DNA of 64,000 nt, taken from Octopus sinensis (taxonomy: Eukaryota). Each line of letters begins with the position of its first letter. Positions within the stretch are counted from its first letter, which is position 1. The stretch is from contig NC_043025.1 in the NCBI RefSeq assembly GCF_006345805.1, positions 11,098,001 to 11,162,000 on the forward strand, given 5' to 3'. The notes below the pieces were generated by a model. It was not told the DNA's origin, did no database searches, and was given only the letters and a program-made list of their open reading frames with translations. This document shows positions 1 through 64,000 of this stretch, in pieces. The position numbers and the translations under genes are program-made.

Positions 1-412
1 CATCATCATCGTTTAACGTCCGCTTTCCATGCTAGCATGGGTTGGACGGTTCAACTGGGGTCTAGGAAGCCAGAAGGCTGTACCAGGCCCAGTCTGATCT
101 GGCAGTGTTTCTACAGCTGGATGCCCTTCCTAACGCCAACCACTCCGTGAGTGTAGTGGGTGCTTTTTATGTGCCAGACGAGGCTGGCAAATGGCCACGA
201 TCGGATGGTGCTTTTTACGTGCCACCGGCATGGAGACCAGATGAAACTGGCAATGGCCACAATCAGATGGTGCTTTTACATGTCACGTTCGATGGTTCTC
301 TTACGTGCACCAGCACTGGTATCACAGCTACAAATTCCATTGATGTTGATCTGATTAAATTAACAGAAGAAATCACATCTACCGACCGATGCCGGACCCC
401 TCCCCCCCGGCA

Positions 413-1057
413 CCTGTGCAGGTGGCACGTAAAAGCACCCACTACACTCGCGGAGTGGTTGGCGTTAGGAAGGGCATCCAGCCGTAGAAACTCTTCCAGA
501 TCAGACTGGAGCCTGGTCGAACCGTCCAACCCGTGCTAGCGCGGAAAACAGACGTTAAACGATGATGATGAGGAGGAGATAGTAAGGTAAAAAGCACCCA
601 CTACACTCACGGAGTGGTTGGCGTTAGGAAGGGCATCCAGCTGTAGAAACTCTGCCAGATCAGTCTGGAGCCTAGAGCAGCCCCTGACTTCCCAGACCCC
701 GTCGAACCGTCCAACCCGTGCTAGCGCGGAAAACGGACGTTAAACGATGATGATGAGGAGGATGTAGTAAGGTAAAAAGCACCCACTACACTCGCGGAGT
801 GGTTGGCGTTAGAAGGGCATCCAGCCATAGAAACTCTGCCAGATCAGACTGGAGCCTGGTGCAGCCTTCTGGCTTCCCAGACCCCGTCGAACCCGTCCAA
901 CCCATGCTAGCATGGAAAACGGACGTTAAACGATGATGATGATGAGGAAGAGATAGTAAGGTAAAAAGCACCCACTACAATCACGGAGTGGTTGGCGTTA
1001 GGAAGGCATCCAGCCGTAAAACTCTGCCAGATCAGACTGGGCAGCCTTCGGCTTCCC
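413..1057 (-). repeat. Tandem (GAT)n-tailed retroposon 3' ends (RTE-like tail, ~180 bp each); equivalent clusters at ~6360-7010, ~10915-12012 and ~14800-15512
   Basis: Repeats of aaaagcacccactacactc...ggcgttaggaagggcatccag...ccatgctagcatggaaaacggacgttaaacgatgatgat. Element sense actually reads along the + strand here, inverted relative to the copy at 1-300. ggcgttaggaagggcatcc is an RTE-tail-like motif (family assignment from memory). Confidence 0.75.
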
Positions 1058-1215
1058 CTGGGGGAACTTTTCAAAATTTTCGCTGCGTTAGTTTTGAATT
1101 ATGACATTGGGCTATGTGTGTGTCAAGTTTCATCAGAATCGGTTGAAAGCCGTGGTCAGGGTGAGGGTACAAGAAAATAGACGCACAGACAAAGTGCCGT
1201 TTATATAGAGAGAGA
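1058..1215 (-). mobile_element. Truncated non-autonomous Helitron (5' part only); second copy 7011-7168
   Basis: Matches the distal part of the complete copies at 12134 and 28897 but is fused directly to the (GAT)-tailed element (cttccc|ctggggg). Confidence 0.8.
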
Positions 1216-1432
1216 TTGAGAAGAACAATCCATTGTTGAAAGCAGTAGGAATATCAAGTACTCATATGATGCGTTTCTCACTTCCATAATCAAGCTTCCT
1301 TTTTTGGTGTGGCTCTCTCTTGATACCTTGTTTGTTTGAAATTTCGAAAACAATGACAAGATCCAGTTGTATACTACTGCTCAATACAGAAATGTGGTAG
1401 CTTGACCTTCTAGTAAAAACAACAAAAAATCG

Positions 1433-1901
1433 GGCGAAGTTTCGCTTGTCGTAGCACAAGTTTCCGTCGATTTCCGTAAAAAGCTTTTATTTTTTTACAT
1501 ATGGGCTTGCGGGAACTTTTGAAGTAATGAGAGCGAAAGAGACTAAGAGGAAGCGAATTTATGACGAGGAAATTTCTCTTTGAAGTCCCCGTGTGTGTGT
1601 TTTGATGGGGTGTGGGAGACAGACAGTATGTTGTGTAAGTGAAGTGCTTCTGTTAGTGTGTGTGGAGAGACAGAGAGTAATGTGTGAAAGAGAGAGATAA
1701 CTAAAAATTTTATTTTACTCGGTGTATGTGTATATGTATGTCTGCATGTATGTGTGTGTGTATGTATCTATGTATATGTGTATGTATGTGTGTGTGTATG
1801 TATGTATGTATGGCCGATTCAATGTTTACATTTTTTACGGAAATCGACAATCGACGGAGGAAATCGACGGAAACGTGTGCTACGACAAGCGAAACATCAC
1901 C
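1433..1901. mobile_element. MITE with ~50-bp TIRs (GGCGAAGTTTCGCTTGTCGTAGCAC...) and 8-bp TSD AAAAATCG; other copies 7387-7850, 12722-13182, 16228-16694
   Basis: Left TIR 1433-1482 is the near reverse complement of ~1832-1901; AAAAATCG at 1425-1432 and 1902-1909; internal (TG/TA) microsatellite. Confidence 0.85.
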
Positions 1902-2140
1902 AAAAATCGCCTTAAATCATGTCCCACAATCAATAGAACAGGTTGAATAATGTAGTTCTAAATATACAAATGACGTGATGACAATGTTTACTGAAGAACA
2001 CAATAGGTCTCCTCAAGCGCAGCAGGTTGTTCTGAAATCCAATTACATGGCTTGTAATAAATCCTTGTACAAAGGTACAGGAGTGGTTGTGTGGTAAGTA
2101 GTTTGCAAAAATGCCTAAATGGCATATTATATGAAATAAA

Positions 2141-5100
2141 GTAGTTTGCTAACCAACCACATGGTTCTGGATTCAGTCCCACTGCGTGGCATCTTGGGCA
2201 AGTGTCTTCTGCTATGGCCCTGGGCCGACCAATGCCTTGTGAGTGGATTTGGTAGATGGAAACTGAAAGAAGCCCATCGTATATATGTATATATATGCAG
2301 AGAGTGGCTGTGTGGTAAGTAGTTTGCTAACCAACCACATGGTTCTGGGTTCAGTCCCACTGCGTGGCATCTTGGGCAAGTGTCTTCTGCTATGGCCCTG
2401 GGCCGACCAATGCCTTGTGAGTGGATTTGGTAGATGGAAACTGAAAGAAGCCCATCGTATATATGTATATATATGCAGGAGTGGCTGTGTGGTAAGTAGT
2501 TTGCTAACCAACCACATGGTTCTGGGTTCAGTCCCACTGCGTGGCATCTTGGGCAAGTGTCTTCTGCTATAGCCCTGGGCCGACCAATGCCTTGTGAGTG
2601 GATTTGGTAGATGGAAACTGAAAGAAGCCTGTCGTATATATGTATATATATGCAGGAGTGGTTGTGTGGTAAGTAGCTTGCTTACCAACAACATGGTTCT
2701 GGATTTAGTCCCACTGCGTGGCATCTTGGGCAAGTGTTTTCTGCTATGGCCCTGGGCCGACCAATGCCTTGTGAGTGGATTTGGTAGATGGAAACTGAAA
2801 GAAGCCATCGTATATGTATATATATGCAGGAGTGGCTGTGTGGTAAGTAGTTTGCTAACCAACCACATGGTTCTGGGTTCAGTCCCACTGCGTGGCATCT
2901 TGGCAAGTGTCTTCTGCTATGGCCCTGGGCCGACCAATGCCTTGTGAGTGGATTTGGTAGATGGAAACTGAAAGAAGCCCATCGTATATATGTATATATG
3001 CAGGAGTGGCTGTGTGGTAAGTAGTTTGCTAACCAACCACATGGTTCTGGGTTCAGTCCCACTGCGTGGCATCTTGGGCAAGTGTCTTCTGCTATAGCCC
3101 TGGGCCGACCAATGCCTGTGAGTGGATTTGGTAGATGGAAACTGAAAGAAGCCCATCGTATATATGTATATATATGCAGGAGTGGCTGTGTGGTAAGTAG
3201 TTTGCTAACCAACCACATGGTTCTGGGTTCAGTCCCACTGCGTGGCATCTTGGGCAAGTGTCTTCTGCTATAGCCCTGGGCCGACCAATGCCTTGTGAGT
3301 GGATTTGGTAGATGGAAACTGAAAGAAGCCTGTCGTATATATGTATATATATGCAGGAGTGGTTGTGTGGTAAGTAGTTTGCTAACCAACCACATGGTTC
3401 TGGGTTCAGTCCCACTGCGTGGCATCTTGGGCAAGTGTCTTCTGCTATGGCCTGGGCCGACCAATGCCTGTGAGTGGATTTGGTAGATGGAAACTGAAAG
3501 AAGCCCATCGTATATATGTATATATATGCAGGAGTGGTTGTGTGGTAAGTAGCTTGCTTACCAACCACATAGTTCCGGGTTCAGTCCCACCGCGTGGCAC
3601 CTTGGGCAACTATCTTCTGCTATAGCCCTGGGCCGACCAATGCCTTGTGAGTGGATTTGGTAGATGGAAACTGAAAGAAGCCTGTCGTATATATGTATAT
3701 ATATGCAGGAGTGGTTGTGTGGTAAGTAATTTGCTAACCAACCACATGGTTCTGGGTTCAGTCCCACTGCGTGGCATCTTGGGCAAGTGTCTTCTGCTAT
3801 GGCCCTGGGCCGACCAATGCCTTGTGAGTGGATTTGGTAGATGGAAACTGAAAGAAGCCCATCGTATATATGTATATATATGCAGGAGTGGTTGTGTGGT
3901 AAGTAGCTTGCTTACCAACCACATAGTTCCGGGTTCAGTCCCACCGCGTGGCACCTTGGGCAACTATCTTCTGCTATAGCCCTGGGCCGACCAATGCCTT
4001 GTGAGTGGATTTGGTAGATGGAAACTGAAAGAAGCCCATCGTATATATGTATATATATGCAGGAGTGGTTGTGTGGTAAGTAGCTTGCTTACCAACCACA
4101 TAGTTCCGGGTTCAGTCCCACCGCGTGGCACCTTGGGCAACTATCTTCTGCTATAGCCCTGGGCCGACCAATGCCTTGTGAGTGGATTTGGTAGATGGAA
4201 ACTGAAAGAAGCCCATCGTATATATGTATATATATGCAGGAGTGGTTGTGTGGTAAGTAGCTTGCTTACCAACCACATAGTTCCGGGTTCAGTCCCACCG
4301 CGTGGCACCTTGGGCAACTATCTTCTGCTATAGCCCTGGGCCGACCAATGCCTTGTGAGTGGATTTGGTAGATGGAAACTGAAAGAAGCCTGTCGTATAT
4401 ATGTATATATATGCAGGATGGTGTTGTGTGGTAAGTAGTTTGCTAACCAACCACATGGTTCTGGGTTCAGTCCCACTGCGTGGCATCTTGGGCAAGTGTC
4501 TTCTGCTATGGCCCTGGGCCGACCAATGCCTTGTGAGTGGATTTGGTAGATGGAAACTGAAAGAAGCCCATCGTATATATGTATATATATGCAGGAGTGG
4601 TTTGTGGGTAAGTAGCTTGCTTACCAACCACATAGTTCCGGGTTCAGTCCCACCGCGTGGCACCTTGGGCAACTATCTTCTGCTATAGCCCTGGGCCGAC
4701 CAATGCCTTGTGAGTGGATTTGGTAGATGGAAACTGAAAGAAGCCCATCGTATATATGTATATATATGCAGGAGTGGCTGTGTGGTAAGTAGTTTGCTAA
4801 CCAACCACATGGTTCTGGGTTCAGTCCCACTGCGTGGCATCTTGGGCAAGTGTCTTCTGCTTTTGCCCTGGGCCGACCAGTGCCTTGTGAGTGGATTTGG
4901 TAGATGGAAACTGAAAGAAGCCCATCGTATATATGTATATATATGCAGGAGTGGCTGTGTGGTAAGTAGTTTGCTAACCAACCACATGGTTCTGGGTTCA
5001 GTCCCACTGCGTGGCATCTTGGGCAAGTGTCTTCTGCTATTGCCCTGGGCCGACCAGTGCCTTGTGAGTGGATTTGGTAGATGGAAACTGAAAGAAGCCC

Positions 5101-5683
5101 ATCGTATATATGTAATATATGCAGGAGTGGCTGTGTGGTAAGTAGTTGCTAACCAACCACATGGTTCTGGGTTCAGTCCCACCACGTGGCACCTTGGGCA
5201 ACTATCTTCTACTATAGCCCTGGGCCGACCATGCCTTGTGAGTGGATTTGGTAGATGGAAACTGAAGAAGCCCATCGTATATATGTATTATATATGCAGG
5301 AGTGGTTGTGTGGTAAGTAGCTTGCTTACCAACCACATAGTTACGGGTTCAGTCCCACTGCGTGGCATCTTGGGCAACTATCTTCTACTATAGCCTTGGA
5401 CCGACCAATGCCTTGTGAGTGGATTTGGCAGACGGAAACTGAAAGAAGCCCATCATATATATGTATAAATATATGTGTGTGTGTGTTTTTGTGTCTGTCT
5501 GTCCCCAAAACATCGTTTGACAACCGATGCTGGTGTGTTTACGTCCCCGTAACTTAGCAGTTTGGCAAAGAGAGAGCAATAGAATAAGTACTAGGTTTAC
5601 AAAGAATAAGTCCTGGGGTCAATTAGCTCGACTAAATGCGGTGCTCCAGCATGGCCACAGTCAAATGACTGAAACAAGTAAAA
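2141..5683 (+). repeat. Tandem array of tRNA-derived SINE heads (~177 bp, ~19 copies) followed by one SINE tail
   Basis: Each unit has an A-box-like gtggctgtgtggtaag, a B-box-like ggttcagtccc, cttgggcaagtg and a (TA)-rich linker; 59-aa ORF periodicity. Single tail (tgtctgtctgtcccc...gactgaaacaagtaaaa) at ~5475-5683. Confidence 0.9.
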
Positions 5684-8089
5684 CAGACTGTATATACGTA
5701 TGCAGGCGTGGTTATGAGGTGAACAGAAATAAATGAGTGAAGAACAAATATATAGTCATCATCATCATCGTTTAGCGTCCGTTTTCCATGCTAGCATGGG
5801 TTGGACGGTTCTACTGGGGTCTGTGAAGCCAGAAGGCTTCATCAGGCCCAGTCAAATCTGGCAGTGTTTCTACGGCTGGATGCCCTTCCTAATGCCAACC
5901 ACTCCGTGATGTGTAGTGGGTGCTTTTTACCTTACTATCTCCTCCTCATCATCATCGTTTAACGTCCGCTTTCCATGCTAGCATGGGTTGGACGGTTCAA
6001 CTGGGGTCTAGGAAGCCAGAAGGCTGTACCAGGCCCAGTCTGATCTGGCAGTGTTTCTACAGCTGGATGCCCTTCCTAACGCCAACCACTCCGTGAGTGT
6101 AGTGGGTGCTTTTTATGTGCCAGACGAGGCTGGCAAATGGCCACGATCGGATGGTGCTTTTTACGTGCCACCGGCATGGAGACCAGATGAAACTGGCAAT
6201 GGCCACAATCAGATGGTGCTGTTTACATGTCACGTTCGGATGGTTCTCTTACGTGCCACCAGCACTGGTATCACAGCTACAAATTCCATTGATGTTGATC
6301 TGATAATTAAATTAACAGAAGAAATCACATCTACCGACCGATGCCGGACCCCTCCCCCCGGCACCTGTGCAGGTGGCACGTAAAAAGCACCCACTACACT
6401 CGCGGAGTGGTTGGCGTTAGGAAGGGCATCCAGCCGTAGAAACTCTTCCAGATCAGACTGGAGCCTGGTCGAACCGTCCAACCCGTGCTAGCGCGGAAAA
6501 CAGACGTTAAACGATGATGATGAGGAGATAGTAAGTAAAAAGCACCCACTACACTCACGGAGTGGTTGGCGTTAGGAAGGGCATCCAGCTGTAGAAACTC
6601 TGCCAGATCAGTCTGGAGCCTAGAGCAGCCCCTGGCTTCCCAGACCCCGTCGAACCGTCCAACCCGTGCTAGCGCGGAAAACGGACGTTAAACGATGATG
6701 ATGAGGAGGATGTAGTAAGGTAAAAAGCACCCACTACACTCGCGGAGTGGTTGGCGTTAGGAAGGGCATCCAGCCATAGAAACTCTGCCAGATCAGACTG
6801 GAGCCTGGTGCAGCCTTCTGGCTTCCCAGACCCCGGTCGAACCGTCCAACCCATGCTAGCATGGAAAACGGACGTTAAACGATGATGATGATGAGGAAGA
6901 GATAGTAAGGTAAAAAGCACCCACTACAATCACGGAGTGGTTGGCGTTAGGAAGGGCATCCAGCCGTAGAAACTCTGCCAGATCAGACTGGAGCAGCCTT
7001 CGGGCTTCCCCTGGGGGAACTTTTCAAAATTTTAGCTGCGTTAGTTTTGAATTATGACATTGGGCTATGTGTGTGTCAAGTTTCATCAGAATCGGTTGAA
7101 AGCCGTGGTCAGGGTGAGGGTACAAGAAAACAGACGCACAGACAAAGTGCCGTTTATATAGAGAAAGATTGAGAAGAACAATCCATTGTTGAAAGCAGTA
7201 GGAATATCAAGTACTCATATGATGCGTTTCTCACCTTCCATAATCAAGCTTCCTTTTTTGGTGTGGCTCTCTCTTGATACCTTGTTTGTTTGAAATTTCG
7301 AAAACAATGACAAGATCCAGTTGTATACTACTGCTCAATACAGAAATGTGGTAGCTTGACCTTCTAGTAAAAACAACAAAAAATCGGGCGAAGTTTCGCT
7401 TGTCGTAGCACAAGTTTCCGTCGATTTCCGTAAAAAGCTTTTATTTTTTTACATATGGGCTTGCGGGAACTTTTGAAGTAATGAGAGCGAAAGAGACTAA
7501 GAGGAAGCGAATTTATGACGAGGAAATTTCTCTTTGAAGTCCCCGTGTGTGTGTTTGATGGGGTGTGGGAGACAGACAGTATGTTGTGTAAGTGAAGTGC
7601 TTCTGTTAGTGTGTGTGGAGAGACAGAGAGTAATGTGTGAAAGAGAGAGATAACTAAAAAATTTTACTCGGTGTATGTGTATATGTATGTCTGCATGTAT
7701 GTGTGTGTGTATGTATCTATGTATATGTGTATGTATGTGTGTGTGTATGTATGTATGTATGGCCGATTCAATGTTTACATTTTTTACGGAAATCGACAAT
7801 CGACGGAGGAAATCGACGGAAACGTGTGCTACGACAAGCGAAACATCACCAAAAATCGCCTTAAATCATGTCCCACAATCAATAGAACAGGTTGAATAAT
7901 GTAGTTCTAAATATACAAATGACGTGATGACAATGTTTACTGAAGAACACAATAGGTCTCCTCAAGCGCAGCAGGTTGTTCTGAAATCCAATTACATGGC
8001 TTGTAATAAATCCTTGTACAAGGTACAGGAGTGGTTGTGTGGTGTAAGTAGTTTGCAAAAATGCCTAAATGGCATATTATATGAAATAA

Positions 8090-10240
8090 AGTAGTTTGCT
8101 AACCAACCACATGGTTCTGGATTCAGTCCCACTGCGTGGCATCTTGGGCAAGTGTCTTCTGCTATGGCCCTGGGCCGACCAATGCCTTGTGAGTGGATTT
8201 GGTAGAGGAAAACGAAAGAACTAAGAAAGAAGCCCATCGTATATATGTATATATAGGCAGAGGGCTGTGTGGTAAGTAGTTTGCTAACCAACCACATGGT
8301 TCTGGGTTCAGTCCCACTGCGTGGCATCTTGGGCAAGTGTCTTCTGCTATAGCCCTGGGCCGACCAATGCCTTGTGAGTGGATTTGGAGATGGAAACTGA
8401 AAGAAGCCTGTCGTATATATGTATATATATGCAGAGTGGTTGTGTGTGGTAAGTAGCTTGCTTACCAACAACATGGTTCTGGATTCAGTCCCACTGCGTG
8501 GCATCTTGGGCAAGTGTCTTCTGCTATGGCCCTGGGCCGACCAATTCCTTGTGAGTGGATTTGGTAGATGGAAACTGAAAGAAGCCCATCGTATATATGT
8601 ATATATATGCAGGAGTGGCTGTGTGGTAAGTGGTTTGCTAACCAACCACATGGTTCTGGGTTCAGTCCCACTGCGTGGCATCTTGGGCAAGTGTCTTCTG
8701 CTATGGCCCTGGGCCGACCAATGCCTTGTGAGTGGATTTGGTAGATGGAAACTGAAAGAAGCCCATCGTATATATGTATATATATGCAGGAGTGGCTGTG
8801 TGGTAAGTAGTTTGCTAACCAACCACATGGTTCTGGGTTCAGTCCCACTGCGTGGCATCTTGGGCAAGTGTCTTCTGCTATAGCCCTGGGCCGACCAATG
8901 CCTTGTGAGTGGATTTGGTAGATGGAAACTGAAAGAAGCCTGTCGTATATATGTATATATATGCAGGAGTGGTTGTGTGGTAGTAGTAGTTTGCTAACCA
9001 ACCACATGGTTCTGGGTTCAGTCCCACTGCGTGGCATCTTGGGCAAGTGTCTTCTGCTATGGCCCTGGGCCGACCAATGCCTTGTGAGTGGATTTGGTAG
9101 ATGGAAACTGAAAGAAGCCTGTCGTATATATGTATATATATGCAGGAGTGGTTGTGTGGTAAGTAGCTTGCTTACCAACCACATAGTTCCGGGTTCAGTC
9201 CCACTGCGTGGCATCTTGGGCAACTATCTTCTACTATAGCCCTGGGCCGACCAATGCCTTGTGAGTGGATTTGGTAGATGGAAACTGAAAGAAGCCTGTC
9301 GTATATATGTATATATATGCAGGAGTGGTTGTGTGGTAAGTAGCTTGCTTACCAACCACATAGTTCCGAGTTCAGTCCCACTGCGTGGCACCTTGGGCAA
9401 CTATCTTCTACTATAGCCCTGGGCCGACCAATGCCTTGTGAGTGGATTTGGTAGATGGAAACTGAAAGAAGCCTGTCGTATATATGTATATATATGCAGG
9501 AGTGGTTGTGTGGTAAGTAGCTTGCTTACCAACCACATAGTTCCGGGTTCAGTCCCACTGCGTGGCATCTTGGGCAACTATCTTCTACTATAGCCCTGGG
9601 CCGACCAATGCCTTGTGAGTGGATTTGGTAGATGGAAACTGAAAGAAGCCTGTCGTATATATGTATATATATGCAGGAGTGGTTGTGTGGTAAGTAGCTT
9701 GCTTACCAACCACATAGTTCCGGGTTCAGTCCCACTGCGTGGCATCTTGGGCAACTATCTTCTACTATAGCCTCGGGCCGACCAATGCCTTGTGAGTGGA
9801 TTTGGTAGATGGAAACTGAAAGAAGCCTGTCGTATATATGTATATATATGCAGGAGTGGTTGTGTGGTAAGTAGCTTGCTTACCAACCACATAGTTCCGG
9901 GTTCAGTCCCACTGCGTGGCACCTTGGGCAACTATCTTCTACTATAGCCTTGGACCAACCAATGCCTTGTGAGTGGATTTGGCAGACGGAAACTGAAAGA
10001 AGCCCATCATATATATGTATAAATATATGTGTGTGTGTGTTTTTGTGTCTGTCTCTCCCCAAAACATCGTTTGACAACCGATGCTGGTGTGTTTACGTCC
10101 CCGTAACTTAGCAGTTTGGCAAAGAGAGAGCAATAGAATAAGTACTAGGTTTACAAAGAATAAGTCCTGGGGTCAATTAGCTCGACTAAATGCGGTGCTC
10201 CAGCATGGCCACAGTCAAATGACTGAAACAAGTAAAACAG
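8090..10240 (+). repeat. SINE-head array in unit 2 (~11 copies) plus one tail
   Basis: Same 177-bp unit; B-box motif counted 11 times. Confidence 0.9.
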
Positions 10241-12133
10241 ACTGTATATACGTATGCAGGCGTGGTTATGAGGTGAACAGAAATAAATGAGTGAAGAACA
10301 ATATATAGTCATCATCACCATCGTTTAGCGTCCGTTTTCCATGCTAGCATGGGTTGGACGGTTCTACTGGGGTCTGTGAAGCCAGAAGGCTTCATCAGGC
10401 CCAGTCAAATCTGGCAGTGTTTCTACGGCTGGATGCCCTTCCTAATGCCAACCACTCCGTGATGTGTAGTGGGTGCTTTTTACCTTACTATCTCCTCCTC
10501 ATCATCATCGTTTAACGTCCGCTTTCCATGCTAGCATGGGTTGGACGGTTCAACTGGGGTCTAGGAAGCCAGAAGGCTGTACCAGGCCCAGTCTGATCTG
10601 GCAGTGTTTCTACAGCTGGATGCCCTTCCTAACGCCAACCACTCCGTGAGTGTAGTGGGTGCTTTTTATGTGCCAGACGAGGCTGGCAAATGGCCACGAT
10701 CGGATGGTGCTTTTTACGTGCCACCGGCATGGAGACCAGATGAAACTGGCAATGGCCACAATCAGATGGTGCTTTTTACATGTCACGTTCAGATGGTTCT
10801 CTTACGTGCCACCAGCACTGGTATCACAGCTACAATTCCATTGATGTTGATCTGATAATTAAATTAACAGAAGAAATCACATCTACCGACCGATGCCGGA
10901 CCCCTCCCCCCGGCACCTGTGCAGTGGCACGTAAAAAGCACCCACTACACTCGCGGAGTGGTTGGCGTTAGGAAGGGCATCCAGCCGTAGAAACTCTTCC
11001 AGATCAGACTGGAGCCTGGTCGAACCGTCCAACCCGTGCTAGCGCGGAAAACAGACGTTAAACGATGATGATGAGGAGGAGATAGTAAGGTAAAAAGCAC
11101 CCACTACACTCACGGAGTGGTTGGCGTTAGGAAGGGCATCCAGCTGTAGAAACTCTGCCAGATCAGTCTGGAGCCTAGAGCAGCCCCTGGCTTCCCAGAC
11201 CCCGGTCGAACCGTCCAACCCGTGCTAGCGCGGAAAACGGACGTTAAACGATGATGATGAGGAGGATGTATGTAAGTAAGGTTAAAAGCACCCACTACAC
11301 TCGCGGAGTGGTTGGCGTTAGGAAGGGCATCCAGCCATAGAAACTCTGCCAGATCAGACTGGAGCCTGGTGCAGCCTTCTGGCTTCCCAGACCCCGGTCG
11401 AACCGTCCAACCCATGCTAGCATGGAAAACGGACGTTAAACGATGATGATGATGAGGAAGAGATAGTAAGGTAAAAAGCACCACTACACTCACGGAGTGG
11501 TTGGCGTTAGGAAGGGCATCCAGCCGTAGAAGAAACTCTGCCAGATCAGACTGGAGCAGCCTTCGGGCTCCCAGACCCCGGTCGAACCGTCCAACCCATG
11601 CTAGCATGGAAAACGGATGTTAAACGATGATATGAGGAGGAGGAGGAGGTAGTAAGGTAAAAAGCACCCACTACACTTGCGGAGTGGTTGGCGTTAGGAA
11701 GAGCATCCAGCCGTAGAAACTCTGCCAGATCAGACTGGAGCCTGGAGCAGCCTTCGGGCTTCCCAGACCCCGGTCGAACCGTCCAACCCATGCTAGCGCG
11801 GAAAACGGACGTTAAACGATGATGATGAGGAGGACATAGTAAGGTAAAAAGCACCCACTACACTCACAGAGTGGTTGGCGTTAGGAAGGGCATCCAGCCG
11901 TAGAAACTCTGCCAGATCAGACTGGAGCCTGGAGCAGCCCCTGGCTTCCCAGACCCCGGTCGAACCGTCCAACCCGTGCTAGCACGGAAAACGGACGTTA
12001 AACGATGATGATGATAAAGATTGATAAGGATAGAGTCAACTGTTGATAAGTCCTAAATGGAACAGCCCTGTTATCACTTAGCTGGTACAGCACTGATCAC
12101 TAGGCTGATTCTGTAGCTATAGAATATATAGAA

Positions 12134-12505
12134 CTAGCAGTATCGCCCGGCGTTGCTTGGGTTTGTAAGGGAAATAACTATAAAGCATTTTTAGAGAGTT
12201 ATAGCCAAAAAATAGCAAAAAGATGGAAAAAAATGATGGTAAATTTTTTTTTTTAGTTAAAAAAGGTGGAGTTGCGTCCCCTAGACAGTTTGCGGCTTGT
12301 GTTTCTGATTCTGGACCCCATGTCGAATTTATCGATTTTTTTCAGAACTGGGGGAACTTTTCAAAATTTTCGCTGCGTTAGTTTTGAATTATGACATTGG
12401 GCTATGTGTGTGTCAAGTTTCATCAGAATCGGTTGAAAGCCGTGGTCAGGGTGAGGGTACAAGAAAACAGACGCACAGACAAAGTGCCGTTTATATAGAG
12501 AGAGA
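12134..12505 (-). mobile_element. Complete non-autonomous Helitron (372 bp)
   Basis: On the minus strand: A|TC at the 5' end, subterminal GC-rich hairpin-like segment (ccc-agcaacgc-cggg), CTAG|T at the 3' end; no TSD. Confidence 0.8.
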
Positions 12506-13417
12506 TTGAGAAGAACAATCCATTGTTGAAGCAGTAGGAATATCAAGTACTCATATGATGCGTTTCTCACCTTCCATAATCAAGCTTCCTTTTTTGTGTG
12601 GCTCTCTCTTGATACCTTGTTTGTTTGAAATTTCGAAAACAATGACAAGATCCAGTTGTATACTACTACTCAATACAGAAATGTGGTAGCTTGACCTTCT
12701 AGTAAAAACAACAAAAAATCGGGCGAAGTTTCGCTTGTCGTAGCACAAGTTTCCGTCGATTTCCGTAAAAAGCTTTTATTTTTTTACATATGGGCTTGCG
12801 GGAACTTTTGAAGTAATGAGAGCGAAAGAGACTAAGAGGAAGCGAATTTATGACGAGGAAATTTCTCTTTGAAGTCCCCGTGGTGTGTTTGATGGGGTGT
12901 GGGAGACAGACAGTATGTTGTGTAAGTGAAGTGCTTCTGTTAGTGTGTGTGAAGAGACAGAGTAATGTGTGAAAGAGAGAGATAACTAAAAAATTTTACT
13001 CGGTGTATGTGTATATGTATGTCTGCATGTATGTGTGTGTGTATGTATCTATGTATATGTGTATGTATGTGTGTGTGTATGTATGTATGTATGGCCGATT
13101 CAATGTTTACATTTTTTACGGAAATCGACAATCGACGGAGGAAATCGACGGAAACGTGTGCTACGACAAGCGAAACATCACCAAAAATCGCCTTAAATCA
13201 TGTCCCACAATCAATAGAACAGGTTGAATAATGTAGTTCTAAATATACAAATGACTTGATGACGTTTACTGAAGAACACAATAGGTCTCCTCAAGCGCAG
13301 CAGGTTGTTCTGAAATCCAATTACATGGCTTGTAATAAATTCTTGTACAAAGGTACAGGAGTGGTTGTGTGGTAAGTAGTTTGCAAAAATGCCTAAATGG
13401 CATATTATATGAAATAA

Positions 13418-14115
13418 AGTAGTTTGCTAACCAACCACATGGTTCTGGATTCAGTCCCACTGCGTGGCATCTTGGGCAAGTGTCTTCTGCTATGGCCCTG
13501 GGCCGACCAATGCCTTGTGAGTGGATTTGGTAGATGGAAACTGAAAGAAGCCCATCGTATATATGTATATATATGCAGGAGTGGTTGTGTGGTAAGTAGC
13601 TTGCTTACCAACCACATAGTTCCGGGTTCAGTCCCACTGCGTGGCACCTTGGGCAACTATCTTCTACTATAGCCCTGGGCCGACCAATGCCTTGTGAGTG
13701 GATTTGGTAGATGGAAACTGAAAGAAGCCTGTCGTATATATGTATATATATGCAGGAGTGGTTGTGTGGTAAGTAGCTTGCTTACCAACCACATAGTTCC
13801 GGGTTCAGTCCCACTGCGTGGCATCTTGGGCAACTATCTTCTACTATAGCCTTGGACCGACCAATGCCTTCTGAAAGAAGCCCATCATATATATGTATAA
13901 ATATATGTGTGTGTGTGTTTTTGTGTCTGTCTGTCCCCAAAACATCGTTTGACAACCGATGCTGGTGTGTTTACGTCCCCGTAACTTAGCAGTTTGGCAA
14001 AGAGAGAGCAATAGAATAAGTTCTAGGTTTACAAAGAATAAGTCCTGGGGTCAATTAGCTCGACTAAATGCGGTGCTCCAGCATGGCCACAGTCAAATGA
14101 CTGAAACAAGTAAAA
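13418..14115 (+). repeat. SINE-head array in unit 3 (3 copies) plus one tail
   Basis: Same unit; the third head has an internal deletion (gcctt|ctgaaag). Confidence 0.85.
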
Positions 14116-15633
14116 CAGACTGTATATACGTATGCAGGCGTGGTTATGAGGTGAACAGAAATAAATGAGTGAAGAACAAATATATAGTCATCATCATCAT
14201 CGTTTAGCGTCCGTTTTCCATGCTAGCATGGGTTGGACGGTTCTACTGGGGTCTGTGAAGCCAGAAGGCTTCATCAGGCCCAGTCAAATCTGGCAGTGTT
14301 TCTACGGCTGGATGCCCTTCCTAATGCCAACCACTCCGTGATGTGTAGTGGGTGCTTTTTACCTTACTATCTCCTCCTCATCATCATCGTTTAACGTCCG
14401 CTTTCCATGCTAGCATGGGTTGGACGGTTCAACTGGGGTCTAGGAAGCCAGAAGGCTGTACCAGGCCCAGTCTGATCTGGCAGTGTTTCTACAGCTGGAT
14501 GCCCTTCCTAACGCCAACCACTCCGTGAGTGTAGTGGGTGCTTTTTATGTGCCAGACGAGGCTGGCAAATGGCCACGATCGGATGGTGCTTTTTACGTGC
14601 CACCGGCATGGAGACCAGATGAAACTGGCAATGGCCACAATCAGATGGTGCTTTTTACATGTCACGTTCAGATGGTTCTCTTACGTGCCACCAGCACTGG
14701 TATCACAGCTACAAATTCCATTGATGTTGATCTGATAATTAAATTAACAGAAGAAATCACATCTACCGACCGATGCCGGACCCCTCCCCCCGGCACCTGT
14801 GCAGGTGGCACGTAAAAAGCACCCACTACAGTCGCGGAGTGGTTGGCGTTAGGAAGGGCATCCAGCCGTAGAAACTCTTCCAGATCAGACTGGAGCCTGG
14901 TCGAACCGTCCAACCCGTGCTAGCGCGGAAAACAGACGTTAAACGATGATGATGAGGAGGAGATAGTAAGGTAAAAAGCACCCACTACACTCACGGAGTG
15001 GTTGGCGTTAGGAAGGGCATCCAGCTGTAGAAACTCTGCCAGATCAGTCTGGAGCCTAGAGCAGCCCCTGGCTTCCCAGACCCCGGTCGAACCGTCCAAC
15101 CCGTGCTAGCGCGGAAAACGGACGTTAAACAATGATGATGAGGAGGATGTAGTAAGGTAAAAAGCACCCACTACACTCGCGGAGTGGTTGGCGTTAGGAA
15201 GGGCATCCAGCCATAGAAACTCTGCCAGATCAGACTGGAGCCTGGAGCAGCCTTCGGGCTTCCCAGACCCCGGTCAAACCGTCCAACCCATGCTAGCGCG
15301 GAAAACGGACGTTAAACGATGATGATGAGGAGGACATAGTAAGGTAAAAAGCACCCACTACACTCACAGAGTGGTTGGCGTTAGGAAGGGCATCCAGCCG
15401 TAGAAACTCTGCCAGATCAGACTGGAGCCTGGAGCAGCCCCTGGCTTCCCAGACCCCGGTCGAACCGTCCAACCCGTGCTAGCACGGAAAACGGACGTTA
15501 AACGATGATGATGATAATGATGATGAAGGATAGAGTCAACTGTTGATAAGTCCTAAATGGAACAGCCCTGTTATCACTTAGCTGGTACAGCACTGATCAC
15601 TAGGCTGATTCTGTAGCTATAGAATATATAGAA

Positions 15634-16005
15634 CTAGCAGTATCGCCCGGCGTTGCTCGGGTTTGTAAGGGAAATAACTATAAAGCATTTTTAGAGAGTT
15701 ATAGCCAAAAAATTGCAAAAAGATGGAAAAAATTGATGGTAAATTTTTTTTTTAGTTAAAAAAGGTGGAGTTGCGTCCCCTAGAGAGTTTGCGGCTTGTG
15801 TTTCTGATTCTCGACCCCATGTCGAATTTATCGATTTTTTTCAGAACTGGGGGAACTTTTCAAAATTTTGGCTGCGTTAGTTTTGAATTATGACATTGGG
15901 CTATGTGTGTGTCAAGTTTCATCAGAATCGGTTGAAAGCCGTGGTCAGGGTGAGGGTACAAGAAAACAGACGCACAGACAAAGTGCCGTTTATATAGAGA
16001 GGAGA
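15634..16005 (-). mobile_element. Complete non-autonomous Helitron (unit 4 copy)
   Basis: Same termini as 12134-12505, with hairpin cccgagcaacgccggg. Confidence 0.8.
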
Positions 16006-16927
16006 TTGAGAAGAACAATCCATTGTTGAAAGCAGTAGTAGGATATCAAGTACTCATATGATGCGTTTCTCACCTTCCATAATCAAGCTTCCTTTTTTGG
16101 TGTGGCTCTCTCTTGATACCTTGTTTGTTTGAAATTTCGAAAACAATGACAAGATCCAGTTGTATATACTACTACTCAATACAGAAATGTGGTAGCTTGA
16201 CCTTCTAGTAAAAACAACAAAAAATCGGGCGAAGTTTCGCTTGTCGTAGCACAAGTTTCCGTCGATTTCCGTAAAAAGCTTTTATTTTTTTACATATGGG
16301 CTTGCGGGAACTTTTGAAGTAATGAGAGCGAAAGAGACTAAGAGGAAGCGAATTTATGACGAGGAAATTTCTCTTTGAAGTCCCCGTGTGTGTGTTTGAT
16401 GGGGTGTGGGAGACAGACAGTATGTTGTGTAAGTGAAGTGCTTCTGTAGTGTGTGTGTGAAGAGACAGAGAGTAATGTGTGAAAGAGAGAGATAACTAAA
16501 AAATTTTACTCGGTGTATGTGTATATGTATGTCTGCATGTATGTGTGTGTGTATGTATCTATGTATATGTGTATGTATGTGTGTGTGTATGTATGTATGT
16601 ATGGCCGATTCAATGTTTACATTTTTTACGGAAATCGACAATCGACGGAGGAAAAATCGACGGAAACGTGTGCTACGACAAGCGAAACATCACCAAACAT
16701 CGCCTTAAATCATGTCCCACAATCAATAGAACAGGTTGAATAATGTAGTTCTAAATATACAAATGACTTGATGACAACGTTACTGAAGAACACAATAGGT
16801 GTCCTCAAGCGCAGCAGGTGTTCTGAAATCCAATTACATGGCTTGTAATAAATCCTTGTACAAAGGTACAGGAGTGGTGTGTGGTAGTAGTTTGCAAAAA
16901 TGCCTAAATGGCATATATATGAAATAA

Positions 16928-18345
16928 AGTAGTTTGCTAACCAACCACATGGTTCTGGATTCAGTCCCACTGCGTGGCATCTTGGGCAAGTGTCTTCTGC
17001 TATGGCCCTGGGCCGACCAATGCCTTGTGAGTGGATTTGGTAGATGGAAACTGAAAGAAGCCCATCGTATATATGTATATATATGCAGGAGTGGCTGTGT
17101 GGTAAGTAGTTTGCTAACCAACCACATGGTTCTGGTTCAGTCCCACTGCGTGGATCTTGGGCAAGTGTCTTCTGCTATGGCCCTGGGCCGACCAATGCCT
17201 TGTGAGTGGATTTGGTAGATGGAAACTGAAAGAAGCCCATCGTATATAGTATATATATGCAGGAGTGGCTGTGTGGTAAGTAGTTTGCTAACCAACCACA
17301 TGGTTCTGGGTTCAGTCCCACTGCGTGGCATCTTGGGCAAGTGTCTTCTGCTATGGCCCTGGGCCGACCAATGCCTTGTGAGTGGATTTGGTAGATGGAA
17401 ACTGAAAGAAGCCCATCGTATATATGTATATATGCAGGAGTGGCTGTGTGGTAAGTAGTTTGCTAACCAACCACATGGTTCTGGGTTCAGTCCCACTGCG
17501 TGGCATCTTGGGCAAGTGTCTTCTGCTATGGCCCTGGGCCGACCAATGCCTTGTGAGTGGATTTGGTAGATGGAAACTGAAAGAAGCCCATCGTATATAT
17601 GTATATATATGCAGGAGTGGCTGTGTGGTAAGTAGTTTGCTAACCAACCACATGGTTCTGGGTTCAGTCCCACTGCGTGGCATCTTGGGCAAGTGTCTTC
17701 TGCTATGGCCCTGGGCTGACCAATGCCTTGTGAGTGGATTTGGTAGATGGAAACTGAAAGAAGCCCATCGTATATATGTATATATATGCAGGAGTGGCTG
17801 TGTGGTAAGTAGCTTCCTTACCAACCACATGGTTCTGGGTTCAGTCCCACTGCGTGGCATCTTGGGCAAGTGTCTTCTGCTATAGCCCTGGGCTGACCAA
17901 TGCCTTGTGAGTGGATTTGGTAGATGGAAACTGAAAGAAGCCTGTCGTATATATGTATATATATGCAGGAGTGGTTGTGTGGTAAGTAGCTTGCTTACCA
18001 ACAACATAGTTCCGGGTTCAGTCCCACTGCGTGGCACCTTGGGCAACTATCTTCTACTATAGCCTTGGGCCGACCAATGCCTTGTGAGTGGATTTGGTAG
18101 ACGGAAACTGAAAGAAGCCCATCGTATATATGTATGTGCGTGTATATGTTTTTGTGTCTGTCTGTCCCCAAAACATCGTTTGACAACCGATGCTGGTGTG
18201 TTTACGTCCCCGTAACTTAGCAGTTTGGCAAAGAGAGAGCAATAGAATAAGTACTAGGTTTACAAAGAATAAGTCCTGGGGTCAATTAGCTCGACTCAAT
18301 GCGGTATTCCAGCATGGCCACAGTCAAATGACTGAAACAAGTAAA
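16928..18345 (+). repeat. SINE-head array in unit 4 (~7 copies) plus one tail
   Basis: Same unit, 7 B-box motifs. Confidence 0.9.
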
Positions 18346-19329
18346 ACAGACTGTATATACGTATGCAGGCGTGGTTATGAGGTGAGTAGTTTGCTTACCA
18401 ACCACATGGTTCCAGGTTCATTCGCACTGCTTGGCACCTTGGGCAACTATCTTCTACTATAGCCTTGGGCCGACCAATGCCTTGTGAGTGGATTTGGTAG
18501 ACAGAAACTGAAAAAAGCCCGTCGTATATATGTGTATGTATATATATATATATACTCTTACTCTTTTACTCTTTTACTTGTTTCAGTCATTTGACTGCGG
18601 CCATGCTGGAGCACCGCCTTTAATCGAGCAACTCGACCCCGAGACTTATTCTTTTGTAAGCCTAGTACTTATTCTATCGGTCTCTTTTGCCAAACCACTA
18701 AGTGACGGGGACGTAAACACACCAGCATCGGTTGTCAAGCAACGCTAGGGGGACACACAGTCACACATACATATATATATATATATATATACGATGGGCT
18801 TCTTTCAGTTTCTGTCTACCAAATCCACTCACAAGGCTTCGGTCGGCCCGAGGCTATAGTAGAAGACACTTGCCCAAGGTGCCACGCAGTGGGACTGAAC
18901 CCGGAACCATGTGGTTGGTAAACAAGCTACTTACCACACAGCCATATATATCATCTTTTAACATCCACTTTCCATGCTGGCATGGGTTCGACGATTTTGA
19001 CTGGGGGCTCCAATCTTGATCTGGCAGAGTTTCTACAGCTGGATGCCCTTCCTAATGCCAACCACTCTGAGAGTGTAGTGGGTGTTTTTACATGCCACCT
19101 GCACGGGGGCCAGTTAGGCGGCACTGGCAACCACCTCGCTCGAATCTTTTTACACGTGCCACCAGCACATGTGCCAGTGAAGTGACGTTGGTAACGATCA
19201 CGCTCGAAAGGTGATGTATGTGTGTGTCTGTGTTTGTCCCTCCCCCCCAATATCGCTTGATAGACGATGGTGGTGTGTTTACGTCGCTGTAACTTAGCGG
19301 TTTGGCAAAAGAGAGACTAAAATTATCAA

Positions 19330-20335
19330 AGAAAAAAATTAGCAAACAAAAGAAACATTTGGAAAGAAAAAAAATTTGCAAACAAAAAAAAGAATTTGCA
19401 AACACCTAGCGGTTCTGCAAAAGAGACCAATAGAATAAGTACTGGGCTTACAAAAGAATAAGTCCCGGGGTCGAGTTGCTGGATTAAAGGCGGTGCTCCA
19501 GCATGGCCGCAGTCAAATGACTGAAACAAGTAAAAGAGAAAGAGAAAGAGAAACAAAAAAATATTTGCAAACAAAAAAAAAATTTGCAAACAAAAAAAAA
19601 ATTTGTAAAGAAAACAAAATTTGCAAAAAAAAAAAAAATTTGCAAAAAAAAAAAAAAATTGTAAAGAAAACAAAATTTGCAAAAAAAAAAAATTTGCAAA
19701 CAAAAAAAAAATTTGTAAAGAAAACAAAATTTGGAAAAAAAAAAAAAATTTGCAAAAAAAAAAAAAAATTTGTAAAGAAAACAAAATTTGCAAAAAAAAA
19801 AAAAATTTGCAAACAAAAATAAAAATTTGCAAACAAAAAAAAAATTTGTAAGAAAACAAAAAATTGGAAAAAAAAAAAAAAAATTTGCAAAAAAAAAAAA
19901 TTTGTAAAGAAAACAAAATTTGCAAAAAAAAAAAAATTTGCAACAAAAAAAAAATTTGTAAAGAAAACAAAATTTGCAAAAAAAAAAAAAAATTTGCAAA
20001 AAAAAAAAAATTGTAAAGAAAACAAAATTTGCAAAAAAAAAAAAAAATTTGCAAACAAAAAAAAAATTTGTAAAGAAAACAAAATTTGGAAAAAAAAAAA
20101 AAAAATTTGCAAAAAAAAAAAAAATTTGTAAAGAAAACAAAATTTGCAAAAAAAAAAAAATTTGCAAACAAAAATAAAAATTTGCAAACAAAAAAAAAAT
20201 TTGTAAAGAAAACAAAATTTGGAAAAAAAAAAAAAATTTGCAAAAAAAAAAAAATTTGTAAAGAAAACAAAATTTGCAAAAAAAAAAAAAATTTGCAAAC
20301 AAAAAAAAAATTTGCAAACAAAAAATTTAGCAAAC
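19330..20335 (+). repeat. A-tract satellite built from AAATTTG(C/T/G)AAA modules separated by A8-A15 runs
   Basis: Recurring aaatttgtaaagaaaacaaaatttgcaaaaaaaaaaaa; interrupted by SINE tail sequence at ~19405-19550. Confidence 0.9.
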
Positions 20336-20534
20336 AGCATTGTAGTAAAAATATAAAATATAGGCTTCCAAAGTACAAGTCCTGGGGTCGATTTGCTCGA
20401 CAAATGCGGTGCTCCAGCATGGCCACAGTCATAAGACTGAAACATCTTATGTTCGCCATATTTTTGCTTACATATTTTTATATATATTTGTTTTTCTTTC
20501 CATGTATTAACTGGGTTTTTTTTCTGATTTTTAG

Positions 20535-20662
20535 TCTGTCTTGTCTCCGTGGATACGGACTGCGGCCAGAACATGGCCAAACGTACGGGGCCAAACATTT
20601 TCCAGCTGGTTATTCAAAGCAATGGTCAGAAGAGATGTAATGTTAACATGTCCGTTGGAAAG
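20535..20662 (+). CDS. NFATC2IP: Penultimate coding exon of a SUMO-like-domain protein (NFATC2IP/NIP45/Rad60-like): (x)CLVSVDTDCGQNMAKRTGPNIFQLVIQSNGQKRCNVNMSVGK
   Basis: Polypyrimidine tract and acceptor (ttttttctgatttttAG, AG at 20533-20534); open frame to donor AAG|GTAAAC (GT at 20663), phase 0. IFQLVIQ...NVNMSV fits the first two beta strands of a ubiquitin/SUMO fold and joins in frame to the 25672 exon. Symbol assigned from remembered resemblance to the second SUMO-like domain of NFATC2IP; not database-verified. Confidence 0.7.
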
Positions 20663-20691
20663 GTAAACCCCATTGTCATAATTACTACCAG

Positions 20692-21730
20692 GGGAGATTT
20701 GGCTGCTATTTCTAACAGGTTTAGCAACAATGTAGAGATCTCCAACATGTATCATACATACATACAAACAGTTAGGGTGTGATTTGAGGGAGATTTGGCT
20801 GCTATTTCTAACAGGTTTAGCAACAATGTAGAGATCTCCAACATGTATCATACATACATACAAACAGTGATCTGAGGGAGATTTGGCTGCTATTTCTAAC
20901 AGGTTTAGCAACAATGTAGAGATCTCCAACATGTATCATACATACATACAAACAGTTAGGGTGTGATCTGAGGGAGATTTGGCTGCTATTTCTAACAGGT
21001 TTAGCAACAATGTAGAGATCTCCAACATGTATCATACATACATACAAACAGTTAGGGTGTGATATGAGGGAGATTTGGCTGCTATTTCTAACAGGTTTAG
21101 CAACAATGTAGAGATCTCCAACATGTATCATACATACATACAAACAGTGATCTGAGGGAGATTTGGCTGCTATTTCTAACAGGTTTAGCAACAATGTAGA
21201 GATCTCCAAAATGTATCATACATACATACAAACAGTTAGGGTGTGATTTGAGGGAGATTTGGCTGCTATTTCTAACAGGTTTAGCAACAATGTAGAGATC
21301 TCCAACATGTATCATACATACATACAAACAGTGATCTGAGGGAGATTTGGCTGCTATTTCTCACAGGTTTAGCAACAATGTAGAGATCTCCAACATGTAT
21401 CATACATACATACAAACAGTGATCTGAGGGAGATTTGGCTGCTATTTCTAACAGGTTTAGCAATAATGTAGAGATCTCTCACATGTATCATACATACATA
21501 CAAACAGTTAGGGTGTGATATGAGGGAGATTTGGCTGCTATTTCTAACAGGTTTAGCAACAATGTAGAGATCTCCAACATGTATCATACATACATACAAA
21601 CAGTGATCTGAGGGAGATTTGGCTGCTATTTCTAACGGGTTTAGCAACAATGTAGAGATCTCCAAAATGTATCATACATACATACAAACAGTTAGGGTGT
21701 GATTTGAGGGAGATTTGGCTGCTATTTCTA
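20692..21730 (+). repeat. Intronic minisatellite with 96-bp and 88-bp unit variants (11 full units plus a partial)
   Basis: Unit starts at 20692, 20788, 20876, 20972, 21068, 21156, 21252, 21340, 21428, 21524, 21612, 21708; variants differ by an 8-bp indel (tagggtgt). Confidence 0.95.
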
Positions 21731-21809
21731 CTTTTTCTAGTTACCATGTAGAGGTCTCCCTCATTCACTCATACATAAAGTAGTAGGGTGTGGTTTGAGG
21801 GAGATGAGA

Positions 21810-22479
21810 TTGTAGTAGTTGTGGTAGTGGTGTTAGTGGTAGTAGTAGTGGTGGTGGTGGTGGTAGTAGTATCAACAGTGGTGGTGGTGGTGATGGTAGT
21901 TGTCATACTTAGTTGTGGTGGTAGTAGTATCAAAAGTGGTGGTGATAGTAGTAGTAGTAGTAGTAGTATCAATAATTGTGGTGGTGGTGGTACTAGTATC
22001 AAAAGTGGTGGTGGTGGTGGTGGTAGTAGTAGTATCATAATTGTGGTGGTGGTGGTGATGGTAGTTGTCATACTAGTGGTGGTGGTAGTAGTATCAAAAG
22101 TGGTGGTGATAGTAGTAGTAGTAGTATCAATAATTGTGGTGGTGGTGGTAGTAGTATCAACAGTGGTGGTGGTGGTGATGGTAGTTGTCATACTTAGTGG
22201 TGGTGGTAGTAGTCATTGTTGTGGTGGTAGTAGTATCAAAAGTGGTGGTGATAGTAGTAGTAGTAGTATCAATAATTGTGGTGGTGGTGGTAGTAGTATC
22301 AACAGTGGTGGTGGTGGTGATGGTAGTTGTCATACTTAGTGGTGGTGGTAGTAGTATCAAAAGTGGTGATGATAGTAGTAGTAGTAGTATCAATAATTGT
22401 GGTGGTGGTGGTGGTGGTAGTAGTAGTATCAGTAATGGTGGTGGTAGTAGTATCAATAGTAGTAGCAGTGGTGGTGGTT

Positions 22480-22510
<31 letters not shown>

Positions 22511-22530
22511 CAGCAGCAGTGGTAGTAGAT
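21810..22530 (+). repeat. Compound (GGT)n/(AGT)n microsatellite with recurring higher-order motifs
   Basis: gtagtatcaaaagtggtggtg, gtagtatcaataattgtggtgg and gatggtagttgtcatact recur between triplet runs. Confidence 0.95.
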
Positions 22531-22974
22531 GCACATAATCTTTCCTTTTTTGTTCTTTATTCGTTTAAGTCATTCGACTGTGGCCATGCTGGGGCACCGC
22601 CTCGGAAAATATTTTGTTGAGTGAACGGGCCCCAGTCAATTAATTTCTCTTGTTTGTAAAACCTGGAACTTATTTTATCGCTCTCTTTTGCTGAACAGCT
22701 AAGCTACTGGTATGCAAACACACCAACACTGGTTGTCAATCAGTAATGGCAGACAAACACAGAAACAATTACTCACACATATACGACGGGCTTCTTTCAG
22801 TTTCCGTCTACCAAATCCACTCACAAGGCATTGGTCGGCCCGAGGCTATAGTAGAGACACTTGCCCAAGGTGCCACGCAGTGGGACTGAACCTGGAACCA
22901 TGTGGTTGGTAAGCAAGCTACTTACCACACAGCCATGCCTGTACACGCATTCATATATTGAGTGCTGAGCCTTT

Positions 22975-23545
22975 CAGGGGCAAAGTGGTTGAGTTCCTTT
23001 AAAGCATTGGGCCTCACAGGGGCAAAGTGATTGAGTTACTTTCATGCATTGGGCCTCACAGGGCCAAAGTGATTGAGTTCCTTTCATGCATTGACCCTCA
23101 CAGGGGCAAAGTGATTGAGTTCCTTTCAAGCATTGGCCCTCACAGGGGCAAAGTGGTTGAGTTCCTTTCAAGCATTGACCCTCACAGGGGCAAAGTGGTT
23201 GAGTTCCTTTCAAGCATTGACCCTCACAGGGGCAAAGTGATTGAGTTCCTTTCGAGCATTGGCCCTCACAGGGGCAAAGTGATTGAGTTCCTTTCAAGCA
23301 TTGACCCTCACAGGGGCAAAGTGGTTGAGTTCCTTTCAAGCATTCAGCCTCACAGGGGCAAAGTGATTGAGTTCCTTTCAAGCATTGGTCCTCACAAGGG
23401 CAAAGTGGCTAAGTTCCTTTCAAGCATTGGCCCTCACAGGGGCCAAGTGGTTGAGTTCCTTTCAAGCATTGGCCCTCACAGGGGCAAAGTGGATGAGTTC
23501 CTTAAAAGCATTGGGCCTCACAAGGGCAAAGTGGCTGAGTTCCTT
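22975..23545 (+). repeat. 42-bp minisatellite (~13 copies) inside an RTE-like 3' region that continues to ~23790
   Basis: Unit cctcacaggggcaaagtg(a/g)ttgagttcctttcaagcattg(a/g)c; followed by ...ggcattaggaagggcatacagc..., homologous to the (GAT)-tailed family. Confidence 0.85.
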
Positions 23546-25044
23546 TAGAGTGTTGGGCCTCACAGAAGCAATGACCAAGACCTTTGGCATTATGTTATGC
23601 TTGAGAAGAAGACCCATCAAGCTGAGTAAAACCACAGCTGTGGCAGATACTGGTGTCACACAAATGGCACCTGTGCCACTAGCATGTAAAAACACTCATT
23701 ACACTCTCTGGGGTGGTTGGCATTAGGAAGGGCATACAGCTATAGAAAACCGGGCCAAATCAGACTGGTGTCTGGTGCAGTCTTCCAGCATGATATATGC
23801 ATACATATATATATGCATATATACATCCACACACAACAGATATAGCAGGCTTCTTTCCGTTTCCACATCTGAAGTACATTCACAAAGCTTTGATCACCAT
23901 GAGGCTATGATAGAAGTCACTTGCCCACGGGTGGAACACAGTGGGACTGAACCCAGAACCTGTGGCTGGAAAAAAGACTTCTTACCACACAGCCACAGCA
24001 CACTTGTGTCTATACTTTTTATTTGTTTCAGTCATTTGTCTGCGGCCATGCTGGAGCACCGCCTTTCGTCGAGCAAATCAACCCCAGGACTTATTCTTTT
24101 GTAAGCCCAGTACTTATTCTATCGGTCTCTTTTGCCGAACCGCTAAATTACAGGGATGTAAACACACCAGCATCGGTTGCCAAGTGATGTTGTGGAGACA
24201 AACACAGACACACAAACATATACATACATACATATCAAGATTAATCAGCCGAAATTGCAAGGATGATCCGGTTCTTGACTGAAGATTAGAGGCTTCGAAT
24301 GCCCTGTCCGTTTTTTGTATCGTCTATTTGAATGTTTTGCGTTCTTGTCCCGTTTTGTATTTTTAAGCACCCACTACACTCATGGAGTGGTTGGCATTAG
24401 GGAGGGCATCCAGCCGTAGAAACATTGCCAGATCAGACTGGGTCTGGTGCAGCCTTCTGGCTTCCCAGACCCCAGTTGAACCGTCGAACCCATGCTAACA
24501 TGGAAAGCGGATGCTAAATGCTGATGATGATGATATATATATATATATATACGACGGGCTTCTTTCAGTTTCCGTCTACCAAATCCACTCACAAGGCTTT
24601 GGTCAGTCGATGATGATGATGATATATATAGGCGCAGGAGTGGCTGTGAGGTAAGTAGCTTGCTTACGAATCACATGGTTCCAGGTTCAGTCCCACTATG
24701 TAGCACCTTGGGCAAGTGTCTTCTACTATAGCCTCGGGCCGACTAAAGCCTTGTGAGTGAATTTGATAGACGGAAACTGATAGAAGCACGTTGTATATAT
24801 GTGTATATACATGTGTATGTGTGTGTGTGTGTATGTTTGATGATGATAATGATATATATATACATCTGTGTGTATATATTCTAATTTCCTTGCTGGAAGG
24901 GTTCCGAATCCATGGGCAGAGGGGTGTTTTCAAAGGGCTGGCATGTGCAACCTGATTACCTCTGCTGATCAAACGCCCAACCCATACACTCCTGTCCAAC
25001 CCATGCTAGCATGGAAAGCGGATGCTAAATGATGATGATGATAT

Positions 25045-25580
25045 ATATGACGGGCTTCTTTCAGTTTCCGTCTGCCAAATCCACTCACAAGGCTTTGGTC
25101 GGCCCGAGGTTATATTAGAAGACACTTGCGCAAGGTGCCACGCAGTGGGACTGAACCCGGAACCATGTGGTGGTAAACAAGCTACTTACCCCACAGCCCC
25201 TCCTGCGCCTATATATATATATACACACATATATATATATACATATATACAACGGGCTTCTTTCAGTTTCCGTCTGCCAAATCCACTCACAAGGCTTTAG
25301 TTGGCCCGAGGTTATATTAGAAGACACTTGCCCAAGGTGCCCCGCAGTGGGACTGAACACGGAACCATGTGGTTGGTAAGCAAGCGACTTAGCACACAGC
25401 CACTCCTACATATATATATATATGATGGGCTTCTTTCAGTTTCCGTCTGCCAAATCCACTCACAAGGCTTTAGTTGGCCCGAGGTTATATTAGAAGACAC
25501 TTGCCCAAGGTGCCCCGCAGTGGGACTGAACCCGGAACCATGTGGTTGGTAAGCAAGCGACTTAGCACACAGCCACTCCT
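25045..25580 (-). repeat. Three tandem SINE heads, antisense, just upstream of the terminal exon acceptor
   Basis: Reverse complement of the 177-bp family head, repeated three times. Confidence 0.85.
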
Positions 25581-25671
25581 GTGCTTATGCTGTATAATGT
25601 TTATTTTTTTATTATTTTGTGTTCAATTTTATGTTTTTTATGTTGTTGTTTTTTTTTTCTTTTTTGTGCAG

Positions 25672-25836
25672 TTTGAAACCATTCAAAGTGTTTTGGACAT
25701 CTACAGGAAACAGCAGAACTTGAACACGGATCTCCTGAAGCTGTACTTTGATGGCGAGCTCCTGAACACCACGCTGACGCCAGCCGCCTATGGCATCGAA
25801 GACGGCGACTGCCTCGACCTCGTGGTAGAGACCTAG
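25672..25836 (+). CDS. NFATC2IP: Terminal coding exon of the SUMO-like-domain protein: FETIQSVLDIYRKQQNLNTDLLKLYFDGELLNTTLTPAAYGIEDGDCLDLVVET*
   Basis: Long T tract then tgtgcAG|TTT, phase 0; stop TAG 25834-25836. The motif L-Y-F-D-G-E-x-L...T-P-x-x-x-G-I-E-D-G-D-x-L-D is SUMO/Rad60 SLD-type; no C-terminal GG. 40 of 54 codons end in G/C, unlike the AT-rich flanks. Confidence 0.8.
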   Translation, partial: FETIQSVLDIYRKQQNLNTDLLKLYFDGELLNTTLTPAAYGIEDGDCLDLVVET

Positions 25837-26667
25837 CGACGTCTTCGGACGGGGAACTTACCTAAATGGCCAAGAGTCACGTTTGGTTGGTTGGTTGGAG
25901 CAGGAAGTGTCAGGGAGTGCCTGGGGAGGAACGTTTGGTTGGTTGGCGCCTCTAGGCCCTCCGAGCAGGACACGGCCGAGGGTAGCCTGAGCCCTGTTTC
26001 CCCACCCACCCACCCACCCCTTTACCTGCTCTTTTCTTTCCTCTACCCTTAATTACACTCGACCACCCACCACCACCCCCACTTCCCTTGGCCACACACA
26101 CATACATGCGCATTGACTAACAGCTCCCCATGCTGTTACATTCTCTCCTTCTTCATCCACCCCACCCCCACCTCCCACCTCACCTCCCTCTTTATATATA
26201 TATATATATGTGTGTGTGTGTATATATGTATATATATATATATATATAATAAATAAATAAAATATGTGTGTATATATGTATATATATATATATAATAACA
26301 ATATAATGAATAAATAAAATATATGCATATACACATGCATATATGCACATACTTACATCTACATGTATATATACAAGCATATATATATATATATATATAT
26401 GAGTACAGGACACCACAAATAAACGTAGAACACGAGAAACAAAAACAAAATCAAACAAGGAAACAGACTTTTTTTTTTAACATATATATATATATGTATA
26501 TATATATATGTGTATGTGTATGTGTATATGTATATATGCATAGGGTGAGGAAGCAAAATTTACAATATTTTGAGGCAGGGATTGAAAGACAGTGTATGAC
26601 CAATTATTTTATTGAAAGTTATGAGAATTTATTTGCCACAAGAAAATTTACAGAATAGAAAATTTTT

Positions 26668-28011
26668 TTATTCTATGTGTCCCCCTTCTTTTTCAATAAC
26701 TGCCTTCACACTCTCCCTGAAACTTGCACAGGTGTTCCTCAAATATTCGGGAGACAACTTCTCCCATTCTTCTGTAATAGTATCGTTAAGAGAGTCGACA
26801 TTGCTGTGTGATGTTCTATTGGTAGCATGTTCTAAAACGCCCCCAAATAGCATAATCCAGAGGGTTTAGATCTGGGCTAGAAGGCGGCCATAAACATGAT
26901 TCCCAAAAATCGCTAAAGTTGGATTTGCAGAAATCTTGTATTTTTCTGGCTGTGTGAGCTGGAGCACCATCCTGTGTCCATACATAATTACCATCTGTGT
27001 AGTTTGCTTTAAGCCATGGCAATACCTGGTTTCTCAGGGTCTTGTAGTAAGTATTAACATTGATCTTTTCATCAGCTTTGTAGAATTTTATAGGTGAGGG
27101 CGCGTGGCTTAGTGGTTAGGGCATTCGGCTCATGATCGTAAGGTTGTGAGTTCGATTCCCGGCGACGCGTTGTGTCCTTGAGCAAGACACTTTATTTCAC
27201 GTTGCTCCAGTCCACTCAGCTGGCAAAAATGAGTTGTACTTGTATTTCAAAGGGTCAGCTTTGTCACTTTCTGTGTCACGCTGATTATCCCCGAGAACTA
27301 CGTTAAGGGTACACGTGTCTGTGGAATGCTCAGCCATTTGCACGTCAATTTCACAAGCAAGCTGTTCCGTTGATCGTATCAGCTGGGACCCTCGTCGTCG
27401 TAACCGGCGGAGTCTTAAGAGAAGAATTTTATAGGCATTTTCTTTCCATCGGAAGCCATAACTTGTGCAGGATGTTTTGTTTTGAATGTCCCCTTAACCT
27501 CAGCTGTTGATTTGGCAATAAATCTGTCATTTCTGCGGTTCAGAACAGCATCGACAGTGAAGATCTTTTCACCTGAAAAGATTGTTAGAATGGAGGACTT
27601 TTCCTTGAACCATATAATAATTTTCTTGCACCTCTCCAATCTCTTTTCCTTCATAGCTGTTGTCAACAAATGTTTTGGTGTTCTTGTGTAAGATTTTAAC
27701 CTCAAATCATATTTTACTGCATTTCTAATGGTCTTCTTGTCTACCTCAAGTTCAATTGCCATTTTTCTCATGGATTTGGTTGGATCCTCTAGGATTTTGG
27801 ATTTGAGAGCTTTAATGAAGGCTTTGGTACGTTTTTTGCTGATTCCTCCACTTCCAGACTTCCTTGTAATAGTTTTGCTCATAGTCATTCTATTCTTTAC
27901 ATTATAAACAGTCTTTATGGACACTCCAACTATCCTTGAAATCTCCAGTGGTGTGACGACTGCATTCAGCAAATCACACACTCTTTGACGTTTGCTTTCC
28001 TGATTACTCAT
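26668..28011 (-). pseudogene. maT (DD37D) transposase pseudogene
   Basis: HTH-like N-terminus. First catalytic motif reads FSGEK (D to G), then QDGAPAH and WPPSSPDLNPLDY with 37 residues between the 2nd and 3rd D. Interrupted by a SINE at KMPIKF|YKADEK, with a frameshift near the C-terminus. Confidence 0.92.
27095..27422 (+). mobile_element. Full-length tRNA-derived CORE-like SINE with 13-bp TSD
   Basis: TSD AGAATTTTATAGG at 27082-27094 and 27423-27435; head ggcgcgtggcttagtggttagggc...gagttcgattccc; CORE-like gtgtccttgagcaagacact...; tail shared with 60352-60690. Confidence 0.9.
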
Positions 28012-28174
28012 ATGGGAAAAAGTTTCTGAAAAGGTAAGGATAATAGTGTTAGGTATGAGTATGACATCAGTATATGCTAGGTTTCAAAACAATTGACTCA
28101 GTGCCTCCTGAGAAAAAGCAACTTAACGGTCATTGTAAATTTTACTTCTTCAGCCTGTATGTATATATATATAT

Positions 28175-28215
<41 letters not shown>

Positions 28216-28224
28216 ATATGTATA

Positions 28225-28262
<38 letters not shown>

Positions 28263-28491
28263 CTTTATTTTAAGCAGCAGAAAATTCAACAAAATCTGTT
28301 ACTCTGAGTTTCTCGTTGCCGTTCATCAGACAGTTTTTTCTAGCAAAAACTGTCTGATGAACGGCAACGAGAAACTCAGAGTAACAGATTTTGTTGAATT
28401 TTCTGCTGCTTAAAATAAAGCATATTACTCTACCACTGGTATTTGAGTACTCTTTTTTCCACCTTGTTTCACATTTATGTGTTTACTCCAG
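28263..28491. mobile_element. Palindromic element (perfect 76-bp stem, 6-nt loop) plus a 71-bp unpaired tail between (TA)n tracts; probably derived from a Penelope-like terminal repeat
   Basis: 28263-28338 is the exact reverse complement of 28345-28420; contains the hammerhead core. The PLE assignment is inference. Confidence 0.65.
28345..28392 (+). ncRNA. Minimal type I hammerhead ribozyme motif (mirror copy on the minus strand in the left arm, ~28291-28338)
   Basis: CUGAUGA 28354-28360; stem II ACG-GCAA-CGA (10.1/11.1 A-A mismatch); GAAA 28371-28374; palindromic stem III ACUC-A-GAGU; GUA cleavage triplet 28381-28383; stem I CUGU/ACAG plus AAAA/UUUU. Confidence 0.7.
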
Positions 28492-28512
<21 letters not shown>

Positions 28513-28522
<10 letters not shown>

Positions 28523-28789
28523 TTAGAGACAACACCACTATTATGCAAATCAAACAAAGAAAGACTTAATCCAATACATAAAAAATTTTATATAAATTAA
28601 ATATATTATATTATATTTAATTTCATTTATATAAAAAATTTTATGTATTGGATTAAGTCTTTCTTTGTTTGATTTGCATAATAGTGGTTTTGTCTCTAAT
28701 TAATATTATATTATATTTTACTATAAAATTGGATTCAATCCTAAATCTGATTTTTCCCTGTAAATTTGGATTTATTCCCTAATATTTAT

Positions 28790-28795
<6 letters not shown>
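28513..28795. repeat. AT-rich palindrome (~90-bp imperfect arms, 28513-28709) plus unpaired tail, between (TA)n tracts
   Basis: ataatattaattagagacaacaccactattatgcaaatcaaacaaag... is mirrored by ...ctttgtttgatttgcataatagtggttttgtctctaattaatattat. Confidence 0.8.
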
Positions 28796-28827
<32 letters not shown>

Positions 28828-28896
28828 TCATAAATGAGGGTGAAAAATTAGATATTAATTTAATAATACCGTCAGTTTAACACGTATATATATGAA

Positions 28897-29268
28897 CTAG
28901 CAGTATCGCCCGGCGTTGCTCGGGTTTGTAAGGGAAATAACTATAAAGCATTTTTAGAGAGTTATAGCCAAAAAATGAAAAAAAAAATGATGGTAAATTT
29001 TTTTTAGTTAAAATAGGTGGAGTTGCGTCCCCTAGACAGTCTGTGGTTTGTGTTTCTGATTCTCGACCCCATGTCGAATTTATCGATTTTTTTCAGAACT
29101 GGGGGAACTTTTCAAAATTTTCGCTGCGTTAGTTTTGAATTATGACATTGGGCTATGTGTGTGTCAAGTTTCATCAGAATCGGTTGAAAGCCGTGGTCAG
29201 GGTGAGGGTACAACCTGACAGACACACAGAAACACACACAGACAAACTGCCGTTTATATATAGAGAGA
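28897..29268 (-). mobile_element. Complete non-autonomous Helitron (372 bp)
   Basis: Minus strand A|TC...cccgagcaacgccggg...CTAG|T; same family as 12134-12505. Confidence 0.85.
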
Positions 29269-29538
29269 TGTATATATACATACACACATAAATGAACGGC
29301 AGATCAACAGACAAAAATTACAAAGAAAATTGGTGGTTGACCCAGCCAGCGTGTAATGTGTGTGTGCGTGTGTTATTTATATTGTGTGTATTCTGTGTGT
29401 AACTATACATTTATTTATATATCTATGTCATATACGCAATATATGCATTGCACGTGTGTATGTATATTTTTTGAGTTTTGTATCTATATGTGTATATGTA
29501 TGTTTATGTATATATAGGTATGTATATATATATAGGTA

Positions 29539-29576
<38 letters not shown>

Positions 29577-29867
29577 GTTGGAATTTACAAAAAAACAAAA
29601 GACGACAGGTGTATAAACAACAAACAGATGTATTAGTTTAACGCTCAGAAAGGTCAGAAAGTCTTTTATATATATATATATATATACACACACGTTTATA
29701 TATTTGTTGTGCAAGATTTTTGATGTGAAGTCATGTGTTGAAACAGATATTGTTATATTTCGGAATGGTCATTTTACCAGTTTAGCCAATAAAAACATAT
29801 GCACAATATATTTGGTGTTACTTTGCTCAGCGTTATTTATTTTTTACAAGAACAGAAGCAACACCAG

Positions 29868-31098
29868 TTGAAATATAGGTACAACAGAAACAGGAAGTAA
29901 GAGTGAGAGAAAGTTGTGGTGAAAGAGTACAGCAGGGATCACCACCATCCCCTGCCGGAGCCTCGTGGAGCTTTTTAGGTTTTTTCGCTCAATAAACACT
30001 CACAACGCCCGGTCTGGGAATCGAAACCGCGAGTCCGCTGCCCTAACCACTGGGCCATTGCGCCTCTCCAAGGCGAATACAGGTCTGTGTACCCTTAACG
30101 TAGTTCTCGGGGATATTCAGCGTGACACAGAGAGTGACAAGGCCGGCCCTTTGAAATACAGGCACAACAGAAACAGGAAGGAAGAGTGAGAGAGAAAGTT
30201 GTGAAAGAGTACAGCAGGGATCACCACCATCCCCTGCCGGAGCCTCGTGGAGCTTTTTAGGTGTTTTCGCTCAATAAACACTCAGAACGCCTGGTCTGGG
30301 AATCGAAACCACGAGTCCGCTGCCCTAACCACTGGGCCATTGCGCCTCTCCAAGGCGAATACAGGTCTGTGTACCCTTAACGTAGTTCTCGGGGATATTC
30401 AGCGTGACACAGAGAGTGACAAGGCCGGCCCTTTGAAATACAGGCACAACAGAAACAGGAAGGAAGAGTGAGAGAAAGTTGTGAAAGAGTACAGCAGGGA
30501 TCACCACCATCCCCTGCCGGAGCCTCGTGGAGCTTTTTAGGTGTTTTCGCTCAATAAACACTCAGAACGCCTGGTCTGGGAATCGAAACCGCGAGTCCGC
30601 TGCCCTAACCACTGGGCCATTGCGCCTCTCCAAGGCGAATACAGGTCTGTGTACCCTTAACGTAGTTCTCGGGGATATTCAGCGTGACACAGAGAGTGAC
30701 AAGGCCGGCCCTTTGAAATACAGGCACAACAGAAACAGGAAGAAAGAGTGAGAGAAAGTTGTGAAAGAGTACAGCAGGGATCACCACCATCCCCTGCCGG
30801 AGCCTCGTGGAGCTTTTTAGGTGTTTTCGCTCAATAAACACTCACAACGCCCGGTCTGGGAATCGAAACTGCGATCCACTGCCCTAACCACTGGGCCATT
30901 GCGCCTCCACAGGTACAACAGAAACAGGAGAAGAGTGAGAGAGTTGTGGTGAAAAATAGCAGCATCAGGGATCCACCACCATCCCCTGCCGGAGCCTCGT
31001 GAGCTTTTAGGTGTTTTCGCTCAATAAACACTCACAACGCCTGGTCTGGGAATCGAAACCGCGAGTCCGCTGCCCTAACCACTGGGCCATTGCGCCTC
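29868..31098 (-). repeat. Tandem array of a tRNA-derived SINE (~280-bp unit, ~4.5 copies)
   Basis: Anchors at 29965, 30247, 30527, 30807; minus-strand head ggcgcaatggcccagtggttagggc...ggtttcgattccc. Confidence 0.9.
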
Positions 31099-31384
31099 TG
31101 TTTCTAAATAATGCGTGGTCACGTTTGTGTTTATCTTGTAAACGTCAATGTACTTTTAATTTGCTTTCCCTGTAAGCAAAAATTTCTTATATACAGCGTA
31201 ATTAAGTCTTTTTCACAAGTCCATTATCTTTGATTTGCATCAGTTATTAGACTACGGTCATGCTGCAGCACCGCCTTCAAGAATTTGGCACACAAGGTGG
31301 AGATGTAAACACACCCACACACACATAAACATACATACAAACATACACAGGCATATATATATACATACATATACACACACACAT

Positions 31385-31582
31385 ATATATACTCTTTTTT
31401 ACTTGTTTCAGTCATTTGACTGCGGCCATGCTGGAGCACCGCCTTTAGTCGAGCAACTCGACCCCGGGACTTATTCTTTTGTAAACCCAGTACTTATTCT
31501 ATCGATCTCTTTTTGCCGAACCGCTAAATGACGGGGACGTAAACACACCAGCATCGGTTGTCAAGCAATGCTAGGGGAACAA

Positions 31583-31617
<35 letters not shown>

Positions 31618-32015
31618 CATATATACGACAGGCTTCTTTCAGTTTCCGTCTACCAAATCCACTCACAAGGCATTGGTCGGCCCGAGGCTATAGCAGAAGA
31701 CACTTGCCCAAGATGCCACGCAGTGGGACTGAACCCGGAACCATGTGGTTGGTTAGCAAGCTACTTACCACACAGCCACTCCTGCGCCTATATATATACT
31801 CTTTTTACTTGTTTCAGTCATTTGACTGCGGCCATGCTGCAGCACCGCCTTTAGTCGAGCAACTCGACCCCGGGACTTATTCTTTTGTAAACCCAGTACT
31901 TATTCTATCGATCTCTTTTTGCCGAACCGCTAAATGACGGGGACGTAAACACACCAGCATCGGTTGTCAAGCAATGCTAAAGTGACAAACACAGACACAC
32001 AAACACACACATGCA
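31385..32015 (-). mobile_element. Full-length 177-family SINE (tail, microsatellite, head) plus an extra tail
   Basis: Reverse complement of tail ~31390-31590, head ~31625-31790, second tail ~31800-32015. Confidence 0.8.
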
Positions 32016-32919
32016 TATCATCATCATCATCATCATCATTTAGCGTCCGCTTTCCATGCTGGCATGGGTTGGACGGTTCAACTGGGGTCTGGGAGGCCAG
32101 GAGGCTGCACCAGGCTCCAATCTGATCTGGCAGTGTTTCTACAGCTGGATGCCCTTCCTAACACCAACCACTCCATGAGTGTAGTGGGTGCTTTTTCTGT
32201 GCCACCGGCACAGGTGCCAGGCGAGGCTGGCAATGGCCACGATCGGATTGGTGCTTTTTGTGTGCCACCGGCACAGAAGCCAGTCAAGGCGGCACTGGCA
32301 TCGGCCACGTTCGGATGTTTTTTTTTATGAAGGTGAATGTTAATCGGTTAATTAATTAATTAATTTGGGTCCATTATATTTCTCCGTTTTCATACTTAAT
32401 AATATTTGATATTTTTGATATTTTACATATTACATTCATTGAAGAAATCATCATCATCATCATCGTTTAACGTCTGTTCTCCATGTTAGCATGGATTGGA
32501 CGGTTTGACCGGGATCTGGGAGGCCAGAAGGCTGCACCAGACTCCAATCTGATCTGGCAATATTTCTACGGCTGGATACTCTTCCTAACACCAACCACTC
32601 CGTGAGTGTAGTGGGTGCCTTTTACGTGCCAGACGGGGCTGGCAAACGGCCATACTTTAAACATACATGTATACCTGTAACATGTGTACATCCACATGAT
32701 CGCAAAATCATGGTTTGAATTCATGGACCAGGCAGTGTGTTATGTTCTTGAGCAAAAGATTTCATCTCGTCGTTGTACAATCACTTCGATATCGGATATG
32801 TGGCCGCACATGCGTCTGTACAAGCAATGTCAGTTAGGAGAGACAGAGATAGCTCATGTACCGCACAGACATTTGATCGAAGTAAACGAATAATCTGAGC
32901 AGATTATCGTGGCCGTTCG

Positions 32920-33815
32920 CCACCCTCATCTGGCACCTGTTTCGGTGGCACATAAAAAACACCATCTGAGCGTGGCCGTTCGCCAGCCTCGTCTGGCACC
33001 GGTGTCGGTGGCACATAAAAAACACCATCCGAGCGTGGCCGTCTGCCAGCCTCGTCTGGCACCTGTGTCGGTGGCACATAAAAAACACCATCCGAGCGTG
33101 GCCGTCTGCCAGCCTCGTCTGGCACCTGTGTTGTGGGCACATAAAAAACACCATCCGAGCGTGGCCGTTCGCCAGCCTCGTCTGGCACCTGTGTCGGTGG
33201 CACATAAAAAACACCATCCGAGCGTGGCCGTTCGCCAGCCTCGTCTGGCACCTGTGTCGGTGGCACATAAAAAACACCATCCAAGCGTGGCCGTCTGCCA
33301 GCCTCGTCTGGCACCTGTGTCGGTGGCACATAAAAAACACCATCCGAGTGTGGCTGTTCGCCAGCCTCGTCTGGCACCTGTGTTGGTGGCACATAAAAAA
33401 CACCATCCGAGCGTGGCCGTTCGCCAGCCTCGTCTGGCACCTGTGTCGGTGGCACATAAAAAACACCATCCGAGCGTGGCCGTTCGCCAGCCTCGTCTGG
33501 CACCTGTGTCGGTGGCACATAAAAAACAACCATCCGAGCGTGCCGTTTGCCAGCCTCGTCTGGCACCTGTGTCGGTGGCACATAAAAAACACCATCCGAG
33601 CGTGGCCGTCTGCCAGCCTCGTCTGGCACATAAGATCACCCACTACACTCTCAGAGTGGTTGGCGTTAGGAAGGGCATCCAGCTGTAGAAACACTGCCAG
33701 ATCTGACTGGAGCCTGGTGCATCCTTCGGGCTCCCCAGACCCCAGTTGAACCGTCCAACCCATGCTAGCATGGAAAGCGGACGTTAAATGATGCTGATGA
33801 TGATGATGATGATTG
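32920..33815 (+). repeat. 63-bp minisatellite (~11 copies) inside a (GAT)n-tailed retroposon
   Basis: Unit gtggcacataaaaaacaccatccgagcgtggccgttcgccagcctcgtctggcacctgtgtcg, followed by the standard tail to (gat)n. Confidence 0.9.
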
Positions 33816-34166
33816 TTCAGCAAGAGATTGCAGAACCATCTTTCTCAGACTCAGGAAGCTACTGAGAGCAATATCTTCATGTACAGACATATTTGCATAT
33901 CACATAGTGACAATGAACTGATGGACTTCTAGATTCCCCATGTCTGTATTCCCCCCATTATGATCTACATAAAACAGCAAATTATTGGCAACACAGAAAT
34001 GAGAAGAAGAAGAAAGCACACAAGCTATGACCTTCTATAAAAATTAGTATTTGTTTAAAGTTTGTACAGGTTTCTCCTTCATTTTATAGACTTTTCAGTG
34101 TTCATTTTTTCTCATTTACAGTATGCAAGTAAGTAATATAAAACAGCAAAAAAAATGATAATACTT

Positions 34167-35894
34167 AGGCGCAGGAGTGGCTGTGTGGTAACTAGCTTGC
34201 TAACCAACCACATGGTTCCGGGTTCAGTCCCACTGCGTGGCATCTTGGGCAAGTGTCTTCTGCTATAGCCTCGGGCCGACCAATGCCTTGTGAGTGGATT
34301 TGGTAGACGGAAACTGAAAGAAGCCTGTCGTATATATGTGTATGGCTGTGTGGTAAGTAGCTTGCTTACCACCCACGTGGTTCCGGGTTCAGTCCCACTG
34401 CGTGGCATCTTGGGCAAGTGTCTTCTGCTATAGCCTCAGGCTGACCAATGCCTTGTGAGTGGATTTGGTAGACGGAAACTGAAAGAAGCCTGTCGTATAT
34501 ATGTGTATGGCTGTGTGGTATAGCTTGCTAACCAACCACATGGTTCCGGGTTCAGTCCCACTGCGTGGCATCTTGGGCAAGTGTCTTCTGCTATAGCCTC
34601 AGGCTGACCAATGCCTTGTGAGTGATTTGGTAGACGGAAACTGAAAGAAGCCTGTCGTATATATGTGTATGGCTGGTGGGTAAGTACTTGCTTACCACCC
34701 ACGTGGTTCCGGGTTCAGTCCCACTGCGTGGCATCTTGGGCAAGTGTCTTCTGCTATAGCCTCGGGCCGACCAATGCCTTGTGAGTGGATTTGGTAGACG
34801 GAAACTGAAAGAAGCCTGTCGTATATATGTGTATGGCTGTGTGGTAAGTAGCTTGCTTACCACCCACATGGTTCCGGGTTCAGTCCCACTGCGTGGCATC
34901 TTGGGCAAGTGTCTTCTGCTATAGCCTCGGGCCGACCAATGCCTTGTGAGTGGATTTGGTGGACGGAAACTGAAAGAAGCCTGTCGTATATATGTGTATG
35001 GCTGTGTGGTAAGTAGCTTGCTAACCAACCACATGGTTCCGGGTTCAGTCCCACTGCGTGGCATCTTGGGCAAGTGTCTTCTGCTATAGCCTCGGGCCGA
35101 CCAATGCCTTGTGAGTGGATTTGGTAGACGGAAACTGAAAGAAGCCTGTCGTATATATGTGTATGGCTGTGTGGTAAGTAGCTTGCTAACCAACCACATG
35201 GTTCCGGGTTCAGTCCCACTGCGTGGCATCTTGGGCAAGTGTCTTCTGCTATAGCCTCGGGCCGACCAATGCCTTGTGAGTGGATTTGGTAGACGGAAAC
35301 TGAAAGAAGCCTGTCGTATATATGTGTATGGCTGTGTGGTAAGTAGCTTGCTAACCACCCACGTGGTTCCGGGTTCAGTCCCACTGCGTGGCATCTTGGG
35401 CAAGTGTCTTCTGCTATAGCCTCGGGCCGACCAATGCCTTGTGAGTGGATTTGGTAGACGGAAACTGAAAGAAGCCTGTCGTATATATGTGTATGGCTGT
35501 GTGGTAAGTAGCTTGCTAACCAACCACATGGTTCCGGGTTCAGTCCCACTGCGTGGCATCTTGGGCAAGTGTCTTCTGCTATAGCCTCGGGCCGACCAAT
35601 GCCTTGTGAGTGGATTTGGTAGATGGAAACTGAAAGAAGCCTGTCGTATATATGCATATACATATATGTATGTGTGTGTGTGTTTGTGTGTCTGTGTTTG
35701 TCCCCCTAGCATTGCTTGACAACCGATGCTGGTGTGTTTACGTCCCCGTCACTTAGCGGTTCGGCAAAAGAGACCGATAGAATAAGTACTGGGCTTACAA
35801 AGAAGAATAAGTCCCGGGGTCGATTTGCTCGACTAAAGGCGGTGCTCCAGCATGGTCGCAGTCAAATGACTGAAACAAGTAAAAGAGTAAAGAG
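34167..35894 (+). repeat. SINE-head array (165-bp unit, 9 heads) plus one tail
   Basis: 55-aa ORF periodicity; first head complete (ggcgcaggagtggctg); single tail ending gtaaaagagtaaagag. Confidence 0.9.
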
Positions 35895-36814
35895 TTAGAA
35901 GTGAAGATCAAGAGCTATTGTATGGAAGCAAATATTTTTTAATCGTATAATTTTATCTCATGTAATGTTGAAATAGCCTTATCTTATCAATACTAATCAT
36001 TGGCACATTAAAGAAAATTTTAATAGAGTAACTAATATGCTTTACATGCCTATGTCTGTATGTGATATATATACATACCTACATGTATACACATCATCAT
36101 CATCATCATCATCATCATTTAGCGTCCGCTTTCCATGCCAGCATGGGTTGGACGGGTCAACTGGGGTCTGTGAAGCTGGAAGGTTTCGTCAGGCCCAGTC
36201 AGATCTGGCAGTGTTTCTACGGCTGGATGCCCTTCCTAACGCCAACCACTCCGCGATTGTAGTGGGTGTTTTTTACGTGCCACCTGCACAGGTGCCAGAC
36301 AGAGCTGGCAAACGGCCACGATATATATATATACATACATACATACATACATACATCTATATATACATATATACATACATTTATATACATATATACATAC
36401 ACACATACATATATATATACATCTCGTCTGGCACCTGTGTCGGTGACACATAAAAAACACCATCCGAACGTATCCGTCTGCCAGCCTCGTCTGCCCCTGT
36501 GTCGGTGGCACATAAAATCACCCACTACACTCTCGGAGTGGTTGGCGTTAGGAAGGGCATCAAGCTGTAGAAACACTGCCAGATCTGACTGGCATGGTGC
36601 AGCCTTCGGGCTCCCCAGACCCCAGTTGAACCGTCCAACCCATGCTAGCATGGAAAGCGGACGTTAAACGATGATGATGATGATGATGATGATATACATA
36701 CATATAAGCATTCCTATAATCGCAGCTACATTACAAATAAATATGGTGTATATATCTGTGTTGTGTTTATGTATGTATGTGTGAGCAAACATACTGTACT
36801 TTGAGGAAATGTTC

Positions 36815-37455
36815 GTGGCCGTTTGCCAGCTCTGTCTGGCAACCGTGTCAGTGGCACGTAAAAGCACCATCCGTTCGCGTCCGTTGCCAGCCTCGGCTGG
36901 CCCCCGTGCCGGTGACACGTAAAAGCACCGTCCGTTCGTGGCCGTTTGTCAGCTCTGTCTGGCCCCGTGCCAGTGACACGTAAAAGCACCATCCGTTCGT
37001 GGCCGTTTGTCAGCTCTGTCTGGCCCCGTGCCAGTGACACGTAAAAGCACCATCCGTTCGTGGCCGTTTGTCAGCTCTGTCTGGCCCCATGCCGTTGACA
37101 CGTAAAAGCACCGTCCGTTCGTGGCCGTTTGTCAGCTCTGTCTGGCCCCGTGTCGGTGGCACGTAAAAGCACCGTCCGTTCGTGTCCGTTGCCAGCATCG
37201 CCTGGCCCCGTGCCGGTGACACGTAAAAGCACCATCCGTTCGTGGCCGTTCGCCAGCTCTGTCTGGCACCTGTGCAGGTGGCACGTAAAAAACACCCACT
37301 ACACTCGCGGAGTGGTTGGCGTTAGGAAGGGCATCCAGCCGTAGAAACACTGCCAGATCTGACTGGGCCTGACGAAGCCTTCCAGCTTCACAGACCCCAG
37401 TTGACCCGTCCAACCCATGCTAGCATGGAAAGCGGATGCTAAATGATGATGATGT
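36815..37455 (+). repeat. 61-bp minisatellite (~8 copies) inside a (GAT)n-tailed retroposon
   Basis: gacacgtaaaagc anchors at 36914, 36975, 37036; tail follows. Confidence 0.85.
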
Positions 37456-37637
37456 AGGCATACAAATCTGTTAATGCTTACAATATATGCATATGCTTCT
37501 ACATGTGCATACGGAGGGGAGGGCTTTATTGATAATCGCACACATACACATGTATAGTTATATATAAACACATAAACACACATATTCATGAGTGTGTGTG
37601 TGTGTATAGCATGTACACAAAGATAGCCTGAGGTAGG

Positions 37638-38480
37638 TTAGTTAGTTAGTTAGTTAATTTGGCTCAAAAGCAAATAGCAAGGCCATGTAGGGGGACATGG
37701 AGTTAAGTACAGGGTGGTGTTCATGTAAAGAGTTCAGGCCACTTGAGGTCCAGGGAGGCTTTGAACAAAGTGGTCGTCGGCATCTTCACCATCTCGTCTG
37801 GCAGCTTGTTCCATAGCAAGGCCATGTAGGGGGACATGGAGTTAAGTACAGGGTGGTGTTCATGTAAAGAGTTCAGGCCACTTGAGGTCCAGGGAGGCTT
37901 TGAACAAAGCGGTCGTCGGCATCTTCACCATCTCGTCTGGCAGCTTGTTCCACGGATCCGCAACCCGGACGGAGAAAGCTCCTCTCCTTCGATTGAGATG
38001 AAATCGTCGCAGGTAGAGCTTTTCGGAATGACCCCGCAGCCGACGCTCTGGAGCAGGAGTGAAGAACAGCTCTTTCGAGAGGTTACACTTTCCGCTCATA
38101 ATGTTGTGGGCGAGAATGAGATCACCACGGCGGCGGCGTTTTTCAAGAGAATAAAGGTCGAGTGTCGTCAGCCTTTCTTCGTAGGACAAATTTTAGAGAC
38201 CATGAACCATGCGGGTAGCCAGCTTCTGGACTCTTTTGAGATGCTGTATGTCTTTGAGGAGATAAGGAGAAGAGGCTTGAATCCCATACTCCAATATGGG
38301 TCTCACCAGCGTGACATAGAGCAGTAGGAATATGGCTGCTGTGAGCATTCCGAATGACCGTCGAATCAAGAACAGAATTCCGCGTGCTTTGTTGGCAGCA
38401 TGGATGCACTGGGCCGAAGGCGAAAAGGAGGAATCCACCAAGAGGCGAAAACGGGATCCAAGTGTGGTAGCATGTGTGGA
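37638..38480 (-). mobile_element. 5'-truncated CR1-clade LINE (ORF2 C-terminus, 3' UTR, (AACT)n tail), one in-frame stop
   Basis: LYVTLVRPILEYGIQASSPY...ATRMVHGL*NLSYEERL...LEKRRRRGDLI...RGHSEKL...FSVRVADPWNKLP are CR1 ORF2 motifs; 139-bp tandem duplication at 37675-37952. Confidence 0.9.
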
Positions 38481-38979
38481 GCATACTTAGTCTAGTGCAA
38501 CTTCAAGAAGGTTCACACCTAAAACATCACAGCAAAATAATGTTGTTGAGGCGACACTTTGTACTAGTATATACTGGAAAGGGTCGAGAAATCTACAGCC
38601 TGAATTCAGTAAATAAGCACAACAGATTTTTCAAGACTTAACAGAGAACAAATGATTTCTTAAATCAAGAAGAAAAAGCAATGAAAATGTTAAGGTTTTT
38701 ACACTTTGCATACACAACACACAACACACATACATAAAATATATAAATATACAATTATACAAAATGTATAACACATCCAAAATATGCAAATACACACTGA
38801 ATTAATATATATGTGAAAATCAAATCAAATCAAATCAAACCAAATCAAAATAGATGAACATCAATGGAATTTGTATCTTTGTGGTACCAGTGCTGGTGGC
38901 ACATAAGAAAACCATCCGAACGGGACCGTAGCCAGTATCGCATCGACTGGCCTCCGTGCTGTGGGCACGTAACAAACAG

Positions 38980-39445
38980 CATCCGATCGTGGCCGTTCGC
39001 CAGCCTCGTCTGGCACCTGCGTCGGTGGCACATAAGACAACACCGAAAACACCATCCGAGCGTGGCCGTCTGCCAGCCTCGTCTGGCACCTGTGTCGGTG
39101 GCACATAAGAAAACACCATCCGAGCGTGGCCATCTGCCAAGAAAACACCGAAAACACCATCCGAGCGTGGCCGTCTGCCAGCCTCGTCTGGCACCTGTGT
39201 CGGTGGCACATAAAAAACACCATCCAAGCGTGGCCGTCTGCCAGCCTCGTCTGGCACCTGTGTCGGTGGCACATAAAATCACCCACTACACTCTCGGAGT
39301 GGTTGGCGTTAGGAAGGGCATCCAGCTGTAGAAACACTGCCAGATCTGACTGGCCTGGTGCAGCCTTCGGGCTTGCCAGACCCCAGTTGAACCGTCCAAC
39401 CCATGCTAGCATGGAAAGCGGACGTTAAACGATGATGATGATGAT
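38980..39445 (+). repeat. (GAT)n-tailed retroposon with 4-5 internal 63-bp units
   Basis: Same unit as 32920-33630. Confidence 0.85.
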
Positions 39446-39482
39446 ATATATATAAAATGCATAATACATATCATACAAAATG

Positions 39483-39532
<50 letters not shown>

Positions 39533-39539
39533 TACATAT

Positions 39540-39705
39540 ATACGACAGGCTTCTTTCAGTTTCCGTCTACCAAATCCACTCACAAGGCATTGGTCGGCCC
39601 GGGGCTATAGCAGAAGACACGTGCCCAAGATGCCACGCAGTGGGAGTGAACCCGGAACCATGTGGTTGGTTAGCAAGCTACTTACCACACAGCCACTCCC
39701 GCACC

Positions 39706-39737
<32 letters not shown>

Positions 39738-39759
39738 AATACATATATATATATATAAT

Positions 39760-39803
<44 letters not shown>

Positions 39804-40571
39804 AATACATATATATGTATATATATATACATATATACAACAGGCTTCTTTCAGTTTCCGTCTACCAAATCCACTCACAAGGCATTGGTCGGCCTGGGGC
39901 TATAGCAGAAGACACGTGCCCAAGATGCCACGCAGTGGGAGTGAACCCGGAACCATGTGGTTGGTTAGCAAGCTACTTACCACACAGCCACTCCCGCACC
40001 TATATATATATATAAATTCAAAAGTCAAGTAAGTTTATCATTATCTTTTAAAAAATAATGATAAACTGGCCACCAAACGTCATCCAAATCGACAAAATAT
40101 ACATTAAAAGTCACCGCCTTCAATATTTGGCACACATGGTGGAGATGTAAACACCCCCACACACACATAAACATACATACAAACATATACACAGACATAT
40201 ATATATACATACACATAGGCGCAGGAGTGGCTGTGTGGTAAGTAGCTTGCTAACCAACCACATGGTTCCGGGTTCAGTCCCACTGCGTGGCATCTTGGGC
40301 AAGTGTCTTCTGCTATAGCCCCGGGCCGACCAAAGCCTTGTGAGTGGATTTGGTAGACAGAAACTGAAAGAAGCCTGTCGTATATATATATATATATACA
40401 TATATATAGGCGCAGGAGTGGCTGTGTGGTAAGTAGCTTGCTAACCAACCACATGGTTCCGGGTTCAGTCCCACTGTGTGGCATCTTCGACAAGTGTCTT
40501 CTGCTATAGCCCTGGGCCGACCAATGCCTTGTAAGTGGATTTGGTAGACAGAAACTGAAAGAAGCCTGTCG

Positions 40572-40605
<34 letters not shown>

Positions 40606-40973
40606 TATAGGTGCAGGAGTGGCTGTGTGGTAAGTAGCTTGCTAACCAACCACATGGTTCCGGGTTCACTCCCACTGCGTGACATTTTGGGCAAGTGTCT
40701 TCTGCAATAGCCCCGGGCCGACCAAAGCCTTGTGAGTGGATTTGGTAGACGGAAACTGAAAGAAGCCTGTCGTATATATATATATATATATATATACATA
40801 TATATAGGCGCAGGAGTGGCTGTGTGGTAAATAGCTTGCTAACCAACCACATGGTTCCGGGTTCACTCCCACTGCGTGACATCTTGGGCAAGTGTCTTCT
40901 GCAATAGCCCCGGGCCGACCAAAGCCTTGTGAGTGGATTTGGTAGACGGAAACTGAAAGAAGCCTGTCGTATG

Positions 40974-41010
<37 letters not shown>

Positions 41011-41166
41011 GGAGTGGCTATGTAGTGAGTAGCTTGCTAACCAACCACATGGTGCTGGGTTCAGTCCCACTGCGTGGCATCTTGGACAAGTGTCTTCTGC
41101 TATAGCCTCGGGCCGACCAAAGCCTTGTGAGTGGATTTGGTAGACGGAAACTGAAAGAAGCCTGTC

Positions 41167-41206
<40 letters not shown>

Positions 41207-42620
41207 TTGTGTGTCTGTGTTTGTTCCCCTAGCATTGCTTGACAACCGATACTGGTGTGTTTACGTCCCCGTCACTTAGCGGTCCGGCAAAAAAGAGACC
41301 GATAGAATAAGTACTGGGCTTACAAAAAGAATAAGTCCCGGGGTCGAGTTGCTCGACTAAAAAGGCGGTGCTCCAGCATGGCCGCAGTCAAATGACTGAA
41401 ACAAGTAAAAGAGTAAAGAGTGTAATACACACACACACACACATATATATGTAAATTCAAAAGTCAAGTAAGTTTATCATTATCTTTTAAAAAATAATGA
41501 TAAGCTGGCCACCAAACATCATCCAAATCGACAAAATATACATTAAAAGTCAGGGACGAGTGTTTTCCTAAATATATTTTCTATGTTATTCGTACGTGTT
41601 TACATATAGTGAGAGATGCGCAGTTTTGGGGAGTTTTTAACTCTTCTTTCTAACAAACAGGTATATGTTGTACCTGACGTTTAATTCATCTGCTGCCGGG
41701 TTCAGTCCCACTGTGTGGCATCTTGGGCAAGTGTCTTCTGCTATAGCCCCAGGCCGACCAAAGCCTTGAGAGTGGATTTGGTAGACGGAAACTGAAAGAA
41801 GCCTGTCGTATATATGTATATATATACATATATATAGGCGCAGGAGTGGCTGTGTGGTAAGTAGCTTGCTAACCAATCACATGGTTCCGGGTTCAGTCCC
41901 ACTGCGTGGCATCTTGGACAAGTGTCTTCTGCTATAGCCCCGGGCCGACCAAAGCCTTGTGAGTGGATTTGGTAGGCGGAAACTGAAAGAAGCCTGTCAT
42001 ATATATATATATATATGCAGGAGTGGCTGTGTGGTGAGTAGCTTGCTAACCAACCACATAGTTCAGGGTTCACTCCCACTGCGTGACATCTTGGGCAAGT
42101 GTCTTCTGCTATAGCCCCGGGCCGACCAAAGCCTTGTGAGTGGATTTGGTAGACGGAAACTGAAAGAAGCCTGTCGTATATATATGTGTGTGTGTCTGTG
42201 TTTGTCCCCCTGCCTTTTATTACTCTCTCTTTCACTTGTTTCAGTCATTTGACTGCGGCCATGCTGGAGCACCGCCTTTTAGTCGAGCAAATCGACCCCG
42301 GGACTTATTCTTTTGTAAGCCCAGTACTTATTCTATTGGTCTCTTTTGCCGAACCGCTAAATGACGGGGATGTAAACACACCAGCATCGGTTGTCAAGCA
42401 GAGGGACAAACACAGACACACAAACACACACATACATATATATATATATACATATATACGACGGGCTTCTTTCAGTTTCCGTCTACCAAATCCACTCAGA
42501 AGGCTTTGGTCGGCCCGGGGCTGTAATAGAAGACACTTGCCCAAGGTACCACGCTGAGGGATTGAACCCGGAACCATGTGGTTGGTAAACAAGCTACCTA
42601 CCACACAGCCACTCCTGCGC
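39540..42620. repeat. Cluster of 177-family SINE heads and tails in both orientations, separated by (TA)n
   Basis: Minus heads ~39540-40000; plus heads x5 plus tail ~40217-41420; plus heads ~41695-42190; minus full copy ~42230-42620. Confidence 0.85.
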
Positions 42621-42885
42621 CTTGTTATTATTATAACCATGTGGTTGATATATATATGTTCTGTACAGGTGTGTCATATTTGTATAGGGATGGGCGTGGA
42701 GTGGGGCGATTAGTGGATATAATGGGAGGGAGTGGGGGAGGAAATTGGGGGATAAGGTGAGTGAAGGGGGTGTGTATGGTATTATTGAATGTATGTGTAC
42801 TCATGCACACGCACGTGTATATGAGAGAATTGAGTGCGTGAATGCACGTATGTTCGTGTGAGAATGCGTGTATATTTATATGTGT

Positions 42886-43205
42886 GTATCAACTATCTGT
42901 CTTACTAGCTGCATCGCCAAACTGATGGAATCCTGTATCAGAGAAACCCTCTGGAACTTCTGGAAGTCTCACAGCCTCATCCAGCCGTCACAATTCGAAT
43001 TTATTCCTAACTCCAGCTGCTGTAATCAACTCATCGAGTTTCTTGAGGACGTTACCCAAATCACTGATCGCGGATCCTCGGTGGATGTTGTTTGTATGAT
43101 GGTTGATAATTTTATGGATGTCTGCCAAGTCAGCTGCCAGACGTCGGAGTTTCAATGTGTCCATGCCCAGGGAAGTAAGGCGTTCAGGATATGGCAAATG
43201 CCTGA
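42886..43205. pseudogene. Rearranged CR1 ORF2 fragments: RT N-terminal piece (+) fused to an inverted C-terminal piece (-)
   Basis: + 42886-~43086: STICLTSCIAKLMESCIRETL...SQFEFIPNSSCCNQLIEFLEDVT...VDVV. - ~43087-43205: IRHLPYPERLTSLGMDTLKLRRLAADLADIHKIINH. Confidence 0.85.
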
Positions 43206-46200
43206 TGCATCCTTCAAAACTTCCATGCTTCCTGAGATTCGCCAACACTACACCTGATCTCCTCCCCTCCATACTCACGCTGAAGCATGGAACAAACTGC
43301 CGGCATCAGTTGTTAGTTGTCGGAGCACTGCATCCTTCAAAACTTCAAAACTTCCATGCTTTCTGAGATTCGCCAACACTACACCTGATTTTCTTCCCTC
43401 CATACACATGCTGAAGCATGGAACAAACTGCTGGCATCAGTTGTTAGTTGTCGGAGCACTGCATCCTTCAAAACTTCCATGCTTCCTGAGATTCGCCAAC
43501 ACTACACCTGATCTTCTCCCCTCCATACACATGCTGAAGCATGGAACAAACTGCCGGCATCAGTTGTTAGTTGTCAGAGCACTGCATCCTTCAAAACTTC
43601 CATGCTTCCTGAGATTCGCCAACACTACACCTGATCTTCTCCCCTCCATACACATGCTGAAGCATGGAACAAACTGCCGGCATCAGTTGTTAGTTGTCAG
43701 AGCACTGCATCCTTCAAAACTTCCATGCTTCCTGAGATTCGCCAACACTACACCTGATCTCCTCCCCTCCATAACACGCTGAAGCATGGAACAAACTGCG
43801 GCATCAGTTTTTAGTTGTCGGAGCACTGCATCCTTCAAAACTTCAAAACTTCCATGCTTTCTGAGATTCGCCAACCTACCACCTGATTTCCTCCCCCATA
43901 CACATGCTGAAGCATGGACAAAACTGCCGGCATCAGTTGTTAGATGTCGGAGCACTGCATCCTTCAAAACTTCAAAACGTCCATGCTTTGAGAGATTCGC
44001 CAACAACACTGATCTCCTCCCCACCTGTTTTTCCCCTCCATACTCACGCTGAAGCATGGAACAAACTGCCGGCATCAGTTGTTAGTTGTCGGAGCACTGC
44101 ATCCTTCAAAACTTCAAAACTTCCATGCTTTCTGAGATTCGCCAACACTACACTGATTTTCTCCCCTCCATACACATGCTGAAGCATGGAACAAACTGCT
44201 GGCATCAGTTGTTAGTTGTCGGAGCACTGCATCCTTCAAAACTTCCATGCTTCCTGAGATTCGCAACACTACACCTGATCTCCCCTCCATACACACGCTG
44301 AAGCATGGAACAAACTGCCGGCATCAGTGTTAGTTGTCGAGCACTGCATCCTTCAAAACTTCCATGCTTCCTGAGATTCGCCAACACTACACCTGAACTT
44401 CTCCCCTCCATACACACGTGAAGCATGGAACAAACTGCTGGCATCAGTTGTTAGTTGTCGGAGCACTGCATCCTTCAAAACTTCCATGCTTCCTGAGATT
44501 CGCCAACACTACACCTGATCTTCTCCCCTCCATACACACGCTGAAGCATGGAACAAACTGCTGGCATCAGTTGTTAGTTGTTGGAGCACTGCATCCTTCA
44601 AAACTTCCATGCTTCCTGAGATTCGCCAACACTACACCTGATCTTCTCCCCTCCATACACACGCTGAAGCATGGAACAAACTGCCGGCATCAGTTGTTGG
44701 TTGTCAGAGCACTGCATCCTTCAAAACTTCCATGCTTCCTGAGATTCGCCAACACTACACCTGATATCTCCCCTCCATACACATGCTGAAGCATGGAACA
44801 AACTGCCGGCATCAGTGTTAGTTGTCAGAGCACTGCATCCTCCAAAACTCCATGCTTCCTGAGATTCGCCAACACTACACCTGATCTCCTCCCCTCCATA
44901 CTCACGCTGAAGCATGGAACAAACTGCCGGCATCAGTTGTTAGTTGTCGGAGCACTGCATCCTTCAAAACTTCAAAACTTCCATGCTTTCTGAGATTCGC
45001 CAACACTACACCTGATTTCCTCCCCTCCATACACATGCTGAAGCATGGAACAAACTGCCGGCATCAGTTGTTAGTTGTCGGAGCACTGCATCCTTCAAAA
45101 CTTCAAAACTTCCATGCTTCCTGAGATTCGCCAACACTACACCTGATCTCCTCCCCTCCATACTCACGCTGAAGCATGGAACAAACTGCCGGCATCAGTT
45201 GTTAGTTGTCAGAGCACTGCATCCTTCAAAACTTCCATGCTTCCTGAGAGATTTGCCAACACTACACCTGATCTTCTCCCCTCCATACACACGCTGAAGC
45301 ATGGAACAAACTGCTGGCATCGGTTGTTAGTTGTCGGAGCACTGCATCCTTCAAAACTTCCATGCTTCCTGAGAGATTCGCCAACACTACACCGATCTTC
45401 TCTCTCCCCCTCCATACACACGCTGAAGCATGGAACAAACTGCCGGCATCAGTTGTTAGTTGTCGGAGCACTGCATCCTTCAAACCTTCCATGCTTCCTG
45501 AGATTCGCCAACACTACACCTGATCTCCTCCCCTCCATACACACGCGAAGCATGGAACAAACTGCCGGCATCAGTTGTTAGTTGTCGGAGCACTGCATCC
45601 TTCAAAACTTCCATGCTTCTGAGATTCGCCAACACTACACCTGATCTTCTCCCCTCCATACACACGCTGAAGCATGGAACAAACTGCCGGCATCAGTTGT
45701 TAGTTGTCGAGCACTGCATCCTTCAAAACTTCCATGCTTCCTGAGATTCGCCAACACTACACCTGATCTTCTCCCCTCCATACACACGCTGAGCATGGAA
45801 CAAACTGCCGGCATCAGTTGTTAGTTGTCGAGCACTGCATCCTTCAAAACTTCCATGCTTCCTGAGATTCGCCAACACTACCACCTGATTTCTCCCACTC
45901 CCCTCCATACACACGCTGAAGCATGAACAAACTGCCGGCATCAGTTGTTAGTTGTGTCAGAGCACTGCATCCTTCAAAACTTCCATGCTTCCTGAGATTC
46001 GCCAACACTACACCTGATTTTCTCCCCTCCATACAGACGCTGAAGCATGGAACAAACTGCCGGCATCAGTTGTTAGTTGCCGGAGCACTGCATCCTTCAA
46101 AACTTCCATGCTTCCTGAGATTCGCCAACACTACACCTGATTTTCTCCCCTCCATACACACGCTGAAGCATGGAACAAACTGCCGGCATCAGTTGTTAGT

Positions 46201-49200
46201 TGTCGGAGCACTGCATCCTTCAAAACTTCCATACTTCCTGAGATTCGCCAACACTACACCTGATTTTCTCCCCTCCATACACACGCTGAAGCATGGAACA
46301 AACTGCCGGCATCAGTTGTTAGTTGTCGGAGCACTGCATCCTTCAAAACTTCCATGCTTCCTGAGATTCGCCAACACTACACCTGATCTTCTCCCCTCCA
46401 TACACATGCTGAAGCATGGAACAAACTGCCGGCATCAGTTGTTAGTTGTCAGAGCACTGCATCCTTCAAAACTTCCATGCTTCCTGAGATTCGCCAACAC
46501 TACACCTGATCTCCTCCCCTCCATACTCACGCTGAAGCATGGAACAAACTGCCGGCATCAGTTGTTAGTTGTCGGAGCACTGCATCCTTCAAAACTTCAA
46601 AACTTCCATGCTTTCTGAGATTCGCCAACACTACACCTGATTTCCTCCCCTCCATACACATGCTGAAGCATGGAACAAACTGCCGGCATCAGTTGTTAGT
46701 TGTCGGAGCACTGCATCCTTCAAAACTTCAAAACTTCCATGCTTCCTGAGATTCGCCAACACTACACCTGATCTCCTCCCCTCCATACTCACGCTGAAGC
46801 ATGGAACAAACTGCCGGCATCAGTTGTTAGTTGTCGGAGCACTGCATCCTTCAAAACTTCAAAACTTCCATGCTTTCTGAGATTCGCCAACACTACACCG
46901 GATTTTCTTCCCTCCATACACATGCTGAAGCATGGAACAAACTGCCGGCATCAGTTGTTAGTTGTCGGAGCACTGCATCCTTCAAAACTTCCATGCTTCC
47001 TGAGATTCGCCAACACTACACCTGCTCTTCTCCACTCCATACACTGCTGAAGCATGGAACAAACTGCCGGCATCAGTTGTTAGTTGTCGGAGCACCTGCA
47101 TCCTTCAAGACTTCCATGCTTCCTGAATTCGCCAACCCTACACCTGATCTCTCCCCTCCAAACACACGCTGAGCATGGAACAAACTGCCGGCATCAGTTG
47201 TTGGTTGTCGGAGCACTGATCCTCCTTCAAAACTTCCATGCTTTCTGAGATTCGCCAACCTACACCTGATTTTCTCCCCTCCATACACACGCTGAAGCAT
47301 GGAACAAACTGCCGGCATCAGTTGTTAGTTGTCGGAGCACTGCATCCTTCAAAACTTCCATGCTTCCTGAGATTCGCCAACACTACACCTGATCTTCTCC
47401 CCTCCATACACACGCTGAAGCATGGAACAAACTGCCGGCATCAGTTGTTAGTTGTCGGAGCACTGCATCCTTGAAAACTTCCATGCTTCCTGAGATCGCC
47501 AAACTACACCTGATCTTCTCCACTCCATACACACGCTGAAGCATGAACAAACTGCCGGCATCAGTTGTTAGTTGTCGGAGCACTGCATCCTTCAAAACTT
47601 CCATGCTTCCTGAGATCGCCAACACTACACCTGATTTTCTCCCCTCCATACCACGCTGAAGCATGGAACAAACAAACTGCCGGCATCAGTTGTTAGTTGT
47701 CGGAGCACTGCATCCTTCAAAACTTCCATGCTTCCTGAGATTCGCCAACACTACACCTGATCTTCTCCTCCCCTCCATACACACGCTGAAGCATGGAACA
47801 AACTGCCGGCATCAGTTGTTAGTTGTCGGAGCACTGCATCCTTCAAAACTTCCATGCTTCCTGAGATTCGCCAACACTACACCTGATCTTCTCTCCCCTC
47901 CATACACACGCTGAAGCATGGAACAAACTGCCGGCATCAGTTGTTAGTTGTCGGAGCACTGCATCCTTCAAAACTTCCATGCTTCCTGAGATTCGCCAAC
48001 ACTACACCTGATCTTCTCCCCTCCATACACACGCTGAAGCATGGAACAAACTGCCGGCATCAGTTGTTAGTTGTCGGAGCACTGCATCCTTCAAAACTTC
48101 AAAACTTCCATGCTTTCTGAGATTCGCAACACTACAACTGATCTTCTCCTCCCCTCCATACACACGCTGAAGCATGGAACAAACTGCCGGCATCATTGTT
48201 AGTTGTCGGAGCACTGCATCCTTCAAAACTTCCATGCTTCCTGAGATTCGCCAACACTACACCTGATCTTCTCCCCTCCATACACACGCTGAAGCATGGA
48301 ACAAACTGCCGCATCAGTTGTTAGTTGTCGGAGCACTGCATCCTTCAAAACTTCCATGCTTCCTGAGATTCGCCAACACTACACCTGATCTTCTCCCCTC
48401 CATACACACGCTGAAGCATGGAACAAACTGCCGGCATCAGTTGTTAGTTGTCGGAGCACTGCATATCCTTCAAAACTTCCATGCTTCCTGAGATTCGCCA
48501 ACACTACACCTGATTTTCTCCCCTCCATACACACGCTGAAGCATGGAACAAACTGCCGGCATCAGTTGTTAGTTGTCGGAGCACTGCATCCTTCAAAACT
48601 TCCATGCTTCCTGAGATTCGCCAACACTACACCTGATCTTCTCTCCCCTCCATACACACGCTGAAGCATGGAACAAACTGCCGGCATCAGTTGTTAGTTG
48701 TCGGAGCACTGCATCCTTCAAAACTTCCATTCCTTCTAGAGATTCGCCAACACTACACCTGCTTCTCCCCCTCCATACACACGCTGAAGCATGGAACAAA
48801 CTGCCGGCATCAGTTGTTAGTTGTCGGAGCACTGCATCCTTCAAAACTTCCATGCTTCCTGAGATTCGCCAACACTACACCTGATCTTCTCCCCTCCATA
48901 CACACGCTGAAGCATGGAACAAACTGCCGGCATCAGTTGTTAGTTGTCGGAGCACTGCATCCTTCAAAACTTCCATGCTTCCTGAGATTTGCCAACACTA
49001 CACCTGATCTTCTCCCCTCCATACACACGCTGAAGCATGGAACAAACTGCCGGCATCAGTTGTTAGTTGTCGGAGCACTGCATCCTTCAAAACTTCCATG
49101 CTTCCTGAGATTCGCCAACACTACACCTGATCTTCTCCCCTCCATACACACGCTGAAGCATGGAACAAACTGCCGGCATCAGTTGTTAGTTGTCGGAGCA

Positions 49201-52200
49201 CTGCATCCTTCAAAACTTCCATGCTTCCTGAGATTCGCCAACACTACACCTGATCTTCTCCCCTCCATACACACGCTGAAGCATGGAACAACTGCCGGCA
49301 TCAGTTGTTAGTTGTCGGAGCACTGCATCCTTCAAAACTTCCATGCTTCCTGAGATTCGCCAACACTACACCTGATCTTCTCCCCTCCATAACACACGCT
49401 GAAGCATGGAACAAACTGCCGGCATCAGTTGTTAGTTGTCGGAGCACTGCATCCTTCAAAACTTCCATGCTTTCTGAGATTCGCCAACACTACACCTGAT
49501 CTTCTCCCCTCCATACACACACGCTGAAGCATGGAACAAACTGCCGGCATCAGTTGTTAGTTGTCGGAGCACTGCATCCTTCAAAACTTCCATGCTTCCT
49601 GAGATTCGCCAACACTACACCATGATCTTCTCCTCCCCTCCATACACACGCTGAAGCATGGAACAAACTGCCGGCATCAGTTGTTAGTGTCGGAGCACTG
49701 CATCCTTCAAAACTTCCATGCTTCCTGAGATTCGCCAACACACTACACTAATTTTCTCCCCTCCATACACACGCTGAAGCATGGAACAACTGCCGGCATC
49801 AGTTGTTAGTTGTCGGAGCACTGCATCCTTCAAAACTTCCATGCTTCCTGAGATTCGCCAACACTAACCTGATTTTCTCCCTCCCCTCCATACACACTGA
49901 AGCATGGAACAAACTGCCGGCATCAGTTGTTAGTTGTCGGAGCACTGCATCCTTCAAAACTTCCATGCTTCCTGAGATTCGCCAACACTACACCTGATTT
50001 TCTCCCCTCCATACACACGCTGAAGCATGGAACAAACTGCCGGCATCAGTTGTTAGTTGTCGGAGCACTGCATCCTTCAAAACTTCCATGCTTCCTGAGA
50101 TTCGCCAACACTACACCTGATTTTCTCCCCTCCATACACACGCTGAAGCATGGAACAAACTGCCGGCATCAGTTGTTAGTTGTCGGAGCACTGCATCCTT
50201 CAAAACTTCCATGCTTCCTGAGATTCGCCAACACTACACCTGATCTCCTCCCCTCCATACACACGCTGAAGCATGGAACAAACTGCCGGCATCAGTTGTT
50301 AGTTGTCGGAGCACTGCATCCTTCAAAACTTCCATGCTTTCTGAGATTCGCCAACACTACACCTGATTTTCTCCCCTCCATACACACGCTGAAGCATGGA
50401 ACAAACTGCCGGCATCAGTTGTTAGTTGTCGGAGCACTGCACCTTCAAAACTTCCATGCTTCTGAGATTCGCCACACACTACACCTGATTTTCTCCCCTC
50501 CATACACAGCTGAAGCATGGAACAAACACTGCCGGCATCAGTTGTTAGTTGTCGGAGCACTGCATCCTTCAAAACTTCCATGCTTCCTGAGATTCGCCAA
50601 CACTACACTACTGATCTTCTCTCCCCTCCATACACAGCTGAAGCATGGAACAAACTGCCGGCATCAGTTGTTAGTTGTCGGAGCACTGCATCCTTCAAAA
50701 CTTCCATGCTTCCTGAATTCGCCAACACTACACCTGATCTTCTCCCCTCCATACACACGCTGAAGCAGGAACAAAACTGCCGGCATCAGTTGTTAGTGTG
50801 GGGAGCACTGCATCCTTCAAAACTTCCATGCTTCCTGAGATTCGCCAACACTACACCTGATCTTCTCCCCCCATACACACGCTGAAGCATGGAACAAACT
50901 GCCGCAATCAGTTTGTTAGTTGTCGAGCAGCACTGCATCCTTCAAAACTTCCATGCTTCCTGAGATTCGCCAACACTACACCTGATCTTCTCACCTGACT
51001 TCCCCTCCATACACAATGCTGAAGCATGGAACAAACTGCCGGCATCATTGTTAGTTGTCGGAGCACTGCATCCTCCTTCAAAACTTCCAAACTTCCAGCT
51101 TTCGGAAGTCGCCAACACTACAACTGATCTTCTCTCCCCTCTCCCCTCCATACACACTGAAGCTGGAACAAACTGCCGGCATCAGTTTTAGTTTGTCGGA
51201 GCACTGCATCCTTCAAAACTTCCATGCTTCCTGAGATTCGCCAACTACTACACCTGATCTTCTCCCCTCCATACACACGAAGCATGGAACAAACTGCCAA
51301 ACTGCCGGCATCAGTTGTTAGTTGTCGGAGCAACATCATTTCAAAACTTCCATGCTTCCTGAGATTCGCCAACACTACACCTGATCTTCTCCCCTCCATA
51401 CACACGCTGAAGCATGGAACAAACTGCCGGCATCAGTTGTTAGTTGTCGGAGCACTGCATCCTTCAAAACTTCCATGCTTCAAGAGATTCGCCAACACTA
51501 CACCTGATCTTCTCCCCTCCATACACACGCTGAAGCATGGAACAAAACTGCCGGCATCAGTTTGTAGTTGTCGGAGCACTGCATCCTTCAAAACTTCCAT
51601 GCTTCCTGAGATTCGCCAACACTACACCTGATCTTCTCCCTCCATACACACGCTGAAGCATGGAACAAACTGCCGGCATCAGTTGTTAGTTGTCGGAGCA
51701 CTGCATCCTTCAAAACTTCCATGCTTCCTGAGATTTGCCAACACTACACCTGATCTTCTCCCCTCCATACACACGCTGAAGCATGGAACAAACTGCCGGC
51801 ATCAGTTGTTAGTTGTCGGAGCACTGCATCCTTCAAAACTTCCATGCTTCCTGAGAGATTTGCCAACACTACACCTGATCTTCTCCCCTCCATACACACG
51901 CTGAAGCATGGAACAAACTGCTGGCATCGGTTGTTAGTTGTCGGAGCACTGCATCCTTCAAAACTTCCATGCTTCCTGAGAGATTCGCCAACACTACACC
52001 TGATCTTCTCCTCCCCTCCATACACACGCTGAAGCATGGAACAAACTGCCGGCATCAGTTGTTAGTTGTCGGAGCACTGCATCCTTCAAAACTTCCATGC
52101 TTCCTGAGATTCGCCAACACTACACCTGATCTCCTCCCCTCCATACACACGCTGAAGCATGGAACAAACTGCCGGCATCAGTTGTTAGTTGTCGGAGCAC

Positions 52201-55200
52201 TGCATCCTTCAAAACTTCCATGCTTCCTGAGATTCGCCAACACTACACCTGATCTTCTCCCCTCCATACACACGCTGAAGCATGGAACAAACTGCCGGCA
52301 TCAGTTGTTAGTTGTCGGAGCACTGCATCTCTCCTTGAAAACTTCCATGCTTCCTGAGATTCGCCAACACTACACCTGATTTTCTCCCCCCATACACACG
52401 CTGAAGCATGGAACAAACTGCCGGCATCAGTTGTTAGTTGTCGGAGCACTGCATCCTTCAAAACTTCCATGCTTCCTGAGATTCGCCAACACTACACCAA
52501 CACTACCATGCTTCTCCCCCTCCATACACACGCTGGCATGGAACAAACTGCTGCGGACATCAGTTGTTAGTTGTCGGAGCACTGCATCCTTCAAAACTTC
52601 CATGCTTCCTGAGATCGCCAACACTACACCTGATCTTCTCCCCTCCATACACACGCTGAAGCATGGAACAAACTGCCGGCATCAGTTGTTAGTGTCGGAG
52701 CACTGCATCCTTCAAAACTTCCATGCTTCCTGAGATTCGCCAACACTACACCTGATTTTCTCCCCTCCATACACACGCTGAAGCATGGAACAAACTGCCG
52801 GCATCAGTTGTTTTTGTCGGAGCACTGCATCCTTCAAAACTTCCATGCTCCTGAGATTCGCCAACACTACACCTGATCTCCTCCCCTCCATACACACGCT
52901 GAAGCATGGAACAAACTTGCCGGCATCAGTTGTTAGTTTTCGGAGCACTGCATCCTTCAAAACTTCCATGCTTTCTGAGATTCGCCACACTACACCTGAT
53001 CTTCTCCCCTCCATACACACGCTGAAGCATGGAACAAACTGCCTGGCATCAGTGTTAGTTGTCGGAGCACTGCATCCTTGAAAACTTCCATGCTTCCTGA
53101 GATTCGCCAACACTACACCTGATTTTCTCCCCTCCATACACACGCTGAAGCATGGAACAACTGCCGGCATCAGTGTTAGTTAGTCGAGCACTGCATCCTT
53201 AAAACTTCCATGCTTCCTGAGATTCGCCAACACTACACCTGATTTCCTCCCCTCCATACACACGCTGAAGCATGAACAAACTGCCGGCATCAGTGTTAGT
53301 TGTCGGAGCACTGCATCCTTCAAAACTTCCATGCTTCCTGAGATTCGCCAACACTACACCTGATCTCCTCCTCCCCTCCATACACACACGCTGAAGCATG
53401 GAACAAACTGCCGATCATCAGTTGTTAGTTTTCGGAGCACTGCATCCTTCAAAACTTCCATGCTTCTGAGATATCGCCAACACTACACCTGATCTTCTCC
53501 CCTCCATACACACACGCTGAAGCATGGAACAACTGCCGGCATCAGTTGTTAGTTGTCGGAGCACTGCATCCTTCAAAACTTCATGCTGCTCCTGAGATTC
53601 GCCAACACTACACACCTGATCTTCTCCCCTCCATACACACGCTGAAGCATGGAACAAACACCAGGCATCTGTTGTTAGTTGTCGGAGCACTGCATCCTTC
53701 AAAACTTCATGCTTCCGAGATTCACCAACACTACAACACTGATCTTCTCCCCCCCTCCATACACATGCTGAAGCATGGAACAAACTGCCGGCCGCATCAG
53801 TTGTTAGTTTTCGGAGCACGCATCCTTCAAAACTTCCATGCTTCCTGAGATTCGCCAACACTACACCTGATTCTTCTCCCTCCATACACACGCTGAAGCA
53901 TGGAACAAACTACCGGCATCAGTTGTTAGTTGTCGGAGCACTGCATCCTTCAAAACTTCCATGCTTCCTGAGATTCGCCAACACTACACCTGATCTTCTC
54001 CCTCCATACACACGCTGAAGCATGGAACAAACTGCCGGCATCAGTGTTAGTTGTCGGAGCACTGCATCCTTCAAAAACTCCATGCTTCCTGAGATTCGCC
54101 AACACTACACCTGATCTTCTCCCCTCCATACACACGCTGAAGCATGGAACAAACTGCCGGCATCAGTTGTTAGTTGTCGGAGCACTGCATCCTTCAAAAC
54201 TTCCATGCTTCCTGAGATTCGCCAACACTACACCTGATCTTCTCCCCTCCATACTCACGCTGAAGCATGGAACAAACTGCCGGCATCAGTTGTTAGTTGT
54301 CGGAGCACTGCATCCTTCAAAACTTCCATGCTTCCTGAGATTCGCCAACACTACACCTGATCTTCTCCCCTCCATACTCACGCTGAAGCATGGAACAAAC
54401 TGCCGGCATCAGTTGTTAGTTGTCGGAGCACTGCATCCTTCAAAACTTCCATGCTTCCTGAGATTCGCCAACACTACACCTGATTTTCTCCCCTGCATAC
54501 ACAAGCTGAAGCATGGAACAAACTGCCGGCATCAGTTGTTAGTTGTCGGAGCACTGCATCCTTCAAAACTTCCATGCTTCCTGAGATTCGCCAACACTAC
54601 ACCTGATTTTCTCCCCTGCATACACAAGCTGAAGCATGGAACAAACTGCCGGCATCAGTTGTTAGTTGTCGGAGCACTGCATCCTTCAAAACTTCAAAAC
54701 TTCCATGCTTTCTGAGATTCGCCAACACTACACCTGATCTTCTCCCCTCCATACACATGCTGAAGCATGGAACAAACTGCCGGCATCAGTTGTTAGTTGT
54801 CGGAGCACTGCATCCTTCAAAACTTCAAAACTTCCATGCTTTCTGAGATTCGCCAACACTACACCTGATCTTCTCCCCTCCATACACATGCTGAAGCATG
54901 GAACAAACTGCCGGCATCAGTTGTTAGTTGTCGGAGCACTGCATCCTTCAAAACTTCAAAACTTCCATGCTTTCTGAGATTCGCCAACACTACACCTGAT
55001 CTTCTCCCCTCCATACACACACTGAAGCATGGAACAAACTGCCGGCATCAGTTGTTGGTTGTTGGAGCACTGCATCCTTCAAAACTTCCATGCTTCCTGA
55101 GATTCGCCAACACTACACCTGATCTTCTTCCCTCCATACACACGCTGAAGCATGGAACAAACTGCCGGCATTAGTTGTTAGTTGTCGGAGCACTGCATCC

Positions 55201-55640
55201 TTCAAAACTTCCATGCTTCCTGAGATTCGCCAACACTACACCTGATCTTCTCCCCTCCATACACACGCTGAAGCATGGAACAAACTGCCGGCATCAGTTG
55301 TTAGTTGTCGGAGCACTGCATCCTTCAAAACTTCCATGCTTTCTGAGATTCGCCAACACTACACCTGATCTTCTCCCCTCCATACACACGCTGAAGCATG
55401 GAACAAACTGCCGGCATCAGTTGTTAGTTGTCGGAGCACTGCATCCTTCAAAACTTCCATGCTTTCTGAGATTCGCCAACACTACACCTGATCTTCTCCC
55501 CTCCATACACACGCTGAAGCATGGAACAAACTGCCGGCATCAGTTGTTAGTTGTCGGAGCACTGCATCCTTCAAAACTTCCATGCTTCCTGAGAGATTCG
55601 CCAACACTACACCTGATCTTCTCCTCCCCTCCATACACAC
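43205..55640 (+). repeat. 123-bp satellite (~100 copies; some 131-bp variants) derived from the end of CR1 ORF2
   Basis: Unit encodes AEAWNKLPASVVSCRSTASFKTSMLPEIRQHYT* plus ~20 nt of UTR; 131-bp variants carry an 8-bp duplication (cttcaaaa). Confidence 0.93.
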
Positions 55641-55775
55641 ACAAGCATGTATCTGACTCATGCATTGTTCGCTTTCCAGACATTTGTACATTACTGCATA
55701 TGCTTTATATGCACTTTGGACAAGTTGTGGTGCACCTGAGCACTGTATACAATAATTTCATTATATTATATTGTA
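55640..55775 (+). mobile_element. Probable single-copy CR1 3' UTR and (ATTAT)-type tail closing the satellite
   Basis: After the last unit the sequence continues into non-repeated acaagcatgtatctg...caataatttcattatattatatt. Confidence 0.6.
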
Positions 55776-56115
55776 TCAAAAGAGAGTTGAATGTGTGTGT
55801 GTGTATGAGTATGTGTGTGCATTTATATGTGTATGTATATGAGAGAGTTGAGTGTGTATGCATATAAGTTCCTGCATGATTGTGTGTGCATGTTTGTATT
55901 TGTGCATGGGTTTGTGTGTGTGTGCATTCACGTGAACGCAATTGTGTGCGCTTAAGTATGCACAAAGAAAGGCTTGTCTATATGTGTCTGACTATGTATG
56001 TGGGCGTGTCATTCTCTAAATGGACAAAAGACAAGACAAAATAACAATATTTATAAATAATAACATCAAAGACCATATTCACACGACAAGGTGTAAAAAA
56101 AACTGGCATGACAAA

Positions 56116-56515
56116 TCTTTATATATAAAAGAGAGGTTGTGTGCTGACTGTCTCCTACGATTTAGATTCCTAACTACTCCCACATTTTGCGGTGCAGTTT
56201 AACCGAAAGCGAGTATCTTATAGTCGTGATTCATATCGAGCCCTTCTGGGTATTAGCGCGCGTCTACGATGAGTCTACGATTTAAAAAAAAAATTACCAT
56301 CAATTTTTCCCATTTTTAATGCATTTTTTTGCTATTATATAAGGGAAGTAACTCTCTAAAAATGTATTATTAAATCTCAGAACGTAAAAAGCTACAGTAA
56401 CACACCCCCCCTTTGTGGTTAGCCATATTGAGATGGCTATTATATTTACATCTCTAAAAATGCTTATATAGTTATTTCCCTTACAAACCCGAGCAACGCC
56501 GGGCGATACTGCTAG
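56116..56515 (+). mobile_element. Complete non-autonomous Helitron (400 bp), second subfamily
   Basis: A|TCTTTATATATAAAAG...cccgagcaacgccggg-cgatactg-CTAG|T; shares the 3' part with 28897-29268 but has a different 5' part. Confidence 0.85.
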
Positions 56516-56680
56516 TGATAAATAAAACAAAAGAGATATCTTACAAGTTTTTCATTAATCCCATAGAGTTTACAGACAGGAAAAGCATTGTGTATCGGTT
56601 CAGCACAAAGCAACGAAGGTCTGTATATATGTGTGTGAGTGTGTGTTGTTGTGAGGGTTTTGTGTGCAAACAAGTTTAAC

Positions 56681-58130
56681 ATGGAAAAGAGAACATCAAC
56701 TTAACAGTGTATAATCATAAATGGAAGAGCAAGCCTTCTTCTATCTACCGCTGCGGGGTCTCGGAGGAGATAGTATTAGTTGAAGGCTACCAAACCTGCC
56801 ACACACAGACAACTTCAGCTTTATATATATATATATATACTAGCAGTATTGCCTGGCGCTGCTCGGGTTTGCTTCGACCCTTTAGAATTGGAATTTTTGA
56901 AAAGTAAAGATTTTGCATTATGTAGCTGGTTATGGAAAAGAGAACATCATTCTTAACAGTGTAATCATAAATGGAAGAGCAAGCCTTCTTCTATCTACCG
57001 CTGCGGGGTCTCGGAGGAGATAGTATTAGTTGAAGGCTACCAAACCTGCCACACACAGACAACTTCAGCTTTATATATATATATATATATATATATACTA
57101 GCAGTATTGCCTGGCGCTGCTCGGGTTTGCTTCGACCCTTTAGAATTGGAATTTTTGAAAAGTAAAGATTTTGCATTATGTAGCTGGTTATGGAAAAGAG
57201 AACATCAACTTAACAGTGTATAATCATAAATGGAAGAGCAAGCCTTCTTCTATCTACCGCTGTGGGGTCTCGGAGGAGATAGTATTAGTTGAAGGCTACC
57301 AAACCTGCCACACACAGACAACTTCAGCTTTATATATATATATATATATATACTAGCAGTATTGCCTGGCGCTGCTCGGGTTTGCTTCGACCCTTTAGAA
57401 TTGGAATTTTTGAAAAGTAAAAATTTTGCATTATGTAGCTGGTTGAAATACACCGAAAAATGGTGACACAGCAGTCAAAAATCGTAAAAAATAGGGATTT
57501 TCATAGAAAAAATCACCTTTTTGATGTAAATAATTATTGGTGTTAACATGGTCCGATTTGAATGTTTTCTTCTACGGAAGGAAGAGCGGATCTTTTCATT
57601 TCCAAGGCCTGTTTTGTCAGATGCTTCTAGTTAACTATTGAGACGGAGTAAATAATATGAAGCTAAAAGACCGAATACCATTGGTTAAAATTCTAATTAT
57701 TAAACAAAGTTAAACTTTGAAATTACAATTCCGTTTTCATTCTGGTTTACAATTATGTTTTCTTTTGACACATTCTACCAGTATACGAAGTTTCAAATTG
57801 TTTGGTTAAGTAGGAAAAATCTGAAAAAACAGGCCTTGGAAATGAAAAGATCCGGAAGAGCAAGCCTTCTTCTATCATACTTTCAATTTTGGTCAACTTG
57901 CGCTGCGGGGTCTCGGAGGAGATAGTATTAGTTGAAGGCTACCAAACCTGCCACACACAGACAACTTCAGCTTTATATATATATATACAAGCAGTATTGC
58001 CTGGCGCTGCTCAGGTTTGCTTCAACCCTTTAGAATTGGAACTTTTGAAAAGTAAAAATTTTGCATTATGTAGCTGGTTGAAATACACCGAAAAATGGTG
58101 ACACAGCAGTAAAAAATCGTCAAAAATAGG
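56681..58130 (-). mobile_element. Head-to-tail Helitron concatemer (spacings 258, 255 and 635 bp)
   Basis: Minus-strand 3' ends (cccgagcagcgccaggcaatactgCTAG) at 56840, 57098, 57353 and a degenerate one at 57988; each abuts (TA)n-AAAGCTGAAGTTG of the next copy. Confidence 0.75.
57588..57853. mobile_element. MITE (266 bp) with ~34-bp TIRs GGATCTTTTCATTTCCAAGGCCTG... and 8-bp TSD GGAAGAGC, nested in a Helitron
   Basis: TSD at 57580-57587 and 57854-57861; neighbouring short units have a single GGAAGAGC. Confidence 0.9.
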
Positions 58131-58144
58131 GACTCACGCCATTA

Positions 58145-60223
58145 TGTTTCTTTACTACCCACAAGGGGCTAAACACAGAGGGGACAAACAAGGACAGACA
58201 TAGGTATTAAGTCGATTACATCGACCCCAGTGCGTAACTGGTACTTATTTAATCGACCCCGAAAGGATGAAAGGCAAAGTCGACCTCGGCGGAATTTGAA
58301 CTCAGAACGTAGCAGCAGACAAAATACCAATTTCTTTACTACCCACCAGGGGCTAAACACAGAGAGGACAAGCAAGGACAGACATAGGTATTAAGTCGAT
58401 TACATCGACCCCAGTGCATAACTGGTACTTATTTAATCGACCCCGAAAGGATGAAAGGCAAAGTCGACCTCGGCGGAATTTGAACTCAGAACGTAGCGGC
58501 AGACAAAATACCAATTTCTTTACTATCCACCAGGGGCTAAACACAGAGGGGACAAGCAAGGACAGACATAGGTATTAAGTCGATTACATCGACCCCAATG
58601 CGTAACTGGTACTTATTTAATCGACCCCGAAAGGATGAAAGGCAAAGTCGACCTCGGCGGAATTTGAACTCAGAACTTAGCGGCAGACAAAATACCAATT
58701 TCTTTACTACCCACCAGGGGCTAAACACAGAGAGGACAAGCAAGGCCAGACATAGGTATTAAGTCGATTACATCGACCCCAGTGCGTAACTGGTACTTAT
58801 TTAATCGACCCCGAAAGGATGAAAGGCAAAGTCGACCTCGGCGGAATTTGAACTCAGAACGTAGCAGCAGACAAAATACCAATTCTTTACTACCCACCAG
58901 GGGCTAAACACAGAGAGGACAAGCAAGGACAGACATAGGTATTAAGTCGATTACATCGACCCCAGTGCATAACTGGTACTTATTTAATCGACCCCGAAAG
59001 GATGAAAGGCAAAGTCGACCTCGGCGGAATTTGAACTCAGAACGTAGCGGCAGACAAAATACCAATTTCTTTACTACCCACAGGGGCTAAACACAGAGGG
59101 GACAAGCAAGGACAGACATAGGTATTAAGTCGATTACATCGACCCCAATGCGTAACTGGTACTTATTTAATCGACCCCGAAAGGATGATGAAAGGCAAAG
59201 TCGACCTCTCGGCGGAATTTGAACTCAGAACTTAGCGGCAGACAAAATACCAATTTCTTTACTACCACCAGGGGCTAAACACAGAGAGGACAAGCAAGGA
59301 CAGACATAGGTATTAAGTCGATTACATCGACCCCAGTGCGTAACTGGTACTTATTTAATCGACCCCGAAAGGATGAAAGGCAAAGTCGACCTGGGCGGAA
59401 TTTGAACTCAGAACGTAGCGGCAGACGAAATACCAATTTCTTTACTACCCACCAGGGGTTAAACACAGAGAGGACAAGCAAGGACAGACATAGGTATTAA
59501 GTCAATTACATCGACCCCAGTGCGTAACTGGTACTTATTTAATCGACCCCGAAAGGATGAAAGGCAAAGTCGACGTCGGCGGAATTTGAACTCAGAACGT
59601 AGCGGCAGACGAAATACCAATTTCTTTACTACCCACCAGGGGTTAAACACAGAGAGGACAAGCAAGGACAGACATAGGTATTAATTCGATTACATCGACC
59701 CCAGTGCGTAACTGGTACTTATTTAATCGACCCCAAAAGGATGAAAGGCAAAGTCGACCTGGGCGGAATTTGAACTCAGAACGTAGCAGCAGACGAAATA
59801 CCAATTTCTTTACTACCCACCAGGGGCTAAACACAGAGAGGACAAGCAAGGACAGACATAGGTATTAATTCGATTACATCGACCCCAGTGTGTAACTGGT
59901 ACTTATTTAATCGACTCCGAAAGGATGAAAGGCAAAGTCGACCTGGGCGGAATTTGAACTCAGAACGTAGCAGCAGACGAAATACCAATTTCTTTACTAC
60001 CCACCAGGTGTTAAACACAGAGAGGACAAGCAAGGATAGACATAGGTATTAAGTCAATTACATCGACCCCAGTGCGTAACTGGTACTTATTTAATCGACC
60101 CCGAAAGGATGAAAGGCAAAGTCGACGTCGGCGGAATTTGAACTCAGAACATAACGGCAGATGAAATATCACTAAGCATTTCACCCAGCGTGCTAACGAT
60201 TCTGCCAGCTCGCCGCCTTACCA
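58145..60223 (-). mobile_element. tRNA-SINE with one head and 11 tandem 184-bp body units, bounded by one 15-bp TSD
   Basis: GGACTCACGCCATTA at 58130-58144 and 60224-60238; head aaggcggcgagctggcagaatcgttag... only at the right end; body contains gcctttcatcctttcggggtcgattaaataagtaccag. Confidence 0.9.
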
Positions 60224-60351
60224 GGACTCACGCCATTAGCCACAATCGAAACCGCGTTCTTACGACCGCGAGACTGCTGCCCTAACCACTGGGCCATTGC
60301 GCCTCCACTAGTTGTTGCTGTTGTTCTTGTTGTCATCTCTGATATTATTGT

Positions 60352-60690
60352 CGTAGGATCGCGGTTTCGATTCCCAGACCGGGCGTTGTGAGTGTTTATT
60401 GAGCGAAAACACCTAAAAAGCTCCACGAGGCTCCGGCAGGGGATGGTGGTGATCCCTGCTGTACTCTTTCACCGCAACTTTCTCTCACTCTTCTTTCCTG
60501 TTTCTGTTGTGCCTGTATTTCAAAGGGCCGGCCTTGTCACTCTCTGTGTCACGCTGAACATCCCCGAGAACTACGTTAAGGGTACACGTGTCTGTGGAGT
60601 GCTCAGCCACTTACACGTTAATTTCACGAGCAGGCTGTTCCGTTGATTTGGTTCAACCGGAACCCTCGTCGTTGTAACCGACGGAGTGCT
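60352..60690 (+). mobile_element. tRNA-SINE (280-family) lacking its A box; an inverted head fragment lies at 60243-60308
   Basis: Body and tail match the 29868-31098 array; the tail also matches 27095-27422. Confidence 0.85.
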
Positions 60691-60795
60691 TCCACACTAT
60701 ATTTCCAACCATGTTGTAACTGAAGCTGTTGTCTTTCCAAATATCCTTTAACTGAAATATCCTTTAACTGATTATTCTCGAAACAATTGGCCCTG

Positions 60796-61427
60796 GGCGA
60801 TTTTTCAGTACAAGTGTCAATTATAAACCCACATGGGTTTATTTACATTTCTGAAGAAAAAAGAAACCCTTTTCCCCCACCCTATCCCTAACCCAAACCG
60901 TAACTGTAACCCTAACCCTATCCCTAACCCAAACCGTAACTATAACCCTAACCCAAACCGTAACTGTAACCCTAACCCTATCCCTAACCCAAACCGTAAC
61001 TGTAACCCTAACCCTATCCCTAACCCAAACCGTAACTCTAACCCTAACCCAAACCGTAACTGTAACCCTAACCCTATCCCTAACCCAAACCGTAACTGTA
61101 ACCCTAACCCTATCCCTAACCCAAACCGTAACTGTAACTCTAACCCTATCCCTAACCCAAACCGTAACTGTAACTCTAACCCAAACCGTAACTGTAACTC
61201 TAACCCAAACCGTAACTGTAACCCTAACCCAAACCGTAACTCTAACCCTAACCCTATCCCTAACCCAAACCGTAACTGTAACCCTAACCCTATCCCTAAC
61301 CCAAACCGTAACTGTAACCCTAACCCAAACCGTAACTCTAACCCTAACCCTATCCCTAACCCAAACCGTAACTGTAACCCTAACCCTATCCCTAACCCAA
61401 ACCGTAACTCTAACCCTAACCATCGCC
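60796..61427. mobile_element. Element with GGCGAT...ATCGCC ends and 9-bp TSD TTGGCCCTG, filled with variant telomeric hexamers
   Basis: TSD at 60787-60795 and 61428-61436; ~60880-61420 is made of CCCTAA, CCCAAA, CCGTAA, CTGTAA, CCCTAT and CTCTAA hexamers. Confidence 0.8.
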
Positions 61428-62024
61428 TTGGCCCTGCTTTCAAGGACACCTTCATCTCTGTTCATTTACTCTTTTATTCATTTGACTGTGGCCATGCTGG
61501 AGCACTGCCTTTAGTCAAGCAAATCGACCCCAGGACTTTTTCTTTCGAAGCCTAGTACTTATTCTATCAGTCTCTTTTTGCCGAACCACTAAGTTACGGG
61601 GACGTAAACACACCAGCATCGGTTGTCAAACGATGTTGGGGGGACAAACACAGACACATAAACATATACATACACATATATATATATATATATACACATA
61701 TAAATATGTATGTATATATATATATACTTTATTTAAAAGCAGCAGAAATTCAACAAAACCTGTTACGCGGAGTTTTACGTTCACGTTCGTCGGAGAGTTT
61801 TTGTTAGAATAGAACCGATATGCCAATTCTATCAAGACTTCATGGAGCTTTAGGTGTTTTGCTCAAAAAACCCTCACAATGCCCACTCTGGGAATCGAAA
61901 CCGCGATCCTACGACCGCGATCCTACGACCACGAATCCGCTGCTCTAACCACTGGGCCATTGCACCTCCACAAACCCCCACCCCCAACACATGTATATAT
62001 ACATACGACAGGTTTACTCTTACT

Positions 62025-62242
62025 CTTTTACTCTTTTAATTGTTTCAGTCATTTGACTGCGGCCATGCTGGAGCACCGCCTTTAGTCGAGCAAATCGACC
62101 CCAGGACTTATTCTTTGTAAGCCCAGTACTTATTCTATCGGTCTCTTATGCCGAACCGCTAAGTGACGGGGACGTAAACACACCAGCATCGGTTGTCAAG
62201 CAATGCTAGGGGGACAAACACAGACACACAAACACATACACA

Positions 62243-62290
<48 letters not shown>

Positions 62291-62635
62291 TACGACGGGC
62301 TTCTTTCAGTTTCCATCTACCAAATCCACTCACAAGGCATTGGTCGGCCCGGGGCTATAGCAGAAGACACTTGCCTAAGATGCCACGCAGTGGGACTGAA
62401 CCCGGAACCATGTGGTTGGTAAGCAAGCTACTTACCACACAGCCACTCCTGCATATATATACATATATACGACGGGCTTCTTTCAGTTTCCGTCTACCAA
62501 ATCCACTCACAAGGCATTGGTCGGCCCGGGGCTATAGCAGAAGACACTTGCCCAAGATGTCACGCAGTGGGACTGAACCCGGAACCATGTGGCTGGTTAG
62601 CAAGCTACTTACCACACAACCACTCCTACGCCTCT
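62025..62635 (-). mobile_element. 177-family SINE: tail, (TA)n and two tandem heads
   Basis: Reverse complement of the head x2 plus tail arrangement. Confidence 0.85.
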
Positions 62636-62894
62636 CAGGTTTCTCTCAGTTTCCACCTACCTAATCCTCCCTCAAGGCTTTGGTTGGTCTAAGAATATAG
62701 TAGAACACGCACGGCCCAAGGAACCACACAGTGAGACCATGCGATTGAGAAGCAAGCTTCTTACCTCACGACTGTCTTGAAACAAAGAAAAGGAAAAAAG
62801 ATACATTAAATAGATAAAAAATTCGTGTTCGTTTTCTACTGATTTTATTTCTGTATCCAACATTATGTGCAACAATCGACAGGCAAGGAATTTT

Positions 62895-63599
62895 GGATCT
62901 TTAAGGTTTGGACGGCAGTTTTTTTTTTTCTAGCGGTGTCATATGAAATTGTCACCATAATTATGACCCTAGTATCGATCTAGTGCATTTCAATCTGTTT
63001 TAGGGTTAGGGTTAGAGTTAGGGTTAGTTAGGGTTAGGGGATCTTTTCGATTTGAACGGCAGTTTTTTCTAGCAGTGTCATATGAAATTGTCACCCATAA
63101 TTATGACCCTAGTATCGATGTATTGCATTTCAATCTGTTTTAGGGTTAGGGTTAGAGTTAGGGTTAGTTAGGGTTAGGGTTAGGGGATCTTTTCGGTTTG
63201 AACGGCAGTTTTCTTCTAGCGGTGTCATATGAAATTGTCACCCATAATTATGACCCTAGTATCGATCTAGTGCATTACAATCTGTTTTAGGGTTAGGGGT
63301 GGGGGGAAGGATATCTTTTTTTTCTTTACAAATGTAAATAAACCCAATCTGTTTCTTAAACGAGGGACATATTCATACGGCACAGAATGTTTTTTTACCT
63401 CAATGGACGTCACTGATTGGTTGAAATTGCAGAAATTGAAGAAAAAAAACCAACAAATATCTTACAAACCATAGAATTTTCTCAATAAAGCCAAGAGAAA
63501 AAAATGTTTTATAAACACATTCTACCAGTATAAGAAGTTTAAAAGTGTTTAGTTGCGTGGAAATTATTTTTAAAAACTGCCGCTCAACCGAAAAGATCT
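62895..63599. mobile_element. TIR element (GGATCTTT...) with 8-bp TSD GGAATTTT, carrying TTAGGG repeats in a triplicated left end
   Basis: TSD at 62887-62894 and 63600-63607; left ggatctttaaggtttggacggcagtttt vs right aaaaactgccgctcaaccgaaaagatct; three ~146-bp units, the first two ending in long ttagggttagggttagagttaggg runs. Confidence 0.85.
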
Positions 63600-63734
63600 G
63601 GAATTTTCATAATCAGACAATATCTGTGTAAAAGAATTTTCAGTAAATTTACCATTTTCATAATTGAAATTCTTATTGGATCCTCTAGGTGAAATAAATG
63701 GATTTTGAGCAGCAAAAATCTCGACAGATAATGG

Positions 63735-63920
63735 TGGAAGCACTCCGTCGGTTACAACGATGAGGGTTCCGGTTGATCCGAATCAACGGAACAGCCTGCT
63801 CGTGAAATTAACGTGTAAGTGGCTTAGCACTCCACAGACACGTGCACCCTTAACGTAGTTCTCGGGGATATTCAGCGTGACACAGAGAGTGACAAGGCCG
63901 GCCCCTTGAAATACAGGTAC
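63735..63920 (-). mobile_element. 5'-truncated SINE/LINE tail of the family shared by 27095 and 60352
   Basis: Reverse complement of tgtatttcaagggg...gaactacgttaagggt...gtaaccgacggagtgcttcc. Confidence 0.85.
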
Positions 63921-64000
63921 AAAAATTGTCGAAGGGTCTTTCTTGGGCTTCAAAGTAAGGGATAAGAGAAAATATGATGTGGACGAATATAAGGTTTGGT

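Follow-up and report, generated by a model that had tools for sequence, protein, structure and literature searches.

A hammerhead-shaped motif in both arms of an octopus palindrome, probably a degenerate descendant of retroelement hammerheads

How does a full set of hammerhead core nucleotides come to lie in both arms of one perfect palindrome, and could it still act as a ribozyme? The question arises in a 64-kb stretch of repeat-rich octopus DNA (the window, by which we mean the whole stretch analysed), where arrays of SINE-like repeats and numerous microsatellites lie alongside a satellite of 12.4 kb. An initial annotation took the palindrome for a self-masking ribozyme belonging to a non-autonomous Penelope-like (PLE) or retrozyme-like unit. 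We think it probable that the motif is a degenerate descendant of octopod hammerheads of PLE or retrozyme type, caught in an insertion relic with no activity in its present state.

A repeat finder placed inverted arms at 28258–28341 and 28342–28425 (84 nt, 98% complementary, no spacer), giving a palindrome length of 168 bp. Direct reading gave perfect 76-nt arms around a 6-nt centre, so the 76-bp perfect inverted repeat described earlier is confirmed. The range first assigned to it, 28263–28491, is right for the palindrome but too long by 71 nt, since 28421–28491 is non-palindromic and lies outside the repeat. We call the repeated unit module X; the palindrome holds copy 1, and a diverged copy 2 lies elsewhere in the window. 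The layout is as follows:

27415–28011, fragment of a Tc1/mariner transposase, with Octopus bimaculoides proteins as best relatives
28162–28262, (TA)n(TG)n(TA)n microsatellite, adjoining the outer (3′) end of the left arm
28263–28338, minus strand, left arm, an inverted, 5′-truncated 76-nt copy of module X
28339–28344, palindrome centre TCTAGC, like the TCTAAC at the matching place in copy 2
28345–28420, plus strand, right arm, a direct, 5′-truncated copy of module X, ending ...CTGCTGCTTAAAATAAAG
28421–28491, right flank outside the palindrome, made up of CATAT and 66 unique nt, up to a (TA)n tract at 28492–28515

The mariner copy stops at about 28150–28170 and is unrelated to the palindrome beside it. 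Both arms have their 3′ ends outward: that of the left arm (...AAAATAAAG on the minus strand) points left into the (TA)n tract, and that of the right arm lies against CATAT. Because the TCTAGC centre resembles the TCTAAC of copy 2, the right copy probably runs through the centre and is at least 82 nt long. Sequence comparison found no relatives of the right flank (28421–28491).

The right arm reads AAAAACUGU-CUGAUGA-ACGGCAACGA-GAA-ACUCAGAGU-A-ACAGAUUUU over 28345–28392, an exact match to the sequence quoted in the initial annotation. The hammerhead-shaped motif divides into these parts:

28345–28392, plus strand, the whole motif in the right arm
28345–28353, plus strand, 5′ strand of helix I
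28354–28360, plus strand, box CUGAUGA
28361–28370, plus strand, helix II with its GCAA loop
28371–28373, plus strand, GAA
28374–28382, plus strand, helix III, ACUCAGAGU
28383, plus strand, H17 (A28383), with the predicted cut 3′ of it
28384–28392, plus strand, 3′ strand of helix I
28384–28420, plus strand, 3′ tail past the predicted cleavage site, 37 nt, with AATAAA one base from its end
28291–28338, minus strand, mirror-image motif in the left arm, with its box at 28323–28329 and H17 at 28300

All conserved hammerhead positions are present (C3 U4 G5 A6 N7 G8 A9, G12 A13 A14, A15.1-U16.1 and H17). They comprise CUGAUGA at 28354–28360, GAA-A at 28371–28374, U28382 and A28383, which is not G. 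The helices come in type I order (I open, II and III closed), if only at a minimal level, and every position of the claimed type I core was thus found in the right arm. Helix I has four base pairs, a mismatch and then four A-U pairs, for eight of nine positions paired overall. Helix II consists of just C-G and G-C (2 bp) below the GCAA loop and above an A.A mismatch, and this mismatch, suspected earlier of weakening the copy, is a real defect. Helix III, ACUC-A-GAGU, could form 3 bp with a 3-nt loop, or 4 + 4 bp in a dimer. Its CUC-A-GAG is palindromic save for the central A, which would give an A.A in the dimer, and in this sense 15.2–16.2 together with loop 3 is palindromic. The 38-nt core string occurs in the window only at 28350–28387 (plus) and 28296–28333 (minus), with none expected in shuffles.

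Predicted folding leaves little room for activity in a single arm. For one 48-nt arm the hammerhead fold came to −0.3 kcal/mol, against −5.1 kcal/mol for the best fold, in which UCUGA of the box pairs with UCAGA of helix III; the hammerhead probability is about 2.5 × 10^-5. For two sense arms, the minimum-energy dimer is a predicted domain-swapped double hammerhead (−15.2 kcal/mol). Since the monomer fold is negligible and the sense dimer is predicted to be a double hammerhead, the earlier reasoning that cleavage would need a single-arm transcript or a trans dimer holds. There is no second sense copy near the locus; copy 2 lies 33 kb away and is without the core. The 168-nt read-through RNA is predicted to form the single long hairpin that had been proposed (−129.5 kcal/mol). 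The term 'self-masking' is apt as far as this predicted hairpin goes, and the masking is better seen as a side effect of the insertion geometry than as something designed.

To judge the motif against chance, we set a descriptor to the exact looseness of the candidate and took as null 90 Mb of first-order Markov sequence with the composition of the window. In the 64-kb window the only matches were the two arms. Random sequence gave six matches, or about 0.009 per 64-kb window, all of them with stems at the minimum length and with long loops; the compactness of the candidate had no counterpart among them. Such a motif is unlikely to occur by chance in any given window. In a genome of a few Gb, several hundred chance instances would be expected at the measured rate.

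We applied the same descriptor to octopod DNA that surrounds relatives of the transposase, 244 kb in all, of which 148 kb came from O. bimaculoides (GCA_001194135.2) and 96 kb from ENA assembly ERZ22157276. It found four far better motifs, and model-based and relaxed searches added two. These six real or decayed type I hammerheads amount to about one per 40 kb, roughly a hundred-fold over the chance rate. Set against a chance expectation of about 0.009 per window, six octopod hammerheads in 244 kb make it most likely that the palindrome motif is a degenerate member of that population. Because the seeds were picked by a descriptor that demands pairing, pair counts in the seed alignment are partly circular. 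Non-circular support comes from the excess over chance, stems that extend beyond the thresholds, compensatory differences between copies and a tandem unit.

Two of the octopod hammerheads (L012a and L007) are copies of one unit of about 351 bp in microsatellite DNA, with (TA)n on both sides in L012. Their helices I differ in a compensatory manner (CGUACG/CGUACG vs CGAACG/CGUUCG), and their helices III, CUCGAG and UCCGGA, are both perfect palindromes. Two others (L008 and L009) share a solo element of about 100 nt that ends about 38 nt past the cleavage site, compared to 37 nt in the candidate, and the two differ in helix II by G.U vs A-U. Helix III of L012b is AUAUGCAUAU; L009b has G10.1-C11.1, a helix III of ACGCGU and one core mutation. 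Helix II spans 4–5 bp in the six octopod hammerheads, and the 2 bp of the candidate, with its A.A, is shorter than all of them. The candidate and L012a both have A at 10.1 and A17, and GAAACUC(A)GAGUA of the candidate corresponds to GAAACUCGAGUA. Outside the core, we found no homology of module X to the real octopod hammerhead elements. CpG tallies for rooting L007 against L012 were symmetric and uninformative.

Type I hammerheads thus appear to be frequent in octopods, at the density seen in this sample, and the literature searched held no paper describing them. The retrozyme-like unit of about 351 bp in (TA)n of O. bimaculoides is a separate observation. Around the O. bimaculoides hammerheads of L007 and L012, a search for RT or GIY-YIG ORFs gave none. 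The linked RT or GIY-YIG coding sequence that the initial annotation suggested looking for did not turn up in the window either, with no such domain in the ORFs located between 23.5 and 33 kb or in the other candidate ORFs.

Rfam Hammerhead_1 (RF00163) found no match in the window, the locus or a 58-nt single arm, even at E ≤ 10. As a control, the same model gave L008 20.2 bits (gathering score 34) and L012a nothing, and because the L012a hammerhead goes unrecognised too, the missing match is weak evidence. Sub-threshold matches to Rfam miRNA precursors in the window, locus and arm were rejected as generic matches caused by the hairpin. We also built covariance models from four (R1) and six (R2) independent octopod hammerheads; both are small and seed-biased. 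Seeds of the two models score 46–58 bits, and L007, unseen by R1, scores 32 bits. The candidate arm scores 7.9 bits (R1) and 9.8 bits (R2), which is background at window scale: under R2 its E value is about 3 window-wide and it ranks 11–12 of 37 matches. Copy 2 of module X reaches 2.2 bits under the octopod hammerhead models. The low scores of the candidate reflect real defects, with helix II left uncredited and helix III requiring deletions.

BLAST of the arm against the window identified copy 2 as a diverged relative with 83% identity over 84 nt, and it is joined to a SINE-like element:

61727–61840, minus strand, copy 2 of module X, about 113 nt, non-palindromic, ending ...AAATAAAG against (TA)n
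61841–61975, minus strand, tRNA-like head and body of a SINE, joined to copy 2 on its upstream side, with a T6 run

The terminus of copy 2 reads ...CTGCTGCTTTTAAATAAAG and abuts the (TA)n tract, and in both copies of X it is the same terminal base that adjoins (TA)n. Sites no more than 30 nt from a (TA)n tract with n of at least 6 make up just 4.5% of the window, so two independent junctions between X and (TA)n point to a real association. The three instances of X have one fixed outer end, and their inner ends fall at 76, at least 82 and about 113 nt. A fixed outer end with varied inner ends is the signature of 5′ truncation in target-primed reverse transcription. Judged by its sequence, module X resembles the 3′-terminal part of a retroelement transcribed by Pol II.

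The common octopus SINE and the copy 2 element have about 150 nt in common, after which copy 2 switches to module X (comparison copies: 29868–31098 and 60244–60428 in the window, and L013 and L012 of O. bimaculoides). We rejected the idea that the arm is the 3′ end of this SINE, as just those first 150 nt or so are shared with copy 2. The T6 run in the head suggests that head and X are probably a chimera and not a working SINE. The T-runs of head and X would terminate Pol III transcription, and X has AATAAA one base short of its end; both favour the chimera view. Copy 2 accordingly looks like a chimera or a mere adjacency. The flanks of copy 2 yield no empty site, as they come from two separate copies of an abundant repeat of about 200 nt and not from a single interrupted unit.

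The hammerhead core is not intact in copy 2. Its box is CCGACGA (61787–61793), UAAA stands in place of GAAA, and U4 and G12 are missing; helices I and III are broken, with helix III reading CUCCGCG and helix I one pair fewer. Conservation of the core and stems across the family, on which the initial annotation had staked its ribozyme, is therefore unfavourable in the sole other copy, and the core changes of copy 2, taken alone, argue against core conservation in family X. Ten of the thirteen differences between the copies fall inside the 39-nt hammerhead span, and the 37-nt tail is best conserved. We had at one point read this greater divergence of the hammerhead span as a sign that there was no ribozyme, an argument that we withdrew because the L007/L012 pair shows the same pattern.

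At two box positions copy 2 has CpG and copy 1 has TpG, which jointly turn CCGACGA into CUGAUGA, and the direction of these differences is that expected had CpG deamination created CTGATGA. L007 has the same CCGACGA box as copy 2. This non-canonical box therefore recurs, identical, in two unrelated hammerhead-type elements. Copy 2 retains A-U at 10.1/11.1 (helix II of 3 bp), where the palindrome arms have A.A. An ancestor of the form ACG-NNAA-CGU-GAAAC would explain both X copies with one change per lineage (n = 2, unrooted).

No further copy of X turned up in 308 kb of octopod DNA, nhmmer, BLAST and fuzzy matching having covered the 244 kb from O. bimaculoides and ERZ22157276; nor did the 308 kb hold a second palindromic copy. 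Metagenome, viral and prokaryotic genome collections, when scanned with 21-mers, gave nothing, or chance 21–23-mers without extension. Nothing came of protein-word searches either, whether the query was the ORF that spans the palindrome or a six-frame composite made from copy 2.

These pieces can be assembled into one history. The palindrome would be two 5′-truncated copies of X (76 and at least 82 nt) lying head-to-head, 3′ ends outward, at a (TA)n microsatellite, and X itself would be the 3′-terminal module of a retroelement, carrying a compact type I hammerhead-shaped motif. Since the (TA)n sequence is its own complement, each nicked strand of the target could prime on the 3′ end of the element. 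Reverse transcription primed from each strand would then leave a head-to-head pair of truncated cDNAs, an outcome that snap-back synthesis, or a hairpin event at the DNA level, could equally produce. In a full-length or tandem sense context, ribozymes of this kind would act as dimers, joined through a palindromic helix III, and cleave multimeric RNA. Here the motif would be a dead by-product, with a crippled helix II, an unpopulated monomer fold and no sense partner nearby, and read-through RNA would form one roughly 80-bp perfect hairpin. We infer the descent from a PLE or retrozyme hammerhead, the insertion mechanism and the inactivity, and the conclusion draws on base rates, on how compact the motif is and how far its helix I extends, on a 3′ end that stays fixed at (TA)n and on truncated copies lying head-to-head. 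As to the non-autonomous PLE- or retrozyme-like unit proposed at the outset, the (TA)n target, the truncated inverted copies, the position near a 3′ end and the pairing on opposite strands fit what is described for PLEs; the locus is not a tandem retrozyme.

Could X instead be an ordinary LINE- or SINE-type 3′ tail that was never a ribozyme, its copy 1 core having arisen by mutation and the palindrome being an unrelated inverted duplication? We regard this as unlikely. Copy 2 is without the core and has CpGs exactly where the box of copy 1 has TpG; helix II is of minimum length, as in the chance matches; covariance-model scores are at background; SINE-like octopus repeats in the window commonly end in (CA)n or (TA)n tails; and no PLE ORFs were found in the window. 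Against such a chance look-alike stands its low rate per window, lower still if compactness is demanded, compared to the density of hammerhead-derived motifs in related DNA. Moreover, helix I reaches eight of nine pairs, the motif is found together with an inverted head-to-head pair of copies at (TA)n, and L007, which is clearly hammerhead-derived, has the very CCGACGA box of copy 2. A more elaborate account would make X the hammerhead-bearing 3′ end of a (TA)n-targeting family that tRNA-like SINE heads can capture, as in copy 2 (a SINE/retrozyme hybrid), with CCGACGA as a genuine alternative or 'silenced' master state, since it recurs independently in an O. bimaculoides retrozyme-like copy whose helices are kept by compensatory change. 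We hold this to be improbable. Equally speculative are two ideas that would go jointly with the hybrid: that CCGACGA to CUGAUGA, by two C-to-U/T changes, might be a mutational or editing on/off switch, and, at a similarly low probability, that palindromic insertions might supply long perfect dsRNA in an animal that edits its RNA heavily.

The arms might also be the TIRs of a MITE or foldback element, a small DNA transposon that entered a TA site, with the hammerhead-like string incidental. The perfect palindrome with almost no spacer and the TA-rich setting beside a Tc1/mariner copy would suit it, as would a second, unrelated palindrome that lies 90 bp off and likewise between (TA)n tracts. 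Yet the DNA-MITE signature of TA target-site duplications plus TIRs is missing: the dinucleotides flanking the palindrome do not match, with TA to its left and CA to its right, and copy 2 carries one end only, with a different inner breakpoint followed by unrelated sequence. The termini (CTTTATTT...) are also unlike the ends of the adjacent mariner, and AATAAA one base from the terminus better fits a transcribed 3′ end, all of which leaves a transposon origin quite improbable. We find it hardly credible that the palindrome is maintained as a working, self-regulated switch, with the hammerhead masked in read-through RNA and freed only in trans or when a single arm is transcribed. In its favour are two identical arms, each with an intact core, and the double hammerhead predicted for the sense dimer, but the monomer fold is vanishingly populated, helix II is crippled, and neither a promoter nor a partner copy was identified. 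There is also no second palindromic copy in the 308 kb, and insertion of PLE type is known to leave such an arrangement as a by-product (PMC8557442). A fold-back chimera produced in assembly seems unlikely, given that the palindrome is internal and 84 nt in arm length and that the arm has an independent relative 33 kb away.

Returning to the favoured reading, a degenerate octopod hammerhead in an insertion relic, the palindrome is most likely a fairly ordinary by-product of retroelement insertion. If so, it would add an octopus example to the known link of type I hammerheads with Penelope-like and retrozyme elements, and a head-to-head truncated insertion at (TA)n would automatically mask a ribozyme inside a perfect hairpin. 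Annotators would then do better to label palindromes of this sort as debris of retroelements than as precursors of miRNAs or functional ribozymes. The locus alone opens no new question; the density of octopod hammerheads, the 351-bp unit and the recurrence of CCGACGA deserve more attention.

PLEs are among the closest known systems. Insertions of PLEs use (TA)n targets, include inverted 5′-truncated copies and have a hammerhead close to their 3′ end (Craig et al. 2021, PMC8557442), and the palindrome resembles them in its near-3′-end position, its head-to-head inverted 5′-truncated copies and its (TA)n site. The min-hammerheads of PLEs occur paired on opposite strands, and show a highly conserved G10.1-C11.1, an extra unpaired nucleotide after A9 and a helix II of 6–8 bp (Cervera & de la Pena 2014, PMC4209133). 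Like them, the candidate is of type I with a full core and a short, near-palindromic helix III implying dimer action; it also has a helix I of 4–5 bp without a defined loop 1, and close copies on opposite strands. Unlike them, it lacks G10.1-C11.1 and the bulge after A9, and its helix II is of 2–3 bp. A bulge on the 5′ side of its helix II would need a matching extra A before G12. In a further departure from PLEs, the palindrome has no linked RT/GIY-YIG ORF or pLTR.

With the non-LTR retrozymes of animals (Cervera & de la Pena 2020, PMC7229834; Li et al. 2026 preprint, 10.64898/2026.07.22.740005) the locus shares a short, AT-rich, non-autonomous make-up and a type I hammerhead. The weak base of helix II has a precedent there in the U.U of axolotl HHR_Amex2 (PMC7229834; 10.64898/2026.07.22.740005). 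A similar hammerhead is carried by the apparently retrozyme-like L012/L007 unit of O. bimaculoides. Retrozymes are arranged as tandem sense units of 170–400 bp, whereas the palindrome is an inverted pair of fragments of about 80 nt (76–82) with no sense dimer, and it differs from the O. bimaculoides unit in that the latter has no sequence homology to module X.

The Sm-alpha and Sj-alpha elements of schistosomes are reportedly SINE-like and carry type I hammerheads (Ferbeyre et al. 1998; Laha et al. 2000). Copy 2 is like them in that its tRNA-like head, of Pol III type, is followed by a module containing a box of hammerhead type, and unlike them in its broken core, its T-runs that would stop Pol III, its chimera-like junction and its want of an established family. 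The dimeric hammerheads of newt and salamander satellite 2 (cited in PMC7229834) offer a parallel in a helix III that is too weak alone and extends between copies, but they are tandem and in sense orientation, with an intact 4-bp helix II and loop-loop contacts, where the candidate is inverted and its helix II crippled. Although it fails several of the features that mark membership, the locus works like, and probably descends from, PLE min-hammerheads or animal retrozymes.

Type I hammerhead motifs occur at an overall density of about one per 40 kb of the octopod DNA sampled. The loci numbered L007 to L013 below belong to the 244 kb of octopod sequence retrieved through relatives of the transposase neighbouring the first palindrome. 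Two of them, both from O. bimaculoides (GCA_001194135.2), carry copies of a retrozyme-like unit of about 351 bp:

L012:11004-11395, retrozyme-like unit
L007:11926-12235, retrozyme-like unit

The unit contains a type I hammerhead whose helix III is a perfect palindrome, and the two copies show compensatory differences in helices I and III. This hammerhead was not detected by Rfam Hammerhead_1, even at E<=10, and no description of octopus hammerheads was found in the literature searched. Both copies lie within microsatellite DNA, with (TA)n on each side of the one in L012. Other good type I hammerhead motifs were found at these positions:

L008:14662-14712, type I hammerhead motif
L009:15322-15372, minus strand, type I hammerhead motif
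L009:10943-10981, type I hammerhead motif with G10.1-C11.1 present and one core mutation
L012:12437-12487, minus strand, type I hammerhead motif

The L008 and L009 hammerhead loci have a solo element of about 100 nt in common, which in L008 appears to break a transposase-like reading frame.

Returning to the window, the first palindrome follows a truncated Tc1/mariner copy (27415-28150, minus strand), which ends just ahead of the microsatellite preceding the palindrome. This copy includes a 198-aa ORF with HTH_Tnp_Tc3_2-like matches, and O. bimaculoides chromosomes carry copies that are about 92 per cent identical to it in DNA sequence. A plus-strand ORF (25474-25836) lies about 2.4 kb upstream of the palindrome; its fifty C-terminal residues match the Rad60-SLD/ubiquitin family (E = 1.6e-10), and it probably represents the final exon of a gene with a SUMO-like domain. 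Ninety base pairs to the right of the first palindrome is a second (28511-28711), unrelated in sequence, with 100-nt arms that are 93 per cent complementary around a 1-nt spacer. Like the first it is flanked by (TA)n tracts, followed by about 80 nt of unique sequence. It lacks a hammerhead box, and no relatives were found in the window or the 244 kb of octopod DNA. That two differing palindromes share one microsatellite region suggests a local hotspot of insertion or rearrangement.

Several miRNA-precursor families in Rfam matched 28281-28402 below threshold (e.g. MIR2606 at 67.8 bits, and mir-980, whose 44.9 bits fall short of its cut-off of 47). The perfect hairpin alone accounts for these matches and is likely to give rise to false miRNA annotation.

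The window also contains a 12.4-kb satellite (43206-55640; about 100 copies of a 123-bp unit, 92 per cent identity) with strongly negative GC skew (-0.32). A shorter array (29868-31098) has 3.7 copies of a 280-bp period at 97 per cent, then a 190-bp variant. Its repeat unit is a complete tRNA-derived SINE, so the array is a minisatellite made from a SINE; the same SINE is also tandem in O. bimaculoides locus L013 (2475 and 2776). An abundant repeat of about 200 nt (TTTCAGTCATTTGACTGCGGCCATGCTGGAGCACCGCC...GGGGGGACAAACACAGACAC) occurs at 61472-61726, 62031-62228, and about fifteen other places, and every copy terminates with a microsatellite tail of (CA)n/(TA)n. The second copy of module X, the putative retroelement 3'-terminal module that forms the palindrome arms, is located inside one such tail.

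Two unrelated hammerhead-type elements share a non-canonical catalytic box:

Window 61787-61793, minus strand, CCGACGA
L007:11932-11938, CCGACGA

Sister copies of these elements carry CTGATGA and CTGAAGA. The shared box may be a master state from which CpG deamination produces the canonical form, or it may reflect a recurrent T-to-C change. Compared with the canonical hammerhead box, CCGACGA has U4 replaced by C, and N7 is C.
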